Part shown: in pieces, positions 1 through 64,000 of the stretch
Numbering within the stretch: the stretch's first letter is position 1
Layout: every line of letters begins with the position of its first letter
From: a virus
Lineage: Duplodnaviria; Caudoviricetes
Strand: one strand, 5' to 3'
Virus record (IMG/VR): IMGVR_UViG_3300028048_000004
Span: 6,958-70,957 of that record
Length of the DNA: 64,000 bases
Notes under the pieces: model-generated
Database searches by the model: none
What the model was told of the DNA's origin: nothing
What the model saw: only the letters and a program-made list of their open reading frames with translations
Position numbers and translations under genes: made by a program

Positions 1-462
1 TCTAACTTCGGGCACATAATGTGTACCATTATTCTTCTCCGCAAATTCAAGTATTTCATCTGGTGTATATCTATCCATATGAAATACTGTTCCACGACTT
101 CTGATTGTTTCAAGAGTATTATTTTCATCCTCTAATGTCATTACAAAATATGCATTGTTGGGTGGTTCTTCTGTTACTTTCAAAAGTGCGTTTTTAGCGG
201 CATTTGACATAGTATCTGCATCGGCAAACAAATATATACACTGAGAACCAATCAATCTATAACTCTCTGTGATACTCTGTCTTACTGCGTCAACAGAAAT
301 ACCGATGTTACTCAATATGCCTGTCCCGAACTGCTGATAAATCCAATGAACAAGCGTTTTCTTTCCACTTCCCTTCAGCCCAACTAAAATGCTGAACCGG
401 GGAAATGTGTTGTCTTTAATAAGCTGTTCAGTTCGACTTTGTAGATTACGCTGTCCAATCAT
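1..462 (-). CDS. holB: Clamp-loader delta'-like subunit (HolB-like), truncated by the window edge
   Basis: Not in the ORF track. Manual translation from ATG at 462 (ATGA overlap with the dnaX stop): MIGQRNLQ...ILVGLKGSGKKT...AAKNALLKVTEEPP...LETIRSRG, an AAA+ clamp-loader pattern, open to position 1. Confidence 0.75.
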   Translation of the reverse strand, partial: MIGQRNLQSRTEQLIKDNTFPRFSILVGLKGSGKKTLVHWIYQQFGTGILSNIGISVDAVRQSITESYRLIGSQCIYLFADADTMSNAAKNALLKVTEEPPNNAYFVMTLEDENNTLETIRSRGTVFHMDRYTPDEILEFAEKNNGTHYVPEVR

Positions 463-1511
463 TCTACACCACCATTCCTACTATTTATAACAATAGTAGC
501 TTCTATATCATATTTAACGGACTGCGACCATTTAATGTCTGCATTAAGATTTACAAACACTGACAGCCAATCATTGATAGCATTAAATTCCCTGTCACCG
601 CAGTCTTTCAACCACTGTTCATAATCTGCTAACCTTGGAAGAGTAAGATATTTCCAGTTGCATCCAATTCCCCATTTAGACAGATCAAGTAAGAACTGAA
701 CGTACTGCCGGACAAAAGTTTTTAAATCCTTACCTTCATTGTAAATATTCTCAATAAGCTGTAATGCTAATCTGGTACTTTCTTCACCGTTCATTTGTAG
801 CAGATAATCAGTAAGTTTAAACATGGTATCATAGTCTGTAGTTCCTAATGCTTTCACTACATTTTCAAGGGTTAAATCTTTTGAATATGCTAAACACTTG
901 TCCAGATAAGTTATACTGTCCCTACACCCACCCTCACTTAATTTAGCTATATATTCAATAGCGTCCATATCATGAGCATCATCCTCATCACGTTCATTAT
1001 CGAGAATATAGTCCAATCTTTTTACAATTCCCTCTGTACTGATCCTCTGAAAATCGTATCTCTGTACTCTGGAAAGGATTGTCTTAGGTATCTTCTGAGG
1101 ATCGGTGGTGCAAAAGATAAAAATACTCTTTGCAGGCGGTTCTTCAATAATTTTCAACATAGCTTGCCACGCTGAATTACTGAGTGCGTGACATTCATCA
1201 ACGATAAAGATTTTATATTCACTATCCAGTGATTTTGTTTTTGCTTGCTGAATAATGTTTCGCACATCGTCAACACCGTTGTTACTTGCGGCATCAAGTT
1301 CAATGGGATTTCCTTCACCTTTATTAATATCATTCGCAAATATTCTTGCACACGTCGTCTTGCCACACCCGGCAGGGCCGCAGAAAAGATATGCATTCTT
1401 AACCTCTCCAGACTCCAACTGTTGCTGTAAAATTATTTTTGTACTACCCTGTTCCACCACATCTTCCCATGTTCTAGGACGATATTTTATTGCTAACGCT
1501 TTAGTTGCCAT
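459..1511 (-). CDS. dnaX: DNA polymerase III gamma/tau-like clamp loader
   Basis: KYRP start, Walker A GPAGCGKTT, IELDAASNNGVDDVR, DECH, KIIEEPP, TILSRVQ. Confidence 0.95.
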   Translation of the reverse strand: MATKALAIKYRPRTWEDVVEQGSTKIILQQQLESGEVKNAYLFCGPAGCGKTTCARIFANDINKGEGNPIELDAASNNGVDDVRNIIQQAKTKSLDSEYKIFIVDECHALSNSAWQAMLKIIEEPPAKSIFIFCTTDPQKIPKTILSRVQRYDFQRISTEGIVKRLDYILDNERDEDDAHDMDAIEYIAKLSEGGCRDSITYLDKCLAYSKDLTLENVVKALGTTDYDTMFKLTDYLLQMNGEESTRLALQLIENIYNEGKDLKTFVRQYVQFLLDLSKWGIGCNWKYLTLPRLADYEQWLKDCGDREFNAINDWLSVFVNLNADIKWSQSVKYDIEATIVINSRNGGVE

Positions 1512-1728
1512 TATTATCCTCCACTAATTTGTATAAACCATATCTGGTGCGTTCACCAAATCGATTTGTCCCATCTACCATAACGGTACTTATGTTATAC
1601 CCGGACTCCCTTAATTCTTGAATACGGGCAGACAGCCGTGCAATCCCTAAATCAAGAAGTGCATCACGGTTTGTGATACCGTGATGCTTTCTCATATAAT
1701 CAAGTATTCTTGGTTTACTTCCCGTCAT
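1501..1728 (-). CDS. Small winged helix-turn-helix protein
   Basis: ILDYM...GIT...LGIARLSARIQELRESGYNI pattern common in phage wHTH proteins. Confidence 0.7.
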   Translation of the reverse strand: MTGSKPRILDYMRKHHGITNRDALLDLGIARLSARIQELRESGYNISTVMVDGTNRFGERTRYGLYKLVEDNNGN

Positions 1729-2047
1729 TACTTATCGCCTCCCCGAAGTCGTAAAACTCAACACCATACAGTTCAAGGCACCAGTACCCATCATACTTAC
1801 CATACAAATAATCATCCGGGTCAAACTCTTTGAATTTAATCGGCTCTCCGATTACTTCTGCTACATCTTTAATCTTGTGTACACCGACACCCTTTTCTAA
1901 CTTATTATAACTGTCCGCTGTAACTTTCCATCTCGTATCGGATGTTTCCTCTGGTGCAAACTGCACTGATCTCATTGCGGCTCTTGCTCCGATTGCAAGT
2001 TCCATTAACCAATTCTTCACATCCTTCACATACTGCTCTCTCGTCAT
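1715..2047 (-). CDS. Hypothetical protein
   Basis: 110-aa ORF coupled to its neighbours. Confidence 0.6.
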   Translation of the reverse strand: MTREQYVKDVKNWLMELAIGARAAMRSVQFAPEETSDTRWKVTADSYNKLEKGVGVHKIKDVAEVIGEPIKFKEFDPDDYLYGKYDGYWCLELYGVEFYDFGEAISNDGK

Positions 2048-2048
2048 C

Positions 2049-2390
2049 TTAGTTTTCCTCCTCTAAATAGTTTTTGAGTGTTTCGAAAAGTCTTTCACTT
2101 ATTACATAGTACCGCTTATTTGCTGATGGGCCGAAGTCAAAACAAAGTGCTGAATTATTTTTACCCATTGCAAACGCTTCTTCCTCATTCTTCAGTAACC
2201 AATCTTCTTTAATTGTAAATGAAGAACAATCCTTTGTTTTAGTTTTACATTCGATTAACCAATCTTTTGTAGTTATGTCACCCTTCTGAAAAGGTGTTGC
2301 TCCACTGTTCGCTGTCCTCTTTCCGTTTACTGCTTTTGCTACCTTCTTTTCCTGCTGTTTTGAATAATACCGTGTTGACAACATCTTCAT
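2049..2390 (-). CDS. PD-(D/E)XK nuclease, Hjc-like Holliday junction resolvase
   Basis: QEKKVA...SGA...KGDI...LIECKT motif. Confidence 0.7.
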   Translation of the reverse strand: MKMLSTRYYSKQQEKKVAKAVNGKRTANSGATPFQKGDITTKDWLIECKTKTKDCSSFTIKEDWLLKNEEEAFAMGKNNSALCFDFGPSANKRYYVISERLFETLKNYLEEEN

Positions 2391-2408
2391 ATCCTCCTTA
2401 CAGTTATT

Positions 2409-2437
2409 AATATACTACATATTTAAAAATGTGTCAA
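2409..2437 (-). promoter_or_regulatory. Sigma70-type promoter
   Basis: TTGACA-17-TATATT upstream of AAGGAGG RBS. Confidence 0.7.
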
Positions 2438-2440
2438 CTA

Positions 2441-2647
2441 TTAATTTTCTCTTCTTTTCTTTTTTGCGTATGGTATCATTCGCTTCATGACCTCATACCT
2501 ATAACTACTTGCTATTGCATCATCAGACTTGGCTTTAATAATAGTAGCACGTTCCTCATCCAACTGCTTTTTCCAATTCTTATACTGCTCACAATTTGAA
2601 TGACAACTCTCATATCGTTCTGTACAATCTTTACACGGTGCTATCAA
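2441..2647 (-). CDS. Small Cys-rich hypothetical protein
   Basis: PCKDCTERYESCHSNCEQY, a metal-binding-like pattern. Confidence 0.6.
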   Translation of the reverse strand: MIAPCKDCTERYESCHSNCEQYKNWKKQLDEERATIIKAKSDDAIASSYRYEVMKRMIPYAKKKRREN

Positions 2648-3003
2648 AACAATCTCCTTTTCTTTCCCACATCTTTCTTCTTAGTTTCCGCTTCAGCATT
2701 ATGTCTTGTCAAAATTTTTGTTGCAATATCCACCACCCAGTCTAATGTAACCGGCAACTGCATTCCAGTGCTTGCATCCCAATCAATAAAATACTCTGCG
2801 AGCGTCACTTGTTCTGCTATCTGTGGATATGAAGTTTGTAGATGTTGCAATTCTTTTGCCCACACATTCCATTTCTGATCTGAAATAACAGAAGCGTTTA
2901 AATGATAATAAATGCAGGAGTGAATTAAAAGCTGATAGCGTCTCTGCTGTATCTTTTCCGCTATCTGTAATTCATCTCCTGTAAAAATTTCATATACTTT
3001 CAT
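2644..3003 (-). CDS. Stand-alone protein resembling the N-terminal Ia subdomain of NAD-dependent DNA ligase
   Basis: RRYQLLIHSCIYYHLNASVISDQKWNVWAKELQHLQ resembles the LigA Ia YY...ISD..YD..L..LE pattern; start taken at MKVYE (3003). Confidence 0.55.
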   Translation of the reverse strand: MKVYEIFTGDELQIAEKIQQRRYQLLIHSCIYYHLNASVISDQKWNVWAKELQHLQTSYPQIAEQVTLAEYFIDWDASTGMQLPVTLDWVVDIATKILTRHNAEAETKKKDVGKKRRLF

Positions 3004-3143
3004 CGTGACTCCCACTCTGAACACGTGTCCTTACTTTCAACTTCTAAACTGTTATTTTCTGAATATTCGTTGGTACAGTATCTTTCACCTTCTATAAACT
3101 GACACCAATAACAATTTGCACAGCAGTTATTTTGATTGCTCAT
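3000..3143 (-). CDS. 47-aa Cys-rich hypothetical protein (not in ORF track)
   Basis: AGGAGG RBS; MSNQNNCCANCYWCQFIEGERYCTNEYSENNSLEVESKDTCSEWESR; ATGA overlap with the next gene. Confidence 0.6.
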   Translation of the reverse strand: MSNQNNCCANCYWCQFIEGERYCTNEYSENNSLEVESKDTCSEWESR

Positions 3144-3167
3144 TACTACCTCCTATATTTTAATAAA

Positions 3168-3200
3168 CTGCCCCAGATGGACTCGAACCATCAAATGCAG
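3168..3200 (-). pseudogene. Orphan 3' half of a tRNA-Gln gene
   Basis: CTG CATTT GATGG TTCGAGT CCATC TGGGGCA G: T-arm plus acceptor strand pairing 7/7 with the 5' half at 3926-3932. Confidence 0.8.
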
Positions 3201-3219
3201 AACATATTCACAATTTTAA

Positions 3220-3291
3220 CAGCGGCAGTAGGAATCGAACCTACATTGTCAGGGTCAAAGCCTGCTGTACTAACCTTTATACTATACCGCT
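3220..3291 (-). tRNA. tRNA-Gln(UUG), intact, no encoded CCA
   Basis: Acceptor AGCGGTA/TGCCGCT; anticodon arm GCAGG-CTTTGAC-CCTGA; T-arm GTAGG-TTCGATT-CCTAC. Confidence 0.85.
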
Positions 3292-3297
3292 ATAAAA

Positions 3298-3747
3298 TTA
3301 CTTTCTGTTTCCAAATTTATCAATGAACTGGTTACCATTAAAACCTCGTAACTTTGCACTAGCACTACACTTTTGACAAAAATCTTTCGACATTTTTCTT
3401 CCCTTATTTACTGGTCCATGTTCCTTAACGTAATTTGCTAATCGCATATTACCTTTACTATGCAAACTTGAATGTTCACATCTTGATAATATCTGTAAAT
3501 TATTCAGTGCATTATTATGTGTATTTTCATCTATATGATGTACAATACAACCACGTGTGTAATCCTGCAAATACTTCATAGCAACAACTGTATGAACACC
3601 AAAAATATGTCTTTTATGATTAGTGTCAAATAATAATACTTGTAAATATTTATTAGACTTAAATGGTTTAATTTCTACTCCATTTTTATACACTCTACCA
3701 AGTTCATCAACATCATAATTTGGAAACATTTCTTGAAAGTTATACAT
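3298..3747 (-). CDS. Free-standing HNH homing endonuclease
   Basis: VHTVVAMKYL...VHHIDENTHNNALNNLQILSRCEHSSLH (HNH_3 type) with basic C-terminal tail. Confidence 0.85.
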   Translation of the reverse strand: MYNFQEMFPNYDVDELGRVYKNGVEIKPFKSNKYLQVLLFDTNHKRHIFGVHTVVAMKYLQDYTRGCIVHHIDENTHNNALNNLQILSRCEHSSLHSKGNMRLANYVKEHGPVNKGRKMSKDFCQKCSASAKLRGFNGNQFIDKFGNRK

Positions 3748-3868
3748 AATACCACTCCTTAAAATATAAAAACGCTATTGGAGTGCATGGTGCGAGCATA
3801 CACTTTTAGACCAATAGCGTTCTTAGCATAATTTAGTGGTGTAAAGTCTCGCACTCTTTACGAGTGAT
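3748..3868 (-). ncRNA. Structured kissing-loop leader RNA, copy 1
   Basis: Hairpin GTAAAG-aGTGCGAGa-CTTTAC; long hairpin CGCTATTGG..GTGTATG-CTCGCAC-CATGCAC..CCAATAGCG followed by T-tract and RBS; the two loops are exactly complementary. Confidence 0.7.
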
Positions 3869-3897
3869 ATTATAACATAACTTTATTAAATTGTAAA
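3869..3897 (-). promoter_or_regulatory. Sigma70-type promoter of the HNH cassette
   Basis: TTTACA-17-TATAAT. Confidence 0.8.
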
Positions 3898-3898
3898 T

Positions 3899-3932
3899 AA
3901 GTGCTGTGCCTTAACCATTTGGCGATGGGGCA
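3899..3932 (-). pseudogene. Orphan 5' half of a tRNA-Gln gene
   Basis: TGCCCCA TC GCC AAATGGT TAAGGC A CAGCA CTT, breaking in the anticodon loop; U1 start typical of tRNA-Gln. Confidence 0.8.
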
Positions 3933-3934
3933 AA

Positions 3935-4570
3935 AATTGTGGCAGAACCATATTCTTTCAAGCACGTTCACTTATTGGCTACTTTGCAATTCCAAACTAA
4001 CTTACTTACTGGAATATCCAATTAGTATATTTTCTACCTAATCCAACGGAGCGACCAACTCTTTGTATATAGTAGGAAACGGTAACAGTTTCAATCCAGT
4101 CTTTGATTAGGTGGGGGTATTCAAGCGTTCAATCTCCTTTTTCATTGCATACTCCAAACTTTCAGCCACCACAAACGGGAGCAGAAGGATTCGAACCTTC
4201 GTTTTCTGATTGATGGTTACCAGACTGTTGCCTTAGACATACTCTAACAAGCACATCACTCTTGTACCCTTTGTCTACACTTACACTCCCATATTGACCG
4301 CCCCTGTCTCGCAAACTCAGGCGGTCATTTCTGACTAAATAATCAGAAAAACTGGCGGCGGTCTTGGCCTTCGACCGCACTTTAATGCTCATTAACAAAC
4401 CAGTCTAAACTGCATGATATATCTACCATGACTAACTTCCAATCAGGTTTTCGTATACTCATATTGGAGTCTTTGCATACTAAGGTCTGCCTTTTCGTTA
4501 ATAACTCATCTGAAATTATTAACTACGCATATCTGCACTATGATAATAGAGGTATTACCAGACCACTCCT
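3935..4570 (-). ncRNA. Candidate large structured ncRNA within the tRNA island
   Basis: Many nested helices and no credible CDS; see findings. Confidence 0.55.
4176..4290 (-). ncRNA. 115-nt tRNA-like domain with an expanded D-arm region
   Basis: Acceptor GGGAGTG/TGCTCCC; canonical T-arm GAAGG-TTCGAAT-CCTTC; no 7-nt anticodon loop. Confidence 0.55.
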
Positions 4571-4572
4571 TA

Positions 4573-4680
4573 TTATGCGGGTAAGGATTTGCACCTTACA
4601 TGAACTGCATTTTCCAAGGCTCTGTCGACTCGACCTATCAGTTCTTATGCTTAAGCGTCTACCTATTCCGCCACCGCATA
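4573..4680 (-). ncRNA. tRNA-Leu-like RNA with non-canonical anticodon arm, copy 1
   Basis: Acceptor TATGCGG/CCGCATA + A73; D-arm GCGGAATAGGTAGACGC; T-arm TAAGG-TGCAAAT-CCTTA. Confidence 0.65.
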
Positions 4681-4737
4681 ACGTAGTCTTTCCCACTGTC
4701 AGACAAAGTCCTCCATTCTTGCACAACGAATGGGGAA

Positions 4738-4811
4738 TCGGGAATACTGGACTTGAACCAGTGACACATGGCTTATAAGGCCACCGCTCTAACCAACTGA
4801 GCTAATTCCCG
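4738..4811 (-). tRNA. tRNA-Ile(UAU)
   Basis: Acceptor CGGGAAT/ATTCCCG; D-arm GCTC/GAGC; anticodon arm GTGGC-CTTATAA-GCCAT; T-arm ACTGG-TTCAAGT-CCAGT. Confidence 0.9.
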
Positions 4812-4909
4812 TGAGTGCGTCTCAGGGGATAGAGGAGGACGCACTGTTGCGGTTCATATCTGCACCCCACAGTAACAGATTGTGCGTTGCTACCACAACA
4901 AAACGCTAA

Positions 4910-4993
4910 TGCGGGTAGTGGGAGTTGAACCCACACGATATTACTATCAGAGGATTTTAAGTCCCCTACGTCTGCCTATTCCGTCATACCCGC
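4910..4993 (-). tRNA. tRNA-Leu(UAA)
   Basis: Acceptor GCGGGTA/TACCCGC + A73; anticodon arm GGGGA-CTTAAAA-TCCTC; long variable arm; T-loop TTCAACT. Confidence 0.9.
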
Positions 4994-5002
4994 CGAACTT
5001 AC

Positions 5003-5167
5003 TTAAAGAATATCGAAAATATAATCATCTTCTAATCCTAAATAATCTTGAATTGCTTCATCGTTTCCGTCCATCAACGACTCTAAGCACTGATCAATTA
5101 AATCATTGGCTTCTTCTTTTGTCATACCATCCCGCTTCACAAGAATATTGACAACATCTTTTCTCAT
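5003..5167 (-). CDS. Small acidic hypothetical protein
   Basis: Start at MRKDVV after GGAGG RBS; ATGA overlap with the upstream gene. Confidence 0.6.
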   Translation of the reverse strand: MRKDVVNILVKRDGMTKEEANDLIDQCLESLMDGNDEAIQDYLGLEDDYIFDIL

Positions 5168-5709
5168 GCTACTTCCTCCTTCTCTGTAATAGCGGACCTG
5201 ATGATCCAACCTTCCCAAACTACATCAACAAGTTTCTGTTTAATTCCGTCTACATCGTTAATATCTAAATCCATAATGAACGGAACTTTTGTAATGCATT
5301 CCGGGCCAATGCCATATTTCTGAGAAATAGGATTTGTCAATGTTCTTCCACACCGCATACACCGAATAACTGGCTCTGCTTGTCCATGTAACTTCATGTA
5401 TACCATTCCACGGGTTTCTTTTTCAATAGTACCAACCATTGTTCTCAATGGCATTGGATTGTTATTATTGAACTTCGACATGAAGTCAAATCCGGGACTA
5501 GCATATTCTGTCATATACTTCTTGACTGTAACACGATACTGTGTCTTGTCGTTTAACGTGTCTACCACGCTCTTAATTGCGTTTTTAGTGTTTGACTGTA
5601 AAATAATACAATCGTTATCTGAAAGTGTCTTAAAATCGAAATTAGACGCTTCTACAGCAGTGTCGTTTATGAGTATTTCACCTTTCCAGTCTTTTAAGAG
5701 ATCTAACAT
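5164..5709 (-). CDS. Hypothetical protein with zinc-ribbon motif (DUF6011-like)
   Basis: CMRCGRTLTNPISQKYGIGPEC. Confidence 0.6.
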   Translation of the reverse strand: MLDLLKDWKGEILINDTAVEASNFDFKTLSDNDCIILQSNTKNAIKSVVDTLNDKTQYRVTVKKYMTEYASPGFDFMSKFNNNNPMPLRTMVGTIEKETRGMVYMKLHGQAEPVIRCMRCGRTLTNPISQKYGIGPECITKVPFIMDLDINDVDGIKQKLVDVVWEGWIIRSAITEKEEVA

Positions 5710-5746
5710 ACTTTAATTGTTTTCTCCTTTCTTGAGTTTTTATGAA

Positions 5747-5851
5747 TGATGCGGGTAAGGATTTGCACCTTACATACAAAGACTCTTGTCTAAGCACCAT
5801 CCTATGTATACAACACTCGGACGGCTCGGCTACCTATTTCGTCACCGCATC
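5747..5851 (-). ncRNA. tRNA-Leu-like RNA with non-canonical anticodon arm, copy 2
   Basis: Acceptor GATGCGG/CCGCATC + A73; same T-arm sequence as copy 1; different middle. Confidence 0.65.
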
Positions 5852-5883
5852 GACTTGTAAACCCCATATCGTTTACATTATGT

Positions 5884-5912
5884 AGTATAACATTTATTTC
5901 TATATTTGTCAA
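5884..5912 (-). promoter_or_regulatory. Promoter driving the tRNA/ncRNA island
   Basis: TTGACA-17-TATACT. Confidence 0.75.
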
Positions 5913-5921
5913 CAACTATTT

Positions 5922-6962
5922 TTAATTTTCTTTCATAACTTTATCTACCAACTTTTCCACACAATTTAATAGTGTCTGATCTGTTTTTAATTTCTCATAT
6001 ACACTGGATTGTCCATGTATCTTACCTTCCAAAAGTTCTCCAGTCTCTATATCTACTATATCAAACCACGCACCAGATTTTTTCACAATGTCATATTTAA
6101 TTGCCACTTCTATTAAATCACGCAGATAATCAATACCAATCTCATAATTAATGGTATAAAAACCAGTACGTCTAACAGGTGGACAGGTTTTGTTTTTGGT
6201 CATGGACATCATAACTATATTACCAACCGGACTCTCCGCAGACCGTGTTAATTCGTTACCCTTATCATCTATGAACTTGCCACGACTAAACTGCATACGA
6301 ACAGCACAAAAATGTTTCCACGCTTTGCCGCCGGGTGTAACTACTCCACCCCATGTACTGTTTAAGTCTTCTCGTATCTGATTGATGCCGATCCCGGTAC
6401 ACTTATGTCTCTGCATAAGCATTTCTATCTTTTTACCAAACAATGTGAGAGACTTCGCTATACCACCATATGTCTTGTCTTCCATTGTCTTTTCAAGTTC
6501 CTGACTAGACATTAATGCACCTATACTGTCAAGTACCCATAATCCTACTTCCCCGGTATCTACGCTGTCACAGATAATTTGAAAAATCTCTTCCGCAGAT
6601 TGAGATTTTGGCTGTAAAATGTACATCTTATCTACATCTACACCGATTTTCTTTGCCCACTCAACATCCAACGTGTTTTCAGCATCTATGTACAAAACAT
6701 CCCTATCATCCCCGGATTTCTGATAGTTTGCAACAATATCTAGCGCAGTTGTTGTTTTCCCACCATGCTCTTCACCGTAAAATTCTGTTATCTTACCTAT
6801 AGGAATGCCGCCGAACGTACAATAGTTCATTCTAGGAGAAGTAAACGGGATACGTTTATAAGAAAATTCACTTAAACCCTGTGTAATGATTTCTTCTTTA
6901 AACCGTTTGTTTGCATTTTTCATAATCTCATCAAGTTTTAATCCCATAAGTAATTCCCTCAT
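5922..6962 (-). CDS. recA: RecA-family recombinase
   Basis: GGIPIGKITEFYGEEHGGKTT; YIDAENTLD; VLDSIGAL; INQIRE; TPGGKAWKH. Confidence 0.95.
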   Translation of the reverse strand: MRELLMGLKLDEIMKNANKRFKEEIITQGLSEFSYKRIPFTSPRMNYCTFGGIPIGKITEFYGEEHGGKTTTALDIVANYQKSGDDRDVLYIDAENTLDVEWAKKIGVDVDKMYILQPKSQSAEEIFQIICDSVDTGEVGLWVLDSIGALMSSQELEKTMEDKTYGGIAKSLTLFGKKIEMLMQRHKCTGIGINQIREDLNSTWGGVVTPGGKAWKHFCAVRMQFSRGKFIDDKGNELTRSAESPVGNIVMMSMTKNKTCPPVRRTGFYTINYEIGIDYLRDLIEVAIKYDIVKKSGAWFDIVDIETGELLEGKIHGQSSVYEKLKTDQTLLNCVEKLVDKVMKEN

Positions 6963-7197
6963 CTAAAATTCTTTTAACAACCTGTTCTGCACGATTTTTA
7001 CCAATACCTTTGACAGACAATAAAATCTCCATAAGATGTTCCTCTGTCAAAGATGCTACGCAATCCTGTGTAGCGTACCTTACACCATCGTCATAAATCG
7101 AACCGCATAAATCCATCAACCAGTGATTAAAACCGTTTACAGACAATTTATGCACCTTTTTATAAGTAGCAAAGTCTATAGGTTTTGCTCTACTCAT
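6931..7197 (-). CDS. Hypothetical protein with a helix-hairpin-helix motif
   Basis: LLSVKGIGKNRAEQV. Confidence 0.55.
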   Translation of the reverse strand: MSRAKPIDFATYKKVHKLSVNGFNHWLMDLCGSIYDDGVRYATQDCVASLTEEHLMEILLSVKGIGKNRAEQVVKRILDEGITYGIKT

Positions 7198-7201
7198 GAT
7201 T

Positions 7202-7837
7202 TCACCCCACTATATCGGCAACATATGGTAATCCACGTAAAATCTCCACAAAGTCTCTCCACTCATCCAACTTATGTCCAGTACGCTCTTTTATAATCTT
7301 GAACACTGTTTCATAAGACATACAAACTGTTCTTCGCTGATTGTAAGAGGATGGAAGTAACTGAATTAACTGCCACCAGTATTCTTTATTCTTTGTACTC
7401 AAATATTGATTCCTATACTGATTCATCAAATTTATAACACCATTAAGAATAATAATAGATGTCCCTTTTATTAAATGCTCATGACTAAAATCGTCTAATT
7501 CAAATTCTTTGGCGGCAATCTTATGCATAGTAGAACATGATACCTGTGATTTACCTACAGTATAACGATCCATTTCTTTCCACCAGTATAACGGCGCTGT
7601 AATATCCATTGATACTTGTATCATTCTAGCATATGTCCTATGCTCTGTTCCTGCTTTATATAATCTTCTCATGAGATTTAAATCATTTTCTCCAATTCTT
7701 GCTTGGATTTCTGGGCTTCCGTTTGCACCTGTCACAACAAAAATACTATCACTTTTATCCCAACTATTCATAGGATTGCGAAGTCCTCGGATTGCTCCTT
7801 CAAAATTAGATACTTCAACGTGTTCCACTCTTATCAT
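7202..7837 (-). CDS. ThyX-like (Thy1 fold) protein
   Basis: AIRGLRNPMNSWDKSDS, HRTYARMIQVSMDITAPLYWWKEMDRY, LLPSSYNQRR; canonical RHRxxS motif not present. Confidence 0.6.
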   Translation of the reverse strand: MIRVEHVEVSNFEGAIRGLRNPMNSWDKSDSIFVVTGANGSPEIQARIGENDLNLMRRLYKAGTEHRTYARMIQVSMDITAPLYWWKEMDRYTVGKSQVSCSTMHKIAAKEFELDDFSHEHLIKGTSIIILNGVINLMNQYRNQYLSTKNKEYWWQLIQLLPSSYNQRRTVCMSYETVFKIIKERTGHKLDEWRDFVEILRGLPYVADIVG

Positions 7838-8369
7838 ACTTCTTCACCTCAAATCTTCCATATTGATTACCAATAAATTTTTGCAGACCGTTTTCAAATG
7901 AATGTAATGTATTATCACTATAAGTACACCACTCTAAATTCTCCGCCCTGTTATCATTTTTAATACCATTCTTATGATTAACACACGGTAAATCATTTGG
8001 GTTTGGAATAAAGCACTTTGCTATAACTCTATGTGACTGCTCTGTACTATTATCACCTGTGTTTATCCATAAATAATCATTGTTATCTGTTCTTTGTTTC
8101 ATTATTTTACAATTACGAATAGTAATAAACTGTCCTGTTGAAAAAACTAATATTCCCTTATACAATACGGCATCATCTAATTTCAAATTATTAATTTTGC
8201 AACATTCTTTTATCTTTTGAATTTTTCTATAACTTAATTCCAAAATAGCATCAAATTCTGTTGCAACTGTTATATAAGGTTTTGAATGTAACTCATATCC
8301 ATATTTGTTCTTATGATAACCTTTATTTTGATAATGATTAAATAGATATTTTAACAACTCTAATTCCAT
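7815..8369 (-). CDS. Free-standing HNH homing endonuclease
   Basis: HRVIAKCFIPNPNDLPCVNHKNGIKNDNRAENLEWCT. Confidence 0.9.
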   Translation of the reverse strand: MELELLKYLFNHYQNKGYHKNKYGYELHSKPYITVATEFDAILELSYRKIQKIKECCKINNLKLDDAVLYKGILVFSTGQFITIRNCKIMKQRTDNNDYLWINTGDNSTEQSHRVIAKCFIPNPNDLPCVNHKNGIKNDNRAENLEWCTYSDNTLHSFENGLQKFIGNQYGRFEVKKYDKSGTR

Positions 8370-8422
8370 GCCACGAATAGCATGTTTAAATTCCCATACA
8401 TCTATTTTTCTACTTTAATCAT
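8367..8422 (-). pseudogene. Frameshifted remnant of the original thyX-like 5' end
   Basis: ATG overlapping the mazG stop reads MIKVEK*; the shifted frame reads IDVWEFKHAIRGM, homologous to MIRVEHVEVSNFEGAIRGL of 7202-7837. Confidence 0.8.
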
Positions 8423-8751
8423 ATATCTCCTTTCTTTCTATGCAAACTATGTTCTGCATCAAATCCTTCTGGATATCTAGCCAGCAACTTATCAATATTC
8501 ATCTGCATTATATCTTCTAACTTCCAATTAAAAGCAGTACAATATTCGGCTATAAACCAAAGTAAGTCTCCCAACTCTTTTTGTGCATGAACTTTATCCC
8601 ATTTATGTCCTTGATATAATTTCTGATAAATACCGTGTAATTCACCAATTTCAGAAATCATACCGTGTAAGGCATGAAATTCCTTTTCTTGCACATTAAA
8701 TTCATCTGGTATCGTTCGACTTGCTAATGCTTGATATTCATTTCCTGTCAC
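8419..8751 (-). CDS. mazG: MazG-like nucleotide pyrophosphohydrolase
   Basis: ISEIGEL...KELGDLLWFIA...NIDKLLARYP. Confidence 0.85.
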   Translation of the reverse strand: MTGNEYQALASRTIPDEFNVQEKEFHALHGMISEIGELHGIYQKLYQGHKWDKVHAQKELGDLLWFIAEYCTAFNWKLEDIMQMNIDKLLARYPEGFDAEHSLHRKKGDI

Positions 8752-9278
8752 TTACCACTACCTCCGATTCTTGTTAATTCATATTCTGCCATTCTACGTG
8801 ATAATACTTTTTTACAGCTTGATAAAAGTTCCTGTGCGTTTTCTACCTTTGCTTTCATAGTTTTATAGGCTCTTGTATAAGACGATGAAATTATGTATTC
8901 TTCCTGACTTGCTAATTCTGCAAGCGAATCTTTATCTGCCACAGTTCCTTTTTCCTGACTTGCTCTAGCAGTATGATACATTTCTTTATATACTGCTTTT
9001 GCTATATCATCACGAATGCCTAACTGTTCACACATTCCACCAGCAAAATAAATATATGTGGAAAGATTAAGACAAAAATCATCAAGTTCATCTGTTGTTG
9101 GCGGATTCTCTCCATCTTTAAGACAGTCCTTAATAAACAGCACATACTTATCTAATGATGATACGTATGGAGATATGATTGAACTAACAATATCATCAAT
9201 TATTAAAGAATTTTTTTCTACATTCTCCCTAATACTGTTTATATTATCCATATTTAATTCATCAAGTGACATTTTCAT
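8748..9278 (-). CDS. Helical protein, possibly a UvsY-like recombination mediator
   Basis: Start at MKMSLD; C-terminal coiled coil GTVADKDSLAE...KAKVENAQELLSSCKKVL; located between recU and recA. Confidence 0.45.
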   Translation of the reverse strand: MKMSLDELNMDNINSIRENVEKNSLIIDDIVSSIISPYVSSLDKYVLFIKDCLKDGENPPTTDELDDFCLNLSTYIYFAGGMCEQLGIRDDIAKAVYKEMYHTARASQEKGTVADKDSLAELASQEEYIISSSYTRAYKTMKAKVENAQELLSSCKKVLSRRMAEYELTRIGGSGK

Positions 9279-9807
9279 TTTTACGCTTTTCCTCCCATCT
9301 ACGCTTTTGACTTTCAGACATTTTTCGTTTAGTCTCCTCCGAAGCAGGGCCGTACACTCTATTTCTCGCCTCCTTTTTACCATCACTTATTAACTTTTTA
9401 CGTTTAACCCAATTTTTCTTAACGCCATCTATTCTATGTGCTGTTGCATTATTATAATGATTATTGTAATAGTAAGAACACCACTCTAAATTATTTATGG
9501 AATTATTTGAAGGATTTTCATCTTTGTGATTAACACACGGTAAATTATCTGGATTTGGAATAAATGCTTCGGCTACTAAACGATGCACAAGTTTAAATTT
9601 ACTATCTACACCTTTTTGTAATCGAACTCTATAATAACCATTTCCTTGATTTACAGGTGTTAAAATTTTCTCACTGACTGGATATTTGTTATATCCATGA
9701 CTGCGATTTTTTCTAATTATAGTTCGTCTACAACTTTTTACATTACCTAAATTACTTACTTGATACAAGCCCTCATATCCAATAACATCTTTCCAAACTT
9801 CTTGCAT
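9262..9807 (-). CDS. NUMOD4-HNH homing endonuclease
   Basis: WKDVIGYEGLYQVSNLGNVKS (NUMOD4); VHRLVAEAFIPNPDNLPCVNHKDENPSNNSINNLEWC. Confidence 0.9.
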   Translation of the reverse strand: MQEVWKDVIGYEGLYQVSNLGNVKSCRRTIIRKNRSHGYNKYPVSEKILTPVNQGNGYYRVRLQKGVDSKFKLVHRLVAEAFIPNPDNLPCVNHKDENPSNNSINNLEWCSYYYNNHYNNATAHRIDGVKKNWVKRKKLISDGKKEARNRVYGPASEETKRKMSESQKRRWEEKRKNENVT

Positions 9808-9927
9808 AATAACCTCCTAAAATATAAAAACGCTTGTGGAGTGTATGGGTCGAGCATACACTTTTAGACCACAAGCGATTTTAACACTTTTAGAATTTGT
9901 TGTAAGTCTCGACCTCTTACAGAGGTT
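9808..9927 (-). ncRNA. Structured kissing-loop leader RNA, copy 2
   Basis: GTAAG-aGGTCGAGa-CTTAC and CGCTTGTGG..GTGTATG-CTCGACC-CATACAC..CCACAAGCG-TTTTT; homologous to 3748-3868 with compensatory changes. Confidence 0.7.
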
Positions 9928-9956
9928 ATTATACTATATTATTTAAAATGTGTAAA
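9928..9956 (-). promoter_or_regulatory. Sigma70-type promoter of the NUMOD4-HNH cassette
   Basis: TTTACA-17-TATAAT, overlapping the recU 3' end. Confidence 0.8.
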
Positions 9957-10445
9957 GAACTCTTCCATCCAATAATCAAAAAACACTCGTTTCTTTTTCC
10001 CCAATATTTTTATTGTTTCTATTTCTAACTCACCAGATGGGTAATACCCTAAAAACTGATTTTCATAGTCAAATCTTATACTCTTCTTACCCTCCAGTCT
10101 CTCTGCTTCTAAAATCTGTATAGGAATGAATAGTGTTGTATCTCTCTGCGTCCACCAACATATTACTCCTGCAAACACGCCTTCTATCTGAGACTTTTCC
10201 AACAACCCTTTCCACTGTGTATCTGTAATATTACTGAATGGTAATCTATTACCATGAACAGATTTACACTCGATATAATACTCATACGGTTCTTTATACA
10301 CAATGAAGTCGCAGATGTTCTGACTTCCTTTAAATCCGGTTGTTTGATCATGTAATCTGTCTATAGATACACCGGGAACTTTTTCAAAACATTGTCGCAC
10401 CACATCTTCAAATTGTTTTCCTCTATTTATACTCATACACATCAC
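9939..10445 (-). CDS. recU: RecU-like Holliday junction resolvase
   Basis: NRGKQFE...SQNICDFIVY...YIECKS...FSNITDTQWKGL. Confidence 0.8.
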   Translation of the reverse strand: MMCMSINRGKQFEDVVRQCFEKVPGVSIDRLHDQTTGFKGSQNICDFIVYKEPYEYYIECKSVHGNRLPFSNITDTQWKGLLEKSQIEGVFAGVICWWTQRDTTLFIPIQILEAERLEGKKSIRFDYENQFLGYYPSGELEIETIKILGKKKRVFFDYWMEEFFTHFK

Positions 10446-10681
10446 CCATGCAAATCACTATTAAGAATTGTCAAGATATCTTGTATCGGCACCTGTATAA
10501 TAAATCCATTATCTCCCTTACACTCCAACTGCATATATCCACCATCATTTTGCAACTCACAGCGAAGCGGTTTTGCCCCATCTGTTTTTGGATCAACCAA
10601 TAACGCTATTGATATCATATTAACCATCCTTTTTGCACTGTGTTTTATACATACAGTAAGAACACGCTTTTTTGCTGACAT
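10442..10681 (-). CDS. Hypothetical protein
   Basis: ORF coupled to recU; true start probably internal. Confidence 0.45.
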   Translation of the reverse strand: MSAKKRVLTVCIKHSAKRMVNMISIALLVDPKTDGAKPLRCELQNDGGYMQLECKGDNGFIIQVPIQDILTILNSDLHG

Positions 10682-11411
10682 CTTCTGGCTTCGGCGGTGC
10701 TACATGTCTACTTACATATCCATCACACTCCTCGATGTACCCAATCAAATCCTGCTTCATTTCCCCAGTCACAGTAAACATAAAAGATTTCATATCCAAC
10801 ACATCTCGACTAATGTACACAAAGAGTACCTGATCTATACCAAATGCAAGAGAATATGCCGTTGCCTGGTGATAATGTGATGGATCAACATCTTTTCGAT
10901 TTGCAAACTTAAAACTTCCTTCTGTTTTCAATTCCAAGATATAGTAATGATTGTGATACTTTATTATACCATCACACATAAAAGACATGTTTAATTTTTT
11001 ATGATACAGCTTTGTTTCCATACCACTTTTTGATACGATAGTTAAATCATCCAGACTGCGCTGTCTAACAAATTCCGCAACGTCAATATACTCACAGTCC
11101 ATGCCATTGTCTTTCATCTGCTCAACTGCTGTCTGAATACGAACGTGAATATCGGTCCCGCTGTTACAAATTCCAACGAGTGCATAGCTAGAACTTGCTT
11201 CATCTGGTTGAATACCCGATATCTGATAATAACTTGCCCGAATGCAATTCATCCCGGACGGTTTATACGTTTTTGATGGCAATCCACTACTCTTATCAGC
11301 AGTCATTTCGATTGATCTTTTCAAGTCATTTAAAAAATCCTGCTCTACAGGCAAAGTTTCTTTTACTGTATTAATCAGTCTACATACATTTTTTAGACTA
11401 CTTCTTGACAT
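10620..11411 (-). CDS. Cas4/RecB-like PD-(D/E)XK exonuclease
   Basis: KPSGMNCIRASYY; GTDIHVRIQ; CDGII...LELKT; HYHQATAY; C-terminal CSYCMYKTQC. Confidence 0.8.
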   Translation of the reverse strand: MSRSSLKNVCRLINTVKETLPVEQDFLNDLKRSIEMTADKSSGLPSKTYKPSGMNCIRASYYQISGIQPDEASSSYALVGICNSGTDIHVRIQTAVEQMKDNGMDCEYIDVAEFVRQRSLDDLTIVSKSGMETKLYHKKLNMSFMCDGIIKYHNHYYILELKTEGSFKFANRKDVDPSHYHQATAYSLAFGIDQVLFVYISRDVLDMKSFMFTVTGEMKQDLIGYIEECDGYVSRHVAPPKPEDVSKKACSYCMYKTQCKKDG

Positions 11412-11560
11412 CTACTATTTCCTCCACATATCCAAGTTCAATCCACTTCTTAGGCACCGTCTTGTCGTACTGTGTACTGACAAACTTACTACAAATTCGA
11501 GGAACGGTTTTCCCCAACTCTGTGATTACAAATCTACATCCATCTTTCGCTCTTGCATAC

Positions 11561-11758
11561 TCAACCATAGAACACACTCCTTATAATCGCAGGAACACAC
11601 AACACAAATCCAAATATCGTAGTAAAAACTGTTTTAATAATTGGATACTCCTGACCAATTTCTGCCATATAATCCACATGTCCAACTGCACCAATTATAA
11701 TGAACACACCAACCCACGCTAAAATAGTTACTCCAAGATTTAAAACTTTTCGTTTCAT
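11561..11758 (-). CDS. Small two-TM membrane protein
   Basis: Two hydrophobic stretches; own promoter and AGGAGG RBS. Confidence 0.55.
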   Translation of the reverse strand: MKRKVLNLGVTILAWVGVFIIIGAVGHVDYMAEIGQEYPIIKTVFTTIFGFVLCVPAIIRSVFYG

Positions 11759-11790
11759 AGTTATCTCCTCCTATGTTGTACTACTCTAAT

Positions 11791-11819
11791 ATTATACAAC
11801 ACAAAAACAGAACTGTCAA
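11791..11819 (-). promoter_or_regulatory. Promoter with overlapping inverted repeat
   Basis: TTGACA-17-TATAAT; TGTTGTA/TACAACA inverted repeat at 11774-11801. Confidence 0.7.
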
Positions 11820-11820
11820 T

Positions 11821-11860
11821 ACAAAACACGGCACTAACTAAAACCTAGTCAGTGCCGCGT
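11821..11860 (-). terminator. Intrinsic terminator after dnaN
   Basis: GGCACTGACTAG-loop-TTAGTTAGTGCC hairpin followed by GTGTTTTGT. Confidence 0.65.
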
Positions 11861-11872
11861 CCATCAAATTAC

Positions 11873-12973
11873 TCAGTTATCCATTCTATCATCCTCAAGT
11901 AATGCTACAACAATTTTGATGTTTCCATCAACCAATTTTATTGCATTATCTCCGCCATAATAAATCTCAATCACATCATTCTGAATTGCTTTAATTTCCT
12001 GCATAAGCATCTGAATATCTATAGCACAAGTAAAATCTCTAAAATTAGTGCTCGATACATAATTAATAATTTCTACGCCGCTCGCCGCTTTAGAAGAAAC
12101 TTGTAATCCATTTTGCGTAAAAGTAAGGTGGATTGCATTTTTGTCGTATGTACCAACAAACAGTGAGAGTCTATCCAAAAGCTGAAGAATAGCATTTTTT
12201 GACACGGAACAAAAACTATCAAACTTGGAATCTACTAATCCCATAATAGCCTCAATTGCATAATCATCGAGGCCTTCCATGAACTTGCCATACACGATAC
12301 AATCTGGGGTACTACACACAATGTCTGTATCGGTCATGTACACTGTAATTTTCTCATCGGTTATGACAGCAAGTAAATCCATAAACTCAGCGCTGACTAA
12401 TCTCGGATTGGTAAACAACGGTACATCCATGCTTGCAATTTTATAAGTATCTGTGGCAACTACATGATCTCCAACATAATACCCAGTATAACACGGATTT
12501 TCCAATGTTACAGCAAGTGCGGGTTTAATTGTATCCAAAATAACTTGTACAGTAGACCGGTTAATAGTTTTTTGAGTCCACGTATGTAAATCTGCCTTAG
12601 TGAGTGGATCGGGATATTTAATCGGTTCTCCGTCTTCATCTAACGGCAACTCAATCTTATAAGCTCCGTTTCCTTTCACATTAAGCACCCAAACACCAGA
12701 TGCTACTTCCAAGGTGACATTCTCACTTGTCATTTTGGAAATGAGTTTTGAAAAAACATTCGCATCAACAACTACATAAAAATCATCTGCTACAACTTTA
12801 TCCTCGACTACATATAAATAGTTTGTGGCATCTGTAGTAATGAGTGTGAATTTATTATCTTTCACTTCAATTGCCATAAGACTGGTTAAGGGAATGAGTT
12901 TATTATTACCAACACCCTTAATTGCCTTAGACACCATCTCTTTCAGCTTCTCTGTTTTCATTGTCAGTTTCAT
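11873..12973 (-). CDS. dnaN: DNA polymerase III beta-like sliding clamp
   Basis: About 366 aa from MKLTMK; N-terminal pattern like the beta clamp (KLIPLTSLMAIEVKDNKFTLITTD); three-domain length. Confidence 0.75.
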   Translation of the reverse strand: MKLTMKTEKLKEMVSKAIKGVGNNKLIPLTSLMAIEVKDNKFTLITTDATNYLYVVEDKVVADDFYVVVDANVFSKLISKMTSENVTLEVASGVWVLNVKGNGAYKIELPLDEDGEPIKYPDPLTKADLHTWTQKTINRSTVQVILDTIKPALAVTLENPCYTGYYVGDHVVATDTYKIASMDVPLFTNPRLVSAEFMDLLAVITDEKITVYMTDTDIVCSTPDCIVYGKFMEGLDDYAIEAIMGLVDSKFDSFCSVSKNAILQLLDRLSLFVGTYDKNAIHLTFTQNGLQVSSKAASGVEIINYVSSTNFRDFTCAIDIQMLMQEIKAIQNDVIEIYYGGDNAIKLVDGNIKIVVALLEDDRMDN

Positions 12974-13200
12974 TTCTTTTTCCTCCTTAAATCTATAGTA
13001 GGTACAGTGACCGTATCTCTCCAATTTTTAGCAAAGTAACTCTGCTGATACTCTTGCACAACCATACCAGTCATGGTTATATACTGAACATAATCATGCT
13101 TATTTACATGTTTAATTCCTACCCGCTCCATATTTTTGTGAGCGACTAACCTGTCCAGTCTACGAGTATGAACTGGCGTTGATACTCTTAATTGCTTCAT
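12970..13200 (-). CDS. Hypothetical protein
   Basis: ATGA-coupled to dnaN. Confidence 0.55.
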   Translation of the reverse strand: MKQLRVSTPVHTRRLDRLVAHKNMERVGIKHVNKHDYVQYITMTGMVVQEYQQSYFAKNWRDTVTVPTIDLRRKKK

Positions 13201-13210
13201 TCCTCTCCTC

Positions 13211-13801
13211 CTAAGAAATAATAGATATTTTATAACCCAACTGCTCTTCGATATCCTTAACTGTTAGCGTAACAGGTTTCTCCAAAAGGGATTTTTTAGT
13301 TTGCCTTACTTTCGGCATTATAATAGTTTTAAAATCGTTCTTTCGTAGCGCTATCTTCTTAGGCGTAACTAAAAAATTATTGATATTAAAAGATCTATCA
13401 ATCTTTGTTTTTACATAAAGGTCGATTTGATCTGTAGAGTATAATCTCAACAACTTCAATCCCTTTCGTTCCCCGGATAAAATAGGTGCTATATCCTTAT
13501 AAGAAGCTAGCTTCATCTTAACTAACTTTGTCATCATCGTAGATTCTTGATAAACATACCAGGAATCGTATTTATCACTGCTGAACTCGGTCATATCGAA
13601 ATATTGACCTATACGAGTTCCAGGATGAAACTCTAAGACTTTAACATCACCGACTGTTGCACGAAGATACAATTCATAATTGCACGTATACTCATCAAAC
13701 ACACTTTCTAACCATCTGGCATATTCTCTTACAGTTACAAGGGGAGGGCTTATTGCCCTGTCCCCGCTTGTAAAGACGAACGTTGTTAGTTTATCCTTCA
13801 T
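13211..13801 (-). CDS. Hypothetical protein
   Basis: 196-aa ORF in the operon; ends in the TVKDIEEQLGYKISI motif seen in other phage proteins. Confidence 0.6.
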   Translation of the reverse strand: MKDKLTTFVFTSGDRAISPPLVTVREYARWLESVFDEYTCNYELYLRATVGDVKVLEFHPGTRIGQYFDMTEFSSDKYDSWYVYQESTMMTKLVKMKLASYKDIAPILSGERKGLKLLRLYSTDQIDLYVKTKIDRSFNINNFLVTPKKIALRKNDFKTIIMPKVRQTKKSLLEKPVTLTVKDIEEQLGYKISIIS

Positions 13802-13803
13802 AA

Positions 13804-14475
13804 CTATTTATCCTCCACAGTTCTAGTAAAGAAATAAAAAAATGGAGTGTCCAAAAGTGCAATAATTAACTTAACAAGCCATTGTCCAAAAATCATCGCT
13901 CCAAGCATAGGCCGCATTGCGCTATCAAATAACCATCTAAAACCTAATCCAAAAGCAATCCCAGCATACAGAACGCTATCAATTAGCTGACTTGAAATTG
14001 TACCAACATTATTCCAGATCCAACGCCCGCCATTTCTACTACCATGTTTAGCAATGTATGCATTTCGAATTTTGTGAAAAATATATACATCCCAGCTCTG
14101 GGAGACCCAAAACGCTACTAAACTAGCAACTACAAATATCCAATTTTGCCCGAGAAGCATAATATAACTAGTTTGCATTGAACTATCAACCGCCGGTAAG
14201 TATCTTGCCGCTATTATAAAAACAGTTGAAACCATCTGACAAATAAACCCGCCTACAACTGCTGTTTGCGCTTCGGCCTTGCCCCAAATTTCTCCAATAA
14301 TATCAGTGATAAGAAAGGTAAATGGATAACATATTGCGCCAACTGTCAGTGTGATAGGATTTCCAAAAATGCTCAATCCCGTATTAAACACTTTTGATGC
14401 AATAGCATTTGCAGTTACAAGCATTACTCCGAAAATCATATAGAGCAGATAAAGATTTTTTTGTGTTTTTCTCAT
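13804..14475 (-). CDS. yhhQ: Queuosine-precursor (preQ0/preQ1) transporter, YhhQ/VUT family
   Basis: ANAIASK...GAICYPFTFLITDIIGEIWG...ASLVAFWVSQSWDV...RN-equivalent WNNVGTISSQLIDS...DTPFFY. Confidence 0.9.
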   Translation of the reverse strand: MRKTQKNLYLLYMIFGVMLVTANAIASKVFNTGLSIFGNPITLTVGAICYPFTFLITDIIGEIWGKAEAQTAVVGGFICQMVSTVFIIAARYLPAVDSSMQTSYIMLLGQNWIFVVASLVAFWVSQSWDVYIFHKIRNAYIAKHGSRNGGRWIWNNVGTISSQLIDSVLYAGIAFGLGFRWLFDSAMRPMLGAMIFGQWLVKLIIALLDTPFFYFFTRTVEDK

Positions 14476-14588
14476 TACAAATAATTCTCTCCTTCATTTG
14501 ATTAGTTGGTAAGGATAAACAACTATCCTCATTTTTAATTGGTAGGACTAAACAATATTATCTTTAAATCATATATATCACCACCTCC

Positions 14589-15494
14589 TTAAAATAATCT
14601 ATTTGAGACAAAACTTTTTGGGCCTTTATATTGATAATTTTTTGCCCATTCAAGCATTGTATCAATATTAAATTTTAACCTTGCTTTATAATCAGTTGAC
14701 ACTTGCTCTAACGTATACCCAGCCTCTTCGAGTTCCTGTTCTAATCTTTCTATAACATGATCCGGCGCAGCTAAAGCATTTCCTTTGATAAACTTCGACC
14801 TCTCGCTAACCGTAACAATTCCACAAGTCTTTGTGTTAATATTTCCATTTATGCCTAACTGTAACCATGTTGTTGAATCGGCGCTGTAAAAAGGAAATGA
14901 TTCAAGCAATCGTATCACAGTCATGCCAAATGCGTGAACTTTTACCTTAGGATTATTACTTCTCTGAATTGTAGCAAATATTTCGTGGAAATATTGTTTC
15001 TGCAATTCAGTTGACACGCCATGACGTCCGCCTATTCCAATATAATCAGGCAACTTTCCATCAACTTCAGTATTTAATATTCTAAGCAACGCTTCTTTTG
15101 GCTCACCGAAATGATATAATGGAAGCAATGTACACAGTGACGTAACTCTTTCTTTCATATACAAATAATTACGCCAACTGCCTTCGCTGCATTGCTTAGC
15201 AGTAACAGAATTTAATACAGGAAAAGGTATTTCGTCAAGTTCTACAAATATAGGAATGTCAGCATTATTATTTATATAATCGATATACTGATCTATATCT
15301 ACTTTCTTACCTGCATGAGCAACTGAAAAAGCTCCACTATCAACAAATAATTTTGAAGAACAATGAGCATCTTGCCATAATTTAATCCCAGAACGTTCAT
15401 TAACTTGTGAAAATAATCGAAGAGCTTGTTTTTCTTGTAAATATAAATCTATATCTTTTGGCTGTTGTCCTGCAAAGTATAAATTAAATGCCAT
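14589..15494 (-). CDS. dpdA: TGT-fold protein, probable DpdA DNA 7-deazaguanine transglycosylase
   Basis: LFVDSGAFS, ELDEIP, YIGIGG, VHAFG, SADSTTW motifs; adjacent to yhhQ and a queD-like gene. Confidence 0.75.
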   Translation of the reverse strand: MAFNLYFAGQQPKDIDLYLQEKQALRLFSQVNERSGIKLWQDAHCSSKLFVDSGAFSVAHAGKKVDIDQYIDYINNNADIPIFVELDEIPFPVLNSVTAKQCSEGSWRNYLYMKERVTSLCTLLPLYHFGEPKEALLRILNTEVDGKLPDYIGIGGRHGVSTELQKQYFHEIFATIQRSNNPKVKVHAFGMTVIRLLESFPFYSADSTTWLQLGINGNINTKTCGIVTVSERSKFIKGNALAAPDHVIERLEQELEEAGYTLEQVSTDYKARLKFNIDTMLEWAKNYQYKGPKSFVSNRLF

Positions 15495-16597
15495 TATATC
15501 AACTCCATTATCTCCAGATACCGATGCCAGCTGTTATTGTGCTTTTCTACAACATAGTTAAGATTTTCATCAAATGGACGAGCGATTAACCTTTCAAGTT
15601 TTGATCTACACTCTACAAGATTGCGCTTTTCGTAAAGATAATTTTCGTTGCCACGAAGTTCATATTCAAAATCTTTCCAAATAGGATACAATGGATTACA
15701 CTTAAATGTGATAGCTTCAAGTAACGTCCAACTAACCCAATCCTGATTAGCGCAATTAAACACTACCTTAGCACGATCTAATAACTGATAATAAGTTAAT
15801 TTATCAAATGTATTAACTACCTGTAAATTGCTGTAGCTACGCATTACTAAAGAATTGAGCCGTTTAACAACCTCTTCATTAGAGGTAATCGGTCTATCCT
15901 TTCTCGGATTTACAAGCTTAAACTGGATTTCCGGACACGCTTCAACTAAATCTAAGAAGAACATTGGATCTTTTTCATCGTCAAACCTAGAAGCAAATAG
16001 AACATAATTTTCTTTAGACGCGTGCTTAAATCCCATATCAACTAACTGTTTCTTTAACCGTTCACTATTATACGGCAATCCAACATGAAAAATATTATCT
16101 TCCCGAGCAATTCCAGCCACCACACATAATTGCTTTAAAATATGAGAACAAGTAAAGATAAAATCGTATTGATTGCCATATCCCTGTTCAATTGGACGCA
16201 TCCACTCTTTCATCTTCCAAGCAAAATCTGTATCATCAACTGATTGCGCGTGAATAAACGTTCCGATCTTAAATTTCATATTTTTAAGTTGTCGAATATA
16301 AAATAAACTTTCAATTCCTGGATGCCAAAAATCTTCAACATATATGATATCATTATCAGTAATAATTCCATCATTGATAAACCTAACTAATTTCATAATC
16401 TGAGACATGGCATAATAACTTCGGCCACATGCGTCCAGCACTACACCGTCTTTAATAGTGCTTCCTAATTTATCACCATCCACACGAACAAATGGAACTC
16501 CAAATTTATTAAAATTATCTTCGGCCCATCCATCTACAGCCGACATGAAATAAGTATATCTTTCAATATAAGGTTCTAACGGTACATAATATAACAT
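15494..16597 (-). CDS. GT-B fold glycosyltransferase
   Basis: VLFASRFDDEKDP; YYQLLDRAKVVFNCANQDWVSWTLLEA (GT4-like C-terminal motif). Confidence 0.75.
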   Translation of the reverse strand: MLYYVPLEPYIERYTYFMSAVDGWAEDNFNKFGVPFVRVDGDKLGSTIKDGVVLDACGRSYYAMSQIMKLVRFINDGIITDNDIIYVEDFWHPGIESLFYIRQLKNMKFKIGTFIHAQSVDDTDFAWKMKEWMRPIEQGYGNQYDFIFTCSHILKQLCVVAGIAREDNIFHVGLPYNSERLKKQLVDMGFKHASKENYVLFASRFDDEKDPMFFLDLVEACPEIQFKLVNPRKDRPITSNEEVVKRLNSLVMRSYSNLQVVNTFDKLTYYQLLDRAKVVFNCANQDWVSWTLLEAITFKCNPLYPIWKDFEYELRGNENYLYEKRNLVECRSKLERLIARPFDENLNYVVEKHNNSWHRYLEIMELI

Positions 16598-16600
16598 TGA

Positions 16601-17059
16601 TTAATCCTCCTCGTATAACATGACATCGCATGTAAACAAATTATTATCTTTTAACGTCTGAAGCGATGTTTGAGACACTGCGTTAAACATAGTTACCACC
16701 TTATTATCGTCGGTTTTAAACTGAAGGTTATTATATGTATAAGGCATGTCATAATTCACAACTATAAAGGTGGTAATAAGGTTATCATACTTATCTATGA
16801 ACAGGCGTAACTCTTCAAATGATACTTCTACGATAATTTCAATTGACCGCCTAAATAAATAATTGTATAAAGAAGTCCAATCATCCACTCCAGCGAACCT
16901 ATGTTTGCCCGCTCCAAAATAAATTCGACGAACATCCCTATTCTGCTCGAGCTGTGATATCACATATTTAATTGGTATAACAATATCAGAGCAGATAAAT
17001 AAAGTCTGAATGCCGACTTTTGTTCCCTCCATCTCAGGACCCTTCCAAATTCTAATCAT
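16601..17059 (-). CDS. Hypothetical protein within the DNA-modification cluster
   Basis: IWKGPEMEG...RIYFGAG; coupled between the queD-like gene and the glycosyltransferase. Confidence 0.55.
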   Translation of the reverse strand: MIRIWKGPEMEGTKVGIQTLFICSDIVIPIKYVISQLEQNRDVRRIYFGAGKHRFAGVDDWTSLYNYLFRRSIEIIVEVSFEELRLFIDKYDNLITTFIVVNYDMPYTYNNLQFKTDDNKVVTMFNAVSQTSLQTLKDNNLFTCDVMLYEED

Positions 17060-17412
17060 GATAGACTTACATCCTTTCTATAAATAAGCTCACATCCGTT
17101 CTCTGCATCCTCACTGACGGTTATCTCAATATCACGATTATATCCATAATTCTGCTGAACGTATGATAATATCTGATTCGCTATTGTTTCGCAAGAATTA
17201 TTTGTAAGAAAATCAAGCTTAAGATTTTTTTCTACTTCGTGCTTAAACATAATGAACTCAATTTCTCTATCGTTATTAAAAACTTCCACCTTGACCTTAA
17301 TATGTGCAACATGTCTATGTGGATATCTTAAATAACTTACCTCATCTGGCGCATCTTTATATTGATGAATAAATTCGGTCTGAGTTGTTATATAAATAAA
17401 TACTTGCTTCAT
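17056..17412 (-). CDS. QueD/PTPS-like T-fold protein
   Basis: H...HRH...SCETIA...VSEDAENG; start at MKQVF with ATGA overlap to the polymerase stop. Confidence 0.65.
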   Translation of the reverse strand: MKQVFIYITTQTEFIHQYKDAPDEVSYLRYPHRHVAHIKVKVEVFNNDREIEFIMFKHEVEKNLKLDFLTNNSCETIANQILSYVQQNYGYNRDIEITVSEDAENGCELIYRKDVSLS

Positions 17413-18113
17413 ACTGGGTCTCCGTACCACGCTTTGGTAATTTCGACATCACACTTGATAGGAATTGTTAATTTACTCATAGCCGCTCTTGACATAAGTT
17501 CTGCGAATCGCTTAGCGCATTCTTTCACATTCTCTTCTGGACACTCTGCTATCAACTCATCATGTACAGGTATAAGAAGTCTGAAACCTAACTCTTTTAG
17601 TCTTTCATCATTACCGACTAAAATCATTGCTAATTTGCTCATGTCTGCGGCTGATCCTTGAATACGTGCGTTTACGCATTGTCTTTGTGCATCTGCTATT
17701 TTAGCTCCGTTATCAACAATCCATATTCCTTCTTTATTTGCTTCTTCAAAAATTCTACGCTTCTGTCCGAAATAACAATTTCGTAGTTTTCTAATATAGC
17801 GTTCCTGCACATCTTCCGGGACATCCGTTTCTGCATCTTCATCTCCAGAGCCAAAGTCAAGCAAATCAGTGTCGGGTCGTACTCCGTCTTTCCACTTAAA
17901 CTCAAACTCAGGCAGTTGCAAATCAGGCAATCTTCTTTTTCTACCCCACAAGGTAGTAACATATCCTTTTTCATAAGCCATATCCAAACTATCTTCTTCA
18001 AATTTCGGTATTGCAGGAAATCCTTTGAATACAGAATCTTTTATTGCTTGTGCTTTTTTTGTTGTAGTTCCAAGTTGTTCAGCAATGGAAGGCACTCCTC
18101 TGCCATACAAAAC
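17409..18113 (-). CDS. polA: Family A DNA polymerase, exon 2
   Basis: Begins VLYGRG after the intron's terminal G; GYVTTLWGRKR, NARIQGSAAD, VHDEL (motif C). Confidence 0.9.
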   Translation of the reverse strand, partial: VLYGRGVPSIAEQLGTTTKKAQAIKDSVFKGFPAIPKFEEDSLDMAYEKGYVTTLWGRKRRLPDLQLPEFEFKWKDGVRPDTDLLDFGSGDEDAETDVPEDVQERYIRKLRNCYFGQKRRIFEEANKEGIWIVDNGAKIADAQRQCVNARIQGSAADMSKLAMILVGNDERLKELGFRLLIPVHDELIAECPEENVKECAKRFAELMSRAAMSKLTIPIKCDVEITKAWYGDPV

Positions 18114-18201
18114 CGTTCAACACTATATTTTCATATAGTACAGACTATATCATCAACCATTTAGGTTGCTATGCACTTCGGACAGTAACTCATCCTCTGC
18201 C

Positions 18202-18951
18202 CTACTCCCCTTCGGGATAGTCGTTACACTTTTCCCCTACCCAACCATATCCGTAAGCATTTGTTTGCTTGCCATATATTGTTTGATATATTCTATATGC
18301 AATCGAACTTTCTTTTGCTTTGGATAAATTATTGGAACTAATATATTCACAAACATCTTGAATTGTACTAAACCTATTGATTTCTTTTCCTGTACTTAAA
18401 TCTATCTGAACAAATATATATTTCCTATGAGCAATACTATTCTTCTGTTTAGTTTCTTCTGTATGATGTTTACCATAAAAAGAATTTTTTAAACCCGTTC
18501 TTTTCTTTGCCCATTCACTTAATTTTTTCTTGTGTTCTTCTGATTTAGGTCTACCCATTTGAGCAAAACTTATTTTTCTTGCCCGTTCTTCTGTATATAT
18601 ATCAGAATTATGATTTTCAGAAATCTTTTGTTTAGTTTCCTCTGAATGATGATACCCTCGTATTCCTCCACCACCAATAGTATTATTGTACCCGTGTTCA
18701 AACGTATCATATAATCCTATATAATATATTTCCCATGTATCTAATTCATCTTCTGGTAAATTATCTTTTAATATTGTAATATCAAAATTTTCTTTACCAT
18801 ATTTACGAATTGAGTTATACAGATACAAATTTCTATCAGTAGTATCAGCAATATGAAAATGCTCTTTTATACGTCTATCATCATCAAATTTTGTTTGTCC
18901 TATATATTTCTTTCCGTTAATTTTATTCGTTATACAGTATATATATCCCAT
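18202..18951 (-). CDS. Intron-encoded GIY-YIG homing endonuclease with NUMOD3 repeats
   Basis: GYIYCITNKINGKKYIGQT; YGKENF; HHSEETKQKIS and HHTEETKQK repeats. Confidence 0.9.
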   Translation of the reverse strand: MGYIYCITNKINGKKYIGQTKFDDDRRIKEHFHIADTTDRNLYLYNSIRKYGKENFDITILKDNLPEDELDTWEIYYIGLYDTFEHGYNNTIGGGGIRGYHHSEETKQKISENHNSDIYTEERARKISFAQMGRPKSEEHKKKLSEWAKKRTGLKNSFYGKHHTEETKQKNSIAHRKYIFVQIDLSTGKEINRFSTIQDVCEYISSNNLSKAKESSIAYRIYQTIYGKQTNAYGYGWVGEKCNDYPEGE

Positions 18952-18971
18952 AGTATATTACCCCCAATAAG

Positions 18972-19000
18972 AATATAACACACCGTACAACTATTGTCAA
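18972..19000 (-). promoter_or_regulatory. Intron-internal promoter for the GIY-YIG gene
   Basis: TTGACA-17-TATATT. Confidence 0.65.
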
Positions 19001-19145
19001 GTAAGTTATTTAGCACGGGATTGGCATATCTTTCGACTTAGCTTTCCCCGTTAGCACTGAAATTTATTTCAGCACACCCATGAGTAATATGGTTCACATA
19101 GTTTGCTTATGCTATTACTAACATAAGGGGCATTTTGTTTAGTCT

Positions 19146-20738
19146 ACCCAAAAGTATGGATTTTGCTTGTGACCTTCTGTTTTTGCCTTCAGGATTCGTT
19201 GTTCCATCAGGTCGGAACTCAAGGCAGTTATCATAGCTTGTATTAAAGGACAATGCCGCAATTTCTGCATATAAATCCTTTCCTTCTTGATATGCTTTGA
19301 TCATCTTTGGATCACTGCACATCTGAGTCATAACCTTTGGCTCTTGTTGTGAATAGTCACTTGACATTAAAACATATCCGTCAGCTGCCACAAACATCTT
19401 TCTAATATCTTTATTATGGCTAGGAATATTTTGAAGATTAGGGTCACTGCTTGAAAATCTTCCTGTATCTGCTCCATACTGATTAAAACTACAATGTATT
19501 CTTCCATCTTTTGGATTTACACATCCTGGCAATTTATCAATATAAGTAGATACTAACTTTGACATTTCACGATAATCCAAAATTGCTTTTGCTATTGGAC
19601 TATCAATCTTCTGTAAAATTGCTTCTCCTGTCCCTCTAGGACTTTTTGGATCTGGAGGTTCAACCTGCATAATATCGTACAACAGAGTTGCTATTTGAGT
19701 AGGACTACCGATATTAATAGGAGTATCAAGTTTATGATTTACATTTTTCTTTTTATATTCTTCTATCTCTTTATCATAAAGAGAACACACTTTATAAAAC
19801 TCTTGTGTTTTTTCCGCTAGTAATCTGTTATACTTTTCGGATAACTTTTGCTGATACTCAAAATCAAACTTCACCCCGTTATCTTCCATATCACAAACTA
19901 CTTTAATACATGGCATTTCAATGTTGAAAAATACCCAGGATACACCATTCATACCATTTCTATCTTCATTTGGTTTTGTTTCATCATAATACAAATACTG
20001 CTTTTGATACTGATACAATTCATATGTAATAATTGCATCATGTGCCGCATAAAGATAAAATGTTTGAATTGGTATTTTGTCCGCCGTTATTCCTTTAAAC
20101 AGAGTATCAAACTTAAATTCATCTTCTTTGCCGTCAAGTACATATTTTTGATGTAATGCTTTAAGTCCTTTTGATTCTTCATTTTCGTTAAGAAGTCTAC
20201 CTGCTAAATAACAATCCCATGTACAATAAATATCTTTAACACCTAATTGATTTCTTATTACACGAATATCAAATTTGGCATTAAACATGATTATGTCTGG
20301 ATGATACTTCAACAGCATATCAAATTGATTTGCCACCTGTTTCTCTGTCAACTGATTTTCCACTCGCACACCAGTTACATAAGAAACATGATTGATTGGA
20401 ACATACGCAGGTTTATGATTTGGTGTATAAATACATAATCCGACAATGCTATCCAAAATTGGATCGAGTCCCGTTGTTTCTGTATCTATACTGATTACAC
20501 CATTATCAATACAAAACGAAAAATATTTGTGTAATAATTCTTCCGATGTAAGAATAACATAATCATCTTTAAACTTTCCAAGATGTGTTTCAACCATTGC
20601 TTTAATCTGATTTATCTGTCCGAGCAGACCACTACCTTTTACGGTAGTGGTTGCTCTTGTCTTAGATTTAGATTTTGTAGCAATGGATTTATCCTGTTCT
20701 CTTCCGGGACGTTTTGGAACATTAAATAGTGCCATCAT
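19146..20738 (-). CDS. polA: Family A DNA polymerase, exon 1 (3'-5' exonuclease plus polymerase)
   Basis: SIDTETTG, FNAKFD, YAAHDA exonuclease motifs; TGRFSSSDPNLQNIP; SDYSQQEP (motif A); RRSQAKSILLG (motif B). Spliced product about 765 aa. Confidence 0.92.
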
Positions 20739-21016
20739 TCATCTTCTCCAAACATGGACATAAAAACCGTGATTCCATCTTCATTAATAAGTGCCTGATT
20801 TTTCTTAATGAATTTCTTCAGCTTATCCAGTTCTTCTTTCAACTTCTTACACTCCGTCTCTAACTCACGCTTTTCGCAATATTCTTTATACCACTTATCA
20901 TGCCACTCTCCCTCACTTTTCTGAGCCTCAAACTTCTCTGTGATCAAATCACGATATTCATCTGTACCAATAGTGACTGTACCAATTACACTATACTCTT
21001 TCTTATTCTCTTCCAT
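20735..21016 (-). CDS. Hypothetical coiled-coil protein
   Basis: ATGA-coupled ORF. Confidence 0.55.
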   Translation of the reverse strand: MEENKKEYSVIGTVTIGTDEYRDLITEKFEAQKSEGEWHDKWYKEYCEKRELETECKKLKEELDKLKKFIKKNQALINEDGITVFMSMFGEDE

Positions 21017-21029
21017 CTCTCATTCCTCC

Positions 21030-21704
21030 TTAAAATCTATCTCTTCTACCACTTGTTGCCGGAGTACGTCTTGAACCACGTCTATCTTCCTCAGACGGCA
21101 CGTCATCTGTACTACCAGATCTCCTTCTCACAGGTGCTTCATCACCATCAGGCGGAAAATAACCATTATCTAAGAAGAACTCCATATCATCTGCGGATTT
21201 ATCAAGCACAACTGTACCCAACACAGCACTCTGCTCCGGCAGATCTTCAAGCGTCGTTTCATCCCTATCTACTTCATAAATCTCATATGTAGTAGAAGTA
21301 TCACCCTTCTGTCCGTTCCGCTCAATCTCAAACACGTGCGATACTACATTAGGATATCTTGCGCAGATAGAAGAGATCTTTGAGATAAACTTCTTTCCCC
21401 TCTCCCAAATCTGACACCTGTCCTGATCAATATTGTAAATAGGTACAAACAGCTTTGCAGTTGTGAATTTCTTCTCTCGACAAAACGGACAAGTGTCAAC
21501 CGGCTGATCATACTCTCTAAGACAGTTAACATACCGCTTCTTTCCGTCAATCTCTACTTCATGTACAGCATATCCTGCTACATCCTCGATGCCGTTATAC
21601 ATGAACCTCACTCTTGCCACATCTTTATCATTTTTGAGTGAAAAGTATCCAGTTCCTCCCTGTCCGCCATACTTGTCTGCTGTTTCTGTGTTAAATCTCG
21701 CCAT
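21030..21704 (-). CDS. Single-stranded DNA-binding protein (gp32-like OB fold)
   Basis: YFSLKNDKDVARVRF; YVNCLR...CPFC; IERNGQKGDTSTTY; acidic/low-complexity tail; directly upstream of pol. Confidence 0.7.
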   Translation of the reverse strand: MARFNTETADKYGGQGGTGYFSLKNDKDVARVRFMYNGIEDVAGYAVHEVEIDGKKRYVNCLREYDQPVDTCPFCREKKFTTAKLFVPIYNIDQDRCQIWERGKKFISKISSICARYPNVVSHVFEIERNGQKGDTSTTYEIYEVDRDETTLEDLPEQSAVLGTVVLDKSADDMEFFLDNGYFPPDGDEAPVRRRSGSTDDVPSEEDRRGSRRTPATSGRRDRF

Positions 21705-21724
21705 AGTTTCAATTTTCCTTTCTT

Positions 21725-22117
21725 TTAATATTCAATATACCATAACCCACAATCACTATCAAGTTTGGGGGTATATTCCTTATCTCGAATAAATTTTGAA
21801 GTTTCTTTGTTATACTGTATAGACAGCACGCGTAACTTATTCTTATGTTTAGCATTAGTAGGAATTGTTAATTTATATGCGGAATCGGACTCACCACAAA
21901 ACATAAAATACAACCGATTTCCAGCAAGTGCATAAACACAATAATTATTGCTACTATACAATGTATCACAGCTTCTAAATCTAAAAACTACTTTCTTTGT
22001 GCCGTGACCCTTATTCATACTGGAACAACACACATTGGGATATGAATAAGTTCTGCCGACACTGCTATATCCACCTCTTCTACATTTTTTCTGAAAAACA
22101 AGATTTTCTATTTTCAT
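21725..22117 (-). CDS. Hypothetical protein
   Basis: Follows promoter and AAGGAG RBS. Confidence 0.55.
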   Translation of the reverse strand: MKIENLVFQKKCRRGGYSSVGRTYSYPNVCCSSMNKGHGTKKVVFRFRSCDTLYSSNNYCVYALAGNRLYFMFCGESDSAYKLTIPTNAKHKNKLRVLSIQYNKETSKFIRDKEYTPKLDSDCGLWYIEY

Positions 22118-22166
22118 AGTGTTCTCCTTTCGTTTTAGAGTTTGCTGTGTTCTTTACTACTCTTAT

Positions 22167-22195
22167 ATTATAATACATATTTCTATATATGTCAA
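22167..22195 (-). promoter_or_regulatory. Sigma70-type promoter
   Basis: TTGACA-17-TATAAT. Confidence 0.8.
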
Positions 22196-22212
22196 CTACT
22201 ATTTTAACTTAT

Positions 22213-22485
22213 TTATTCTTCACACGAACACACTAGTTTCGGCACAAATTCATCATACTTCTGCTCTAACTCTTTCTCAAGTCCCTGTAACTCATCTAAC
22301 CTATTATTTCTTCTTAATAAAGAGTCTTGCTGATACTCCATAGATATAACTATCTGTTTCCAATAATGTACAAGTTCTTGATTGGCATAATTTAATTGCT
22401 GTGATGCTTCGACAAACTCAGTTTGATGTTTTGCATAATTTCTTAATTCATCTTCATTCATATGGTTAATTACTTCATCAAACAT
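22213..22485 (-). CDS. Hypothetical protein
   Basis: ORF track; coupled to neighbour. Confidence 0.5.
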   Translation of the reverse strand: MFDEVINHMNEDELRNYAKHQTEFVEASQQLNYANQELVHYWKQIVISMEYQQDSLLRRNNRLDELQGLEKELEQKYDEFVPKLVCSCEE

Positions 22486-22486
22486 T

Positions 22487-22837
22487 CTAATACCTCCAAT
22501 TCTTAAAGGTTTTTAACCAATCTTCATAACTCATCTTTTCAGAACCAAGTACAGTACACTCTGTTTCACAATATTTAGCCAAAGACTCGATTGTTTTAAA
22601 TACAGGAGATATGGGCGAACCCTCTGATGTAGTTTCCCAAAGCTGATATCCATCACCTTTTGGTGGATCAAGTTCAAAATCTGGACAACCATAATCTTTG
22701 AATTTTAATCCCTTTAATCTGGCATACAACTTACAATCATCACAATTCCCGCCACATAAATGATGTAAATATCCGTACCATATCTTATTTATGGGCCAAT
22801 CAAAATCTAATGGTACTCTTTTTAATTCCCTTCCCAT
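22487..22837 (-). CDS. Hypothetical protein
   Basis: MGRELKRVPLDFDWP...GYQLWETTSEGSPISPVF, a recognisable conserved phage hypothetical pattern. Confidence 0.6.
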   Translation of the reverse strand: MGRELKRVPLDFDWPINKIWYGYLHHLCGGNCDDCKLYARLKGLKFKDYGCPDFELDPPKGDGYQLWETTSEGSPISPVFKTIESLAKYCETECTVLGSEKMSYEDWLKTFKNWRY

Positions 22838-22840
22838 CGT

Positions 22841-23038
22841 TTAGAACACCTCCTCAAGTTGCATAAGTTCTTCTTTGGTACATTCATTAGCGTCCTTTCT
22901 TCCTTTCGGAAAAATATACTCTGTTACTATCTTTCTATTCTGCATATTCATTCTTATTCTTTTTCTTGCGGCTAATCCGCTTTCATCCATATCTGTTGCA
23001 AGAATTATTTTTCTACATGGTAATTCTCTTAGCTGTTC
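22841..23038 (-). pseudogene. Orphan 3' remnant of the original primase gene (65 codons, no start)
   Basis: EQLRELPCRKIILATDMDESGLAARKRI...KIVT...KDANECTKEELMQLEEVF*, paralogous to the C-terminus of 23842-24816. Confidence 0.88.
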
Positions 23039-23840
23039 TTCCTTTATGATAGCCTTCTGGAATATCGTCTGTAGTTTTCAAACGTATATTATTTATTCCA
23101 TTTGTTACCCACATCCAAACACCTTTTTCTCCCTTATTATACGGCTCTTTTCCTTTCATAGGATTCTGCCATCCGCTTGCATATCTTTCTTTTAATAACT
23201 GTGATTTTAATTTTCGTGTTTCTTCTGATTGCTTTGTACCTACTAACTTTTGCCTTATCTTTTCTTTTGTTTCTTCTGTATGACAACCTGTAAAACCAGA
23301 ACTTCCTTTCTTAAACATTCCATCATTTCTAAAATCTGGATGTTCTCTATGAAATTTTTTCTTTGCTTCACTTCTTGTTTTATCTCGTTCTGGTGTATGT
23401 AAATATCCTTCAATAAACCCATCGTCTAAATACTTTTGTAATTCAGATTGTTTCACATATTTTTCGATTTCACCATTATTTATAACAGTGCGTCCGGACA
23501 TAGACATTTTCATTTTCTCCCGTCTATGTTCTTTTTCAGCATCAGTTAATCCAGAAAATGTATCTCCACCATCACCACCTTTAGAAATATTATATCCGAT
23601 AAACATATTATCACTATGGTGTATGTGAATATAAATCTTTTCAAATCTATTTATATCAGAACGTGTTTCACACCATTTCAACAATTCAACTTTGAAATTC
23701 TCAATACCATATTTATCAAATGCTCTACGAATTAACTTACCGCTACCCTTATATTCTTTATCAAATACTTGTGATTTATGCTGACCTATATAAATCTTGC
23801 CGTTTATTAAATTTGTTGTCTTATAAATATACCCATACAT
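23013..23840 (-). CDS. Free-standing GIY-YIG homing endonuclease
   Basis: GYIYKTTNLINGKIYIGQH; YKGSG; NUMOD3-like HTEETKEKIR. Confidence 0.9.
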   Translation of the reverse strand: MYGYIYKTTNLINGKIYIGQHKSQVFDKEYKGSGKLIRRAFDKYGIENFKVELLKWCETRSDINRFEKIYIHIHHSDNMFIGYNISKGGDGGDTFSGLTDAEKEHRREKMKMSMSGRTVINNGEIEKYVKQSELQKYLDDGFIEGYLHTPERDKTRSEAKKKFHREHPDFRNDGMFKKGSSGFTGCHTEETKEKIRQKLVGTKQSEETRKLKSQLLKERYASGWQNPMKGKEPYNKGEKGVWMWVTNGINNIRLKTTDDIPEGYHKGRTAKRITM

Positions 23841-23841
23841 A

Positions 23842-24816
23842 CTAAAAAACTTCTCCTAACGCATAAAATTCTTCTCTTGTCATATCATTCATATCTTTAG
23901 CATGGTCTGGATATGTTCTATAATCTAACTGGGTGACGATTTTATTATTTATTTCCTTTCTCAACCTTATTCTTGCTTTTTTGCCGGCATCATCTTTATC
24001 AGTTGCCAATATAACTTTTCTACACGGAAGTTTCTTTATCTGTGCAATAGATAATTCATTACCCAAACCATTTAATGCTACTGCATATTTATTATAACAC
24101 CAAATAGTTAAAGCGTCAAGCATACTTTCACAAATATAAACTTCATCTGGAAACTTCTCTAACCGACTTAACTCATACAATCCGTAAAGTGGTTTTTCTA
24201 CTCCTTCCGGGTAATGAAAAAACTTATTTTTGACAGAACGTCTTGCAACAAATAGGCAATTACCATTAACATCCCTAACAGGAAAAGTGATGCAATCGGT
24301 ATCACTATCATAACCAATATCAAATAATTCAATAACATCATCTGTTAATCCTCTTTTATACATATATGGATGTGTATATCTATATTTATCTAATTCTTCT
24401 TCCGTAACATACCTTGTACGATTATTATGGCTAACAGATTTATTATCACGGTAAAAATCAAGTGATACATCTTTTCTCTCCTCCACTTGTACTGTAGCAA
24501 AATTCTTTAATAACCACTGCCACCCAAATTTACCTACAATATCATCTGTGTACCCGAAACAATGAGATATTACTTCCTGTAAAGAATGCACTTCACCACA
24601 GGCAAAACAGTGAAAAATCCCATCCTCTTTTCGTATTCCGGCAGACGGTCTACGTTCTTGTCCACCGCTGTGGTATGGACATTGAACCATAACATGAGTT
24701 GATGTCGGCTTCATTTTTTGCAATAGCAAAACATTATTTGCAGATAATTGATTCCTTAATTCCATTAAAATGTCAATTAATTCTACACTAAACTGAACAT
24801 CATTAATTATCATCAC
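23842..24816 (-). CDS. dnaG: DNA primase (CHC2 zinc finger + TOPRIM)
   Basis: QCPYH...HCFAC; ICESMLDAL; ATDKDDAG; KDMND. Confidence 0.9.
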   Translation of the reverse strand: MMIINDVQFSVELIDILMELRNQLSANNVLLLQKMKPTSTHVMVQCPYHSGGQERRPSAGIRKEDGIFHCFACGEVHSLQEVISHCFGYTDDIVGKFGWQWLLKNFATVQVEERKDVSLDFYRDNKSVSHNNRTRYVTEEELDKYRYTHPYMYKRGLTDDVIELFDIGYDSDTDCITFPVRDVNGNCLFVARRSVKNKFFHYPEGVEKPLYGLYELSRLEKFPDEVYICESMLDALTIWCYNKYAVALNGLGNELSIAQIKKLPCRKVILATDKDDAGKKARIRLRKEINNKIVTQLDYRTYPDHAKDMNDMTREEFYALGEVF

Positions 24817-25126
24817 TAACCCCTATCGTTACACCGTGCATATATTCCGTGACTTCAAACTTTTTTGCTTCTGCATACCGACTATAATTGCCAACGATTT
24901 TGCCCTTATCCGTTGGGTACTCAACGGTGACTTCTTTGTCCATGTCAAAATCTAACAGGATGGTTATCAAATCTTTTACAGTCATTTTATTTTCCCTTTC
25001 ATTCCCCAACTGTTCTAATATTCTTCTCACAGCGTGTGGTGCTGTGTATCCACAGAATGTATCCCACCGTAAATTATCTTCTGGAAACTCATTAATTGCC
25101 GCCTGTCTACTGATCAAGTTATCCAT
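24803..25126 (-). CDS. Hypothetical protein
   Basis: ORF track; may contain an internal start (MTVKDLI). Confidence 0.45.
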   Translation of the reverse strand: MDNLISRQAAINEFPEDNLRWDTFCGYTAPHAVRRILEQLGNERENKMTVKDLITILLDFDMDKEVTVEYPTDKGKIVGNYSRYAEAKKFEVTEYMHGVTIGVSDDN

Positions 25127-25415
25127 TCTGTCTCTCCCATTCTAATTTCTTCTGGCTTAACTTTGTCTGCTGTGTTCTTAAAGTAGCAAGTTTCTTTTTA
25201 TATCTATCCGGGTAACAAAGGTGAATAAGTTCTTCGATCTGTCTAACATCAAAATCAATGCCACCATAATCTGCTCTCAACTCGGCGGACTCAAACAATC
25301 TGTCCATAAACAAATTAAACTTTGTATTTTCGGATTTGATCTGATTATAAGATCCTGTTGACAATAGCACTGTGTTTTCTTTCATTTCCATAATTTTCCT
25401 CCTGTATATTTCCAT
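25119..25415 (-). CDS. Hypothetical protein
   Basis: ORF track. Confidence 0.5.
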   Translation of the reverse strand: MEIYRRKIMEMKENTVLLSTGSYNQIKSENTKFNLFMDRLFESAELRADYGGIDFDVRQIEELIHLCYPDRYKKKLATLRTQQTKLSQKKLEWERQNG

Positions 25416-25506
25416 ATACTAAATCCTATCTCCGGCATCTTCATGCTCCGTTCCTATACTAAGATACATTTCTTTCATCCACTCTTCATGTTCTTCCATC
25501 TCTACT

Positions 25507-25764
25507 TCAAGTTTTTTCAACTCTTCTATACCTAACTTCATCCTTCCACCTCTTTATGCGTTGACTCCTATCTTTATTTGCTCCTAAGCATCTACTTGAA
25601 TATACTCGTATAAAATGTTTACCGGATTTCCACGCTTCTGTTGCTGATATTCTTTTTGAACACTCTGCATGGGCAAGAAAATAATCTAAATCCCATTTAT
25701 CTTCAAAATTAAAAATCATGTCTTTATATTGAGCATAAGTAGTATGACTCCAAGCAAATCCCAT
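25507..25764 (-). CDS. Hypothetical protein
   Basis: Coupled to the dnaB stop. Confidence 0.5.
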   Translation of the reverse strand: MGFAWSHTTYAQYKDMIFNFEDKWDLDYFLAHAECSKRISATEAWKSGKHFIRVYSSRCLGANKDRSQRIKRWKDEVRYRRVEKT

Positions 25765-27065
25765 TAGAACACATCCTCCTTATCTCCGCTAAACTGCTTT
25801 TTTACTTCCCGAACTTTTCTTTCGGTTCTTTGACGTGGTTCTGCATCATCGTAAGATGGTACAAAAACAAAATCCCCTGTATCAATATCCCACTTATAAC
25901 TTAACTTTCCACCAACAGCACCGAACCGCTGTTTCTTAACTTGCATTTTTAAGATGCCATCTTTTGTCTGTCTAATTGCTATAACCTTACTAGCATTGTG
26001 AGATATCCCGTCACTATCCCGAATCGTTTCAAGAGCCGGTGTATCATCACTATCCTCTTCCTGCACACCGCTTCGATTTGCTTGTACTACAATAAGAATT
26101 GGAACTTTAACTTCCATTGACAATGCCATTAGATCTTCACTAATGTTTGTTAGTGTAGTTGTTTTATTATCACCCCTCCGGTATCTCTCATCTGTCATAT
26201 ATGTAATACCGTCTATAGCAACTAAATCCAATTTATACTGCTGTATCCAGTTCTTTAATTTTGTAACTGTAATCTTCCGATCAAAATCATTTGGTGTAGC
26301 AACCATAAAAGAGTTTTTAGTTTCTTTTAAATCTCTCAAATAGTCTGCATAAGCAGTTTCATCAACATCATCCTTTCCCCACATTAACCCACGATTGCTA
26401 AAATTCTTGTACAGGGTATCAAATCTGTACCCGATACTACTAGCACCCATCTCAGGACTTATATATCCAACGTTATATCCAATCTGCCACACATGAGTAC
26501 ACATCTTTTCAAGCACCCACGACTTTCCCTGATTAGTGCGGGCAAAGATAACAAACAACTCTTCTTCTCTCTGGATACCGTGAATTAAATCATCCAACTC
26601 TTCAAATCCACAAGTAAAAAACCAGTCTGTCTGATGCTCCTTGCGCTCCAAAAATTGTGTGTACCTATCCTCTGCGTCCGATATAATATTCACACCACCC
26701 AATCTATAATTTGGCTGTAAATCCTTTAACGCATGTACCATGTACTCTGCGGCCGCATTTGCATCTGTCTTTAACAGTTCTGCAACCTTCTGTACAACTG
26801 GGACTGACTTATAATAAAGATATTCCTCACGAATTGTATCAACAAGGTATCTGTCCGACTCTGTGACCTCTACCAAATCAATTTCTGGAAACTTCGACAA
26901 AAACGTTGCTTTATCAGGCACACCACCATACTCTTTGTTGTGCTGTAAAATAAACTGATATTCCTGCTCATATCCTACAAAATAATCTTCTGTAAGAAGA
27001 TTATCTTCGATAATGGATAAATCTTTGGTTGATAAAACTTTTGACAAAATCTGGAGGCTTACCAT
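25764..27065 (-). CDS. dnaB: DnaB-like replicative helicase
   Basis: FARTNQGKSW; ISPEM; VAIDGITYM; VVQANRSG; DSDGISHNAS. Confidence 0.9.
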   Translation of the reverse strand: MVSLQILSKVLSTKDLSIIEDNLLTEDYFVGYEQEYQFILQHNKEYGGVPDKATFLSKFPEIDLVEVTESDRYLVDTIREEYLYYKSVPVVQKVAELLKTDANAAAEYMVHALKDLQPNYRLGGVNIISDAEDRYTQFLERKEHQTDWFFTCGFEELDDLIHGIQREEELFVIFARTNQGKSWVLEKMCTHVWQIGYNVGYISPEMGASSIGYRFDTLYKNFSNRGLMWGKDDVDETAYADYLRDLKETKNSFMVATPNDFDRKITVTKLKNWIQQYKLDLVAIDGITYMTDERYRRGDNKTTTLTNISEDLMALSMEVKVPILIVVQANRSGVQEEDSDDTPALETIRDSDGISHNASKVIAIRQTKDGILKMQVKKQRFGAVGGKLSYKWDIDTGDFVFVPSYDDAEPRQRTERKVREVKKQFSGDKEDVF

Positions 27066-27715
27066 TCTGCCCTCCTGTCTTTACCTTTAAATTCAATTCG
27101 TGTTGATGTGTTCCAAATTCTGCTCGCTAACCTATCACCAACGGCAAGTTCCAAAGCAGATTGACTTGTTATATTACCTGTATAAATGTTAGATAATCCA
27201 CTTGACACCCGGCTGTCAATGATAATAAGTAACTGCTGCCGGTCAAAATCCGACAATTTTGTGCTTGCTATATCATCCCACACAACTAAATCTACGGTTT
27301 CCAACGTACTTTTCAACACTTCATGTGATTTACTAAAATCCTTCAGTGTGTTAAAAAGTGTTGGTACGTGTTGAAAATATCCCCTAACCCGAAAACCATT
27401 TCCTGCCCAAATGCTATCAAAATATTTCAGTAATAACTTTAAAGCCCAACTTGTCTTTCCATTTCCAGTGTATTCACTGTAGATATAAAGAGACTCTCCA
27501 TTATCCACAAAATTCTGAATATCCAAACGAATTTTATCCAATTCCAAAAACGCTTTCAAGTCTCGATCTCCGTTTAAAGATGTCGGATACTGTTTTTTCT
27601 TTGGTATTCCACTCTCATCCATCAGATACTTCATCTCAGCGTATCTAATACAATTAATACAATTATCATAAGTACAAACATATTTATACCAACAATCTTC
27701 GTTTCTTAAAACCAT
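27059..27715 (-). CDS. DnaC/IstB-like helicase loader ATPase
   Basis: YSEYTGNGKTS; VVWDDI; GLSNIYTGN; GDRLASRI. Confidence 0.85.
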   Translation of the reverse strand: MVLRNEDCWYKYVCTYDNCINCIRYAEMKYLMDESGIPKKKQYPTSLNGDRDLKAFLELDKIRLDIQNFVDNGESLYIYSEYTGNGKTSWALKLLLKYFDSIWAGNGFRVRGYFQHVPTLFNTLKDFSKSHEVLKSTLETVDLVVWDDIASTKLSDFDRQQLLIIIDSRVSSGLSNIYTGNITSQSALELAVGDRLASRIWNTSTRIEFKGKDRRAEW

Positions 27716-28551
27716 ACACGCTCACCCCGTGCGATCCTGTTCTCTCTTTCTTTCTCTATCTGCTGTTTTTCTTCATCTGTATATGTATCACACTTTACAC
27801 CCTTTTCCCACGGCTTCTCTTTTACTGAATAATTTCTAACAAATTCGTTATCTGTCAGCTCATAAAAATGTTTCCAGCCTCTAATTGTACTTGTATTAAC
27901 AATTTCCCAAGCTAATTTTACATCTAATTTGCCGTCTTTGATTGCCAACTGTTTTAACTCAGCTAACAAATGTGTCCACATACCATAATAAAATGATTTG
28001 CCTTCATCTCTTGCCATCTGTAAACGTAATTGTAAAAAATTTTCCAATTCACTTCTCAAATCTTTGTCAGATGTAAATGTTTGAATTGATGTAACACACT
28101 TTGTATACAGATTTTCCTTTTTAGATTTTTGTTTGCCAAACTCAAATTCTGTAGTAGTATCTTTAGATACTACTTTTTCTTTTTTACTAGTTGTTTGTTT
28201 ACTAGTATTATTAAGTAAAGTTTCTTTACTACCCCCTCGTAAAGTTTCTTTACTACCCTCGTAAAGTTTCTTTACTACCTCAAGATTTACCCAATATACA
28301 TTTGGATTAACAAAATCATCGAATCCTTCTTTATTCAAATACTGTTTATCCACAAGATTTTGAAGCGCCTTATCTACGGTTGGTAATGATATATTAAAAG
28401 TATTTGCTATGTATTTTCTACCGCCGTAGAATTTAGAAACTTCGTCTTGCGAGAATCCATAAATAAGAGCAAAAATTAAAAGTTCATTTCCCTTTAGTTC
28501 AAGTTCGTTACACATCCATCCGTGAATAATTACACTATTTGTCGATTTCAT
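27706..28551 (-). CDS. Replication initiator with N-terminal HTH
   Basis: LKGNELLIFALIYGFSQ...YIANTFNISLPTVDKALQNLVDK; internal iterons; upstream of loader and helicase. Confidence 0.75.
   Translation of the reverse strand: MKSTNSVIIHGWMCNELELKGNELLIFALIYGFSQDEVSKFYGGRKYIANTFNISLPTVDKALQNLVDKQYLNKEGFDDFVNPNVYWVNLEVVKKLYEGSKETLRGGSKETLLNNTSKQTTSKKEKVVSKDTTTEFEFGKQKSKKENLYTKCVTSIQTFTSDKDLRSELENFLQLRLQMARDEGKSFYYGMWTHLLAELKQLAIKDGKLDVKLAWEIVNTSTIRGWKHFYELTDNEFVRNYSVKEKPWEKGVKCDTYTDEEKQQIEKERENRIARGERVWF
28215..28279. repeat. Three 19-bp direct repeats, candidate origin iterons
   Basis: GTAAAGTTTCTTTACTACC at 28215, 28239 and 28261, flanked by an AT-rich stretch inside the initiator gene. Confidence 0.7.
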
Positions 28552-28750
28552 TAAAAGTCTCCCAATAAACAAATAAGTCTATACATTTACAGCCGCTACT
28601 CAGTAAATGTATAGACTTGTTAGCCTGTTCTCCGTATGAGGTATCTTTTGCAAGCACTGTAGCGGAGTGCAAGCTAACCTATTTGTTCTCTATCTATTAC
28701 CAGTAGATAAAGAGTGTATTAATGTTCGAAAGGACTCAGAACTAATACTC
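28552..28750 (-). ncRNA. Structured 5' leader of the initiator with a kissing loop
   Basis: Perfect 16-bp hairpin at 28575-28618 whose loop GTAGCGG complements loop CCGCTAC of an upstream hairpin. Confidence 0.6.
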
Positions 28751-28754
28751 TTTA

Positions 28755-28783
28755 ATTTTACTATATACGCTCATTTGTGTCAA
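28755..28783 (-). promoter_or_regulatory. Promoter of the replication operon
   Basis: TTGACA-17-TAAAAT. Confidence 0.7.
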
Positions 28784-29011
28784 CTATTTTTTACTAAAGG
28801 ACTTTAAGATATCTTCGATTTGTGCATCTACTTCTGTATTGCATGTGTCCCAGAGTTTCTTTCTTTCCTCTTCTACTACATCATCCGGGTCAAGTGACCG
28901 CTCTTCACAGTATTCAACCGTGTAAAAAGAGTCTGCTACTTTTACGGATGCCCTACTCGTTGCCCGAATTGTCGTTATCGTCATTCCTACTCCTCCACAT
29001 TGCATATCCAA
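28784..29011 (-). CDS. Hypothetical protein
   Basis: ORF track; probable start MTITTI. Confidence 0.55.
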   Translation of the reverse strand: MDMQCGGVGMTITTIRATSRASVKVADSFYTVEYCEERSLDPDDVVEEERKKLWDTCNTEVDAQIEDILKSFSKK

Positions 29012-29083
29012 TCAATCCTGCACACAGGATAAATTCAACACCGACCGTTGCTAAGACACCGGCCCAAAATTCCGGTATGTACA

Positions 29084-29488
29084 TCAATTTTCCTCCTTCT
29101 CTGCATCTTTTACTTTCGTCACTCTAAGCTGTACCACTTCTTTGGTTTCTTTCGCTCTATCCATTTCCAATAAAATCTCATCCGGAATTTTATTGTTATA
29201 GATAGCGTTTTCAAGCGCATCATAATCAATGTACTCTTTTGTTTTTACAATTTCTGATATACCGTACTGGTGGGCAATTTCAAGAAGCATTGCTTCATTC
29301 ATTGTTTCTCGAACAGATACAGAATAGCTTGCCTTGTAACTACCGGCAGTATATTTCTGTACGGAAAAGTCTTTCATGATAGCTTTAATCTGAGCATTTT
29401 CTTTATCACAGATTTTCTTATAACTATCCAATTCATTTTTGTTTGCCGCATACTGCGGAATTAATTCATCAAGATCATTCAGTTTCAT
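29084..29488 (-). CDS. Hypothetical protein (coiled coil, Gam/Gp157-like context)
   Basis: ORF track; family assignment uncertain. Confidence 0.45.
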   Translation of the reverse strand: MKLNDLDELIPQYAANKNELDSYKKICDKENAQIKAIMKDFSVQKYTAGSYKASYSVSVRETMNEAMLLEIAHQYGISEIVKTKEYIDYDALENAIYNNKIPDEILLEMDRAKETKEVVQLRVTKVKDAEKEEN

Positions 29489-29780
29489 TCTTTTTCTCCT
29501 CCTTCTTCTTATAATACTTCTGAGTCACTGATCCCATAATTCCGTTTCGTCCTTGTGGAATTTTGTGCTTAAATTCTAGCAATTTCCAGATGTCTGACTC
29601 TCTCCAGTATCGAGTCTGTCTACTTCCCATCTGTATAAAATCCGGTAGCATTTTTGCATATTCGTTTCTTGGATTTTCTCGTTTAAACCAATACCAATTA
29701 TTGATTGATTTCGAGGAACTACCAATAATAACAGCTACCTCTTCAATTTTTAACAACCTCTCCTCTGCCATACAATACAC
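29475..29780 (-). CDS. MerR/AlpA-like HTH DNA-binding protein
   Basis: LLKIEEVAVIIGSSSKSINNWY...RYWRESDI. Confidence 0.65.
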   Translation of the reverse strand: MYCMAEERLLKIEEVAVIIGSSSKSINNWYWFKRENPRNEYAKMLPDFIQMGSRQTRYWRESDIWKLLEFKHKIPQGRNGIMGSVTQKYYKKKEEKKNETE

Positions 29781-29820
29781 CTCCTATTCCATATAATCAC
29801 ATCCTTTGTACAGAGATTAT

Positions 29821-29865
29821 TTGTTGTACTACAATGATTATACATGTAGTACAACAAACTGTCAA
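29821..29865 (-). promoter_or_regulatory. Promoter overlapped by a 13-bp perfect inverted repeat (operator-like)
   Basis: TTGACA-17-TATAAT; TTGTTGTACTACA-11-TGTAGTACAACAA at 29821-29857. Confidence 0.75.
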
Positions 29866-29869
29866 TATG

Positions 29870-30952
29870 TCAACCAACAAGAAAATCAAGTAAATCTGCT
29901 TTGTTTACTGCAATCTTACCATCTACAAGTGCATCTGCCATCATTCCTTTTTTCTCTACAAGCTGATTAATACGTTCATCAATCGTATCTTTGCAAACAA
30001 GGGTGTAAATAGTAACATTCTCTTTGGTTCCTACACGGTGGCATCTATCCTCTGCCTGTTCTTTGTTTGCACGGTTCCACGGTTCATCCATGAAGATTTC
30101 AATTGTACCTGCGGTTAACGTAAGACCTGTACCCATAGCACCGATTGTACCTACAATTACATTACAAGTTTTATTTTTCTGGAATGTTTCTACCATTACC
30201 TGTCTTTCTGTATCATTCGTTTGTCCAGTAATTACAGCGGGGGAATATTTAATCAGTCTTGCACAAACGGCATCCGTCATCTGTGTCCAGTTGCTAAAGA
30301 TAACAACCTTCTTTCCATTTTCTACAGCTTCCTCAACAAGTTCTTCCATTCTATCAAGTTTAGCGGACTCTTTAATCGTAGAAGAAAGAATACCTGTATA
30401 ACCAGTTGCTTGACGCATACGAATAAGTTCAGCAAGAGGATTATTCGCCATCTTAATCTGGTCGATATTCATCTTAATCTCCGCTGTAACTTCATCATAA
30501 ATCTGCTTCTGCTTCGGAGTCATTTCAACGTATTCTGTAATATGTGTTTTCTCCGGAAGATCAAGAACATCATTCTTTAATCTTCTAAGCATGATTTCAT
30601 TAAGCTGTGCCTGAAGTTCATCGAGATACTTATATCCTACAACTTCATATCCACCGTATCCACCGAACATACCATAATGTTTCTTGAATGCGTAGAATGC
30701 GTGTTTTTCATATCCCAACCACTTCAGAATGATATACAGGTCAAACGGGTTATTCATAAGTGGTGTACCAGTCATTGCAATTCTACATTCTGGCTGAACT
30801 TTAAGAATACCTTTACCCTGCTGAGAAGTCGGGTTTTTACAGTTATGTGCAAGTATTCCTTCTGCGTAGTAATTATGGTTATCTTCAACTTCTATATCAT
30901 AGGTAAGAAATGATATATCCTCTACTGTTCGTTTAGATATGAGTTTAGCCAT
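29870..30952 (-). CDS. SNF2 helicase C-terminal half preceded by a 37-aa IntC
   Basis: MAKLISKR...YDIEVEDNHNYYAEGILAHN|CKNP; then TGTPLMN, LRRLK, QAEDRCHRVG. Confidence 0.9.
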   Translation of the reverse strand: MAKLISKRTVEDISFLTYDIEVEDNHNYYAEGILAHNCKNPTSQQGKGILKVQPECRIAMTGTPLMNNPFDLYIILKWLGYEKHAFYAFKKHYGMFGGYGGYEVVGYKYLDELQAQLNEIMLRRLKNDVLDLPEKTHITEYVEMTPKQKQIYDEVTAEIKMNIDQIKMANNPLAELIRMRQATGYTGILSSTIKESAKLDRMEELVEEAVENGKKVVIFSNWTQMTDAVCARLIKYSPAVITGQTNDTERQVMVETFQKNKTCNVIVGTIGAMGTGLTLTAGTIEIFMDEPWNRANKEQAEDRCHRVGTKENVTIYTLVCKDTIDERINQLVEKKGMMADALVDGKIAVNKADLLDFLVG

Positions 30953-31988
30953 TTTCTAAATTCTCCTTTATCAATCTGTTCATGTGTACATCATCATAAC
31001 TTGTTAAATCTTCGGCTCTAACCCAGCCACGATTTTTGGTAAAGAATTTGTGTCCTTTTGTACACTTTATAGTTTTAATTCCATCATCAGTTTCAAACTG
31101 TAACTCTAACAACTGTTCTGCTACGATATTTTCGTGCCAATCTACAACTCGTTTCCACTCATTTTTTCCAGTAGTTTCATTATAAGATAATACTGAACAA
31201 CTAAGTTGATCTTTAACGATGTCACCAATTTTCAATGTACCGATGTCTGTTGTTATCAATGTATCATAATCAAAACACTTATGTATTTCATCAATCGCCA
31301 CAAGTCCAATCGTACCATCCTTACAAAGTTTCTGAAGTTCTTTTACAACTTCCTCATTTCTAAGTGTTTCAACATTAGTAATAAGGAAATACGGATTAAT
31401 GTTGTCAATGTTCTGTAAGTCTTCTACTCTATCTGCTACTGAACCAACTGTGAGTTTTCCGGCTTTATATCTCTGTCCTAAAATCCATACTTCCTCATTA
31501 CTATGGGTATGGATTTCATTTAACCAGTTCCATTTCAGTCCGTTGACTCCACAAACAATCAGACAGTGTTTATAACCCTTCTGCAATTTTTTTGCAACTG
31601 CAATATCAATGACCTGTTTTGTTTTGCCCAGACCCTGCTCATCACCGAGCAACCATCTATCATTGTTAAGCCCATATTCAAACCCTTCGATCTGATGCTG
31701 AAACGGAGTCGTTTTAAATTGAAATCCGGCCGGCATTTCCAATTTTTTCTTCTCTTCAAATGCTTTCCAGTTACCATAAATTTTAAAATTCTGCTGTGGA
31801 AGTGCATCGATGAGAGGTTTGAAATACTTAAACGGAAGTTCCCACTCTTTCTTTTCCTTATCCCAAAATCTAGACGGAAACTCTCTTATGGCTTTTATTA
31901 TAGCTTCCTCATACGGAAAGGTCACATACAGTGACCAATCCCCGTTACATTTTTTAGCTATATCAACTCGAATATCAATCATGTGCAT
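30945..31988 (-). CDS. SNF2 helicase N-terminal half fused to a 110-aa IntN
   Basis: GDEQGLGKT (Walker A); IDEIHK|CFDYDTLITT (intein block A); CTKGHKFFT (block B TxxH). Confidence 0.9.
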   Translation of the reverse strand: MHMIDIRVDIAKKCNGDWSLYVTFPYEEAIIKAIREFPSRFWDKEKKEWELPFKYFKPLIDALPQQNFKIYGNWKAFEEKKKLEMPAGFQFKTTPFQHQIEGFEYGLNNDRWLLGDEQGLGKTKQVIDIAVAKKLQKGYKHCLIVCGVNGLKWNWLNEIHTHSNEEVWILGQRYKAGKLTVGSVADRVEDLQNIDNINPYFLITNVETLRNEEVVKELQKLCKDGTIGLVAIDEIHKCFDYDTLITTDIGTLKIGDIVKDQLSCSVLSYNETTGKNEWKRVVDWHENIVAEQLLELQFETDDGIKTIKCTKGHKFFTKNRGWVRAEDLTSYDDVHMNRLIKENLENG

Positions 31989-32011
31989 TTCTCCTTTCTG
32001 CTTATGTAAAC

Positions 32012-32040
32012 AGTATACTACATGATTAATCTATTGTCAA
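32012..32040 (-). promoter_or_regulatory. Sigma70-type promoter for the helicase
   Basis: TTGACA-17-TATACT. Confidence 0.75.
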
Positions 32041-32051
32041 TACCTTTTTAA

Positions 32052-32083
32052 ATAAAAAAGAGATACATCACTGCATCTCTTTA
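32052..32083 (-). terminator. Intrinsic terminator ending the late/accessory operon
   Basis: AAAGAGATG-cagtgatg-TATCTCTTT followed by a T-tract. Confidence 0.6.
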
Positions 32084-32439
32084 ATCATTTGTTTGATTAA
32101 CTGCCGTTCTTTCTCTGTGTCGGTACAACTAAATAGTGTCTGTAAAAATTCTTTTATCTCTTGACAGAGTTGATTCATATTTATATATACAGCATCTTCT
32201 GTGGTTTCATGTAACTGATATTTTCGTTTGGTGTCTATATAAGTTAGATATGTTGGAAGTATATCATTTAATTCTTTTGTGGTGCTATCGTAATTATTCG
32301 ATCCTAATAGATGTGATTTTACATTGTATAGCGCTGATAAATTTCTTATGTTAGATAAGGAAGTTTCTCCATTTTCCAACTCATCGATTAAATCGTTAAT
32401 TGTCGATATGTTTATCATAGCGTATAACCCCTTTACCAC
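32068..32439 (-). CDS. Hypothetical protein (accessory block)
   Basis: ORF track. Confidence 0.6.
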   Translation of the reverse strand: MVKGLYAMINISTINDLIDELENGETSLSNIRNLSALYNVKSHLLGSNNYDSTTKELNDILPTYLTYIDTKRKYQLHETTEDAVYINMNQLCQEIKEFLQTLFSCTDTEKERQLIKQMIKEMQ

Positions 32440-32476
32440 CGTTATATAGGGAGGGAATTAACCCTCCCTATATAAT

Positions 32477-33247
32477 TTACTGTCTTTCCAGTTTGTCAAC
32501 ACACTGCTGTAATGTACGCCGTTCTTTTTCTGACGGAGCATCGTCCATCATATCTTCAAGTTTTCCGATCATGCGCTGTTTATCCATTGCACGACTGTAT
32601 CCTCTATTACTGCTGTCACGACTCACATATCTGCCAGTTCTCTGATCACGTCCTCTACGATAAGAGTTGTCGTTAGACGCATCCATAGAACCATCGTAGC
32701 TTCCGTCATAACTTCCATCGTATGAACCATCGTAAGCACCGTCATACGCACCATCGTAAGCACCGTCATAAGAACGATTGTAAGAGTTGTCTCGACTATT
32801 ACCACGTCCGGTTCCCCTTACACCACGTCTGGTACTGTTGCCACCATCCTGTGACTGCAATTCATGCATAGAACGATTTTCCATATCCTGATTCCAAATC
32901 GGCCCATATGAATTACCGGTATTCGACATATCCATACTACCACCGTACATAAACCACGGATAGTGAGTAGACTGTCCATCATTAGAACCGTTCGTATCAT
33001 AAGAGCCTCTGCGGTTACTCATGTTGTAACTGTTCATAGACTGTCCACCACGCTGTGACTGACCACCTTGACCCTGTTTCTGCTGTTCTTCTGCTTTCTT
33101 CATAGCTTCTTTTGTTTCGAAGTCTAAACAGATTGCAGATGCTTTATACAGATTATCAAGTTCCTGCGGAGTTATGTCTCCTTTTTTAACGATCTTTTTA
33201 ATCTGATCTTCCAGAATCTCCTTAACCGCTTCATAATTCTTTTCCAC
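32477..33247 (-). CDS. Low-complexity G/S/N/Y-rich protein with YDG[AS] x7
   Basis: Translation; helical N- and C-terminal caps. Confidence 0.7.
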   Translation of the reverse strand: MEKNYEAVKEILEDQIKKIVKKGDITPQELDNLYKASAICLDFETKEAMKKAEEQQKQGQGGQSQRGGQSMNSYNMSNRRGSYDTNGSNDGQSTHYPWFMYGGSMDMSNTGNSYGPIWNQDMENRSMHELQSQDGGNSTRRGVRGTGRGNSRDNSYNRSYDGAYDGAYDGAYDGSYDGSYDGSYDGSMDASNDNSYRRGRDQRTGRYVSRDSSNRGYSRAMDKQRMIGKLEDMMDDAPSEKERRTLQQCVDKLERQ

Positions 33248-33265
33248 TTGACATACCTCCTTTCT

Positions 33266-33721
33266 TTAAGCTATTCTACTGATTACCAGATTTGCGTTCT
33301 GGACATCAATCACTGGCGCCGGTGTCACGGTCGGATCAGTTGTTGCGGCTACATGTTCTACAGCTAAAGAGAAGCAACAACCCTTCGGAACTTTAATGAT
33401 GGCAGTGCTTGTCACATTGCCGTATTCATCTACTGCCGCAGGTGTATAGATTGCTCTCGATGTGACTTTAGGTTCACCGTTAATAGTGATTGCCACAGCT
33501 ATCGGAGTAACAGTGCCACCCTCTGGGATGGCAATGTTACCATTGAATGTTACCTGATAGGTAGCAAAACACTGATTACAGGTGATACCACGGAGAATAA
33601 AAATTCCAGTTTCGTCCTCGTGGTATACCCAACCACGATTACAAGGAATAGAAGCACTGAACAGGATAGGTGCATTGAGGGCAACTTCCTGTATTGGATT
33701 TGCTAAATATTCTGCCGCCAT
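33266..33721 (-). CDS. Beta-rich hypothetical protein (BclA C-terminal/C1q-like by inference)
   Basis: NPIQEVALNAPILF...YQVTFNGNIA...VQNANLVISRIA. Confidence 0.5.
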   Translation of the reverse strand: MAAEYLANPIQEVALNAPILFSASIPCNRGWVYHEDETGIFILRGITCNQCFATYQVTFNGNIAIPEGGTVTPIAVAITINGEPKVTSRAIYTPAAVDEYGNVTSTAIIKVPKGCCFSLAVEHVAATTDPTVTPAPVIDVQNANLVISRIA

Positions 33722-33734
33722 ATCGTCACCTCCA

Positions 33735-34655
33735 TCAGATCAGACCGTTGTTACCACCACATCCGCACCCGCAGTTGTTATTGCAAGTAAAGATGGGTGT
33801 TCTGCCGTATACCGGAGTGGACGGAACCGGGCAAGAATTGAGTCTGTTATACAGAGCATCGACCTCGTTTGCGAAACCGTTCTGGATAAGTGCGTTCTGA
33901 GCAGACTGAGAAGCTGCCAGATTTGCCATGTTAAGCTGAGTCTGAAGTTCAGAAATCCTATCATTCTTCGCTTCAACCTGTGCTTTAACACCGTCCAGTT
34001 CAAGCTGGCACAATTTATCCAGAATAGCCTGAGTACCACGTGTCTGGCTATCAATTATGTCTCTTGTATTCTGGTAAGCCGCAGTTCTGTCGGCGCAGTT
34101 TTCCGTAGCTACCGTGTACTTGAGATCAGCTAAACCAAGTCTGTTCTCACAGCAACAATCGGCAAACTGAGAACCGATGTTGTTGAATCCTTGCATCATA
34201 GCTGTCTGGGCATTGAATGCCTGATTCATATTTGCCATCTGACGGGCATTTGCCGCTGTTTCAGCATTAGCGAATCCACTATTAACTGTTGCATTAACTC
34301 CTGCGAAACCATTGCATAAGGACTGTTGCACATCTGCACAGCATCCACACAGTTGAGTAGATAATCCAGAAATACCAGACTGTAAACCGGAAATCCCACT
34401 CATTACAGCTTGCTGATCAAAACCACGCTGAACATCTGCATTGGTAGTATTGCTCATGATGTAAGGCATAGCACCTCCACCACCATAGCCACCGCCGAAA
34501 CCATTGCCCCAACCGCCGAGAGCAAACAGGAACAGAAGAATAATCCACCAACCGTTATCGCCGCCCCAGCCACCAAAGCCAGAACCACCACCATACATAG
34601 GTGCTACAGGCATAACCATATCGTTACCTCCATTTCCACCTTCTGTTAAAGACAT
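33735..34655 (-). CDS. Gly-rich N-terminus, Cys-dotted coiled-coil hypothetical protein
   Basis: GFGGWGGDNGWW; DCCCENR; CNNNCGCGCG tail. Confidence 0.7.
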   Translation of the reverse strand: MSLTEGGNGGNDMVMPVAPMYGGGSGFGGWGGDNGWWIILLFLFALGGWGNGFGGGYGGGGAMPYIMSNTTNADVQRGFDQQAVMSGISGLQSGISGLSTQLCGCCADVQQSLCNGFAGVNATVNSGFANAETAANARQMANMNQAFNAQTAMMQGFNNIGSQFADCCCENRLGLADLKYTVATENCADRTAAYQNTRDIIDSQTRGTQAILDKLCQLELDGVKAQVEAKNDRISELQTQLNMANLAASQSAQNALIQNGFANEVDALYNRLNSCPVPSTPVYGRTPIFTCNNNCGCGCGGNNGLI

Positions 34656-34713
34656 AACTTTAACTCCTTTCGTTTTTTATTTATACCTAACCTTGCGCAA
34701 TGGTATTAGTATC

Positions 34714-34947
34714 TCACTGATTGTGTGTTAACATGTTCTGTATCTGAGTTGCCATCTGTGAAAGCTGATTATACTGATTTTGAGACATTTTACCCGTATT
34801 AAGTAACTGTTGTACTTGTTGTTTTGGATCACCTTGAAATGACTGCTTAAATTGATTAAGTTTCTGGATCATGTTCTGCATATTACCAAATGGGCCGGGC
34901 AATTTAGGATTTCCGCCCAATGCGTTGAATAAAGAATTAGCCATCAA
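34714..34947 (-). CDS. Q/N-rich small protein
   Basis: GDPKQQVQQLLNTGKMSQNQYNQL. Confidence 0.65.
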   Translation of the reverse strand: MMANSLFNALGGNPKLPGPFGNMQNMIQKLNQFKQSFQGDPKQQVQQLLNTGKMSQNQYNQLSQMATQIQNMLTHNQ

Positions 34948-35377
34948 TAATCACCTCTTCTTTCTTAGCAGAAATCAATTCATTCAGTTTTTTATTAAAC
35001 TCTTCCCGTGTAACAAATTGAGATGTATCAATGTCCGAGTGCTGTGCTACTTGCGGTTGAGTTTGCTGAGTTGTTCGTTCCTTATAATCAAAAATTCTTA
35101 ACGGCATCGGCATACCGCTATTGTCAGAAGATTTGATGTAGAAAGTATTTGACTCACTATCCATGAGCATTACACTTTTACCGGGTGCGACTGCCCATGA
35201 CTTTGCTCCTGCTTCACCCTGTACCCATAAAATCCCATTATCATTTACGGGTTGTTGCATCATTTGAGGTTGCTGTTGAGTCATCTGTGGTTGAAATGAC
35301 GAAGCTACATACTGCGGATACATCTGCTGATAAGTCATAGGAAAACCATTATTATATGCCATTATTCTTTCCTCCAA
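34937..35377 (-). CDS. Q/P-rich hypothetical protein
   Basis: WVQGEAGAKSWAVAPGKSVMLMDSE core flanked by Q-rich tracts. Confidence 0.65.
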   Translation of the reverse strand: MEERIMAYNNGFPMTYQQMYPQYVASSFQPQMTQQQPQMMQQPVNDNGILWVQGEAGAKSWAVAPGKSVMLMDSESNTFYIKSSDNSGMPMPLRIFDYKERTTQQTQPQVAQHSDIDTSQFVTREEFNKKLNELISAKKEEVIIDG

Positions 35378-35784
35378 TAGTAAATTGGTATCTCGTTACC
35401 ACTATCCCATGTATCAAAATAATCACCGTTTGCAACTGCTACTACATGTGTCCCGGTTGCTAAAATACCTGTTAATTCTGGATTATCTCTTACAAACTGA
35501 GAAACGGTATAACAGTTTGGACACGTATCTGGTATCACATATCGTTTAAAACCATGCTCTGCTAAATATGTACCCCACACGTCATTTGATGATGGCATAT
35601 CATGCATGGTAAATCCCTGTAACATCACATCCAGATAAGTATCTTCCCACGGCATACCCACTGTTTTAGAAATTGCTCTTATCACACAATCTCCTACCAG
35701 TTTTCGCCGGGGATTTGGATTGAAATTTACGAACCCTATGTCTACCACCTTCTTTCCGATTTTCGGACAATAAAACAAAGGCAC
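35362..35784 (-). CDS. Hypothetical protein, possible papain-like/peptidase fold
   Basis: VGDCVIRAI...HVVAV...DTWDSG gives a putative Cys-His-Asp triad. Confidence 0.5.
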   Translation of the reverse strand: MPLFYCPKIGKKVVDIGFVNFNPNPRRKLVGDCVIRAISKTVGMPWEDTYLDVMLQGFTMHDMPSSNDVWGTYLAEHGFKRYVIPDTCPNCYTVSQFVRDNPELTGILATGTHVVAVANGDYFDTWDSGNEIPIYYWRKE

Positions 35785-35929
35785 AGATTGGTGAACACTG
35801 CTTGTTTTGCATCACTTGATTTAATGCCAAACCAATGTCTTTCATATCTGCACCTCCGTTTTTTGTTTTATTGTAAACAAAAAAGACACCGTACATTTGT
35901 ACGATGTCTTTACGAATTTTATACAGTTT

Positions 35930-36151
35930 TTATTTAAGGTATGGTAGAACTCTGATTATTTTGTTTCTTACTCGTTTCGCCAATTTAGATACTTGTGCTT
36001 CTGATACATGCAATTCCATAGCAATAAAAACATTAGATTTATGTTTAGCCCGTAAATTGAAATACGCCAATTCATCGTCAGAAAAGTTGCACTGTTCTCT
36101 GAATATTTTCAATTCTGGGACAGTAAAATCATAAAGCTGTGGGATTTGCAT
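35930..36151 (-). CDS. LuxR/GerE-like HTH regulator
   Basis: FSDDELAYFNLRAKHKSNVFIAMELHVSEAQVSKL. Confidence 0.65.
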   Translation of the reverse strand: MQIPQLYDFTVPELKIFREQCNFSDDELAYFNLRAKHKSNVFIAMELHVSEAQVSKLAKRVRNKIIRVLPYLK

Positions 36152-36416
36152 TTACATTCGCCTTCAATTCGTCTACCCGTTTCCACATGGTTGCAACGGA
36201 TGCTTCAACTTTAATCAATCTATCATGATCTTCTTTCTGGTCATTTTTTAATCCGGCAATTTCAGTCTTTATATCAGCAATTCCAGACCCGATATTTTCC
36301 AGTTTAACAATGACCGTTGTCAGTTCCGTTGTGTTTTCCTTATTGCTTTTGCTCATAAAAGAGTAAAGTGCTAACAATAGTGATACAAAAGATATGGCGA
36401 TTGGTGCGTATTCCAT
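36129..36416 (-). CDS. Membrane-anchored coiled-coil protein (XhlA/holin-accessory-like)
   Basis: N-terminal TM followed by coiled coil HDRLIKVEAS. Confidence 0.55.
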   Translation of the reverse strand: MEYAPIAISFVSLLLALYSFMSKSNKENTTELTTVIVKLENIGSGIADIKTEIAGLKNDQKEDHDRLIKVEASVATMWKRVDELKANVNANPTAL

Positions 36417-36431
36417 TTTACAGTCTCCTTT

Positions 36432-36557
36432 TTAATCTGATCCTTTTACTTTATCTGCAAAATTACTTAAAGTATTTCCAATAAGTAAAACGGATATTCC
36501 TAAAATTATTGGTGATGCTATTACTATTATTAATGCTATGATATCATATCTATTCAT
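36432..36557 (-). CDS. 41-aa single-TM peptide (not in ORF track)
   Basis: MNRYDIIALIIVIASPIILGISVLLIGNTLSNFADKVKGSD. Confidence 0.5.
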   Translation of the reverse strand: MNRYDIIALIIVIASPIILGISVLLIGNTLSNFADKVKGSD

Positions 36558-36567
36558 TATGTTGCCC

Positions 36568-36864
36568 TCACTTTTGACCGATAATTTGTGCTATTGTTTG
36601 TTTAATTTTATCAAATCCAAGCATGGCTGACAACCAAGACATGATGACAAGAACTACAATTTGTACCCAAACTTTCGTATCTAATGTGACATCGTGCATA
36701 ATAATATGTACCGCACATACTGCTCCTGCTACAACAATAGATACAATCGCCGCTAAGATATTGGAACTAAACTTAAACTTGTCTCCAATCATCTTCTTGA
36801 TTGCTTCCGTCACCAAACCTGTCAGTGTTGCGGCTGCTGCCAGTAAAACCATCATCTGATCCAT
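36568..36864 (-). CDS. Holin-like three-TM protein
   Basis: Three hydrophobic segments; C-terminal GFDKIKQTIAQI. Confidence 0.6.
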   Translation of the reverse strand: MDQMMVLLAAAATLTGLVTEAIKKMIGDKFKFSSNILAAIVSIVVAGAVCAVHIIMHDVTLDTKVWVQIVVLVIMSWLSAMLGFDKIKQTIAQIIGQK

Positions 36865-37063
36865 TGCTATACCTCTCTTTCGTATTTTTTATCCATGCCA
36901 TAAATCCAAATTCACCTAAACATGCGCCGAACACCGCTGTAATCAACACATCCGGTACTCCACCTACATGCCAGTATGTAATTATCATACTGATTGTGAA
37001 AAGTGTAAGAATTACAGCAATTACTTTCAGCACAATGTCCATTGTACGTTTTTCTTTTTTCAT
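36773..37063 (-). CDS. Two-TM membrane protein
   Basis: VPDVLITAVFGACLGEFGFMAWIK. Confidence 0.55.
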   Translation of the reverse strand: MKKEKRTMDIVLKVIAVILTLFTISMIITYWHVGGVPDVLITAVFGACLGEFGFMAWIKNTKERYSNGSDDGFTGSSRNTDRFGDGSNQEDDWRQV

Positions 37064-37287
37064 GACTGTGACTCCTCAACTACTGCATGATTAAATGCTT
37101 TTCCTTCTAATGCAAATCCTTGGTTATCCATCAAGACTGCGGCGTGTACCGACACTGTGCTAATTGCCGCCGCCGACAAAACCGCATAATATTTATGTTG
37201 CGCTTCTGCCAGTGTGTCATGATCTGTTACAATGTTTGCTACCTTTCCATCTGTTCCCGTCTGCAATTCTATTACTATGTATTTCAT
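37060..37287 (-). CDS. Hypothetical protein downstream of the tail fibre
   Basis: KYIVIELQT...AQHKYYAVLSAAAIS. Confidence 0.6.
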   Translation of the reverse strand: MKYIVIELQTGTDGKVANIVTDHDTLAEAQHKYYAVLSAAAISTVSVHAAVLMDNQGFALEGKAFNHAVVEESQS

Positions 37288-37299
37288 ATATTACCCTCC

Positions 37300-38298
37300 T
37301 TATTGTGCAAGTGGTGCATATAGTGACCCGTTGAGAAAATAAAAAGTTCCACTTTCTGATCCAAGAAGATCGCCGTTGGCGTTGAGATTCCCTGTTCCCG
37401 CTTGAAAAGCTGCGGCATAGCATCTACCTGTACTTGCTTGCATCATAAATATATCTTGTGGCGATGACACCGTAACCCCCGAAAAGTTGCACAGGTTCCC
37501 ACCATTAGATATGGTCGCATAAACCCTCAAAACCATGTTAATCATGATGAAATTACCAAGGCGATAGCAGTTATTTCGATACAGCGAAACGTTGGCTGCC
37601 ATCGTTGGAACAACCCTATCTGCATATGCGGGATGCAGCTCGTCCTCTAAGATTTTGCCCTGGTATGCATCCAACACTGCGCTTCCGGCGGAAGCCGTTG
37701 TCAGGTCATTCGCCACACTTTTGCTTGCAGCATCTCCGAGTGTTGGCCTGTTTGACAGGTCGCTGTAACTCCCAGAAAACGCTACGGTCTTAAGATCTGC
37801 AAACCATTTTGAAATCTTACCCCAAATCGTTTTGATCGACTCGCCGCTTGTGAGATTTGTGCGTGAAGACGCTTGTGTGAAAGTTGTTACATCTTCATTC
37901 AATTTAGCTTCTGTTACTGCACCCGTATCTATTTTATTTGTAGTAACAGCACCGTCATTTATCTTTGATGTAATTACAGCGTATGTTGCAAGTTTAGCAG
38001 ATGAAATTGACCCGTCTTCAACTGTTGCTCGCCACTCTGGATGCTCGTCTAAAGCATCATTCACCGCACTTGTTACATATTGTTGGAACTCTGGATCATC
38101 TTCCAACGCCTGCTGAATACTTGCGGCCATTTCTTCATAAGTGGACAGTCTTTGTACATCACCGGAAGCAAAACAAATATATACTCCTTTTCCCGTGCTT
38201 GTAGTAGAGTCCCCACTTAAAACTACCGCAAATTCTCCGGGTATCATTTTGCCAGTATCAAAATCAGCAAATATACCCCTCCTCATTTGTATTGCCAT
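37300..38298 (-). CDS. Tail fibre / receptor-binding protein
   Basis: MAIQMRRG start; AVTxxK repeats; LKTVAFSGSYSDLSNRP fibre motif; variable C-terminal head. Confidence 0.7.
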   Translation of the reverse strand: MAIQMRRGIFADFDTGKMIPGEFAVVLSGDSTTSTGKGVYICFASGDVQRLSTYEEMAASIQQALEDDPEFQQYVTSAVNDALDEHPEWRATVEDGSISSAKLATYAVITSKINDGAVTTNKIDTGAVTEAKLNEDVTTFTQASSRTNLTSGESIKTIWGKISKWFADLKTVAFSGSYSDLSNRPTLGDAASKSVANDLTTASAGSAVLDAYQGKILEDELHPAYADRVVPTMAANVSLYRNNCYRLGNFIMINMVLRVYATISNGGNLCNFSGVTVSSPQDIFMMQASTGRCYAAAFQAGTGNLNANGDLLGSESGTFYFLNGSLYAPLAQ

Positions 38299-38310
38299 AT
38301 TGCTATCTCC

Positions 38311-38514
38311 TTACTCAAACGCATCAACGAATGCCTGTGCGATCTCCTCGACTGCTTCCACAGCTGTTTTCTGTGCGCTGCCGGTAACTACCCTGTCGAT
38401 TCTCTTGTTGTCCGTGATAATTCTCCCTGTAGCATCGTCTATCTCTGAGTACACAATGCTCATTCTTTTCCCTACCGCATCGTTCCATACGGTTGTGGCT
38501 GTGACTACCTTCAT
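38311..38514 (-). CDS. Small tail-associated protein
   Basis: GKRMSIVYSEIDDATGRIITDNKR; follows the large tail protein. Confidence 0.55.
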   Translation of the reverse strand: MKVVTATTVWNDAVGKRMSIVYSEIDDATGRIITDNKRIDRVVTGSAQKTAVEAVEEIAQAFVDAFE

Positions 38515-41500
38515 GCCGATATTCTCCTTTCTTGTTCAATCTCAGTGATATGGTTTATCGCATCCGCGCCATAGTCGCGAGTCTCCGGGTCTGCCGTCTG
38601 TTTGAAGATGTCCAGCCTCCGCTGATCCAGGTCGAACTGTTTCGCCTTCAGTTCCCAGCCAAACCGCAATCCCGGTTCTCCGTTTACGGTAAAGAATGCC
38701 CCGTTCCTTTCGGACACATAGCATTCGCCGATGCCGTATTTCTGTAAGAACACCTGATACCCGTCAGCAGAGATCGTTTCCGCGAAGACGGGATCGATGT
38801 AAATTCTTGTTTCTCCGTTCTCCCCGATTTCGCCCTCTCCGACATCTCCGAACATTGGAGCGGACGTTTCATAACAGTACATGAGCCGCTTGCTGTAGTC
38901 AGGTGTCTTGACGATTCGGTTCTTCTCGCCATTTGTGTATATACCCGTTCTGTCAGCGAGGAATGTTGTCTCTTGGAGTTCGCCTACGCCGTTGTCGTAT
39001 GTAGTCAACATCATGTTTGCGGCGATGAATGTCCTATATGCCCCGTTGGCTGTTTCGAGATACACGCCGCATGTCGGATCTACAACTGCCGCATTTACCT
39101 CATTGGTTGTAAGCTGAATGTATCCGTCACGCATAACGGCCTTCTGGGACCACGAAGACGCACACGATACTCCCGCCCCTCCGACGTATACACCCGGAGA
39201 GTTGGAATCCACTCCGCTGTGAGACTTCGTATACAGGCTGTCGCCCGCAATCGTGAAACTGGCAATCTCGCCAGATTCCGAATATATAGAGCCCTCGAAC
39301 GAACCTGCGGATGCGTGAATGCCAGTATTATCCCAATATCCAATAGTTTGTCCAGAAGCGTTTTTAATTGTTAACTTACCACTGGTATTATTTTGACCTC
39401 CTAAAACAATATTCGTACCTATTGCCCAATCAAATGCTATACCTAAAGCACTAATTCTTTTAGCAATAATAGAACCATCTGCTGTAATACCTGTATTCCA
39501 TACAGTAGCACTAGGATTAGAGCCCTTATAATCTGTGGTAACAGATATAACCTTGTCACTCATTCTCCAAACAATTTTGGATGAGGCTAATTGTTGTTGG
39601 TCGTGGAGATAGTAAATCGTTCCGGTGGAATCCGTTTGTCTTGTACAATACAATCCTGCGGAAGTTGCTATAGCTTGTTCCAAACTTTCTATGGCTTGAT
39701 CTATAGCGGACGTTTCTTTGTTTAGTAACTTCCTAGCTTCTACATAACTCTTTGTTGAAGATGAATATTTTGTAACACTGTTTCTGGACGGGGTAGACGC
39801 TCCACAAACTACAGTCTGTAATCCATCAGCAGAGAATGTCATACGAGTAACCAGTATTGGATACATATTTTGTTTACGGTCTATAACAACTGCTACATCA
39901 CCGGCTTCTATTGATGGATCACCACGATGTGTAACATTAAGTTTTCTGAACCGCAATCCAATTAACGCTGTACCTAACCAGTTAAGAATTGTGTTAACAT
40001 TGGAAGATGTGATGAATGGATTTTCATCTAATTCCAAAACATATCCAGATGTACCGACCAAATCGGATTGTGTTATGTTGCCCTCTTCATCTTTTAAATT
40101 CGCAATTACACCCGTGATAACTACATCATCGACACTCATTGTTTGAGAATTTAATCCCCAAATAAAATGAATGTCCTCATAATCAGCAAATGTGCCACTG
40201 TCTATTACATCACCAACACTCCACGGATTAAAGGAACCACCATCCGCAGTATCACCGCTCTGATAAGACGTTGCATTGTTTATTAACCAACCTGTATCGG
40301 ATCTGTGAGCGTACATAACACCAACAGCAGGCGTAAATGCCGTAGATACACCGTTTTCAACAATACTACTTGTTCCCAGATAGGAACTTATAGACGGAAC
40401 CTGTATAACATTAATATAAACATAACCGTCACTCACTAAGAAAATTTCATACTGGATCACAGTGGTAGAAGAAGACGATGTGCGTGTGTTACCGCTAAAA
40501 TAAATTTTGATTGCCGACCAGTCATCCTTTGCTATCAGCTGATAACGAATGTTGCCAGATCTTCCATTTCTCGTAAATATATTAATGTCCCTAATGGTCG
40601 TATGTCCGTGATCAGTCGGTTCTTCATTGCCAAAATAAATACAACTGTCAGAATCTATAAATATCTTCTCGCTTACTACGCCATTCCATTCAAATTCGAT
40701 CTCATTTTCTATGCTAAACCACGCATCATCCACATTCGAATTTGGCAGAAGTGTCATCCCAGTCGTTGTGTTAAGATACGGCCTTACCCTGTCTACACCG
40801 GATCGACCACCATCAAAATAACCACCGTCAAGACCTTCGTGAAGTTCATCCAATGCGGTTGTATCAAACCACTTTAATTCCAACTCACCGGCAGGATTAC
40901 ATTTTACATAGCATCCCGCTACCGTTGCTACATAAGACAGCACTTCCCGGAACGTAGTGGAGTCTTTATCTGGAGCATTTGCGGCAGAAAGTTGATATGT
41001 TCTGTGCGGAAAAGTTAAAGAAGAATTTGCAAGCGCAACACCGCACTTACTACACGCATCCTGTACGATAGACAGTAATGTTGGGCTACTGGCATAATTT
41101 ATGGAACTACTAGAATACGGTCTATCAAATTGTGCCATGTTATCCAAAAGAGTAAGTCGGATTGTAGCACCGTTATATTCTGCTTCATCTACCGTATAAA
41201 CACCGATTGCAAGATTAGTTGTTCGACTTTCGGAAAGTTGTAAGACAAGATTAATTGTGACTTTTGCATTTGCAAAGTCGTACATGGAAAAGTCATCATC
41301 AATGTTGTTAAGAATTAACGTAGCAGAACCAATAACTACTCCACCCAAAGCTGTAAAACTGTCATCTTCAGACACAGCTTCTTCGTAAGAAAATCCACCA
41401 GTCCAGATTTGATTATTTGTGACACCACTTAATAATGTACCGTCCTCAAACTCAAAATCAGACGATACTATATAATGTGCTTCGTCATCATAAATTTTAT

Positions 41501-41528
41501 TTCTAAATTCTACTGGTATTGTTTTCAT
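38511..41528 (-). CDS. Large minor tail / baseplate hub protein
   Basis: Position after the distal tail gene; GDPSIEAGDV motif; 1005 aa. Confidence 0.75.
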   Translation of the reverse strand: MKTIPVEFRNKIYDDEAHYIVSSDFEFEDGTLLSGVTNNQIWTGGFSYEEAVSEDDSFTALGGVVIGSATLILNNIDDDFSMYDFANAKVTINLVLQLSESRTTNLAIGVYTVDEAEYNGATIRLTLLDNMAQFDRPYSSSSINYASSPTLLSIVQDACSKCGVALANSSLTFPHRTYQLSAANAPDKDSTTFREVLSYVATVAGCYVKCNPAGELELKWFDTTALDELHEGLDGGYFDGGRSGVDRVRPYLNTTTGMTLLPNSNVDDAWFSIENEIEFEWNGVVSEKIFIDSDSCIYFGNEEPTDHGHTTIRDINIFTRNGRSGNIRYQLIAKDDWSAIKIYFSGNTRTSSSSTTVIQYEIFLVSDGYVYINVIQVPSISSYLGTSSIVENGVSTAFTPAVGVMYAHRSDTGWLINNATSYQSGDTADGGSFNPWSVGDVIDSGTFADYEDIHFIWGLNSQTMSVDDVVITGVIANLKDEEGNITQSDLVGTSGYVLELDENPFITSSNVNTILNWLGTALIGLRFRKLNVTHRGDPSIEAGDVAVVIDRKQNMYPILVTRMTFSADGLQTVVCGASTPSRNSVTKYSSSTKSYVEARKLLNKETSAIDQAIESLEQAIATSAGLYCTRQTDSTGTIYYLHDQQQLASSKIVWRMSDKVISVTTDYKGSNPSATVWNTGITADGSIIAKRISALGIAFDWAIGTNIVLGGQNNTSGKLTIKNASGQTIGYWDNTGIHASAGSFEGSIYSESGEIASFTIAGDSLYTKSHSGVDSNSPGVYVGGAGVSCASSWSQKAVMRDGYIQLTTNEVNAAVVDPTCGVYLETANGAYRTFIAANMMLTTYDNGVGELQETTFLADRTGIYTNGEKNRIVKTPDYSKRLMYCYETSAPMFGDVGEGEIGENGETRIYIDPVFAETISADGYQVFLQKYGIGECYVSERNGAFFTVNGEPGLRFGWELKAKQFDLDQRRLDIFKQTADPETRDYGADAINHITEIEQERRISA

Positions 41529-41535
41529 AACTGCC

Positions 41536-41904
41536 TCAAATCCTGATGAACTGGAGAGTAATATCTCTCCACGTGTTCGTTTGGTTATTTAAGTTATTAG
41601 CCTTGCCACTTCTCTTACCAACATAAAAATCGTTGATTAAAATCTGCTCTGGAAATCTAGGATCAACATATGTCAATTTAATCTTTGTTTTCCCATTTAC
41701 AAGATTTAACAATGCCGCTGTTTCTGCCCATCCCAACTTTTTCCATGTACATGTGTAATAGTCTTTGACATCGATTACATCTTTATGCATTACGCCATCC
41801 AGTGTTCTTCCTGACCGCTCAGATGATAAATCTTCGATATCAAATCCATACTCAGATGGGGTAGGTATAGCTACCCCATTGATTTTAAAAGGTTGTGAAA
41901 TCAT
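41536..41904 (-). CDS. Distal tail (Dit-like) protein
   Basis: Follows the tape measure; SGRTLDGVMHKDVI. Confidence 0.7.
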   Translation of the reverse strand: MISQPFKINGVAIPTPSEYGFDIEDLSSERSGRTLDGVMHKDVIDVKDYYTCTWKKLGWAETAALLNLVNGKTKIKLTYVDPRFPEQILINDFYVGKRSGKANNLNNQTNTWRDITLQFIRI

Positions 41905-41915
41905 ATTTTCACCTC

Positions 41916-44900
41916 TTACTTAATTTTACTATAACGTCTATCTAAAATCAAGTTTCCATTGTTTACATGGCGAGCCAGTTGTTCATCGCCAACATACCAA
42001 CCGAGGTTCATATACTCATTAAACATTTCTACCAGTAGGGGTCGTAAATCTTCCACAGTTAATTGATTAGCTGTAAGATTTTCCAGAAGTCCCTTTACAC
42101 TAGAAACATCTTCCGAAGATGCACCATAAGCGGTTGCATATGCCGGTACTACCTTACCTTGTGCAACTGCCGGTACAGATGCGCTAATATTTCCAAGTCC
42201 TGCAAATACAGAAGCCATGCTATCAAACTTAGAAATAATCGTATCCGAAAACTGTGTAAGAACATCATCCAGTTTATCAATCCAATCATTGATGGATGTA
42301 TCGAGCGCAACTGTGGGACTGTTCTTTTCGGCTTCATCTACCATTGCATCTGTCATATCTGTAACAGCATTTACAGCATTGTCCTGATTATCTGCAATGC
42401 CTTCGCCCATACCTTCTGTGATCATCTCACCGACATAAGCAAACTTACGTGATGGAGAATGAATACCTAATGCACGGCAAGCGGAATTGTACATTCGAAC
42501 AGCGGTATTCCACGCTAAAACTTCCAACCAAGACGAATGGGCAAATAACCCATTGTAAATACCAACAGCAATGTTATAGCCAACATTCCACCAATTTAAT
42601 TTATTGGCTGAGTTGTACATTGATGCTATAACACCGTTACTTGCAGACTCTGCTTTACCTTTGTTATTGGTAATACCAGTTGATAAGGAGTCCATTAAAT
42701 CTCGTCCAAGATTTGTAAACTGTGTCTTTGTCCGTTCTATAGTAGACATCATTTCAGATATAATAGTCTGTACTAGAGTTACAAGTTTTGACTTTTGTTG
42801 TTCAAGTCCAATGAATAATCCTTGAGCCAAATATCCTCCAAGTTTTTGTGTAACTCTGGACGGAGAATGCATTTGTCCCTCTTCTTCCATACCATCTATT
42901 GATGCACTGACAATTTTCTCACCGGCTTTTTTTGACTCTCCAGTTTTGGATTCCAAAGTTTTTGTATATCCATCACCGATGTTTGTCGCACCCGTTTTTG
43001 CATTTTCTTCACCTGTCTTCGCAATTTCCATGATTGATTGTGCTACTTTACCAAACTCTTTTCGTGTATTTGCATCAGCAGTTATTCCTGCTGTAGCTAT
43101 AGCAGTTGCAAGTTCCTGTGAAGATATGCCAGTTTTTTCAAACGCCTTTTGAACTTTTGCCATGTTCTTTTCAGTTGGATTTGCATCATATTCGTTTAAC
43201 GTTTTTTGAAGTTCTTGCGTTTGTTCATCTGACAGTGAACCACTATCTCCTAGTGCCTTAATTGCACCAGACATAAGAGCAAGTTTTAATCCGGTTGTCC
43301 AACTCACGTTGTCAAATAGTCCAAACACATCCTGTAAATCAGATGTTTGTTGACTTGATGTATCCGCACTATTACCCATCTGCTGAATGTAAGATGTTAA
43401 GACACCCAAATCATCCGATGTAAATGCTCCAGAATCAATCATAGATTGTAAAGCAGATTTTAATGAGTCAGAACTAATCCCGGCTTTATTTAAACTACCC
43501 TCAACCTGTCCCATAGTTTCTATAAATTTTTTACCATCATTAGAAGCTACCTGTGAAATCGGATTAAGTAATCCTAATAACTCCACATATGTTATTCCTG
43601 CTTCATCTGCTGTACTAGATAACGCATCCCCTAATCCATACCAAATATCAGTTGTATTAATATATGTATCTTGAGATTCGCTTATTTTTTTGTCGTTTGC
43701 TTCCCAAACAGCAATAAATGCCCCTAACCCGGCTACGGTTTTTCCAAGTGCCATAGCTAATCCACCAACAGCACCTCCACCACCGCCAACTAAAGCAGTA
43801 GTAGCATTCTTAGCCGGTAAAACAAGTTTTTCAAGATTTGTAGCAAATGTAGCAATTAAATTAACAGCGGAACTAACTAAGTTAAACGCAAGTAAACTTC
43901 CCGCACAAATACCTAATGCGGTTCCAATCGCTTCTAATACGTCTGGTGGCACTGTTCGTATTGCGTCTGCTATCTTTTGTAATGCCGGGCCGAGAGCCAC
44001 AAGAAAATCTGTTCCAATATCAACTAGTGCTTCAAATACAGCAATAAATCCGACACCAAACCCCTCTATTGCAGGAGCAAGTGCATCTACTACTGCTTTA
44101 ACACCATCCGCTATGGTCTGAAAATCTATAAGACTAGCGGCTCTATTAATAGAACTTTGCAATTTATCAATCGCAGTTGTAAAAGGACTTTCAATATTAT
44201 CAGTGTTAAATATTCCCTTGAAAGTTTCAATGGCGGCATTAATAGCTGACCAAACTACCTCGCCTATATTATTAAGAAGTGTTGCCCACGGAATATCTTT
44301 TATAAGCTGTGATAACTTAGCACCAAAATCATACCAATGAACTTCGGATAAAAATGATATAAGTGTATCATGAAAACCGTGTATGAATGTCAATATTCCT
44401 GCGGCTAATCTTTGCGGACTAAATCTCTGTAAAAAGCTGTTCAATCCAGTCGCAAGTGATACACCAAACTGTCCCCAATTAAATTTTTCACCAAAAGTAG
44501 CTAAAACTGTGAAAGCCGTTTCCAGTGTTGTATACAGCGTGTCACCGAGTACAGCAAAATTCTCTGGTGTGAGTAACGAGTTAAGAAATAATGCTAAACT
44601 AGACCCAAAATTAGCCGCCGCAGAAAATATTGATTGGCGTAATGACTCTGACCCAAACAGTGATCTAAACGCCTCGCCTATTCCCATACCCAGTTCAAGT
44701 ACAGTACGTTTAATAAGAGGCCAGTCTAAATTGTCCAATGCCCCAATAACTAAATCCGATATCGCCTTCCCTAAATTTGACCACTCAAAATTTGATATAA
44801 ATGACTCCACAAATGTAAATGCGGAATTGATTGCCTGTGCAATAGTTGTACCTATAGAAGAAAACAATCCGGGAGTGGATAAAAATCCATTGAAAAACGT

Positions 44901-45716
44901 AGCTATACTTTTTGCAATGAGATATAACTTATCCTTAATATCTTGCCATGGTATGTTATCAAGGGCAGTTTTTAACTTTTCCCCTAACATTCTTCCGATG
45001 TCTGTGAAATCTGCTTTCGCCCATGCCGCTTTAAAGTCAGCGGCAAATTTACTTATAGCATCACCGATTGGAACCGTTGAAAAAGCAGACACTGGAGTAG
45101 TTGTCGTAGCCGGTGATGTGGATGTATCTTCATCATTACGGTCATGTAAAATTACAAGATCATCAAAATGGGTGATTTCCCTATTTAATTCCTTCTGTGC
45201 TTTTGTTTGTTGTTTAGTAGCACTCGTTTGTTTTTTAGTGTTAGCAGTTGACCCCGCTACAGAAGATGCATAGTCTTTTTGTACTGAACCGGCACTAACA
45301 TATTCTTTTCCTGTCAGTGCCGCTATAAATTGTCCAATTTTGGCAACCGCTTCCGCCATTAAATTTATAAACGTTGTCACAGCAGGAGCAACCGTTTCAA
45401 TTATTGGGGCAAACGCCGATGCAAAAGAATTGCGCAATAAATTCAACGATGTCATTATACTTGACATGGCATCATTGAATGGTTGGTTTACCTGTGCTAA
45501 TTCTTCAAATCCCTTAAATAATGCCGTTCTTAACTTACGAATTAAGGCATAAACAGACCTTACGCCAAAACCAATACGGATAGCATTTTTTAATCCTTTA
45601 GAGATAGTTTTTTGTAGATTTCCAATCTGTTTGCTTATACCTGACGAGTCTAGTCCGGCTTTTAAAATGATATCACCATCTACAGGCATGATTAACCTCC
45701 TGTATTTGTGTTCCAC
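41916..45716 (-). CDS. Tape measure protein
   Basis: 1266 aa; Ala/Gly/Trp periodic repeats; MHSPSRV and IHSPSRK motifs. Confidence 0.9.
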   Translation of the reverse strand: MEHKYRRLIMPVDGDIILKAGLDSSGISKQIGNLQKTISKGLKNAIRIGFGVRSVYALIRKLRTALFKGFEELAQVNQPFNDAMSSIMTSLNLLRNSFASAFAPIIETVAPAVTTFINLMAEAVAKIGQFIAALTGKEYVSAGSVQKDYASSVAGSTANTKKQTSATKQQTKAQKELNREITHFDDLVILHDRNDEDTSTSPATTTTPVSAFSTVPIGDAISKFAADFKAAWAKADFTDIGRMLGEKLKTALDNIPWQDIKDKLYLIAKSIATFFNGFLSTPGLFSSIGTTIAQAINSAFTFVESFISNFEWSNLGKAISDLVIGALDNLDWPLIKRTVLELGMGIGEAFRSLFGSESLRQSIFSAAANFGSSLALFLNSLLTPENFAVLGDTLYTTLETAFTVLATFGEKFNWGQFGVSLATGLNSFLQRFSPQRLAAGILTFIHGFHDTLISFLSEVHWYDFGAKLSQLIKDIPWATLLNNIGEVVWSAINAAIETFKGIFNTDNIESPFTTAIDKLQSSINRAASLIDFQTIADGVKAVVDALAPAIEGFGVGFIAVFEALVDIGTDFLVALGPALQKIADAIRTVPPDVLEAIGTALGICAGSLLAFNLVSSAVNLIATFATNLEKLVLPAKNATTALVGGGGGAVGGLAMALGKTVAGLGAFIAVWEANDKKISESQDTYINTTDIWYGLGDALSSTADEAGITYVELLGLLNPISQVASNDGKKFIETMGQVEGSLNKAGISSDSLKSALQSMIDSGAFTSDDLGVLTSYIQQMGNSADTSSQQTSDLQDVFGLFDNVSWTTGLKLALMSGAIKALGDSGSLSDEQTQELQKTLNEYDANPTEKNMAKVQKAFEKTGISSQELATAIATAGITADANTRKEFGKVAQSIMEIAKTGEENAKTGATNIGDGYTKTLESKTGESKKAGEKIVSASIDGMEEEGQMHSPSRVTQKLGGYLAQGLFIGLEQQKSKLVTLVQTIISEMMSTIERTKTQFTNLGRDLMDSLSTGITNNKGKAESASNGVIASMYNSANKLNWWNVGYNIAVGIYNGLFAHSSWLEVLAWNTAVRMYNSACRALGIHSPSRKFAYVGEMITEGMGEGIADNQDNAVNAVTDMTDAMVDEAEKNSPTVALDTSINDWIDKLDDVLTQFSDTIISKFDSMASVFAGLGNISASVPAVAQGKVVPAYATAYGASSEDVSSVKGLLENLTANQLTVEDLRPLLVEMFNEYMNLGWYVGDEQLARHVNNGNLILDRRYSKIK

Positions 45717-46273
45717 ATATCCTTTACTAAATTATCCAGTTCATTTTGCTCAACCGTTTTACTGTTCCATGTAAAGTATTGTGGATTATTTAATTTATAT
45801 TGTCGTTCGTGCTTTTCTAATTTTTTACCCCGCACCATTTTATCACGAATGCTTATAATGGTAGAAATTGGAGACTCACCGATAGCTGTAAAGTATCCCA
45901 TGAACGTCCACCAGTGAATATACTTTTCAGCACGAATTTCTTTGTCTGCCACCTTATTTATAGCAGAACAGATTAGTTGTTCATCTTGTACCCAATCAAT
46001 CAATTTTGGGCTAGGTCTATCATTTACAGAGTCACTACCGCAATTAAAAAAATTGTACATCTCTTTAACTAGAGACTCCAATAGTTCATCTGTAATAGTC
46101 AGGTTTAGGAAATCTGGATAAAAAATGATGAGGGCTGCGAGTAATCTCTCCCGAGCCGTCAGTTCCGCATCTCCTAATGCTTGGAAACAATCTAGGATCA
46201 CTCTATAGTCCCCATCATTTCTAATTCCATATTCCACACCATTAATTTTAACTGATGTTGGAATTGTATACAT
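45692..46273 (-). CDS. Tail assembly chaperone (A118 Gp15-like)
   Basis: IRNDGDYRVIL; YIHWWTFMGYF. Confidence 0.75.
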   Translation of the reverse strand: MYTIPTSVKINGVEYGIRNDGDYRVILDCFQALGDAELTARERLLAALIIFYPDFLNLTITDELLESLVKEMYNFFNCGSDSVNDRPSPKLIDWVQDEQLICSAINKVADKEIRAEKYIHWWTFMGYFTAIGESPISTIISIRDKMVRGKKLEKHERQYKLNNPQYFTWNSKTVEQNELDNLVKDMWNTNTGG

Positions 46274-46276
46274 GAT

Positions 46277-46771
46277 TTATCCTATATATTTAGATGTATG
46301 CTTTTTAACCCTCGCTGAAATCTGGTTCAGTTCTGTAGAAACATCTGTTTCATACAGATTGGAAAGAAGTTCTATGATATGTTCGAACCGGAATTTGCCA
46401 TTAATCGGATCGTACATTGACCCATGCGGTGCGCAAACTTCAGACACGTTAGAGTCAAAAATGTAATCCACAAGTTCTCTCATCCTTGTATCTGCCTCTG
46501 TCAACGCATTAATCAGTTGTGCAGTAGCTTCATCCGTGATAAGATCATAGTTCTCTTCATCCACTTCGATTTCTGGAATTTGCTTAAAAGCATTATTTGC
46601 GAGAGAAACGAGTTGTGGATATGCTTCTTTCAATCTTGCCAGAATATTTAAGTCGGATGTATTCAACTCCAATATTCTGTTATCATCGTGGTCAATCCTA
46701 ATTCGTTTCCTGCGTATAACATCTAAACTGAGATCCTGTATACCATCTGGACTAGATTTTGTCTTTCCCAT
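46277..46771 (-). CDS. Tail assembly chaperone
   Basis: Position between the major tail protein and the Gp15-like gene. Confidence 0.65.
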   Translation of the reverse strand: MGKTKSSPDGIQDLSLDVIRRKRIRIDHDDNRILELNTSDLNILARLKEAYPQLVSLANNAFKQIPEIEVDEENYDLITDEATAQLINALTEADTRMRELVDYIFDSNVSEVCAPHGSMYDPINGKFRFEHIIELLSNLYETDVSTELNQISARVKKHTSKYIG

Positions 46772-46802
46772 TAATAGTTCCTCCTTGTAAAGTAGTTAAT
46801 TA

Positions 46803-47342
46803 TTAATCCGGTGTGAACTCAAAATCATCGGACAGCTTATCAACTGTACCAGTAGTAATCTTATTACTGAAATACACACTGATCGGGAAGTTTACGTTTG
46901 CATCGCCACCAATGCTATTGTAAGTGATTGTACAACCTTCGTGTTTCTCTGTTGCATAGCCGTTTGTAGAATCGCCAACAAATGCTGTAATGATGTACAG
47001 TGTAAACTGGCTCAGTTCAGACAGAGCATTTCTACGTCTGATATCATTCAGCTTTGCACCGAGTTTGGAACCACCAAGGACAAGATACGGATCAAAGTCC
47101 TGTTGCGGCTGAGTTCTGTTAAGGTCGGTATAGTTGATACCAAGAATATCTGTAGTAGTCTCAATGTCCGGGTTGTAATCAATGCTAGAGTCCTCAGTAC
47201 GAGTACCAAGAATTTCTCTCTGCGTAGTGCTAGTGCCAGTTCCACTTTCTGTCCACTCTGCTACTGTAATTAAAAGTTTTCTTTCGGCTCTCTGACCAGT
47301 TGCAAGATTAAATTGCTGAACTGCCATCGTAATTACCTCCAC
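46803..47342 (-). CDS. Major tail (tube) protein
   Basis: LGTRTEDSSIDYNPDIET...DILG; position. Confidence 0.75.
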   Translation of the reverse strand: MEVITMAVQQFNLATGQRAERKLLITVAEWTESGTGTSTTQREILGTRTEDSSIDYNPDIETTTDILGINYTDLNRTQPQQDFDPYLVLGGSKLGAKLNDIRRRNALSELSQFTLYIITAFVGDSTNGYATEKHEGCTITYNSIGGDANVNFPISVYFSNKITTGTVDKLSDDFEFTPD

Positions 47343-47815
47343 ACTTTCTTGCTGATATCCAAATAAGGAATTTCTATTGTGATACTGTATATAGCTAACG
47401 GAGGAGACACTTGATCATCAATCCCATCAAAACTAGGGTTGTCTGTCAAAGTGTCTATATCATCAATGATACAATCTGCTCCGAAGTCCGGGTAGTTGTG
47501 TAACTCTTTCTGTTCTTTTATCCAATCTATCAATGCTTGAATGTCAGACATATCTGACATATTCTCATTGGGATACCCACCAACTTTAACAACCGCAATA
47601 TCTGCCGCAGATTTGTATAAGATAATCGTAAATGAATAAATCTTTAGCACGCTTCCGTCAACATATCGTCTACTTGCATATCTATCACTAACCTGTGTGA
47701 TAAATTGGTTTGTATCATCCTCAACATTGATAAAATTGAAGTACAGAGGACTGTTTTGAATTGTTGGGCATTGGATTATATAGTCTACAACTGCCTGATT
47801 TTTATCTACACTCAT
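47333..47815 (-). CDS. Tail terminator / neck protein
   Basis: Position before the major tail protein. Confidence 0.55.
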   Translation of the reverse strand: MSVDKNQAVVDYIIQCPTIQNSPLYFNFINVEDDTNQFITQVSDRYASRRYVDGSVLKIYSFTIILYKSAADIAVVKVGGYPNENMSDMSDIQALIDWIKEQKELHNYPDFGADCIIDDIDTLTDNPSFDGIDDQVSPPLAIYSITIEIPYLDISKKVWR

Positions 47816-48339
47816 GTATTTAGCCCTCGTTCCTTACACTCGCGCTTCAAATATCGTGTTATTTCAATATTTGCCTTTGCTTTCCAACGCCTATCCTTAT
47901 TAAATAATCTGTCCCAATGATGTCCTGTACCCGGTGTGGTGTATCCAAACGGCCATCCCATCCACTCATTTGCAGGATCATACGGTTGTGTTTTTCTTCC
48001 CGTTGGATGTTTTTTTACTCCAGGTTTGGAATACCAACCAACTATTCTGCCGCCTCTTATAATAGGATAGTTTTTACCATAAATTTCACCTTCGTATTGA
48101 TAAATTCCATAGGCTAATCCGTGTCCCCAAGAAATAGACTCGTATGTAGCAACTGCCGATCTTCTCAATGCGCCGTGATGTTTTGGAACAAAATGATTTA
48201 TATAGTCTTTAAGTATCTCATTGGCTTGTTTTTGAACACGTTTATCATTCAACATCTTCAATAATTTTTGCTGTTTAGTCGTTTTAAATTCCGAAACATC
48301 TATATCAATAACAGATGTGAATGATGTAGCCATATTCAA
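47812..48339 (-). CDS. Neck / minor capsid protein (A118-like)
   Basis: FVPKHHGALRRS...YGIYQY...TPGTGHHW. Confidence 0.6.
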   Translation of the reverse strand: MNMATSFTSVIDIDVSEFKTTKQQKLLKMLNDKRVQKQANEILKDYINHFVPKHHGALRRSAVATYESISWGHGLAYGIYQYEGEIYGKNYPIIRGGRIVGWYSKPGVKKHPTGRKTQPYDPANEWMGWPFGYTTPGTGHHWDRLFNKDRRWKAKANIEITRYLKRECKERGLNT

Positions 48340-48818
48340 ATACCTTTCACATAATAATGTTCGTTACCACGTCCACCTCCGGTATTATCTGCCCATTCTT
48401 GTATTTCCAAACAACCTTGCAATGCTTTATATTTTTTCTTTAAATCAGTTGATCGTTTACCAGAAACATATTCATTAATCTCATCCGTAACTTCTCCCCT
48501 TACGATGATATCACCCTGACTTAAAGTAAAGTATTGAGACATTTTATCATTTGGAATTGCAATCCAATCTGCTTTCTCTCTAAAGAAATCATCTTTTCGA
48601 ATACGACAAATAATATCTTTGGTTTCTAATACAGTATTGCCGACAACAACCTTATCACCTGTATACTTCCAGAATGCTCCATCAATAGTGTGGCGATACC
48701 AAGTAACTAGATTAGTCAGCTTGTCTTCATACCGATTATATACAGTTATTGTGGTATTCCACCATTGCGGATAATTATTCATTTGGATATAGACCCCTGT
48801 ATAACAGATTTTGACCAA
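48336..48818 (-). CDS. Head-closure protein
   Basis: TITVYN...FTLSQGDIIVRGEV; position. Confidence 0.6.
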   Translation of the reverse strand: MVKICYTGVYIQMNNYPQWWNTTITVYNRYEDKLTNLVTWYRHTIDGAFWKYTGDKVVVGNTVLETKDIICRIRKDDFFREKADWIAIPNDKMSQYFTLSQGDIIVRGEVTDEINEYVSGKRSTDLKKKYKALQGCLEIQEWADNTGGGRGNEHYYVKGI

Positions 48819-49197
48819 GTGAATTATAGATTCCTGTTAGATACATTCTAACCGTAGTCTGTAATTCAGTTCCCATAGCATCCACAGCTTCTTTCGCAGA
48901 TAGTGTATTATAAGTGGTAGATACACCATCATTTGATTCACTTGCAATACCGGCTCTTACACTGGTATTAGATTCTGATGGTGTTGCATCCACAATCATT
49001 GCTTGTTGCTTTTCGGCAATCAATGATATCAATTTATACATACATCGTGTAACTGCTTCGGAATACTCAGTTTCTCTATGTAGCCGGTTAAATGTCCACC
49101 AGTCTATTACGGCTCTTGCTTCAAACTCCAGTTGGTTAAAGGTGGTTTCATCTAATGTGCCACCATATTCCTCATACTGATCATATGTCAGATACAT
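48775..49197 (-). CDS. Head-tail connector (adaptor)
   Basis: YLTYDQYEEYGG...SESNDGVSTTY...LLYRG. Confidence 0.75.
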   Translation of the reverse strand: MYLTYDQYEEYGGTLDETTFNQLEFEARAVIDWWTFNRLHRETEYSEAVTRCMYKLISLIAEKQQAMIVDATPSESNTSVRAGIASESNDGVSTTYNTLSAKEAVDAMGTELQTTVRMYLTGIYNSLGQNLLYRGLYPNE

Positions 49198-49224
49198 TAT
49201 AATCCACCACCTTTATCCTAAATA

Positions 49225-50568
49225 TTAGCCAAGAGAGATAATTCTGGCAATCGGAATAGCTTTGATGTCGATGTACTGCTTATTGGAAGCACCACCCGTA
49301 TTAACCAGTTCCCAGTTTGCTCCGTTTGCAAGTTCTGCATTAGTCGGAGACAGTGTAGCCATAACAGCTTTGGTAAAGCTAATACCATAAGGCGCCCAAC
49401 ATTTTCTCTGTCTGTTATACAGAGTATCCTGACCACCGTTGGTCTTCGGATCACGGCTCATTTCTGCCGGAACCTTCGCACCGCAGTTGGTGTACTCAAT
49501 AGAACCATCACCAAGTACAAATGTGGTATAAGATGTATCAACAACAGGGGCAGTAGTTGTAGCTACAGCAGTCTTACCACTGGTAGTTGTAGCTGTCACA
49601 CCGGGAGCGCCTGTTCCATAATGACCAGACTTTTCAGTAAATGTGAGTGTTCCAGAAGATGCGCTAACAGTATACTCATCGCCGTCATATGCACTAGCGA
49701 ATGCAGTTGCAATAGCACTAGCAGAAGTGCTGCCAGATACCACAGTATATTCGACACCTGCAATAGTGAGTGTGTCATTTGCAGCCCATGTACCAGTCAG
49801 AGTAACTGTATAAACACCGGCAGTTGTTTCAACTTTTGCGGTCGGCATACTATCGTCAATCAGTACAAGTCTACCATTCAGTGTAGCCATACCAGTTTCA
49901 CGTTCCATACCGTTCGCATCGTTATATTTAAGATAAACAAGGATCTTCATGTTCTCAAGGTTAGTAGCAACCTTAGAATGCATAATTGCAAGAGAGAACG
50001 CTCCTTTATGATCTCCGCAAGCCTTCTGAATAGCGGTATTAAGTGTGGTGCCGTCCATAACACCAGTCTTGCCTTCGCTATTCTGGATTGCTCTGATATC
50101 ATGAGTATGTGTATCGGCAAACTTAGCACCTTCTACATCGGACATAGAGAAGATACCGGAAAGAATTGCTACAAGAATATCCTGATCAATTTCATCCCAA
50201 TATTCTGCTACTTGCTGTGCTACATTCTCCATGAAATCAACTCCACCTGTGATGTCATAGGAGAAGTCTTTCTCAGTCCACGCTTGCGCTCTACCTACAA
50301 CTACTCTAGAATGACTATAAGTCTGTGTGGTCTGAGATGTAATATTCGTAACACCATCATAGTTGACCGGGACAGAACCACGAATCAGTCCTTTCAGTGG
50401 AGTAGTAAGATAGTTACCACCGACCTGATCTGCCATTGCAGTTGCTAAATCCTGTCTAGATACAACTGCTCTAGATTTAAGCAGTTCATTCAGTTTCAGA
50501 TTCGGTACTCTATCAACGTATCGTTGAAATACTTCGCCGTTAAAAATTTTGCTATCAAACTGCGGCAT
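49225..50568 (-). CDS. Major capsid protein with an internal Thr/Ala-rich insertion
   Basis: FDSKIFNGEVF; GRAQAW; MHSKVATNL; DPKTNGGQDTLY. Confidence 0.85.
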   Translation of the reverse strand: MPQFDSKIFNGEVFQRYVDRVPNLKLNELLKSRAVVSRQDLATAMADQVGGNYLTTPLKGLIRGSVPVNYDGVTNITSQTTQTYSHSRVVVGRAQAWTEKDFSYDITGGVDFMENVAQQVAEYWDEIDQDILVAILSGIFSMSDVEGAKFADTHTHDIRAIQNSEGKTGVMDGTTLNTAIQKACGDHKGAFSLAIMHSKVATNLENMKILVYLKYNDANGMERETGMATLNGRLVLIDDSMPTAKVETTAGVYTVTLTGTWAANDTLTIAGVEYTVVSGSTSASAIATAFASAYDGDEYTVSASSGTLTFTEKSGHYGTGAPGVTATTTSGKTAVATTTAPVVDTSYTTFVLGDGSIEYTNCGAKVPAEMSRDPKTNGGQDTLYNRQRKCWAPYGISFTKAVMATLSPTNAELANGANWELVNTGGASNKQYIDIKAIPIARIISLG

Positions 50569-50584
50569 GTTTTATACCTCCATA

Positions 50585-51229
50585 TTATATATCAAATGTC
50601 GCATCCGGATTTTCGTTTTTCATTCTCATCATTTCGGAGAGTGACAGTTTTCCGGGTTTCGGTTGATTTGTTCCTGCGGCAAATTGCGGTTTCGGATCAG
50701 CAGGAGGAGTCGCTTTTACAAAAGCATCATCATTATCTTTACTGTATATCTGTACAAAATCCTCTGCCCCGATTATCTTGCCGTCTTCAAACTGGAGATT
50801 TTTTGCTAACATCGCATTGGTAAAATCCCTTTTTGCGGCTTTACTTGTAAAAGATTTACTGTTAGCAAACTCTTTTACTGCAAATTCGTATGCTTGCCGT
50901 GCTAATTGTGCTTGATAATCTTTAGTTTCTTTTTCATACTGCTTTTGCAAATCCGCCAAATTTTTAGATGCCTGTTTCAGTGCTTCTAAATCTCCTGCGT
51001 CTTTTAATGTCTGTTGGAGAGTTGCTAAATCCTTATCCCGTGTGGAAATGGTAGTTGTTAAATCAGTAATACGAGTTTCCTTTTGGGCAAGTTCATCGTC
51101 GTATTTCTGTTTAGAAACATACTTACCTTCCGTCAGGTCAACAAATTTTGCGTCTCCCATCGCCGCTTGAAATTGCTCCCATGTAAGAGTGCCATTTTCT
51201 GATTTGTCAAAAAGTTCTTTTACCGTCAT
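50585..51229 (-). CDS. Capsid scaffolding protein (Gp20-like)
   Basis: YVSKQKYD; coiled coil; directly upstream of the MCP. Confidence 0.8.
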   Translation of the reverse strand: MTVKELFDKSENGTLTWEQFQAAMGDAKFVDLTEGKYVSKQKYDDELAQKETRITDLTTTISTRDKDLATLQQTLKDAGDLEALKQASKNLADLQKQYEKETKDYQAQLARQAYEFAVKEFANSKSFTSKAAKRDFTNAMLAKNLQFEDGKIIGAEDFVQIYSKDNDDAFVKATPPADPKPQFAAGTNQPKPGKLSLSEMMRMKNENPDATFDI

Positions 51230-51422
51230 GTTACAATCTCCTTTACATTCATTTATATCTGCTTAACTTGTAAATCCGCAGTCGCAGTTCTGCGTTTAGA
51301 ATGTGCATGGGTTTAAATGTCTTCATGCTAGACTTACAATAATGTGGGCATATAGAAACCATATACCCACATTACCAAGGAGGACTAAGAATGAAAAAAG
51401 ACTTCACCTAATCCATACATAC

Positions 51423-51451
51423 ATTATATAACAGTTTTTACTACATGTAAA
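51423..51451 (-). promoter_or_regulatory. Promoter for the scaffold/capsid operon
   Basis: TTTACA-17-TATAAT followed by a roughly 190-nt leader. Confidence 0.7.
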
Positions 51452-51479
51452 TAGTTTCCATAAATTTTATGTTAATTTT

Positions 51480-52688
51480 TTATATTTTTCTGTATCCCGT
51501 GACAGCGGCACGATCTTTATGAATTGATAATCCACACTGTTTGCTAAATTTATAGTATTCTTTTGTATATCGAATTACTTTTTGCTGCGATATCTTTGCC
51601 CGTTCAATGTCCCTGGACTGTTGAAACACCATCTGTTCATCCTTGGCATACCGTATTTTAGTTTCCATTTGTCTCTGAATTTGAGTACATTCATATAGTG
51701 TTATATGTTTTCCATCTGGTAAAACAAATCCCTTATGATTATCGTCAATAAATTGCTGTAGTTCTTCTGGAGAATATAACGGTTTTGTAACACCAACAAA
51801 AATACTTCTTGCAACGTGTCTGCAATTCCACATTCCAATAACACGTTCTACACCTGTAAATCTTTGTCCATTTATATCTGTAAAATCTTCACTGTTTTGT
51901 AGTTTTTCCCACTCTTCATTTGTGAATTGATGTCCTTGAAACGGTTCGTGATCTAGCGCACAATTAATATGTACACTTAATTCTTTACCGTCCGCTCCAA
52001 GTTCTGCACCAATCATATCTTCGGTTGCTTGCTGTATAGCACGAATGCCTTCTAAAATATTTCTTCTTACTGCTGTATCCAGTCTTTGAGTATAACCGCT
52101 GTCCCACGATAATCTACGAATGCCGCTGTCTGCTAACTGTTTTAAAGTTCTTCGCATAGCCGTTCTATAGTCTACAACACCGCTTGCGCTTGCTTGAATT
52201 GCTTCGTCAATTACAGATTGATATGTATTGTCTATAGTTTGAAATCTTAACACTCCGGGATGCTGTAAATCACGAATTAAAAATCCAGTTGCTCTTGAGT
52301 GGGAAAGATTTTCGTATGTCCCGGCAGTTCTATCACCAACAATTTTAACCATATTCTGCAATCTTGTATTCTTTTCATAGGGAATAAACGATTTGTGTCT
52401 GTAATCATATAATGGTTTTGCATCAAGATTTGTTTTAACCGCTACCGTTTTTATTGTAGATTTTATCTCTCTTACTTGCACACCAGACAATCGTGCTAAT
52501 TCTGCATTCATTTCCCGAATGTCAGTACCATACTCTACAAGTAATTTTAGGCGATTGATTTCAGAGGGAGATATGGTGCCTATCTCCCTCACACTTTGCG
52601 CTATCTTAGTAATAACATAGGTATTTATTGCTTCTTGTCTATTTACTATTGGTTGTACTAATTTATCAAGTGTGCTTTCACTTAACAT
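51480..52688 (-). CDS. Minor capsid protein (A118 gp4 / min_cap2-like)
   Basis: LDTAVRRNI; HINCALDHEPFQG; WNCRH. Confidence 0.8.
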   Translation of the reverse strand: MLSESTLDKLVQPIVNRQEAINTYVITKIAQSVREIGTISPSEINRLKLLVEYGTDIREMNAELARLSGVQVREIKSTIKTVAVKTNLDAKPLYDYRHKSFIPYEKNTRLQNMVKIVGDRTAGTYENLSHSRATGFLIRDLQHPGVLRFQTIDNTYQSVIDEAIQASASGVVDYRTAMRRTLKQLADSGIRRLSWDSGYTQRLDTAVRRNILEGIRAIQQATEDMIGAELGADGKELSVHINCALDHEPFQGHQFTNEEWEKLQNSEDFTDINGQRFTGVERVIGMWNCRHVARSIFVGVTKPLYSPEELQQFIDDNHKGFVLPDGKHITLYECTQIQRQMETKIRYAKDEQMVFQQSRDIERAKISQQKVIRYTKEYYKFSKQCGLSIHKDRAAVTGYRKI

Positions 52689-53053
52689 TACTGCTCACCT
52701 TCTGGTGTTACTTCTTCTTCCGGTTCTACAATAACTTCCGGTTCTGGCACGGGTGTCATATCCGGGAACGCACCCCGGCTGTCTCGCCGAACCTGTCTGC
52801 CTGCTGCTGTGGTGAGAGTGACAGACCACATGGCGCGGTTTCCTGCGTTGAGGAAAGCACTGACACGGCTGTAAAATTCAGCCTGTGCGACTTCGAGGGC
52901 TCTAGCTTCGTCACCGTTGGGGTTTTCTTCTGTGGCGTTATAGTTGCGGCTGTCGTACTGTTTCGGGTATCCGTCTACAGTGGAGAATACTCCTTCGGGA
53001 TGACTGGAACTCACGACAACCTGTTTTGCATCTACTATGAATATGTTTCGCAT
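52688..53053 (-). CDS. Hypothetical fibre-associated protein
   Basis: GC-richer module; P/E-rich tail. Confidence 0.55.
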   Translation of the reverse strand: MRNIFIVDAKQVVVSSSHPEGVFSTVDGYPKQYDSRNYNATEENPNGDEARALEVAQAEFYSRVSAFLNAGNRAMWSVTLTTAAGRQVRRDSRGAFPDMTPVPEPEVIVEPEEEVTPEGEQ

Positions 53054-53066
53054 GGTATGCTCCTTT

Positions 53067-54113
53067 CTAATGCGTCCAGAATTTTACTTCTGCGCTGTCT
53101 GCATCTGAATATATGTTATTGATGCCTTTTAGAGTTTTGATTTGGGCTGGGGTGAGAGAATAGTGGATTGGTTCTTTGATCATATACACAATCGTAAGCG
53201 GAGTACCATTATCATACTGGTCTTTGCAAAACTGTTTCCATCCGCTTTGGTCATATATGTTCCCATCAAAAGTACAGCTTCGTTCATTGTACATTACTCC
53301 GATTTTCCCACGACCATATGGCGCATATGGGTAGTGTGAACAATATCCTTTGTAAGGCCATGCCGCTACTAATGATGGGTTTGCTATAATCCACGAGCCT
53401 GTAGTATAGAATGTTTCGTCACCCGTAAATGTATAGCCAGTGCACTCAGCCACCAACTCCCCACTCACCAAGTCCACATACCCACCATAAAATGTGCCTT
53501 GCTGTGTCCATGAGATGGGGAAGGTTGAAGCGGTGTAGGGATGATACTGCGTGTCGGTTGATGGGTAATTGATTGAAATACGATCGTATCTTGTACCGCC
53601 CTGCATTTTTATTAGCATATAGCTTGTACCGTCAAGCGTTTTGAATACCTTGTTTGCGGTATTATTACCACTCCCAATATCAATAGGTCTCATTCTTCCT
53701 ATGAAGTTTTTATCAAAATCATAAGCATATGCCCATAATCCACCACCGCCAACAACATCTGCAAAACTTGCGTAATAATTGGTATTTTGTTTTACTGGAA
53801 TATAATTTGCTGACCGCACCTGACTTGCAGATATTTTTTCCCCCGTAGTATCATCAATGCCGCCATTTTCCATTTCTCCATCCCAAATATTAACGCCTGA
53901 CCGATAAATCGTCACCCCATCCCATCCGCTTATAGGTCTGATGTTCGTAGGCGAAGGATCACCACTCCCAGACTGTTTCGGCAGGAAATTTATCTTGCAT
54001 CCCTTCAGCGGTGCAATCATGTCGGTTTTGAAATTCGCCACACCGCCCGATGCTGTCTCGATGTGAGGTGTATTCAGCAAAATTCGCCGCCTTGCGTCCA
54101 TTACGTTGCCCAT
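53067..54113 (-). CDS. Fibre/structural beta-rich protein
   Basis: QSGSGDPSPTNIRPISGW; YGGYVDLVSGEL; LKGINNIYSDA. Confidence 0.55.
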   Translation of the reverse strand: MGNVMDARRRILLNTPHIETASGGVANFKTDMIAPLKGCKINFLPKQSGSGDPSPTNIRPISGWDGVTIYRSGVNIWDGEMENGGIDDTTGEKISASQVRSANYIPVKQNTNYYASFADVVGGGGLWAYAYDFDKNFIGRMRPIDIGSGNNTANKVFKTLDGTSYMLIKMQGGTRYDRISINYPSTDTQYHPYTASTFPISWTQQGTFYGGYVDLVSGELVAECTGYTFTGDETFYTTGSWIIANPSLVAAWPYKGYCSHYPYAPYGRGKIGVMYNERSCTFDGNIYDQSGWKQFCKDQYDNGTPLTIVYMIKEPIHYSLTPAQIKTLKGINNIYSDADSAEVKFWTH

Positions 54114-54192
54114 CGGGAATCACCGCCCTTCCTGCTTCCACAGTAAAACGAACACCAACAACACGGAAGTCCTGTTACACCGCATATATACA

Positions 54193-55896
54193 TCACGCTT
54201 GCCATGACATCACCGCCCCATATCCGTCTGCAAAGGACATTTCATACACTGTGTCTGCCTCAAGTGCCGTATAATCAAACCACTCAGGCATTGTAAACGT
54301 CTGCCCGCTCGCCGCATTCACTGTCAGCACCGTAGGCGTTGAGCCGCTCTCGAACTGAATATCCACGCACCCACTCGCCGGGAGGTTGACTGTCAGGATT
54401 GATACCTCTCCACAGATGTACCGCAGACCGGGGAGGGCGTTGATTGTGGGTGTTGTGCCGGTAACTGTGATTGAGCCGGAGAGCATTTCGTGGATTTTGC
54501 TTTTGGCATCTTCGGTGTAGTTGCCGACTGTGTTTGAGGATGCTGACTGAGTTGCGTCTCCTGCGGCTTTTGCGAGACCGTAGAAAGCAGAGTTGTGCTG
54601 ATACCCGGAAGTTATTGGTTTAAACGAATCAATACCCGGTTTTATTTGGGTGAGGGTTGCGTAATCCGTAAATATTGATTTATCATTGGCGTTCTGTGCT
54701 ATACCTCTTCCCAACTTAAGTGCAACAAGACCGAAATTCCCCGGATCATCACCAGATGCCGGGAGCATAGCAACAGGAATATCTCCCCACTCGGTGTCAT
54801 AATCCGTGCCGCTTGACTTCTTAAGCACCTGCCCTGTCGTGCCGCCTGTGGGCACGCCTTCACCCGGTGAGCCGTTCGGAACATCAAAGCTGATTCCCCC
54901 CGGATGGTCTGCATCCGTGATGGTTACCCGATGACCGCCTGTGATATCTTCAACCGTGATGGTTGGTGATACGCCGGGGATGCCTTGGATACCCTGTGCG
55001 CCAGTGTCTCCTTTTGCTCCTGTGTCTCCTTTCGCTCCGGTATCGCCTTTATCGCCTTTGTCTCCTTTATCGCCCTTTGCTCCGGTGGCTCCAGTTGCTC
55101 CGGGATCACCTTTGTCACCCTTATCTCCTTTTTCACCTGCCGGGATACCAAGCGAAAGAGTATTTGTGTCTCCATCCCAATCAGCAGTTGCGGAAGAACC
55201 GGAAGTAAGAGTATCTGCTTCAACATTCATATTCTGGATGCTTTCAGCGTACCTTTGTGCGTCTTGTGCGGAAGTCTGGGCTGTGTTTGCTGACTGAGAA
55301 GCCGCACCTGCCGACTGAGAGGCGGATGTCGCTGACTGTGATGCGTTTGTTGCCGACTGACCTGCATTTGTCGCTGACTGAGCCGCATTCCCCTCTGCCT
55401 CTTCAGCCCCTTCCTTATACCCCTTCGCCTCTTCCGCACTGTCCGCCGCATCCGAAGCCGATGCCTCTGCCGATTCTGCATCCTGCCCTGTCTGGGTGAC
55501 TGCGGAGTTGAGCGCCGCAATAGCCTGTGTGATGGCATCCTGCTGTACAGGTGTTGGTTCTGTTTCTGTGGGTTCTGGTCTAGGTACAACCGGCATCTTT
55601 ATTCTATACCGTGTTTCACCGTCCGTTTCAGTATCGTGTAATACGATAAACGCATATACTGGTTCACCACTTACTACATACTCATCTGGTATTGCTACAC
55701 TACCATCTGCATAAATTTGTGGTTTTGAGTATCCGGTTTTTTCGTGATTTGAAAAATGAACTTCAAATGTTGGTGGTAAATCTAATCCTTCTATCTGTAA
55801 AATTTGTCCCCAATCGTGTTGCCACAATTTTGGTACAATTACAGTTCTTCCACCGTTTGTAAATCGTGCTACAGCTATATGATTGCTCTCACTCAT
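54193..55896 (-). CDS. BppU-like N-terminal domain + Ala/Ser stalk + collagen Gly-X-Y fibre protein
   Basis: LWQHDWGQILQIEGLDLP; GEKGDKGDKGD triplets; GGTTGQVLKKSSGTDYDTEW. Confidence 0.7.
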   Translation of the reverse strand: MSESNHIAVARFTNGGRTVIVPKLWQHDWGQILQIEGLDLPPTFEVHFSNHEKTGYSKPQIYADGSVAIPDEYVVSGEPVYAFIVLHDTETDGETRYRIKMPVVPRPEPTETEPTPVQQDAITQAIAALNSAVTQTGQDAESAEASASDAADSAEEAKGYKEGAEEAEGNAAQSATNAGQSATNASQSATSASQSAGAASQSANTAQTSAQDAQRYAESIQNMNVEADTLTSGSSATADWDGDTNTLSLGIPAGEKGDKGDKGDPGATGATGAKGDKGDKGDKGDTGAKGDTGAKGDTGAQGIQGIPGVSPTITVEDITGGHRVTITDADHPGGISFDVPNGSPGEGVPTGGTTGQVLKKSSGTDYDTEWGDIPVAMLPASGDDPGNFGLVALKLGRGIAQNANDKSIFTDYATLTQIKPGIDSFKPITSGYQHNSAFYGLAKAAGDATQSASSNTVGNYTEDAKSKIHEMLSGSITVTGTTPTINALPGLRYICGEVSILTVNLPASGCVDIQFESGSTPTVLTVNAASGQTFTMPEWFDYTALEADTVYEMSFADGYGAVMSWQA

Positions 55897-55910
55897 ATAA
55901 CATCACTCCT

Positions 55911-57584
55911 TTACTTGCGATCAAACTGTGCTGATTGCATCATCAAATCTGATTCCTGTGCTTGTCTGTTTTCCTCGTCTATTTTTGCTAATGCTTCTCT
56001 TGCCTGTGCTTCTGTTTCACCGAAGTACCACATACGATTTTCAAGTTTAGATGTAAGACCATTCTGCATCAATGTGAGACGCTTATTTATTTCCTCATCA
56101 ATATCAACAATAATACTATCGTCCCACTCGAAATTAACTTCATATTCACCTTCCGGGGTAATCTCATACAATGTTGCATAAACGTTCATTACATAAATAA
56201 CATCTCGTACAGCATCTTCAATAGCTCGCTGAATGTCTGCGTTTGTCTGATAAGAACGTTGTCTGAGGATTTTTAATTCTGTAGCAGTTCTTGCTACATC
56301 TGCACTATCAGACAGTGTACCCCTACTTATACCACACACATCTTCTATGCGCATGAGTACGGTGTTAAGACCTTGAATATAATTTGTGTCTCTAAGCGCC
56401 GGTGTAAACGGATTATAAGTATCGGAGTCAGAACCTAAGTCAACTTTTCTAAACAGTCGTTGCTGTAAATGATTTGACTTAGAATGAATGTTTCCCTGAT
56501 CATCTAGTTCTGGACGTAGTGCATCACGGTCAATGTCAATCGCCATCTCACCGGCTTCATATTCCCAAAGCAGTCTGCTGTATTGCATATCCGCATCACG
56601 AATAAGATTTACTGCTCTACTAAATCCAGATACGCCTAATGGACTGCTAGGATCAACCGTATTTGCTTCCGGCATTCTAAAATAACCAAACAACGGTTTT
56701 GTTACATTTTTAATCGTTGCTTTCGGCTCCAATTCTTTCCATTCCGGTACTTCAGACAGTTGGATTTCCTCGCCTAAATCTGCGTTGTCTGTATCTCCTG
56801 TACTTCTCACATTATTTGAGCGGTATGCTTTATTAATGACTGTGACAACATTATTTTCCCATTTATGATATTCCAGTCTACGGTAGATTTGATTTTTCTC
56901 TACTTTAGATTGTACAAATGCCGCCTCTGTAATTCGTCCAGAAGCATCAAAAGCAAGTGGATAAAAAGCGTCCGCCTGTATAAAATCAAATTCTATTTCG
57001 ACTGTAGGTGTCAAGTCAGAGTCAACACCCTCACTATTACTCGCTTTATTAGTTACTATATAAGGTTTTATAACTAATCCGCCTTTAGCAATTCCATACT
57101 CTATTTGCTTTCTTAACTGTTTTTTCAGCTTCTTATACTGACGCTCTAAATACTCTGCTCTGGATGTATCACCAACTGGACGCTCTTCCATAATTGTTTC
57201 CGGTGCAGTTGGTTGTGGAATTGGAACTTGTTCCCCGTCTGCCCCAATCGTAAATTGCTGTTCGCCCGGATAATCTGGATTTGGAACTTCTACCTCTTCC
57301 ACGGGCGCTGTTATCTCTGACTCCAATTCCAGTAATGCGGTTCTTGCTTTTTCACTTGCAATCATAGCAGGAAGTCCAAGAGATGCTACTAATGTTGGAT
57401 CGTTATCGTCCGGCTCATGTAACCACGGTGCTTTATTCAGATATAAATTTGTCCATGTTTGAATTGCTGTTTCCATTTTAGGTGAAATAGCATAGGACAC
57501 GTGTAGTTCATTTTGGATTGTTCTACTTCCTATCATGCCACGTATTAACTCCCTCAACTTTGATATAATACTTGACCATTTCAT
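55911..57584 (-). CDS. Portal protein (SPP1 Gp6/A118 type)
   Basis: IASEKARTA; GISRGTLS; TATE; WDDSII; YFGETEAQA. Confidence 0.9.
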   Translation of the reverse strand: MKWSSIISKLRELIRGMIGSRTIQNELHVSYAISPKMETAIQTWTNLYLNKAPWLHEPDDNDPTLVASLGLPAMIASEKARTALLELESEITAPVEEVEVPNPDYPGEQQFTIGADGEQVPIPQPTAPETIMEERPVGDTSRAEYLERQYKKLKKQLRKQIEYGIAKGGLVIKPYIVTNKASNSEGVDSDLTPTVEIEFDFIQADAFYPLAFDASGRITEAAFVQSKVEKNQIYRRLEYHKWENNVVTVINKAYRSNNVRSTGDTDNADLGEEIQLSEVPEWKELEPKATIKNVTKPLFGYFRMPEANTVDPSSPLGVSGFSRAVNLIRDADMQYSRLLWEYEAGEMAIDIDRDALRPELDDQGNIHSKSNHLQQRLFRKVDLGSDSDTYNPFTPALRDTNYIQGLNTVLMRIEDVCGISRGTLSDSADVARTATELKILRQRSYQTNADIQRAIEDAVRDVIYVMNVYATLYEITPEGEYEVNFEWDDSIIVDIDEEINKRLTLMQNGLTSKLENRMWYFGETEAQAREALAKIDEENRQAQESDLMMQSAQFDRK

Positions 57585-57662
57585 TTATTGTTCCTCATTC
57601 ATTACAGACATGCTTTACTCTTTATATGTATTATAACACATAATTCATATTTGTACATGCTT

Positions 57663-57974
57663 TTATCTTCTTCTAGGACGTTTTTTATAATCTCCCGCTG
57701 TAAATCCCATAGCTTCTGCCTGTCGTAATGCATCTTTATAAGATATTGCAGAAAATGTATGGATTCCTAAAATTGGATTAGAAAACGTATAAGTATCGGA
57801 TCTAGATCCCTCAAATTCTCTCTCAGTTCCCCAATCTTTTGGTGTAAGTTCCCGTCTCTGTCCTGCATCATCATTTCCGTAATATCCAGTGCCGTTAGGA
57901 TTAGCACTAGGATATTTACCCATATAGACTTTCTTCTTATTTACACTATCCCAACCATATGCATATTTTGCCAT
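57663..57974 (-). CDS. Hypothetical basic protein
   Basis: Coupled to the DUF4417-like gene. Confidence 0.55.
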   Translation of the reverse strand: MAKYAYGWDSVNKKKVYMGKYPSANPNGTGYYGNDDAGQRRELTPKDWGTEREFEGSRSDTYTFSNPILGIHTFSAISYKDALRQAEAMGFTAGDYKKRPRRR

Positions 57975-58624
57975 TATATAGCCACCTTAGAATTGATTAA
58001 TCTCTTAAATACAATATTGCCGGGTAACTCTTTGGATAAATCTTTTCCATATAACAGAATTGTTTCCGGTTCTAGTTTATCCATAACTCTTTCCCAATTT
58101 GCTTTCAACGCTTTGAAGTTTGCCCATCTACCCTCACCCATCGTAGATATTGCTATTGTACTGTGTTTCGGCACACCGTCAAGACACCAATCTAAATCTT
58201 CGTCGTTGCCCCAGGTAATTGTAGGAATAACTTTCATTCCGTGTTCTTGCCAATATCTACCACACCACATTTTACGATAAATATTAAACACTTTCAGTGC
58301 TTTAGGTATATCCGCATACGGAGAAAAATCAGGAGATAAAACGAACGCAAATTTTGACAGACATTCTGTATATCTATCTGGATATTTCCACACACGTTCA
58401 AATTGATAATCATGTAGAAAGAAATGCACTCCTACATTCTCCGGATGTTGTTCTTTTAAAGCATAATTAAATCCTTGTAAAGGTACGTCCGATAAATTAT
58501 CAATATGTACTGGATACATCGGAGGTATGCCGTATTCCCCTACGCCCTCAAATTGAGCATAAACAAGATTATGAATATTCTGTTCTAATATTCGGGTCTG
58601 ATGCTTTCCTCCATCGTAATGCAT
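57974..58624 (-). CDS. DUF4417-like protein
   Basis: VHFFLHDYQFERVW...LSPDFSPY...N.YR...G.YWQ..G.KVIPT..W. Confidence 0.8.
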   Translation of the reverse strand: MHYDGGKHQTRILEQNIHNLVYAQFEGVGEYGIPPMYPVHIDNLSDVPLQGFNYALKEQHPENVGVHFFLHDYQFERVWKYPDRYTECLSKFAFVLSPDFSPYADIPKALKVFNIYRKMWCGRYWQEHGMKVIPTITWGNDEDLDWCLDGVPKHSTIAISTMGEGRWANFKALKANWERVMDKLEPETILLYGKDLSKELPGNIVFKRLINSKVAI

Positions 58625-59935
58625 TTAATTGCCCCTTCGATTTGCGTATTTTTCCATTGCATAACGTACAGCGTCTATACTGTGATTATCGGCATCTGGA
58701 TAAGCTGATATAAAATTACCGTCTTTATCCATTTCATATTCATATTGCGTAAATTCCCTAAATGTATAAGGACACCGACGCTTATCTATATAAATATGTC
58801 TTAGTCCCTGCAACCACTTTATACCGTATCTAACACTATCTGGCCCTTTTGCTGCCCCTCTTATAAAAGCACCGTATGCTTTAAAGTCCATTATAGACTT
58901 TGGTTCAGCACTATCTGCTATAAGCAACTCATCTTTTCGAATTTTCTTTTCTTCGTTATACAAAGCATCGAATACAGTTTTATTTCGACAATGTGTTGTA
59001 CGATACTCATCAAATATATACAAATCTAAGTGATTTCTATCGAAATGACATCTTACAAATTGAAACGGGTCTTTTGCAAAACCCCAGTCAAGACCACAAT
59101 AGATATTAGAAAATGTTTGCCACTTAGGTAATACTGCTATAGTATTTCCATTGGCATCAAATCTAGGAACAGGTTCATTCATGTCCATATCACAAACATT
59201 TTGAAATACATCCCCACCAGTACCCGTAGCAATACCCATATATTCATGCATATATGCTTTTGGATTTATTTGTTTTAAATCTTCTGCTTCGTTAATAAAT
59301 TCGTCGCCGAGCCATTCCGGAGGAACATCCAGATATGTATTTCTTACAACTAATGTGCTGTCTTGTCTATATACTTCACAATCTTCAGTGTATTCATTCG
59401 CCCAGTTGTTTTTACTGATAGGTGGATTGAATGTTCTAAAATCCCAGAACTTATCTCCACCACGCATTGTGGACTGCGTAACAGTACGCAACTCGTTTTC
59501 ACCGGAGAATTGATCTAATTCCTCAAACCATGTTATTCCTATATATCCAAATGGAGGCTTTATAGATTTTACTTTCATAGGATCATCTAATCCCATAAAG
59601 TAAATTTTTTGTCCCGTAGGTAAATAAGTGATCGGTGTACTATAAGTTTTTGGTATCTTGAATAGGTGCTCTAGATGGAGTTGATAAATTCCCCAAACAA
59701 CCTGTGAAAAAATACTATTTTGAATAGTATTTGCAACTTTACGAAAACAAATTGCATGACACATCGGATTCTGCACAATAAGCAGGGGAATATCGATTCC
59801 CCCCACAAACGATGATTTTGTACTACCGCGACCACCTGGAAAAACATAATGCGTATGACGATGCTCTAATATATCTTGTAGAACATCATCATACATTGGA
59901 ATTATACAATCTTTAAGTGAAATTACTGTTGACAT
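58625..59935 (-). CDS. terL: Terminase large subunit (PBSX type)
   Basis: GGRGSTKSS; WFEEL; FNPP; GLDWGF; ADSAEP; DADNHSIDAVRY. Confidence 0.95.
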   Translation of the reverse strand: MSTVISLKDCIIPMYDDVLQDILEHRHTHYVFPGGRGSTKSSFVGGIDIPLLIVQNPMCHAICFRKVANTIQNSIFSQVVWGIYQLHLEHLFKIPKTYSTPITYLPTGQKIYFMGLDDPMKVKSIKPPFGYIGITWFEELDQFSGENELRTVTQSTMRGGDKFWDFRTFNPPISKNNWANEYTEDCEVYRQDSTLVVRNTYLDVPPEWLGDEFINEAEDLKQINPKAYMHEYMGIATGTGGDVFQNVCDMDMNEPVPRFDANGNTIAVLPKWQTFSNIYCGLDWGFAKDPFQFVRCHFDRNHLDLYIFDEYRTTHCRNKTVFDALYNEEKKIRKDELLIADSAEPKSIMDFKAYGAFIRGAAKGPDSVRYGIKWLQGLRHIYIDKRRCPYTFREFTQYEYEMDKDGNFISAYPDADNHSIDAVRYAMEKYANRRGN

Positions 59936-59936
59936 A

Positions 59937-61292
59937 TCATAATCCTATAATACACTTCCACGTCTTTGGCCCGCAAATACCATCTGCATCTAATTTGTGA
60001 GCATTCTGGTAATTTTTAATCGCCCAAACTGTTTTCGGCCCCGCTTCGCCATCTAACACAAGTGGTTGTCCATCTGAACCGTTGTATCCCTTGCCCTTTA
60101 ACAGTGTTTGCAAAAGCAAAGCAGATTTTCCAGTTGTGCCGTTTTGCACTGTGGTTGTTTCAAACATGTAATTCGTCTCCTTTTTCACAGGTGTAACTGT
60201 TTCTGGTACACTTCCGCCGGATGCAACTATGCTATAATCGGGGATGAAGTATTTTGTATGTTGGGAAAGTTCGTTAATAGAATATACCTTCTCACACACT
60301 CCACCACCATTAGCAATTATACCAGATGCACCAGAAGTATTTCCTTCAATCGTTGTTATCGAATATTTAGAAACTTCTTTTACAATTCCTGTATGAGCAT
60401 ATTCGCCACCCTTGTAAAACAGAATAATACTGCCTCGTTTTGGTGTCTTATTACTTGTCATATCTGCAAGAGTAGGACAATAAACAAAAGGCCAGTGCTT
60501 CAGTAGTTTTCTAGCGATTTCCAGTCCAAACGCTCTCATAAAACACCACGATACAAAATCCGCACACCACGGTTGCCCCTGATATACAGGATATGTATCT
60601 CGCCAATATTTAGTGTAGTTTCTACTTCCTGCATTCAGTGTTTTGCTGTCAAGTTCTGCAAGAGATGCTTTTTCCAGATAACCCTTTTCTGCACTTGCTA
60701 TATTTAACACTTTAGTTATAGCTTGGTCAGTGGTCATTGAGTTTTTCTCCCTTGTTGCAAACTGTTTATAAAACCGCATTGATGCATCATACCGTTCGTT
60801 TTTGATAGTTGCCCCAGTATCTGCTGGTTGCTCAAATCTTATAAGAACCGTATCAGACGCATCTTTTACATCATGTGTGGTTGTCAATATAAGCCACACA
60901 GAACGGAAACTCATTTTTAATTCCGTCACTAGATATTCAAGCTGTGTATCTAAATCACCTATAGATTTCCCCCGTGATTTACATAAATCATACAACTTTT
61001 CTTTTCTGCTTGGGCTTGTCCATTGCGCAAGTCCATAACCATACTGTTTTCCGGGTAACGGGTGTAAAAAGGAATTTCTGCTAATTGTCCCGTCATCCAC
61101 AAATGCAGTGTACGTTGCATCTGTATAAATTTTACCCAATTCACGTAAACGCTTTAAACATAGAATTTCTACTTTGTTTGGGATTAGTCCAGACTCACAC
61201 TGTAAATTTCCCATGAGTCCAGATGCCCCCTCTTGTGTTAACCCAGAATCTACTAAATATTTAAAGATCTTCGCTTCATGCATATGTATCAT
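59937..61292 (-). CDS. Endolysin: phage-tail-lysozyme domain + CHAP + PG-binding domain
   Basis: GLMGNLQCESG...GYGLAQWT; QPWCADFVSW...HTGIV...IEGNT; DGICGPKTW. Confidence 0.85.
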   Translation of the reverse strand: MIHMHEAKIFKYLVDSGLTQEGASGLMGNLQCESGLIPNKVEILCLKRLRELGKIYTDATYTAFVDDGTISRNSFLHPLPGKQYGYGLAQWTSPSRKEKLYDLCKSRGKSIGDLDTQLEYLVTELKMSFRSVWLILTTTHDVKDASDTVLIRFEQPADTGATIKNERYDASMRFYKQFATREKNSMTTDQAITKVLNIASAEKGYLEKASLAELDSKTLNAGSRNYTKYWRDTYPVYQGQPWCADFVSWCFMRAFGLEIARKLLKHWPFVYCPTLADMTSNKTPKRGSIILFYKGGEYAHTGIVKEVSKYSITTIEGNTSGASGIIANGGGVCEKVYSINELSQHTKYFIPDYSIVASGGSVPETVTPVKKETNYMFETTTVQNGTTGKSALLLQTLLKGKGYNGSDGQPLVLDGEAGPKTVWAIKNYQNAHKLDADGICGPKTWKCIIGL

Positions 61293-61789
61293 TCCTCACT
61301 GTCTCTTGTCCAGTCAAGTTTTATTTCAATCCGCTGATCTGAGTTTCCTGCTTGTCGGTTTTCTATGTCTATCGTTCTTTTCGCAAGTTCTTGTGCTGCT
61401 CGTGTTCGTTCCGATAAAGGAGCCTCTAAGCCAAATTGATCCTTCACTTCTCCGCGCATCACTGCTGTAAAATACGACATTACCTCCTGAGCAGTAGCAA
61501 CTGTTTCGGGTTTAAGCTCTTCGTTTATCACTCGAACAATCTCCTTTTTTACATTTGGCTGATTTAACATTTTATATGCAGCATTTCTATACGACACGTC
61601 ATTTTCCAGTTGCAGTCCTGTATCCTTCAGTGCTTGAATTGCTACCCCACACTTAATATAATTAGTAACGAATTTTTGCTCTAATGCTGTGAGGGGCGTG
61701 CTCTCAGTAATACTGCCACATCCCGACCCTCTGCCCGGCGCTTGGCGTGGCTTCGGGCGAGACTTCACTTGCTTCTCTTGTTCCCGCAT
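61289..61789 (-). CDS. terS: Terminase small subunit
   Basis: FVTNYI...AAYKMLNQPNV...ATAQEVMSYFTAVMRGE. Confidence 0.85.
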   Translation of the reverse strand: MREQEKQVKSRPKPRQAPGRGSGCGSITESTPLTALEQKFVTNYIKCGVAIQALKDTGLQLENDVSYRNAAYKMLNQPNVKKEIVRVINEELKPETVATAQEVMSYFTAVMRGEVKDQFGLEAPLSERTRAAQELAKRTIDIENRQAGNSDQRIEIKLDWTRDSEE

Positions 61790-62093
61790 ACTGTTTTTTT
61801 AACTCCTCCCATGTATCGTTATCGGTGGGAACTTCCCAACCATTTAATTCATACCAGTAATCCCGCAACCACAATACCATCTGTACTTGTGAATAAGTAC
61901 GAAACAGCTCAACATTATGCCTGTATAACTTATCACCGTCAGTTATGCTCTGCTTTATAACATAACTGGTAATTGTTCTGCCCTTATCCTTGCTATACCA
62001 TTGCTGTGTGTTTATCAATAATTTGGCGCCATCTCCAGTTGACTGATTTATAGCCGACTGGAGTTTTTTGGCAAGGCGGGCATAACTTGCCAT
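61704..62093 (-). CDS. Hypothetical protein
   Basis: ORF track. Confidence 0.55.
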   Translation of the reverse strand: MASYARLAKKLQSAINQSTGDGAKLLINTQQWYSKDKGRTITSYVIKQSITDGDKLYRHNVELFRTYSQVQMVLWLRDYWYELNGWEVPTDNDTWEELKKQYAGTREASEVSPEATPSAGQRVGMWQYY

Positions 62094-62111
62094 TAACGAC
62101 GCCTCCGTCGT

Positions 62112-62390
62112 CTACTCCGTGTTACTCTCCGTTTCCTGGTTACCGTCTGTCGAATTCGTGCCATAATCATTCCCTACTTTCTGTGAAATATTACTACCGT
62201 TAATATCTTCCATATCCTGGGATACCGTCGTTTCCTCAACAGGCAAAGAAATGTACCAAAGAAATCCGGCTACAGTTGTTGCCTCAACAGCTACCATAAC
62301 TAAAAATGCTATAAACCACCTACGGGCACTTGCCTTAAGTTCCTGAAATATTTCTGTTGCCAACGTTGTACCTTCCTTGTCCATGTACAT
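62112..62390 (-). CDS. Single-TM membrane protein
   Basis: Start MYMDKEG after GAGG RBS; RWFIAFLVMV TM segment. Confidence 0.6.
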   Translation of the reverse strand: MYMDKEGTTLATEIFQELKASARRWFIAFLVMVAVEATTVAGFLWYISLPVEETTVSQDMEDINGSNISQKVGNDYGTNSTDGNQETESNTE

Positions 62391-62750
62391 AGGTACCTCC
62401 TCTATTAATATATAACACACTATTGGTAACCTGTAAAGTAGACATTTCTGCCTGCCTTGTTTTTCTGTATACACACCCTGTCCATACTGGATTCGTTGTG
62501 CCCGGACACTTTCCTTCTTGGTAACGTTTGCATGCCGGGCAAATGCCGTTCAACTGCTGCTCTTTGTTCTCTGCTGTTCCCTCGATTTTATACATATTAT
62601 TTCCTCATTCTGTAACATATTGTTGATAGTGCATTGTTTCTTGTATAGTTTCCACAACTGCCATTTTATTTCCTCCGGGAATAAAAAATACCCTATTGTG
62701 AAAAGTGTACAGCACTTTCGGTCTATTTACTGCCCGGAGGACTTCGTGCC

Positions 62751-62972
62751 CTATAATATGTTACTTGCGATTATATTGTCCAGTACCCACTTTTCCCGCC
62801 AGCCGTATGTCCAGTCTGTATAATCATGCATTGCGTCGCTGTTATCGTTTTCCGGCAACGGTCCAACTGCATAGCCGTGTGCAAGCTTTTGTATCTGACC
62901 CCATCCGGGAACAAGTAATGTTTCCCCGCTTACCAGTGCTCTCATTGCTTTCCGCACTTCCTTGATCGTCAT
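62751..62972 (-). CDS. Small early hypothetical protein
   Basis: GGAGG RBS. Confidence 0.55.
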   Translation of the reverse strand: MTIKEVRKAMRALVSGETLLVPGWGQIQKLAHGYAVGPLPENDNSDAMHDYTDWTYGWREKWVLDNIIASNIL

Positions 62973-62987
62973 ATCCTCTTCCTCCCT

Positions 62988-63110
62988 TTACTGTACATAT
63001 TTACAAGCCAGTTCTCCATTGCTCTCTGCCACTATTTCCAATGCTTCCTGCCTGTCTGTTACGCCAATACCCTGCTCCCAACTGTCGTCTCTAAAGTATA
63101 CATACCACAT
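62988..63110 (-). CDS. 40-aa early hypothetical protein (not in ORF track)
   Basis: AGGAG RBS; MWYVYFRDDSWEQGIGVTDRQEALEIVAESNGELACKYVQ. Confidence 0.5.
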   Translation of the reverse strand: MWYVYFRDDSWEQGIGVTDRQEALEIVAESNGELACKYVQ

Positions 63111-63179
63111 GCTGCTGTTCTCCTGTTTTGAGTGTTTGTAATGTGCCCGCCTATGTCCCGGACGGGCACGGGTATTACT

Positions 63180-63386
63180 TTAAACTGGAAAATCCTTACC
63201 TGTTGCCGTAAGCAAATCCATACCCCTAAAATACTTATCTACTCGCTGTTCCAATTTCTTGATATGTCGCATAATACTGCTTGCCGTTGCCTTGTCCAAA
63301 TTCCGGTAAACTTTGATATGCCCACCCGTGAATGTACCACAATACATCACATCGTTGTCCAACCTGTTCCCTGCCCAGTCCTTCAT
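63180..63386 (-). CDS. Small early hypothetical protein
   Basis: AAGGAGG RBS. Confidence 0.55.
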   Translation of the reverse strand: MKDWAGNRLDNDVMYCGTFTGGHIKVYRNLDKATASSIMRHIKKLEQRVDKYFRGMDLLTATGKDFPV

Positions 63387-63434
63387 CTTATCCTCCTTCT
63401 GGGCAGTTTAGCCGCTGCCCGTCGGCTTATATGT

Positions 63435-63728
63435 TTACACCTGTGCCATCTTCTCTTCCATTATGTCTAAGCACTGCTCGATGTAATCGCACACTTCATT
63501 CCATACACGATAATTGGTTGTGAGTTTCTTCACTTCATCAAACAATGTCATCTCAGTCGCTTTTTTAAGTACATCCAGCTTTGTTTCTGTAACGATGACC
63601 CACGGTACAAAACTGTTTCCGCCCAGTGTTTCTCTGAAATTCTTAATGCTAGTTCCTTCGCAAGCAACGCTTGTAATATTCTCGTTTCCCGCCCAGTGTC
63701 CGATAGCCAAATACTTCTTCATCTCCAT
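63435..63728 (-). CDS. Small early hypothetical protein
   Basis: GAGGAGG RBS downstream of a promoter. Confidence 0.6.
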   Translation of the reverse strand: MEMKKYLAIGHWAGNENITSVACEGTSIKNFRETLGGNSFVPWVIVTETKLDVLKKATEMTLFDEVKKLTTNYRVWNEVCDYIEQCLDIMEEKMAQV

Positions 63729-63779
63729 ATCCTCCTCTGCCGTGTACCGGGTCCAGTGCCCGTCCTCTACTGTACTTAT

Positions 63780-63808
63780 ATTATACTACACGAATATCTA
63801 TATGTCTA
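63780..63808 (-). promoter_or_regulatory. Early promoter
   Basis: TAGACA-17-TATAAT. Confidence 0.7.
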
Positions 63809-64000
63809 CCACTTTCGGACAATTTTATGAAGAAATTTGATCCGTGGTACCTTTGTTCTGGGTAAGGTTTTTGCTATGGGTAAAATACCGTTTACTGTTT
63901 TTCCAGTATATCCATACCGTCATACTGTACATTTGGTACCAGACACAGCAGCTTAAATTCTGCGTCCAGCAGTGCCTGTCCCTCACTGGTAGCCTCTACC

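Follow-up and report, generated by a model that had tools for sequence, protein, structure and literature searches.

The window analysed here is a 64,000-nt stretch of a rumen-phage genome record (IMG/VR IMGVR_UViG_3300028048_000004, positions 6,958 to 70,957), in which a primase gene, a GIY-YIG endonuclease gene and a start-less copy of the primase gene's end lie consecutively, all on the minus strand. The primase ORF (23842–24816) encodes a full-length protein of 324 aa, inside the 306–365 aa range of its homologues. It matches the Pfam families Zn_ribbon_DnaG (residues 34–76; score 25.9, cut-off 24.9) and Toprim_2 (residues 227–312; 52 bits, cut-off 22.1) and, at 5.9e-44, PHROG 47 'DNA primase'. 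A CHC2 zinc ribbon and a TOPRIM domain are thus united in a single ORF, which places the protein among the DnaG-type primases and agrees with the original prediction that the upstream primase is intact. As argued below, residues 1–216 (24169–24816, minus strand), comprising the zinc ribbon together with the N-terminal portion of the catalytic core and ending in the conserved block EKPLYGLYEL, appear to derive from the phage backbone, while residues ~217–324 and the stop (23842–24168, minus strand), comprising a variable linker and the whole TOPRIM domain, appear to derive from a mobile cassette. In the whole 70,957-bp virus record, there are exactly two primase matches, the gene and the fragment. 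A search of the phage collection returned no close nucleotide relative, only ~70% matches to Clostridium phage primase genes and Staphylococcus phage GIY-YIG genes.

The second gene (23013–23840, minus strand; 275 aa) begins with an ATG 2 nt past the primase stop and encodes a free-standing, SegE-like GIY-YIG homing endonuclease. It matches PF19835 SegE_GIY-YIG (residues 2–69; 28.6 bits, cut-off 25), PHROG 314 'homing endonuclease' (1.7e-34, covering residues 1–232) and PHROG 7168, also 'homing endonuclease'; the GYIY..YIG motif is visible in residues 3–19. A PDB sequence search gave a weak match to the I-TevI domain 1mk0 (E 0.8), and Pfam models gave no match to residues 90–275. Orthologues that are 73–99% identical are equally placed in 12 other loci. 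The last ~7 codons of the endonuclease gene and its stop (TAG, 23013–23015) are read from the DNA of the primase fragment, in another frame.

This fragment, which we call the remnant, is a start-less frame of 64 codons plus stop (22841–23035, minus strand). Its homology to primase begins at ~23035–23038, some 20 nt before the endonuclease stop, and its frame ends at a TAA (22841–22843). By BLASTP it aligns with residues 259–324 of the resident primase (23845–24042, minus strand) at 33/67 identical positions (49%; E 1e-17), the last three residues being shared, and on its own it matches Toprim_2 at 27.6 bits. The homology is far beyond chance. Only 3 nt separate its stop from the ATG (22835–22837) of the next gene (22487–22837, minus strand), which encodes 116 aa without a family match. 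In one other locus (L054), that gene is missing and the remnant adjoins a homologue of the 90-aa gene at 22213–22485. The features first read from the letters are all confirmed: a start-less frame overlapping the endonuclease's end in another frame, roughly half identical to the primase end, finishing with the same residues and abutting the next gene. A group I intron or an intein would present a different picture and was rejected, as the upstream ORF holds the whole TOPRIM domain and, as in its homologues, finishes at its own stop, while the downstream piece is redundant with residues 259–324. The intron was further rejected because Rfam intron families gave no relevant match in 22400–25000.

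We compared the primase with 120 homologues out of roughly 5,000. Their C-terminal ends include two allele classes, one containing the resident end (type A) and one resembling the remnant (type B). The last 67 aa of type A are 87–100% identical, while the N-parts of the same proteins are only 61–79% identical. The endonuclease gene follows the type-A end in all 15 distinct loci examined, 13 with DNA and 2 known from gene calls only, and a remnant is recognisable in 12 of the 13 type-A loci with DNA (seven whole, five partly deleted). Among ~25 endonuclease-free loci, no remnant was found, and the in-frame primase end is itself remnant-like or of another type. In endonuclease-free primases, the in-frame ends are 72–92% identical to the window's remnant, and one protein, P0046, is nearest both to this remnant and to residues 56–205 of the window's primase. 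By these matches to element-free relatives, the displaced fragment is the native primase end. None of the loci compared formed a near-isogenic filled/empty pair; of the relatives that retain an intact type-B end, the closest in the N-part reaches only 82–84% identity.

Separate phylogenies of the primase parts before and after the junction, proposed as a check in the original prediction, are discordant. In the C-part tree, type A forms one clade (SH-aLRT 89), with seven remnants dispersed over type B and further types. In the N-part tree, type A is scattered, needing 19–21 changes, of which the starred branches force at least 6, and the nearest relatives of the window's N-part carry the other C-terminal type. 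With a 35-row subset whose rows were picked after the full tree of 121 rows had been seen, AU tests rejected type A as a single N-part clade both for residues 1–210 (delta lnL 251, p 0.0004) and for residues 56–205 only (delta lnL 65, p 0.018). Together with the remnant's match to endonuclease-free relatives, the discordance supports the prediction that the resident primase is a chimera whose in-frame 3' end is foreign to its 5' part. These phages are highly mosaic, and general recombination at conserved blocks could yield part of the discordance.

The boundaries of the foreign tract are visible in the DNA. Between the window and two other loci (L044 and L045), a ~1.1-kb block that starts at primase nt ~650 and extends close to the 3' end of the endonuclease gene is 96–100% identical, compared to 63–86% upstream of it and 81–91% in the remnant. 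Against other cassette loci, the window's DNA identity is 40–90% in the part encoding residues 1–216 and jumps to 93–100%, for other type-A loci, from primase nt ~650. Among five loci, dS within the cassette is 0.05–0.35, while the N-parts of the same loci range from 1.2 to saturation. The best explanation of this pattern is a mobile unit of ~1.13 kb, at ~23036–24168 in the window, that consists of the type-A end and the GIY-YIG gene, and the comparisons indicate that this unit moves between genomes, one cassette over many backbones. The import of a 3' end was correctly predicted, but its extent was underestimated; rather than the second half of the TOPRIM region, it takes in the linker and the entire TOPRIM domain from ~residue 217. 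The foreign tract thus begins ~42 codons before the stretch that is present twice, and this duplication is limited to the final 64 codons of the primase. Across residues 259–324, the window's type-A sub-allele shows many synonymous differences from those of four loci (L054, L057, L059 and L046). With a dS of ~0.7 between these sub-alleles, the cassette family must be of some age and is itself a mosaic.

The same measurements bear on whether the two primase ends arose in situ, by tandem duplication of the 3' end followed by divergence of the copies and later insertion of the endonuclease gene between them. The copies are directly oriented ~1 kb apart and have the LPCRK..ATD and ..EVF motifs in common, as such a duplication would leave them. 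Loci whose downstream copies have reached synonymous saturation, however, have upstream copies that are 87–100% identical, and the downstream copy groups with ends that are intact in other phages rather than with its upstream counterpart. A duplication would also fail to account for a foreign tract that begins ~42 codons upstream of the duplicated part. The original prediction named a duplication in endonuclease-free relatives as the observation that would speak against it; two copies are present in none of the ~25 such loci examined, compared to 12 of 13 loci with the endonuclease. We regard a tandem duplication as extremely improbable.

The remnants themselves indicate repeated capture. In seven loci (the window, L044, L045, L054, L057, L059 and L046), the remnant junction lies at the identical codon, and the remnants of these loci are only 52–94% identical to each other. 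Because dN/dS between remnants is 0.06 while dS runs from above 0.8 to saturated, the remnants appear to have diverged as working genes and to have been captured separately. The loci with DNA form what reads as a series of decay stages in which the remnant is lost by deletion: in 7 of 13 loci, its frame remains open through to the native stop; it is reduced to its first and last codons in L062 and L069, retains its last ~30, ~20 and ~9 codons in L048, L065 and L064, respectively, and is no longer recognisable in L068. Decay has also reached the nuclease, whose gene is broken in L061 and has lost its stop in L046. For the seven remnants that are still open, recent capture accounts for the open frame; some use is also compatible with it.

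The open frames and the dN/dS of 0.06 would likewise be expected if the remnant were kept by use, either as a TOPRIM-fragment protein translated from an internal ATG (the 49-aa ORF at 22841–22990), by re-initiation past the endonuclease stop, or as a translated leader to which the next gene is coupled. An ATG is located 22 nt past the endonuclease stop, and the remnant's last codons (..EEV..) contain GAGGAGG (22849–22855, minus strand), 11 nt before the next gene's ATG, which is likely the ribosome-binding site of that gene. A similar GAGGAGG arrangement, with 7–9 nt spacing, is found at intact type-B gene ends (L007 and L010) and in other remnants (L054 and L062). Yet a low dN/dS is what recent capture of working genes would leave behind, and the remnants have a somewhat raised mean dN (0.117 versus 0.070). 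Most of the remnant is gone in five loci and all of it in one, no Shine-Dalgarno sequence precedes the internal ATG, and a TOPRIM half-domain would probably not fold. Retention by use is therefore, in our judgement, very unlikely. The idea that the remnant's tail is always kept for the next gene's ribosome-binding site fits the window and several loci; it is not general, because in other loci a consensus promoter follows the stop.

We also considered whether a single ancient insertion, inherited vertically, could have been followed by ordinary recombination between co-infecting mosaic phages that shuffled the 5' parts and remnants around it. The phages are indeed strongly mosaic, and identity to the window rises and falls between loci even inside the cassette. 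The first 50 codons of the primase likewise occur in discrete allele types, and the left edge of the cassette falls at a conserved block, where recombination would be expected to concentrate anyway. What ordinary recombination leaves unexplained is that the near-identical block across divergent backbones coincides precisely with the TOPRIM end and the adjoining endonuclease gene, that the nuclease gene is always present, and that two unrelated endonuclease families occur with the same remnant layout in the same gene (L011, L019 and L005). Moreover, a neutral or costly segment cannot sweep without drive. We judge this explanation unlikely.

With a probability of roughly 0.85, we instead interpret the locus as a GIY-YIG homing cassette that carries a replacement primase end and for which the remnant serves as the downstream homology arm. 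We infer that the endonuclease drives the movement of this cassette by cleavage near a particular site, that the resulting chimera is immune, and that the cassette carries its own promoter; the individual steps are modelled by analogy on the Seg endonucleases of T4 and the WHO elements of yeasts. In a mixed infection, the endonuclease would cut an endonuclease-free, type-B primase gene between the EKPLYGLYEL and QLRELPCRK blocks, plausibly near the NGLG..QL junction; the predicted target is an interval of ~200 bp in type-B primase genes. Repair of the break would use the donor phage as template, with the left end pairing in the conserved block that precedes the linker (EKPLYGLYEL, the proposed left homology arm) and the right end, which is the recipient's LPCRK..ATD-coding region, pairing with the donor's downstream remnant. 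Between these arms, the linker, the new TOPRIM domain and the endonuclease gene would be copied in. The recipient would lose the first half of its TOPRIM domain, and its last 64 codons would become the new remnant.

The outcome would be a full-length, working chimeric primase for which splicing is not needed. Because the cassette carries its own replacement for the last third of the primase, the endonuclease gene could have entered the gene without breaking it. The chimera would presumably be immune to the nuclease because its target sequence differs from that of type B, and the two types do differ at many positions across the presumed target. As protein, the remnant would be dispensable and would decay by deletion, while its first part would act as the homology arm for further homing; in the window, its last codons additionally carry the next gene's ribosome-binding site.

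The putative promoter of the cassette lies among the imported TOPRIM codons, ~250 nt ahead of the endonuclease's ATG. The site (24091–24119, minus strand) reads TTGACG, 17 nt, TATAAT, with a TGn in front of the latter hexamer, and agrees with the consensus at 11 of 12 positions. Its -10 hexamer (24091–24096) is invariant in 10 of 10 type-A loci, and 8 of 8 type-B loci lack a site of this kind, which is consistent with a promoter that may be the cassette's own. Conservation of the site could also reflect coding constraint and common descent.

A source arrangement, in which a native type-A primase would be followed by an intergenic endonuclease and no remnant, was sought among the type-A loci. 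The candidates L062, L064 and L065 were rejected, as they hold vestiges of a remnant; only L068 was without a recognisable one. A-like ends without an endonuclease occur in two proteins (P0059 and P0064) that are 58–63% identical, too distant for either to be named as the donor.

Group I introns and inteins offer homing endonucleases other ways to inhabit an essential gene harmlessly. The phage cassette differs from both in that no splicing takes place and the downstream piece repeats part of the upstream gene instead of complementing it. Seg and Mob genes generally sit between genes, and their flanks are converted and not known to be duplicated. The cassette described here, in contrast, sits inside an ancestral gene and retains a copy of the displaced end. 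It resembles the Seg genes as a phage-borne, free-standing GIY-YIG gene beside an essential replication gene (PMC2988022). In T4-like phages, the free-standing Seg and Mob endonucleases engage in 'intronless homing' and marker exclusion and spread by double-strand-break repair that co-converts flanking gene sequence, and their cut site may be distant from the insertion; a review of these systems mentions duplication, remnants or pseudogenes 0 times (PMC2988022).

Closer parallels are found in eukaryotes. In the WHO elements of Torulaspora and Lachancea yeasts, a homing endonuclease gene lies just downstream of an essential gene, and each homing event swaps that gene's 3' end for a resistant foreign copy, the old end being displaced downstream, where it persists in fragment form (Coughlan et al. 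2020, eLife; PMC7282813). The fragment acts as a homology arm, the 5' and 3' gene trees are discordant, and both fragments and nuclease genes decay (PMC7282813). Layout, end replacement, the fragment as arm, discordant trees and decay are all features that the phage cassette appears to have in common with WHO. The systems differ in that WHO involves intein-like LAGLIDADG-zinc finger nucleases, the eukaryotic nucleus, meiosis and FBA1, whereas the phage cassette combines a Seg-like GIY-YIG nuclease with a primase. The phage import is a whole protein domain, starting ~42 codons upstream of the duplicated part, and the tandem clusters of successive elements found for WHO were not seen in the phage loci. 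Cleavage has been demonstrated for WHO6; for the phage endonuclease it is predicted.

The original prediction had drawn an analogy with the mitochondrial endonucleases of Allomyces atp6, and the layout does match that of the fungal mitochondrial mORF 'gene hybrids', known from Allomyces macrogynus atp6 and from Glomus atp6, atp9, cox2 and nad3 (PMC3630166 and references therein). There, an in-frame foreign C-terminus is followed by an endonuclease ORF and then by the native C-terminus, the same order as in the phage. Close relatives resemble the native copy but not the inserted one, the two being ~64–81% identical in DNA, and the atp9 element carries a GIY-YIG nuclease (PMC3630166). Unlike the phage cassette, mORFs reside in organelle genomes, are mostly LAGLIDADG and are in several cases fused in frame to the gene, whereas the phage endonuclease starts independently, 2 nt past the stop, and one cassette can be traced through many phage backbones. 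Our limited literature search found end-replacing homing described in fungi and yeast, and no phage precedent.

If the homing interpretation holds, replacement of a gene's end would be a third way, beside introns and inteins, for homing endonucleases to persist inside essential phage genes. It would explain short orphan gene-end ORFs adjoining endonuclease genes, abrupt divergence jumps inside single phage genes, and chimeric replication proteins whose domains differ in history. Here, the whole catalytic domain of an essential enzyme would have been swapped between phages that are only 60–80% identical elsewhere in the protein, a natural experiment in domain compatibility, and the at least 13 loci at differing stages of decay would offer an unusually complete, population-level life cycle of such an element. 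On balance, we lean towards a broader reading in which end replacement with a remnant arm is a general, so far undescribed route of free-standing homing endonucleases into essential phage genes without introns or inteins. The rumen-phage primase would then be a hotspot for at least three unrelated cassettes (the present GIY-YIG type and, with a different junction, an HNH type, both at the 3' end, and a further GIY-YIG type at the 5' end), the primase would be a patchwork of swapped modules that include the whole TOPRIM domain, and the cassette may hold its own promoter within the imported coding sequence. Gene callers report the orphan ends at these loci as 59–77-aa 'Toprim' proteins.

The replication module of the window lies on the minus strand of a virus record of 70,957 bp with direct terminal repeats, whose related contigs come, by their record names, from bovine and rumen metagenomes. 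A DnaB-like helicase (25764-27065) is followed by small ORFs, a DnaG-type primase of 324 aa (23842-24816; Zn ribbon and Toprim_2), a 275-aa GIY-YIG endonuclease gene (23013-23840; PF19835 above cut-off, PHROG 314 'homing endonuclease') whose ATG is 2 nt past the primase stop, and a start-less frame, the remnant, that ends at the TAA at 22841-22843 and duplicates the last 64 primase codons. The remnant is identical to resident primase residues 259-324 at 33/67 positions (49%, E 1e-17) and alone still matches Toprim_2, while its start, in another frame, encodes the final ~7 endonuclease codons and stop. The ORF positions, the alignment and the Toprim_2 match show that the originally predicted layout of primase, GIY-YIG gene and start-less primase-end frame was right in every detail. 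Three nucleotides past the remnant stop begins a 116-aa gene without a family match (22487-22837, minus strand). This gene seems to be a small insertion; it is missing in L054, the closest cassette-bearing relative, where the remnant adjoins a homologue of the window's 90-aa gene (22213-22485).

We compared the last 67 residues of the best 120 among thousands of primase homologues and found two main classes, with other or intermediate ends in a few proteins. Type A, the resident end (n = 40), is 87-100% identical to that of the window in 38 proteins and 76-78% in the remaining two, and residues 1-250 of type-A proteins are just 61-79% identical to the window. Type-B ends are 72-92% identical to the remnant and belong to proteins with residues 1-250 that are 64-77% identical to the window. 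Within these 120 homologues, the end type is not predictable from N-part similarity.

The phylogenies agree with the original prediction that the parts of the primase have discordant histories. In a tree of residues 259-324 that included seven remnants, type A forms one clade with very short branches (SH-aLRT 89), and the remnants are dispersed among type B and other ends. Mapping the type-A label onto the tree for residues 1-210 takes 19-21 changes, at least 6 of them forced by well-supported branches, and the window falls in a supported clade made up of 11 type-B and 2 type-A proteins. A single type-A clade on residues 1-210 was rejected by the AU test (delta lnL 251, p 0.0004) on a 35-row subset picked after the tree had been seen. 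Rejection persisted without the first 55 residues, for which separate allele classes exist (delta lnL 65, p 0.018). The type-B protein P0046 is the window's nearest neighbour in the tree of residues 56-205, and its end is the nearest relative of the window remnant (92%), as would be expected of a remnant that was formerly the end of this very gene.

An endonuclease orthologue (73-99% identical) lies 1-4 nt past the stop of every type-A primase examined, comprising 13 loci with DNA and two further loci known from gene calls only (P0028 and P0020). The remnant is complete and open to its native stop in seven of the 13 (the window, L044, L045, L046, L054, L057 and L059), all sharing the same starting codon (..EQL[RS].LPCRK). 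It is reduced to its first and last few codons in L062 and L069, to the last ~30, ~20 and ~9 codons in L048, L065 and L064, respectively, and is not recognisable in L068. Seven copies still being open could speak for a coding function of the remnant, which this series of deletions makes unlikely. Decay or variation also affects the endonuclease gene itself. In L061 (1884-2713), where primase and L059 primase are identical, the gene is broken around residues 69-85; in L046 (3001-3900) the stop is gone and the frame extends 25 codons into the remnant; and in L045 (518-1330) an earlier stop shortens the product to 270 aa. Among ~25 loci that lack such an endonuclease and have type-B or other ends, none has a second primase fragment; therefore, as the original proposal requires, the remnant is not a duplication shared with those relatives.

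Nine other cassette-bearing loci were compared with the window by sliding DNA identity, which located the edges of the shared tract. Identity is 40-90% upstream of primase nt ~640 and rises to 93-100% at the left edge, from nt ~650; for L044 and L045 it stays at 96-100% from there past the primase stop and almost to the endonuclease end. In the remnant it falls to 81-91% for the closest loci and 30-60% for the others, and past the remnant there is none. The left edge lies just past EKPLYGLYEL (residues 207-216), a block conserved in both types, and coincides with a variable-length linker ahead of the TOPRIM domain, so the imported tract spans the linker and the whole TOPRIM domain (residues ~217-324). 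The proposal that a foreign primase end came in with the endonuclease is supported, but its extent is larger than the second TOPRIM half originally suggested. As duplication is limited to the final 64 codons, the first half of the recipient's TOPRIM domain was replaced.

Codon divergence points to the same exchange. Remnants differ from one another with dN/dS of ~0.06 and dS from 0.86 to saturation, so their divergence arose within working genes and each capture was separate. In the imported TOPRIM region, dS between five cassette-bearing loci is 0.05-0.35, against 1.2 to saturation in their N-parts. The window's type-A sub-allele has 100% DNA identity with L044 and L045 and is more divergent from the five loci over residues 259-324 (dS ~0.7), so mosaicism extends to the cassette family itself, which is not very young. 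A tandem duplication of the primase end in situ is contradicted by the near-identity of type-A ends between loci and the match of remnants to type-B ends, as well as by the sliding identity, the C-part tree and the remnant codon divergence.

Free-standing endonucleases with co-conversion of their flanks are textbook knowledge in phages. Replacement of a gene end already has precedents in the yeast nucleus and in fungal mitochondria, and the most likely reading of the primase anatomy is the one that fits them, a homing element replacing the gene end. The same anatomy is seen in the WHO elements of yeast, for which PMC7282813 gives a worked-out replacement model, and in the 'gene hybrids' of fungal mitochondria, products of mobile endonuclease ORFs (PMC3630166). 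By analogy, the nuclease would cut an element-free allele, and repair would copy in the donor's foreign gene end and nuclease gene. The donor's downstream fragment would pair with the recipient's own gene end as right-hand homology, leaving the recipient's former end as the new fragment. The conserved block ahead of the linker would act as the left arm, and the conserved LPCRK..ATD-coding stretch that opens the remnant as the right arm. Cleavage of type-B genes would be expected between the arms, where many positions distinguish type A from type B; this predicted stretch includes the NGLG..QL junction first suggested as the cut site. The chimera would presumably be immune. Seven loci share one junction although their remnants are very different, a pattern that fits recurrent homologous homing after a single founding event and does not fit repeated illegitimate insertion.

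Full-text literature searches found no phage case of gene-end replacement with a remnant. A review of the free-standing Seg/Mob homing endonucleases of T4 (PMC2988022) does not mention duplication, remnant or pseudogene; a study of ICP1 nucleases at recombination boundaries contains neither a remnant nor a pseudogene, and both its mentions of duplication refer to the endonuclease genes themselves. The primase cassette, for which population-level support is good and direct tests are possible, would therefore extend a known type of mechanism to phage.

The junction also carries expression signals. GAGGAGG lies in the window remnant's last codons, 11 nt upstream of the next gene's ATG, and the primase ..EEVF codons likewise form a probable ribosome-binding site at the intact type-B ends of L007 and L010 and at the remnants of L054 and L062. 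The very end of the window remnant is thus probably still in use as the next gene's ribosome-binding site. In many relatives (L009, L012, L013, L045, L057, L059, L064 and L065), a consensus promoter (TTGACA, 17 nt, TA(T/C)AAT) begins no more than ~10 nt past the stop of the primase or remnant, suggesting promoter and GAGGAGG coupling as two alternative modes of downstream-gene expression at one junction. A further promoter-like site (24091-24119, minus strand; TTGACG, 17 nt, TATAAT with a TGn extension), near-consensus with an extended -10, lies within the imported TOPRIM codons ~250 nt ahead of the endonuclease start. It is present in 10/10 type-A loci, all with the -10 hexamer kept, and absent in 8/8 type-B loci. 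The site may serve the cassette as a promoter of its own, but the -10 conservation could be explained equally well by coding constraint and common descent.

Other cassettes occur at the same gene. In L011 (4456-5153) and L019 (2993-3633), a primase with a third kind of C-terminus is directly followed by an HNH-type endonuclease gene (186-204 aa, NUMOD4-like N-terminus) and then by an orphan of the last type-B codons (29 in L011, ~22 in L019); the gene adjoining the L011 orphan is also the next gene in L010, which is endonuclease-free. These loci appear to hold a second, independent end-replacing cassette with a different junction. General mosaic recombination without nuclease drive is the serious rival to the homing element, but it leaves unexplained why the shared block consists of exactly the gene end and a nuclease gene, and why the same layout occurs with unrelated nucleases at the same gene.

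L005 (2256-3076) mirrors the layout at the 5' end, with the first 42 primase codons as an orphan, then a 197-aa GIY-YIG gene and then a complete primase whose 5' allele is different. This replacement allele (..ELRNQLSANNVLLLQK..) is also found on the window primase (24650-24816), which has no endonuclease upstream, and on 13 other proteins; the window primase may therefore be chimeric at both ends. Elsewhere in the window (7202-8422, minus strand), the ORF arrangement places an HNH gene (7815-8369) immediately upstream of a thyX-like gene (7202-7837).

Follow-up and report, generated by a model that had tools for sequence, protein, structure and literature searches.

The locus consists of two overlapping minus-strand open reading frames, ORF1 (31988..30945, 347 aa) and ORF2 (30952..29870, 360 aa), which contain the two parts of an SNF2 helicase, each adjoining one part of an intein. 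All coordinates refer to the window, that is, the whole stretch of viral DNA that was analyzed (64,000 nt). The host record is 70,957 bp long, has direct terminal repeats and is rated 100% complete; the coding density of this genome is approximately 91%, with no sign of widespread frameshifts. ORF1/ORF2 is the only SNF2 gene in the genome, and the intein in motif II is its only intein. The features of the locus, in the direction of transcription, are as follows.

32082-32057, minus strand: terminator-like hairpin, directly preceding the promoter-like site of ORF1
32012..32040, minus strand: promoter-like site (TTGACA, 17 nt, TATACT; 11/12) just upstream of ORF1, candidate single promoter for both halves
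31278..31988, minus strand: N-extein, with a HARP-like N-terminus and SNF2 ATPase lobe 1 from motif I (GLGKT) to motif II (DEIHK)
30990..31277, minus strand: native N-intein, 96 residues from Cys1 to SYDD, with the block A Cys and the block B TxxH
30948..30989, minus strand: foreign tail of ORF1, 14 residues read from the 3' end of an endonuclease gene in another frame, with the stop codon 30947-30945 next to it
30985..30988, minus strand: deletion junction, the 4-nt microhomology TACA
30922..30987, minus strand: remnant of the endonuclease gene (Vsr-like/DUF559), its last 21 codons and stop in the third frame, the downstream part overlapping the C-intein start
30963..30968, minus strand: ribosome-binding site of ORF2, AAGGAG, inside the ORF1 tail, kept in the related loci L001-L005 and L014
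30842..30952, minus strand: C-intein, 37 residues, with blocks F and G and the terminal HN
29870..30841, minus strand: C-extein, with Cys+1 at 30841-30839, the rest of SNF2 lobe 1, Helicase_C and the stop codon
29837-29865, minus strand: sigma-70-like promoter, 12/12 match, directly after the ORF2 stop

The two ORFs overlap by 8 nt (ORF2 ATG at 30952-30950, ORF1 TAA at 30947-30945), and the AAGGAG hexamer (30968-30963) is situated 10 nt upstream of the ORF2 ATG. These coordinates agree with the first-pass annotation of the locus, which had placed the start of ORF2 8 nt inside ORF1, behind its own AAGGAG, and had described a C-intein of 37 aa ending in HN and followed by Cys+1. Since the ORF1 frame stops 5 nt beyond the ORF2 start, the halves are adjacent and overlapping and, judging from this arrangement, probably translationally coupled. 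The start of ORF1 is ambiguous: the longest ORF begins at 31988 (MHM...), and ATG 31982 is the start in relatives and in the database gene call P0001. Because the relatives and P0001 begin with MI(D/N/T)I, the true start is probably ATG 31982, two codons in.

The domain composition of the two ORFs is complementary. The Pfam profile SNF2-rel_dom (PF00176, cut-off 24.9) is matched by both, with 29.9 bits in ORF1 and 60.2 bits in ORF2, and the matches abut at 137/134 (profile positions 1-137 in ORF1 and 134-260 in ORF2). Helicase_C (PF00271) scores 60.8 bits in ORF2, the cut-off being 23.5, and the Walker A motif of ORF1 is uninterrupted (GLGKT). The Intein_splicing profile is divided as well, positions 10-94 being found at the end of ORF1 and positions 135-155 at the start of ORF2, each of these matches alone lying below the Pfam cut-off.

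The presence of a promoter-like site before ORF1, with the next one following only after ORF2, is consistent with one transcript for both halves, the sites being consensus matches only, which are no more numerous in this region than expected from shuffled sequence. The hairpin and the promoter-like sites bracket both helicase halves, which could form a transcription unit of their own.

Conservation of the split and of the splicing residues

A protein search with ORF1 retrieved two populations of proteins, namely intein-free ones (557-575 aa) and N-halves (333-354 aa). The intein-free proteins are 72-86% identical to ORF1, over the N-extein only, and their DEIHK-CKNP sequence is continuous; as this is exactly the predicted spliced junction, they can be regarded as intein-free alleles. 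In particular, the identity of one of them (P0026) is 86% in the N-extein and 85% in the C-extein, the latter similarity extending from residue 226 of P0026 (the Cys) to the end. The junction is uninterrupted in 62 intein-free proteins and in loci L009-L025, so the spliced sequence that had been proposed for this helicase is the one that these alleles carry.

The N-halves are 54-86% identical to ORF1 over 96% of its length and comprise the N-extein and the N-intein, followed by a stop. Among the retrieved proteins that could be parsed, 49 N-halves stop approximately 100 residues after Cys1; the N-intein length among relatives is 100-120 aa, and the split point shifts by several residues. The same split at the same site is observed in about 55 database clusters and 10 loci, and at the DNA level the two-gene layout was found in nine IMG/VR loci and in one metagenome contig (L032). 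As relatives with as little as 54% identity have the split too, it is very unlikely to stem from a sequencing frameshift. A naturally split intein rebuilding an SNF2 helicase at motif II, as claimed in the first-pass annotation, is thus borne out by the ORFs, the splicing residues and the conservation of the split in diverged relatives. A search for longer proteins yielded no contiguous form of the motif II intein (weak evidence). IMG/VR scans with the distant N-halves P0097 and P0041 identified no further split SNF2 loci, and a megablast of the locus against the phage collection produced no match.

Cys1 (31277-31275) stands directly after DEIHK, block B is T-K-G-H, and ORF2 residues 36-38 are H-N-C. 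In an alignment of eight sequences, Cys1 and the Thr and His of block B are invariant (8/8), and so are the Asp and His of block F and the terminal HN (all within ORF2 residues 19-37), as well as the Cys in position 38. By its Cys1, TxxH, terminal HN and Cys+1, the intein is of the class 1 HINT type, as far as sequence motifs define it.

The C-intein is 100% identical to the C-intein of L001, the relative most often used for comparison below. The dN/dS values of the intein halves in comparisons with L001-L003 are 0.03-0.10 at dS 0.5-1.7 (0.03-0.08 for the N-intein); these values span whole lineages, in which the period after the endonuclease loss described below is not separable. The nucleotide identity is 83-91% in the intein, compared with 64-70% in the exteins, and this higher similarity of the intein fits recent horizontal movement among helicase alleles.

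The predicted complex of the two intein pieces received a score of 0.65, with 0.00 for the best of three controls, although similar complexes have already been solved and the prediction may show likeness only. The score mark was reached by 58 of the 80 solved complexes and by two of the 110 mismatched pairs, with shallow alignments as input. The model runs had a contact agreement of at least 90% and a partner pLDDT of at least 68, and the tail of ORF1 past approximately residue 104 of the chain was modeled without confident contacts.

The endonuclease gene of the relatives and its remnant in the window

In the nine IMG/VR loci, 680-810 nt separate the stop of the N-intein from the start of the C-intein, and the gap contains one same-strand ORF of 215-279 aa in every relative examined (contig L032 ends approximately 125 nt past the N-intein stop, and the gap ORF begins there). 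The gap ORFs match DUF559 (Vsr-like nuclease fold) with E-values from 4e-11 to 6e-10 and have one or two zinc-finger-like motifs in their N-terminal part. In relatives, the last approximately 30 nt of the endonuclease gene overlap the C-intein start, the overlap in L001 being 31 nt. A metagenome scan yielded four loci, both close ones having the endonuclease gene.

A hairpin of 14-20 bp (z from -6.0 to -7.4) is located in the leader of 40-70 nt before the endonuclease gene in three of the four loci folded (L001:5019-5060, L002:5015-5052 and L004:1600-1643), and in the fourth one, L006, no strong hairpin precedes this gene. Given the Vsr-like endonuclease, the leader hairpin and the 3' overlap, the layout of the relatives is recognizable as the "fractured gene" arrangement of Dassa et al. 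2009. The L001 hairpin has a TG-n-TATAAT-like (extended -10) sequence in or beside its loop, resembling the promoter-in-hairpin control of other phage homing-endonuclease genes.

In the window, no full endonuclease gene is present between the halves, and only its last 21 codons remain. Side by side with L001-L005 and L014, the window DNA tracks the N-intein of the relatives up to two Asp codons (30995-30990) and, after TACA (30988-30985), continues as the 3' end of their endonuclease gene. [quoted passage not shown] Compared to L001, approximately 650 bp are missing, namely, the final four codons of the N-intein together with its stop, the leader with the hairpin, and approximately 200 endonuclease codons; the length of the scar is 67 bases.

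The remnant is the sole match to the relatives' endonuclease in the entire genome (residues 197-219 of 219, 83% identity), and no DUF559 domain was found elsewhere in it. The frame of the remnant extends to 30924-30922, which is 28 nt beyond the ORF2 ATG, so that the 3' overlap with the C-intein gene is kept, and no footprint of the endonuclease 5' end or of the leader hairpin survives in the window.

The deletion also changes the end of ORF1. An N-intein of 110 aa had been annotated here, and its Cys1 at 31275-31277 and block B (TKGH) are in place, but only the first 96 residues are native, the last 14 being foreign. This 14-residue tail is unique among the 49 split N-halves, of which the 19 closest end with IQEF or IQEV. 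In the closest relatives, IQEF comes directly after the same DD; the closest N-halves (P0002-P0012, 72-86% identical) have native IQEF ends and are hence without the deletion junction of the window. A gapped DNA pattern (55-85 nt from the N-intein end to the C-intein start) identified no other endonuclease-less loci in IMG/VR. The window is the only endonuclease-less copy found, and it could be a recent variant not yet tested by selection, coming from one metagenome assembly.

With the endonuclease gene occupying the gap in the relatives and its 3' end still present in the window, the comparison identifies the endonuclease-free state as a secondary loss, and the window as a derivative of the fractured-gene arrangement, not a full member. 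The initial description of the intein as endonuclease-free is accurate in that no endonuclease gene lies between the halves, but it has to be amended to a secondary absence, with the last 21 codons still there and the gene present in relatives.

Proposed history of the locus and alternative explanations

We consider it very probable that the split intein rejoins the SNF2 halves and that the locus is a deletion derivative of an endonuclease-bearing fractured gene. The ancestor would have been a fractured gene, with the two halves of a split intein flanking a free-standing gene for a Vsr-like homing endonuclease. A deletion of approximately 650 bp between the two TACA microhomologies would have removed the last four N-intein codons with the stop, the hairpin leader and most of the endonuclease gene. 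The ORF1 frame would then run through the remnant and stop 5 nt after the ORF2 start, and the kept 3' end of the endonuclease gene would still provide the ribosome-binding site and the start codon of the C-intein gene. The division of the helicase gene would persist, as the downstream start is still furnished by the 3' end of the lost element.

The helicase would accordingly be made as two polypeptides, one comprising the N-lobe, the 96-residue N-intein and the 14-residue junk tail, and the other one comprising the 37-residue C-intein and the remainder of the protein. From the observed anatomy, conservation, deletion scar and intact catalytic residues, we infer that the two intein parts assemble to a single HINT fold and undergo class-1 protein trans-splicing via Cys1, TxxH, the terminal Asn and Cys+1, which would free a helicase of approximately 560 aa with motif II intact (DEIHK-CKNP). 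The split intein is probably active.

As a tentative extension, which we would sooner doubt than accept, the loss of the endonuclease might have "domesticated" the element. With one promoter and an overlapping stop and start, the halves would be made in step; the deletion may have erased the re-entry site of the endonuclease gene, fixing trans-splicing as an obligatory part of helicase maturation; and a compact split intein with Cys1 and Cys+1, belonging to the NrdJ-1 group, would be a by-product, which might splice fast and be orthogonal to the ones now employed.

The two intein parts could alternatively be a contiguous (cis) mini-intein in a single ORF, an error of one base in sequencing or assembly near 30953-30985 having disrupted its frame. 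The two frames are indeed one base apart, the ORF2 start is immediately preceded by a short A-run, and an in-frame fusion would make a plausible mini-intein of approximately 147 aa. Such an error is nevertheless highly improbable, as the AAGGAG and ATG of the C-intein are inherited from relatives where the C-half is a separate gene behind the endonuclease gene, the DNA between the junction and the ATG is the endonuclease 3' end with the single substitution and no indel relative to the four loci listed above, and the genome, given its coding density, shows no widespread frameshifts. Programmed frameshifting that fuses the ORFs was rejected, since a slippery site is lacking and the C-half is expressed from a gene of its own in the relatives. 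It is even harder to believe that the window represents the ancestral state, a split intein that never had an endonuclease, and that the gene was a later acquisition of the relatives. This order of events has in its favor only the parsimony of "absence first" and the lack of an endonuclease 5' or hairpin footprint in the window, while the window contains 21 in-frame codons and the stop of the conserved endonuclease C-terminus at 83% protein identity, and the ORF1 tail is a stretch of the endonuclease gene read out of frame. Moreover, a never-invaded intein would be contiguous, and in the model of Dassa et al. the downstream start codon is brought by the invading element (PMC2677866).

Alternatively, the split intein might no longer splice, so that the halves only dock and form a non-covalent helicase, as proposed for Aeh1 NrdA, or the helicase is broken. 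The four native C-terminal residues of the N-intein are lost, with the junk tail taking their place beside the split site, and an assembly of fractured phage genes that does not involve splicing is documented (PMC3045599). On the other hand, none of the splicing residues is lost (Cys1, TxxH, Asp and His of block F, terminal HN, Cys+1), and this is the only SNF2 helicase of a complete genome. The N-intein is not conserved at its very C-terminus, since the split point varies by several residues in the family (N-inteins of 100-120 aa). Loss of splicing is therefore unlikely, and trans-splicing by the intein of a fractured gene that lost its endonuclease remains the preferred explanation.

Relation to known inteins and fractured genes

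Fractured genes were described by Dassa, London, Stoddard, Schueler-Furman and Pietrokovski (2009, NAR 37:2560; PMC2677866), and the hosts named there are gp41, IMPDH, DnaE, NrdA, NrdJ, ligase and terminase, with no SNF2 (PMC2677866). As in those genes, a phage DNA-metabolism gene is broken here at a conserved motif, with a split intein at a canonical site, on one strand and in one locus, and the relatives of the window have the Vsr-like free-standing endonuclease, the upstream hairpin and the 3' overlap with the C-intein gene. The host gene here, which codes for an SNF2 helicase divided at motif II, differs from those named, and it comes from IMG/VR viral contigs, in contrast to the ocean GOS data. 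The AAGGAG and ATG of ORF2 are inherited from the endonuclease cassette, as the model of Dassa et al. predicts (PMC2677866).

The locus had also been contrasted with known split inteins from fractured genes by the lack of an intervening endonuclease; this lack stands, but it is not without precedent, as one endonuclease-less split-intein locus, gp41-7, was already described in Dassa et al. 2009 (PMC2677866). Like gp41-7, the window is without endonuclease. While gp41-7 kept the upstream hairpin, the window lost the hairpin and kept the endonuclease 3' end, which yields base-level deletion end-points and the 8-nt overlap. In step III of the published model, the endonuclease is lost before the halves uncouple genomically, on the way towards unlinked halves like those of DnaE (PMC2677866). 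The locus is the expected intermediate towards fully separated halves such as those of cyanobacterial DnaE, and it provides base-level evidence for an evolutionary step, the loss of a homing-endonuclease gene from a fractured gene, that had been proposed from a single example. For a specialist it is not surprising, being a clean illustration of this proposed step and a tool candidate.

What is new is the host gene and the site (SNF2 motif II), for which an earlier listing is possible; the layout and the loss step have been known since 2009. A full-text search for "split intein" with "SNF2" retrieved incidental co-mentions only, subscription journals and intein databases being outside this search. 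Protein-ligation methods are built on natural split inteins, and any further pair with a distant sequence is a potential orthogonal tool; the SNF2 split intein is small and canonical in its chemistry, and it has dozens of natural variants.

The best solved match for the N-intein of the window is the NrdJ-1 split intein (8ubs/9omb; 8ubs E-value 5e-13, residues 7-96), the next ones being DnaX and DnaE inteins. Like the window intein, NrdJ-1 is split into about 100 + 37 residues and has the same class-1 residues; gp41-1, IMPDH-1 and Npu/Ssp DnaE are wider kin. NrdJ-1 differs in its host protein, the whole-sequence similarity is modest, and in the window the +1 Cys is followed by K-N. The best solved matches of the C-intein are weak, with E-values of about 4e-4 (the intein within the 6y75 chain and the Spl DnaX mini-intein). 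Split-intein C-halves starting with MAKL, as in the window, were also observed on RNR-like exteins in two IMG/VR loci (L045:~4170-4300 and L046:~3330-3460), and the intein lineage of the window thus appears to sit in different host genes.

In the cultured Salmonella phage S16 (HQ331142 104626-107352), the SF2 helicase UvsW is encoded in two genes with an ORF between them (gp114/gp114.1/gp115). The S16 N-half ends in an N-intein 46% identical to that of the window, and it is followed by an overlapping ORF of 291 aa and then by the C-half. In contrast to the window, the helicase is from another family and the intervening ORF is still there; the record annotates helicase and hypothetical proteins. 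The same match was obtained with S16-like Salmonella phages and with Proteus phage PM2.

Contiguous SNF2/HepA inteins are known, and 15 HepA inteins were counted in Novikova et al. 2016 (PMC4760082). These cis-splicing inteins resemble that of the window in the host protein family and in their location in conserved ATPase motifs. The Snf2 intein of Deinococcus radiodurans is of class 3 and contiguous, whereas that of the window is of class 1 and split. A further contiguous intein was observed in two N-halves of 687 aa (P0121 and P0122), which also hold the same motif II split intein. This second intein is situated in Walker A (approximately residues 124-480, GLGK / A...THN / TKQV) and contains a LAGLIDADG domain (PF14528); its Ala start and block F Cys suggest class 3.
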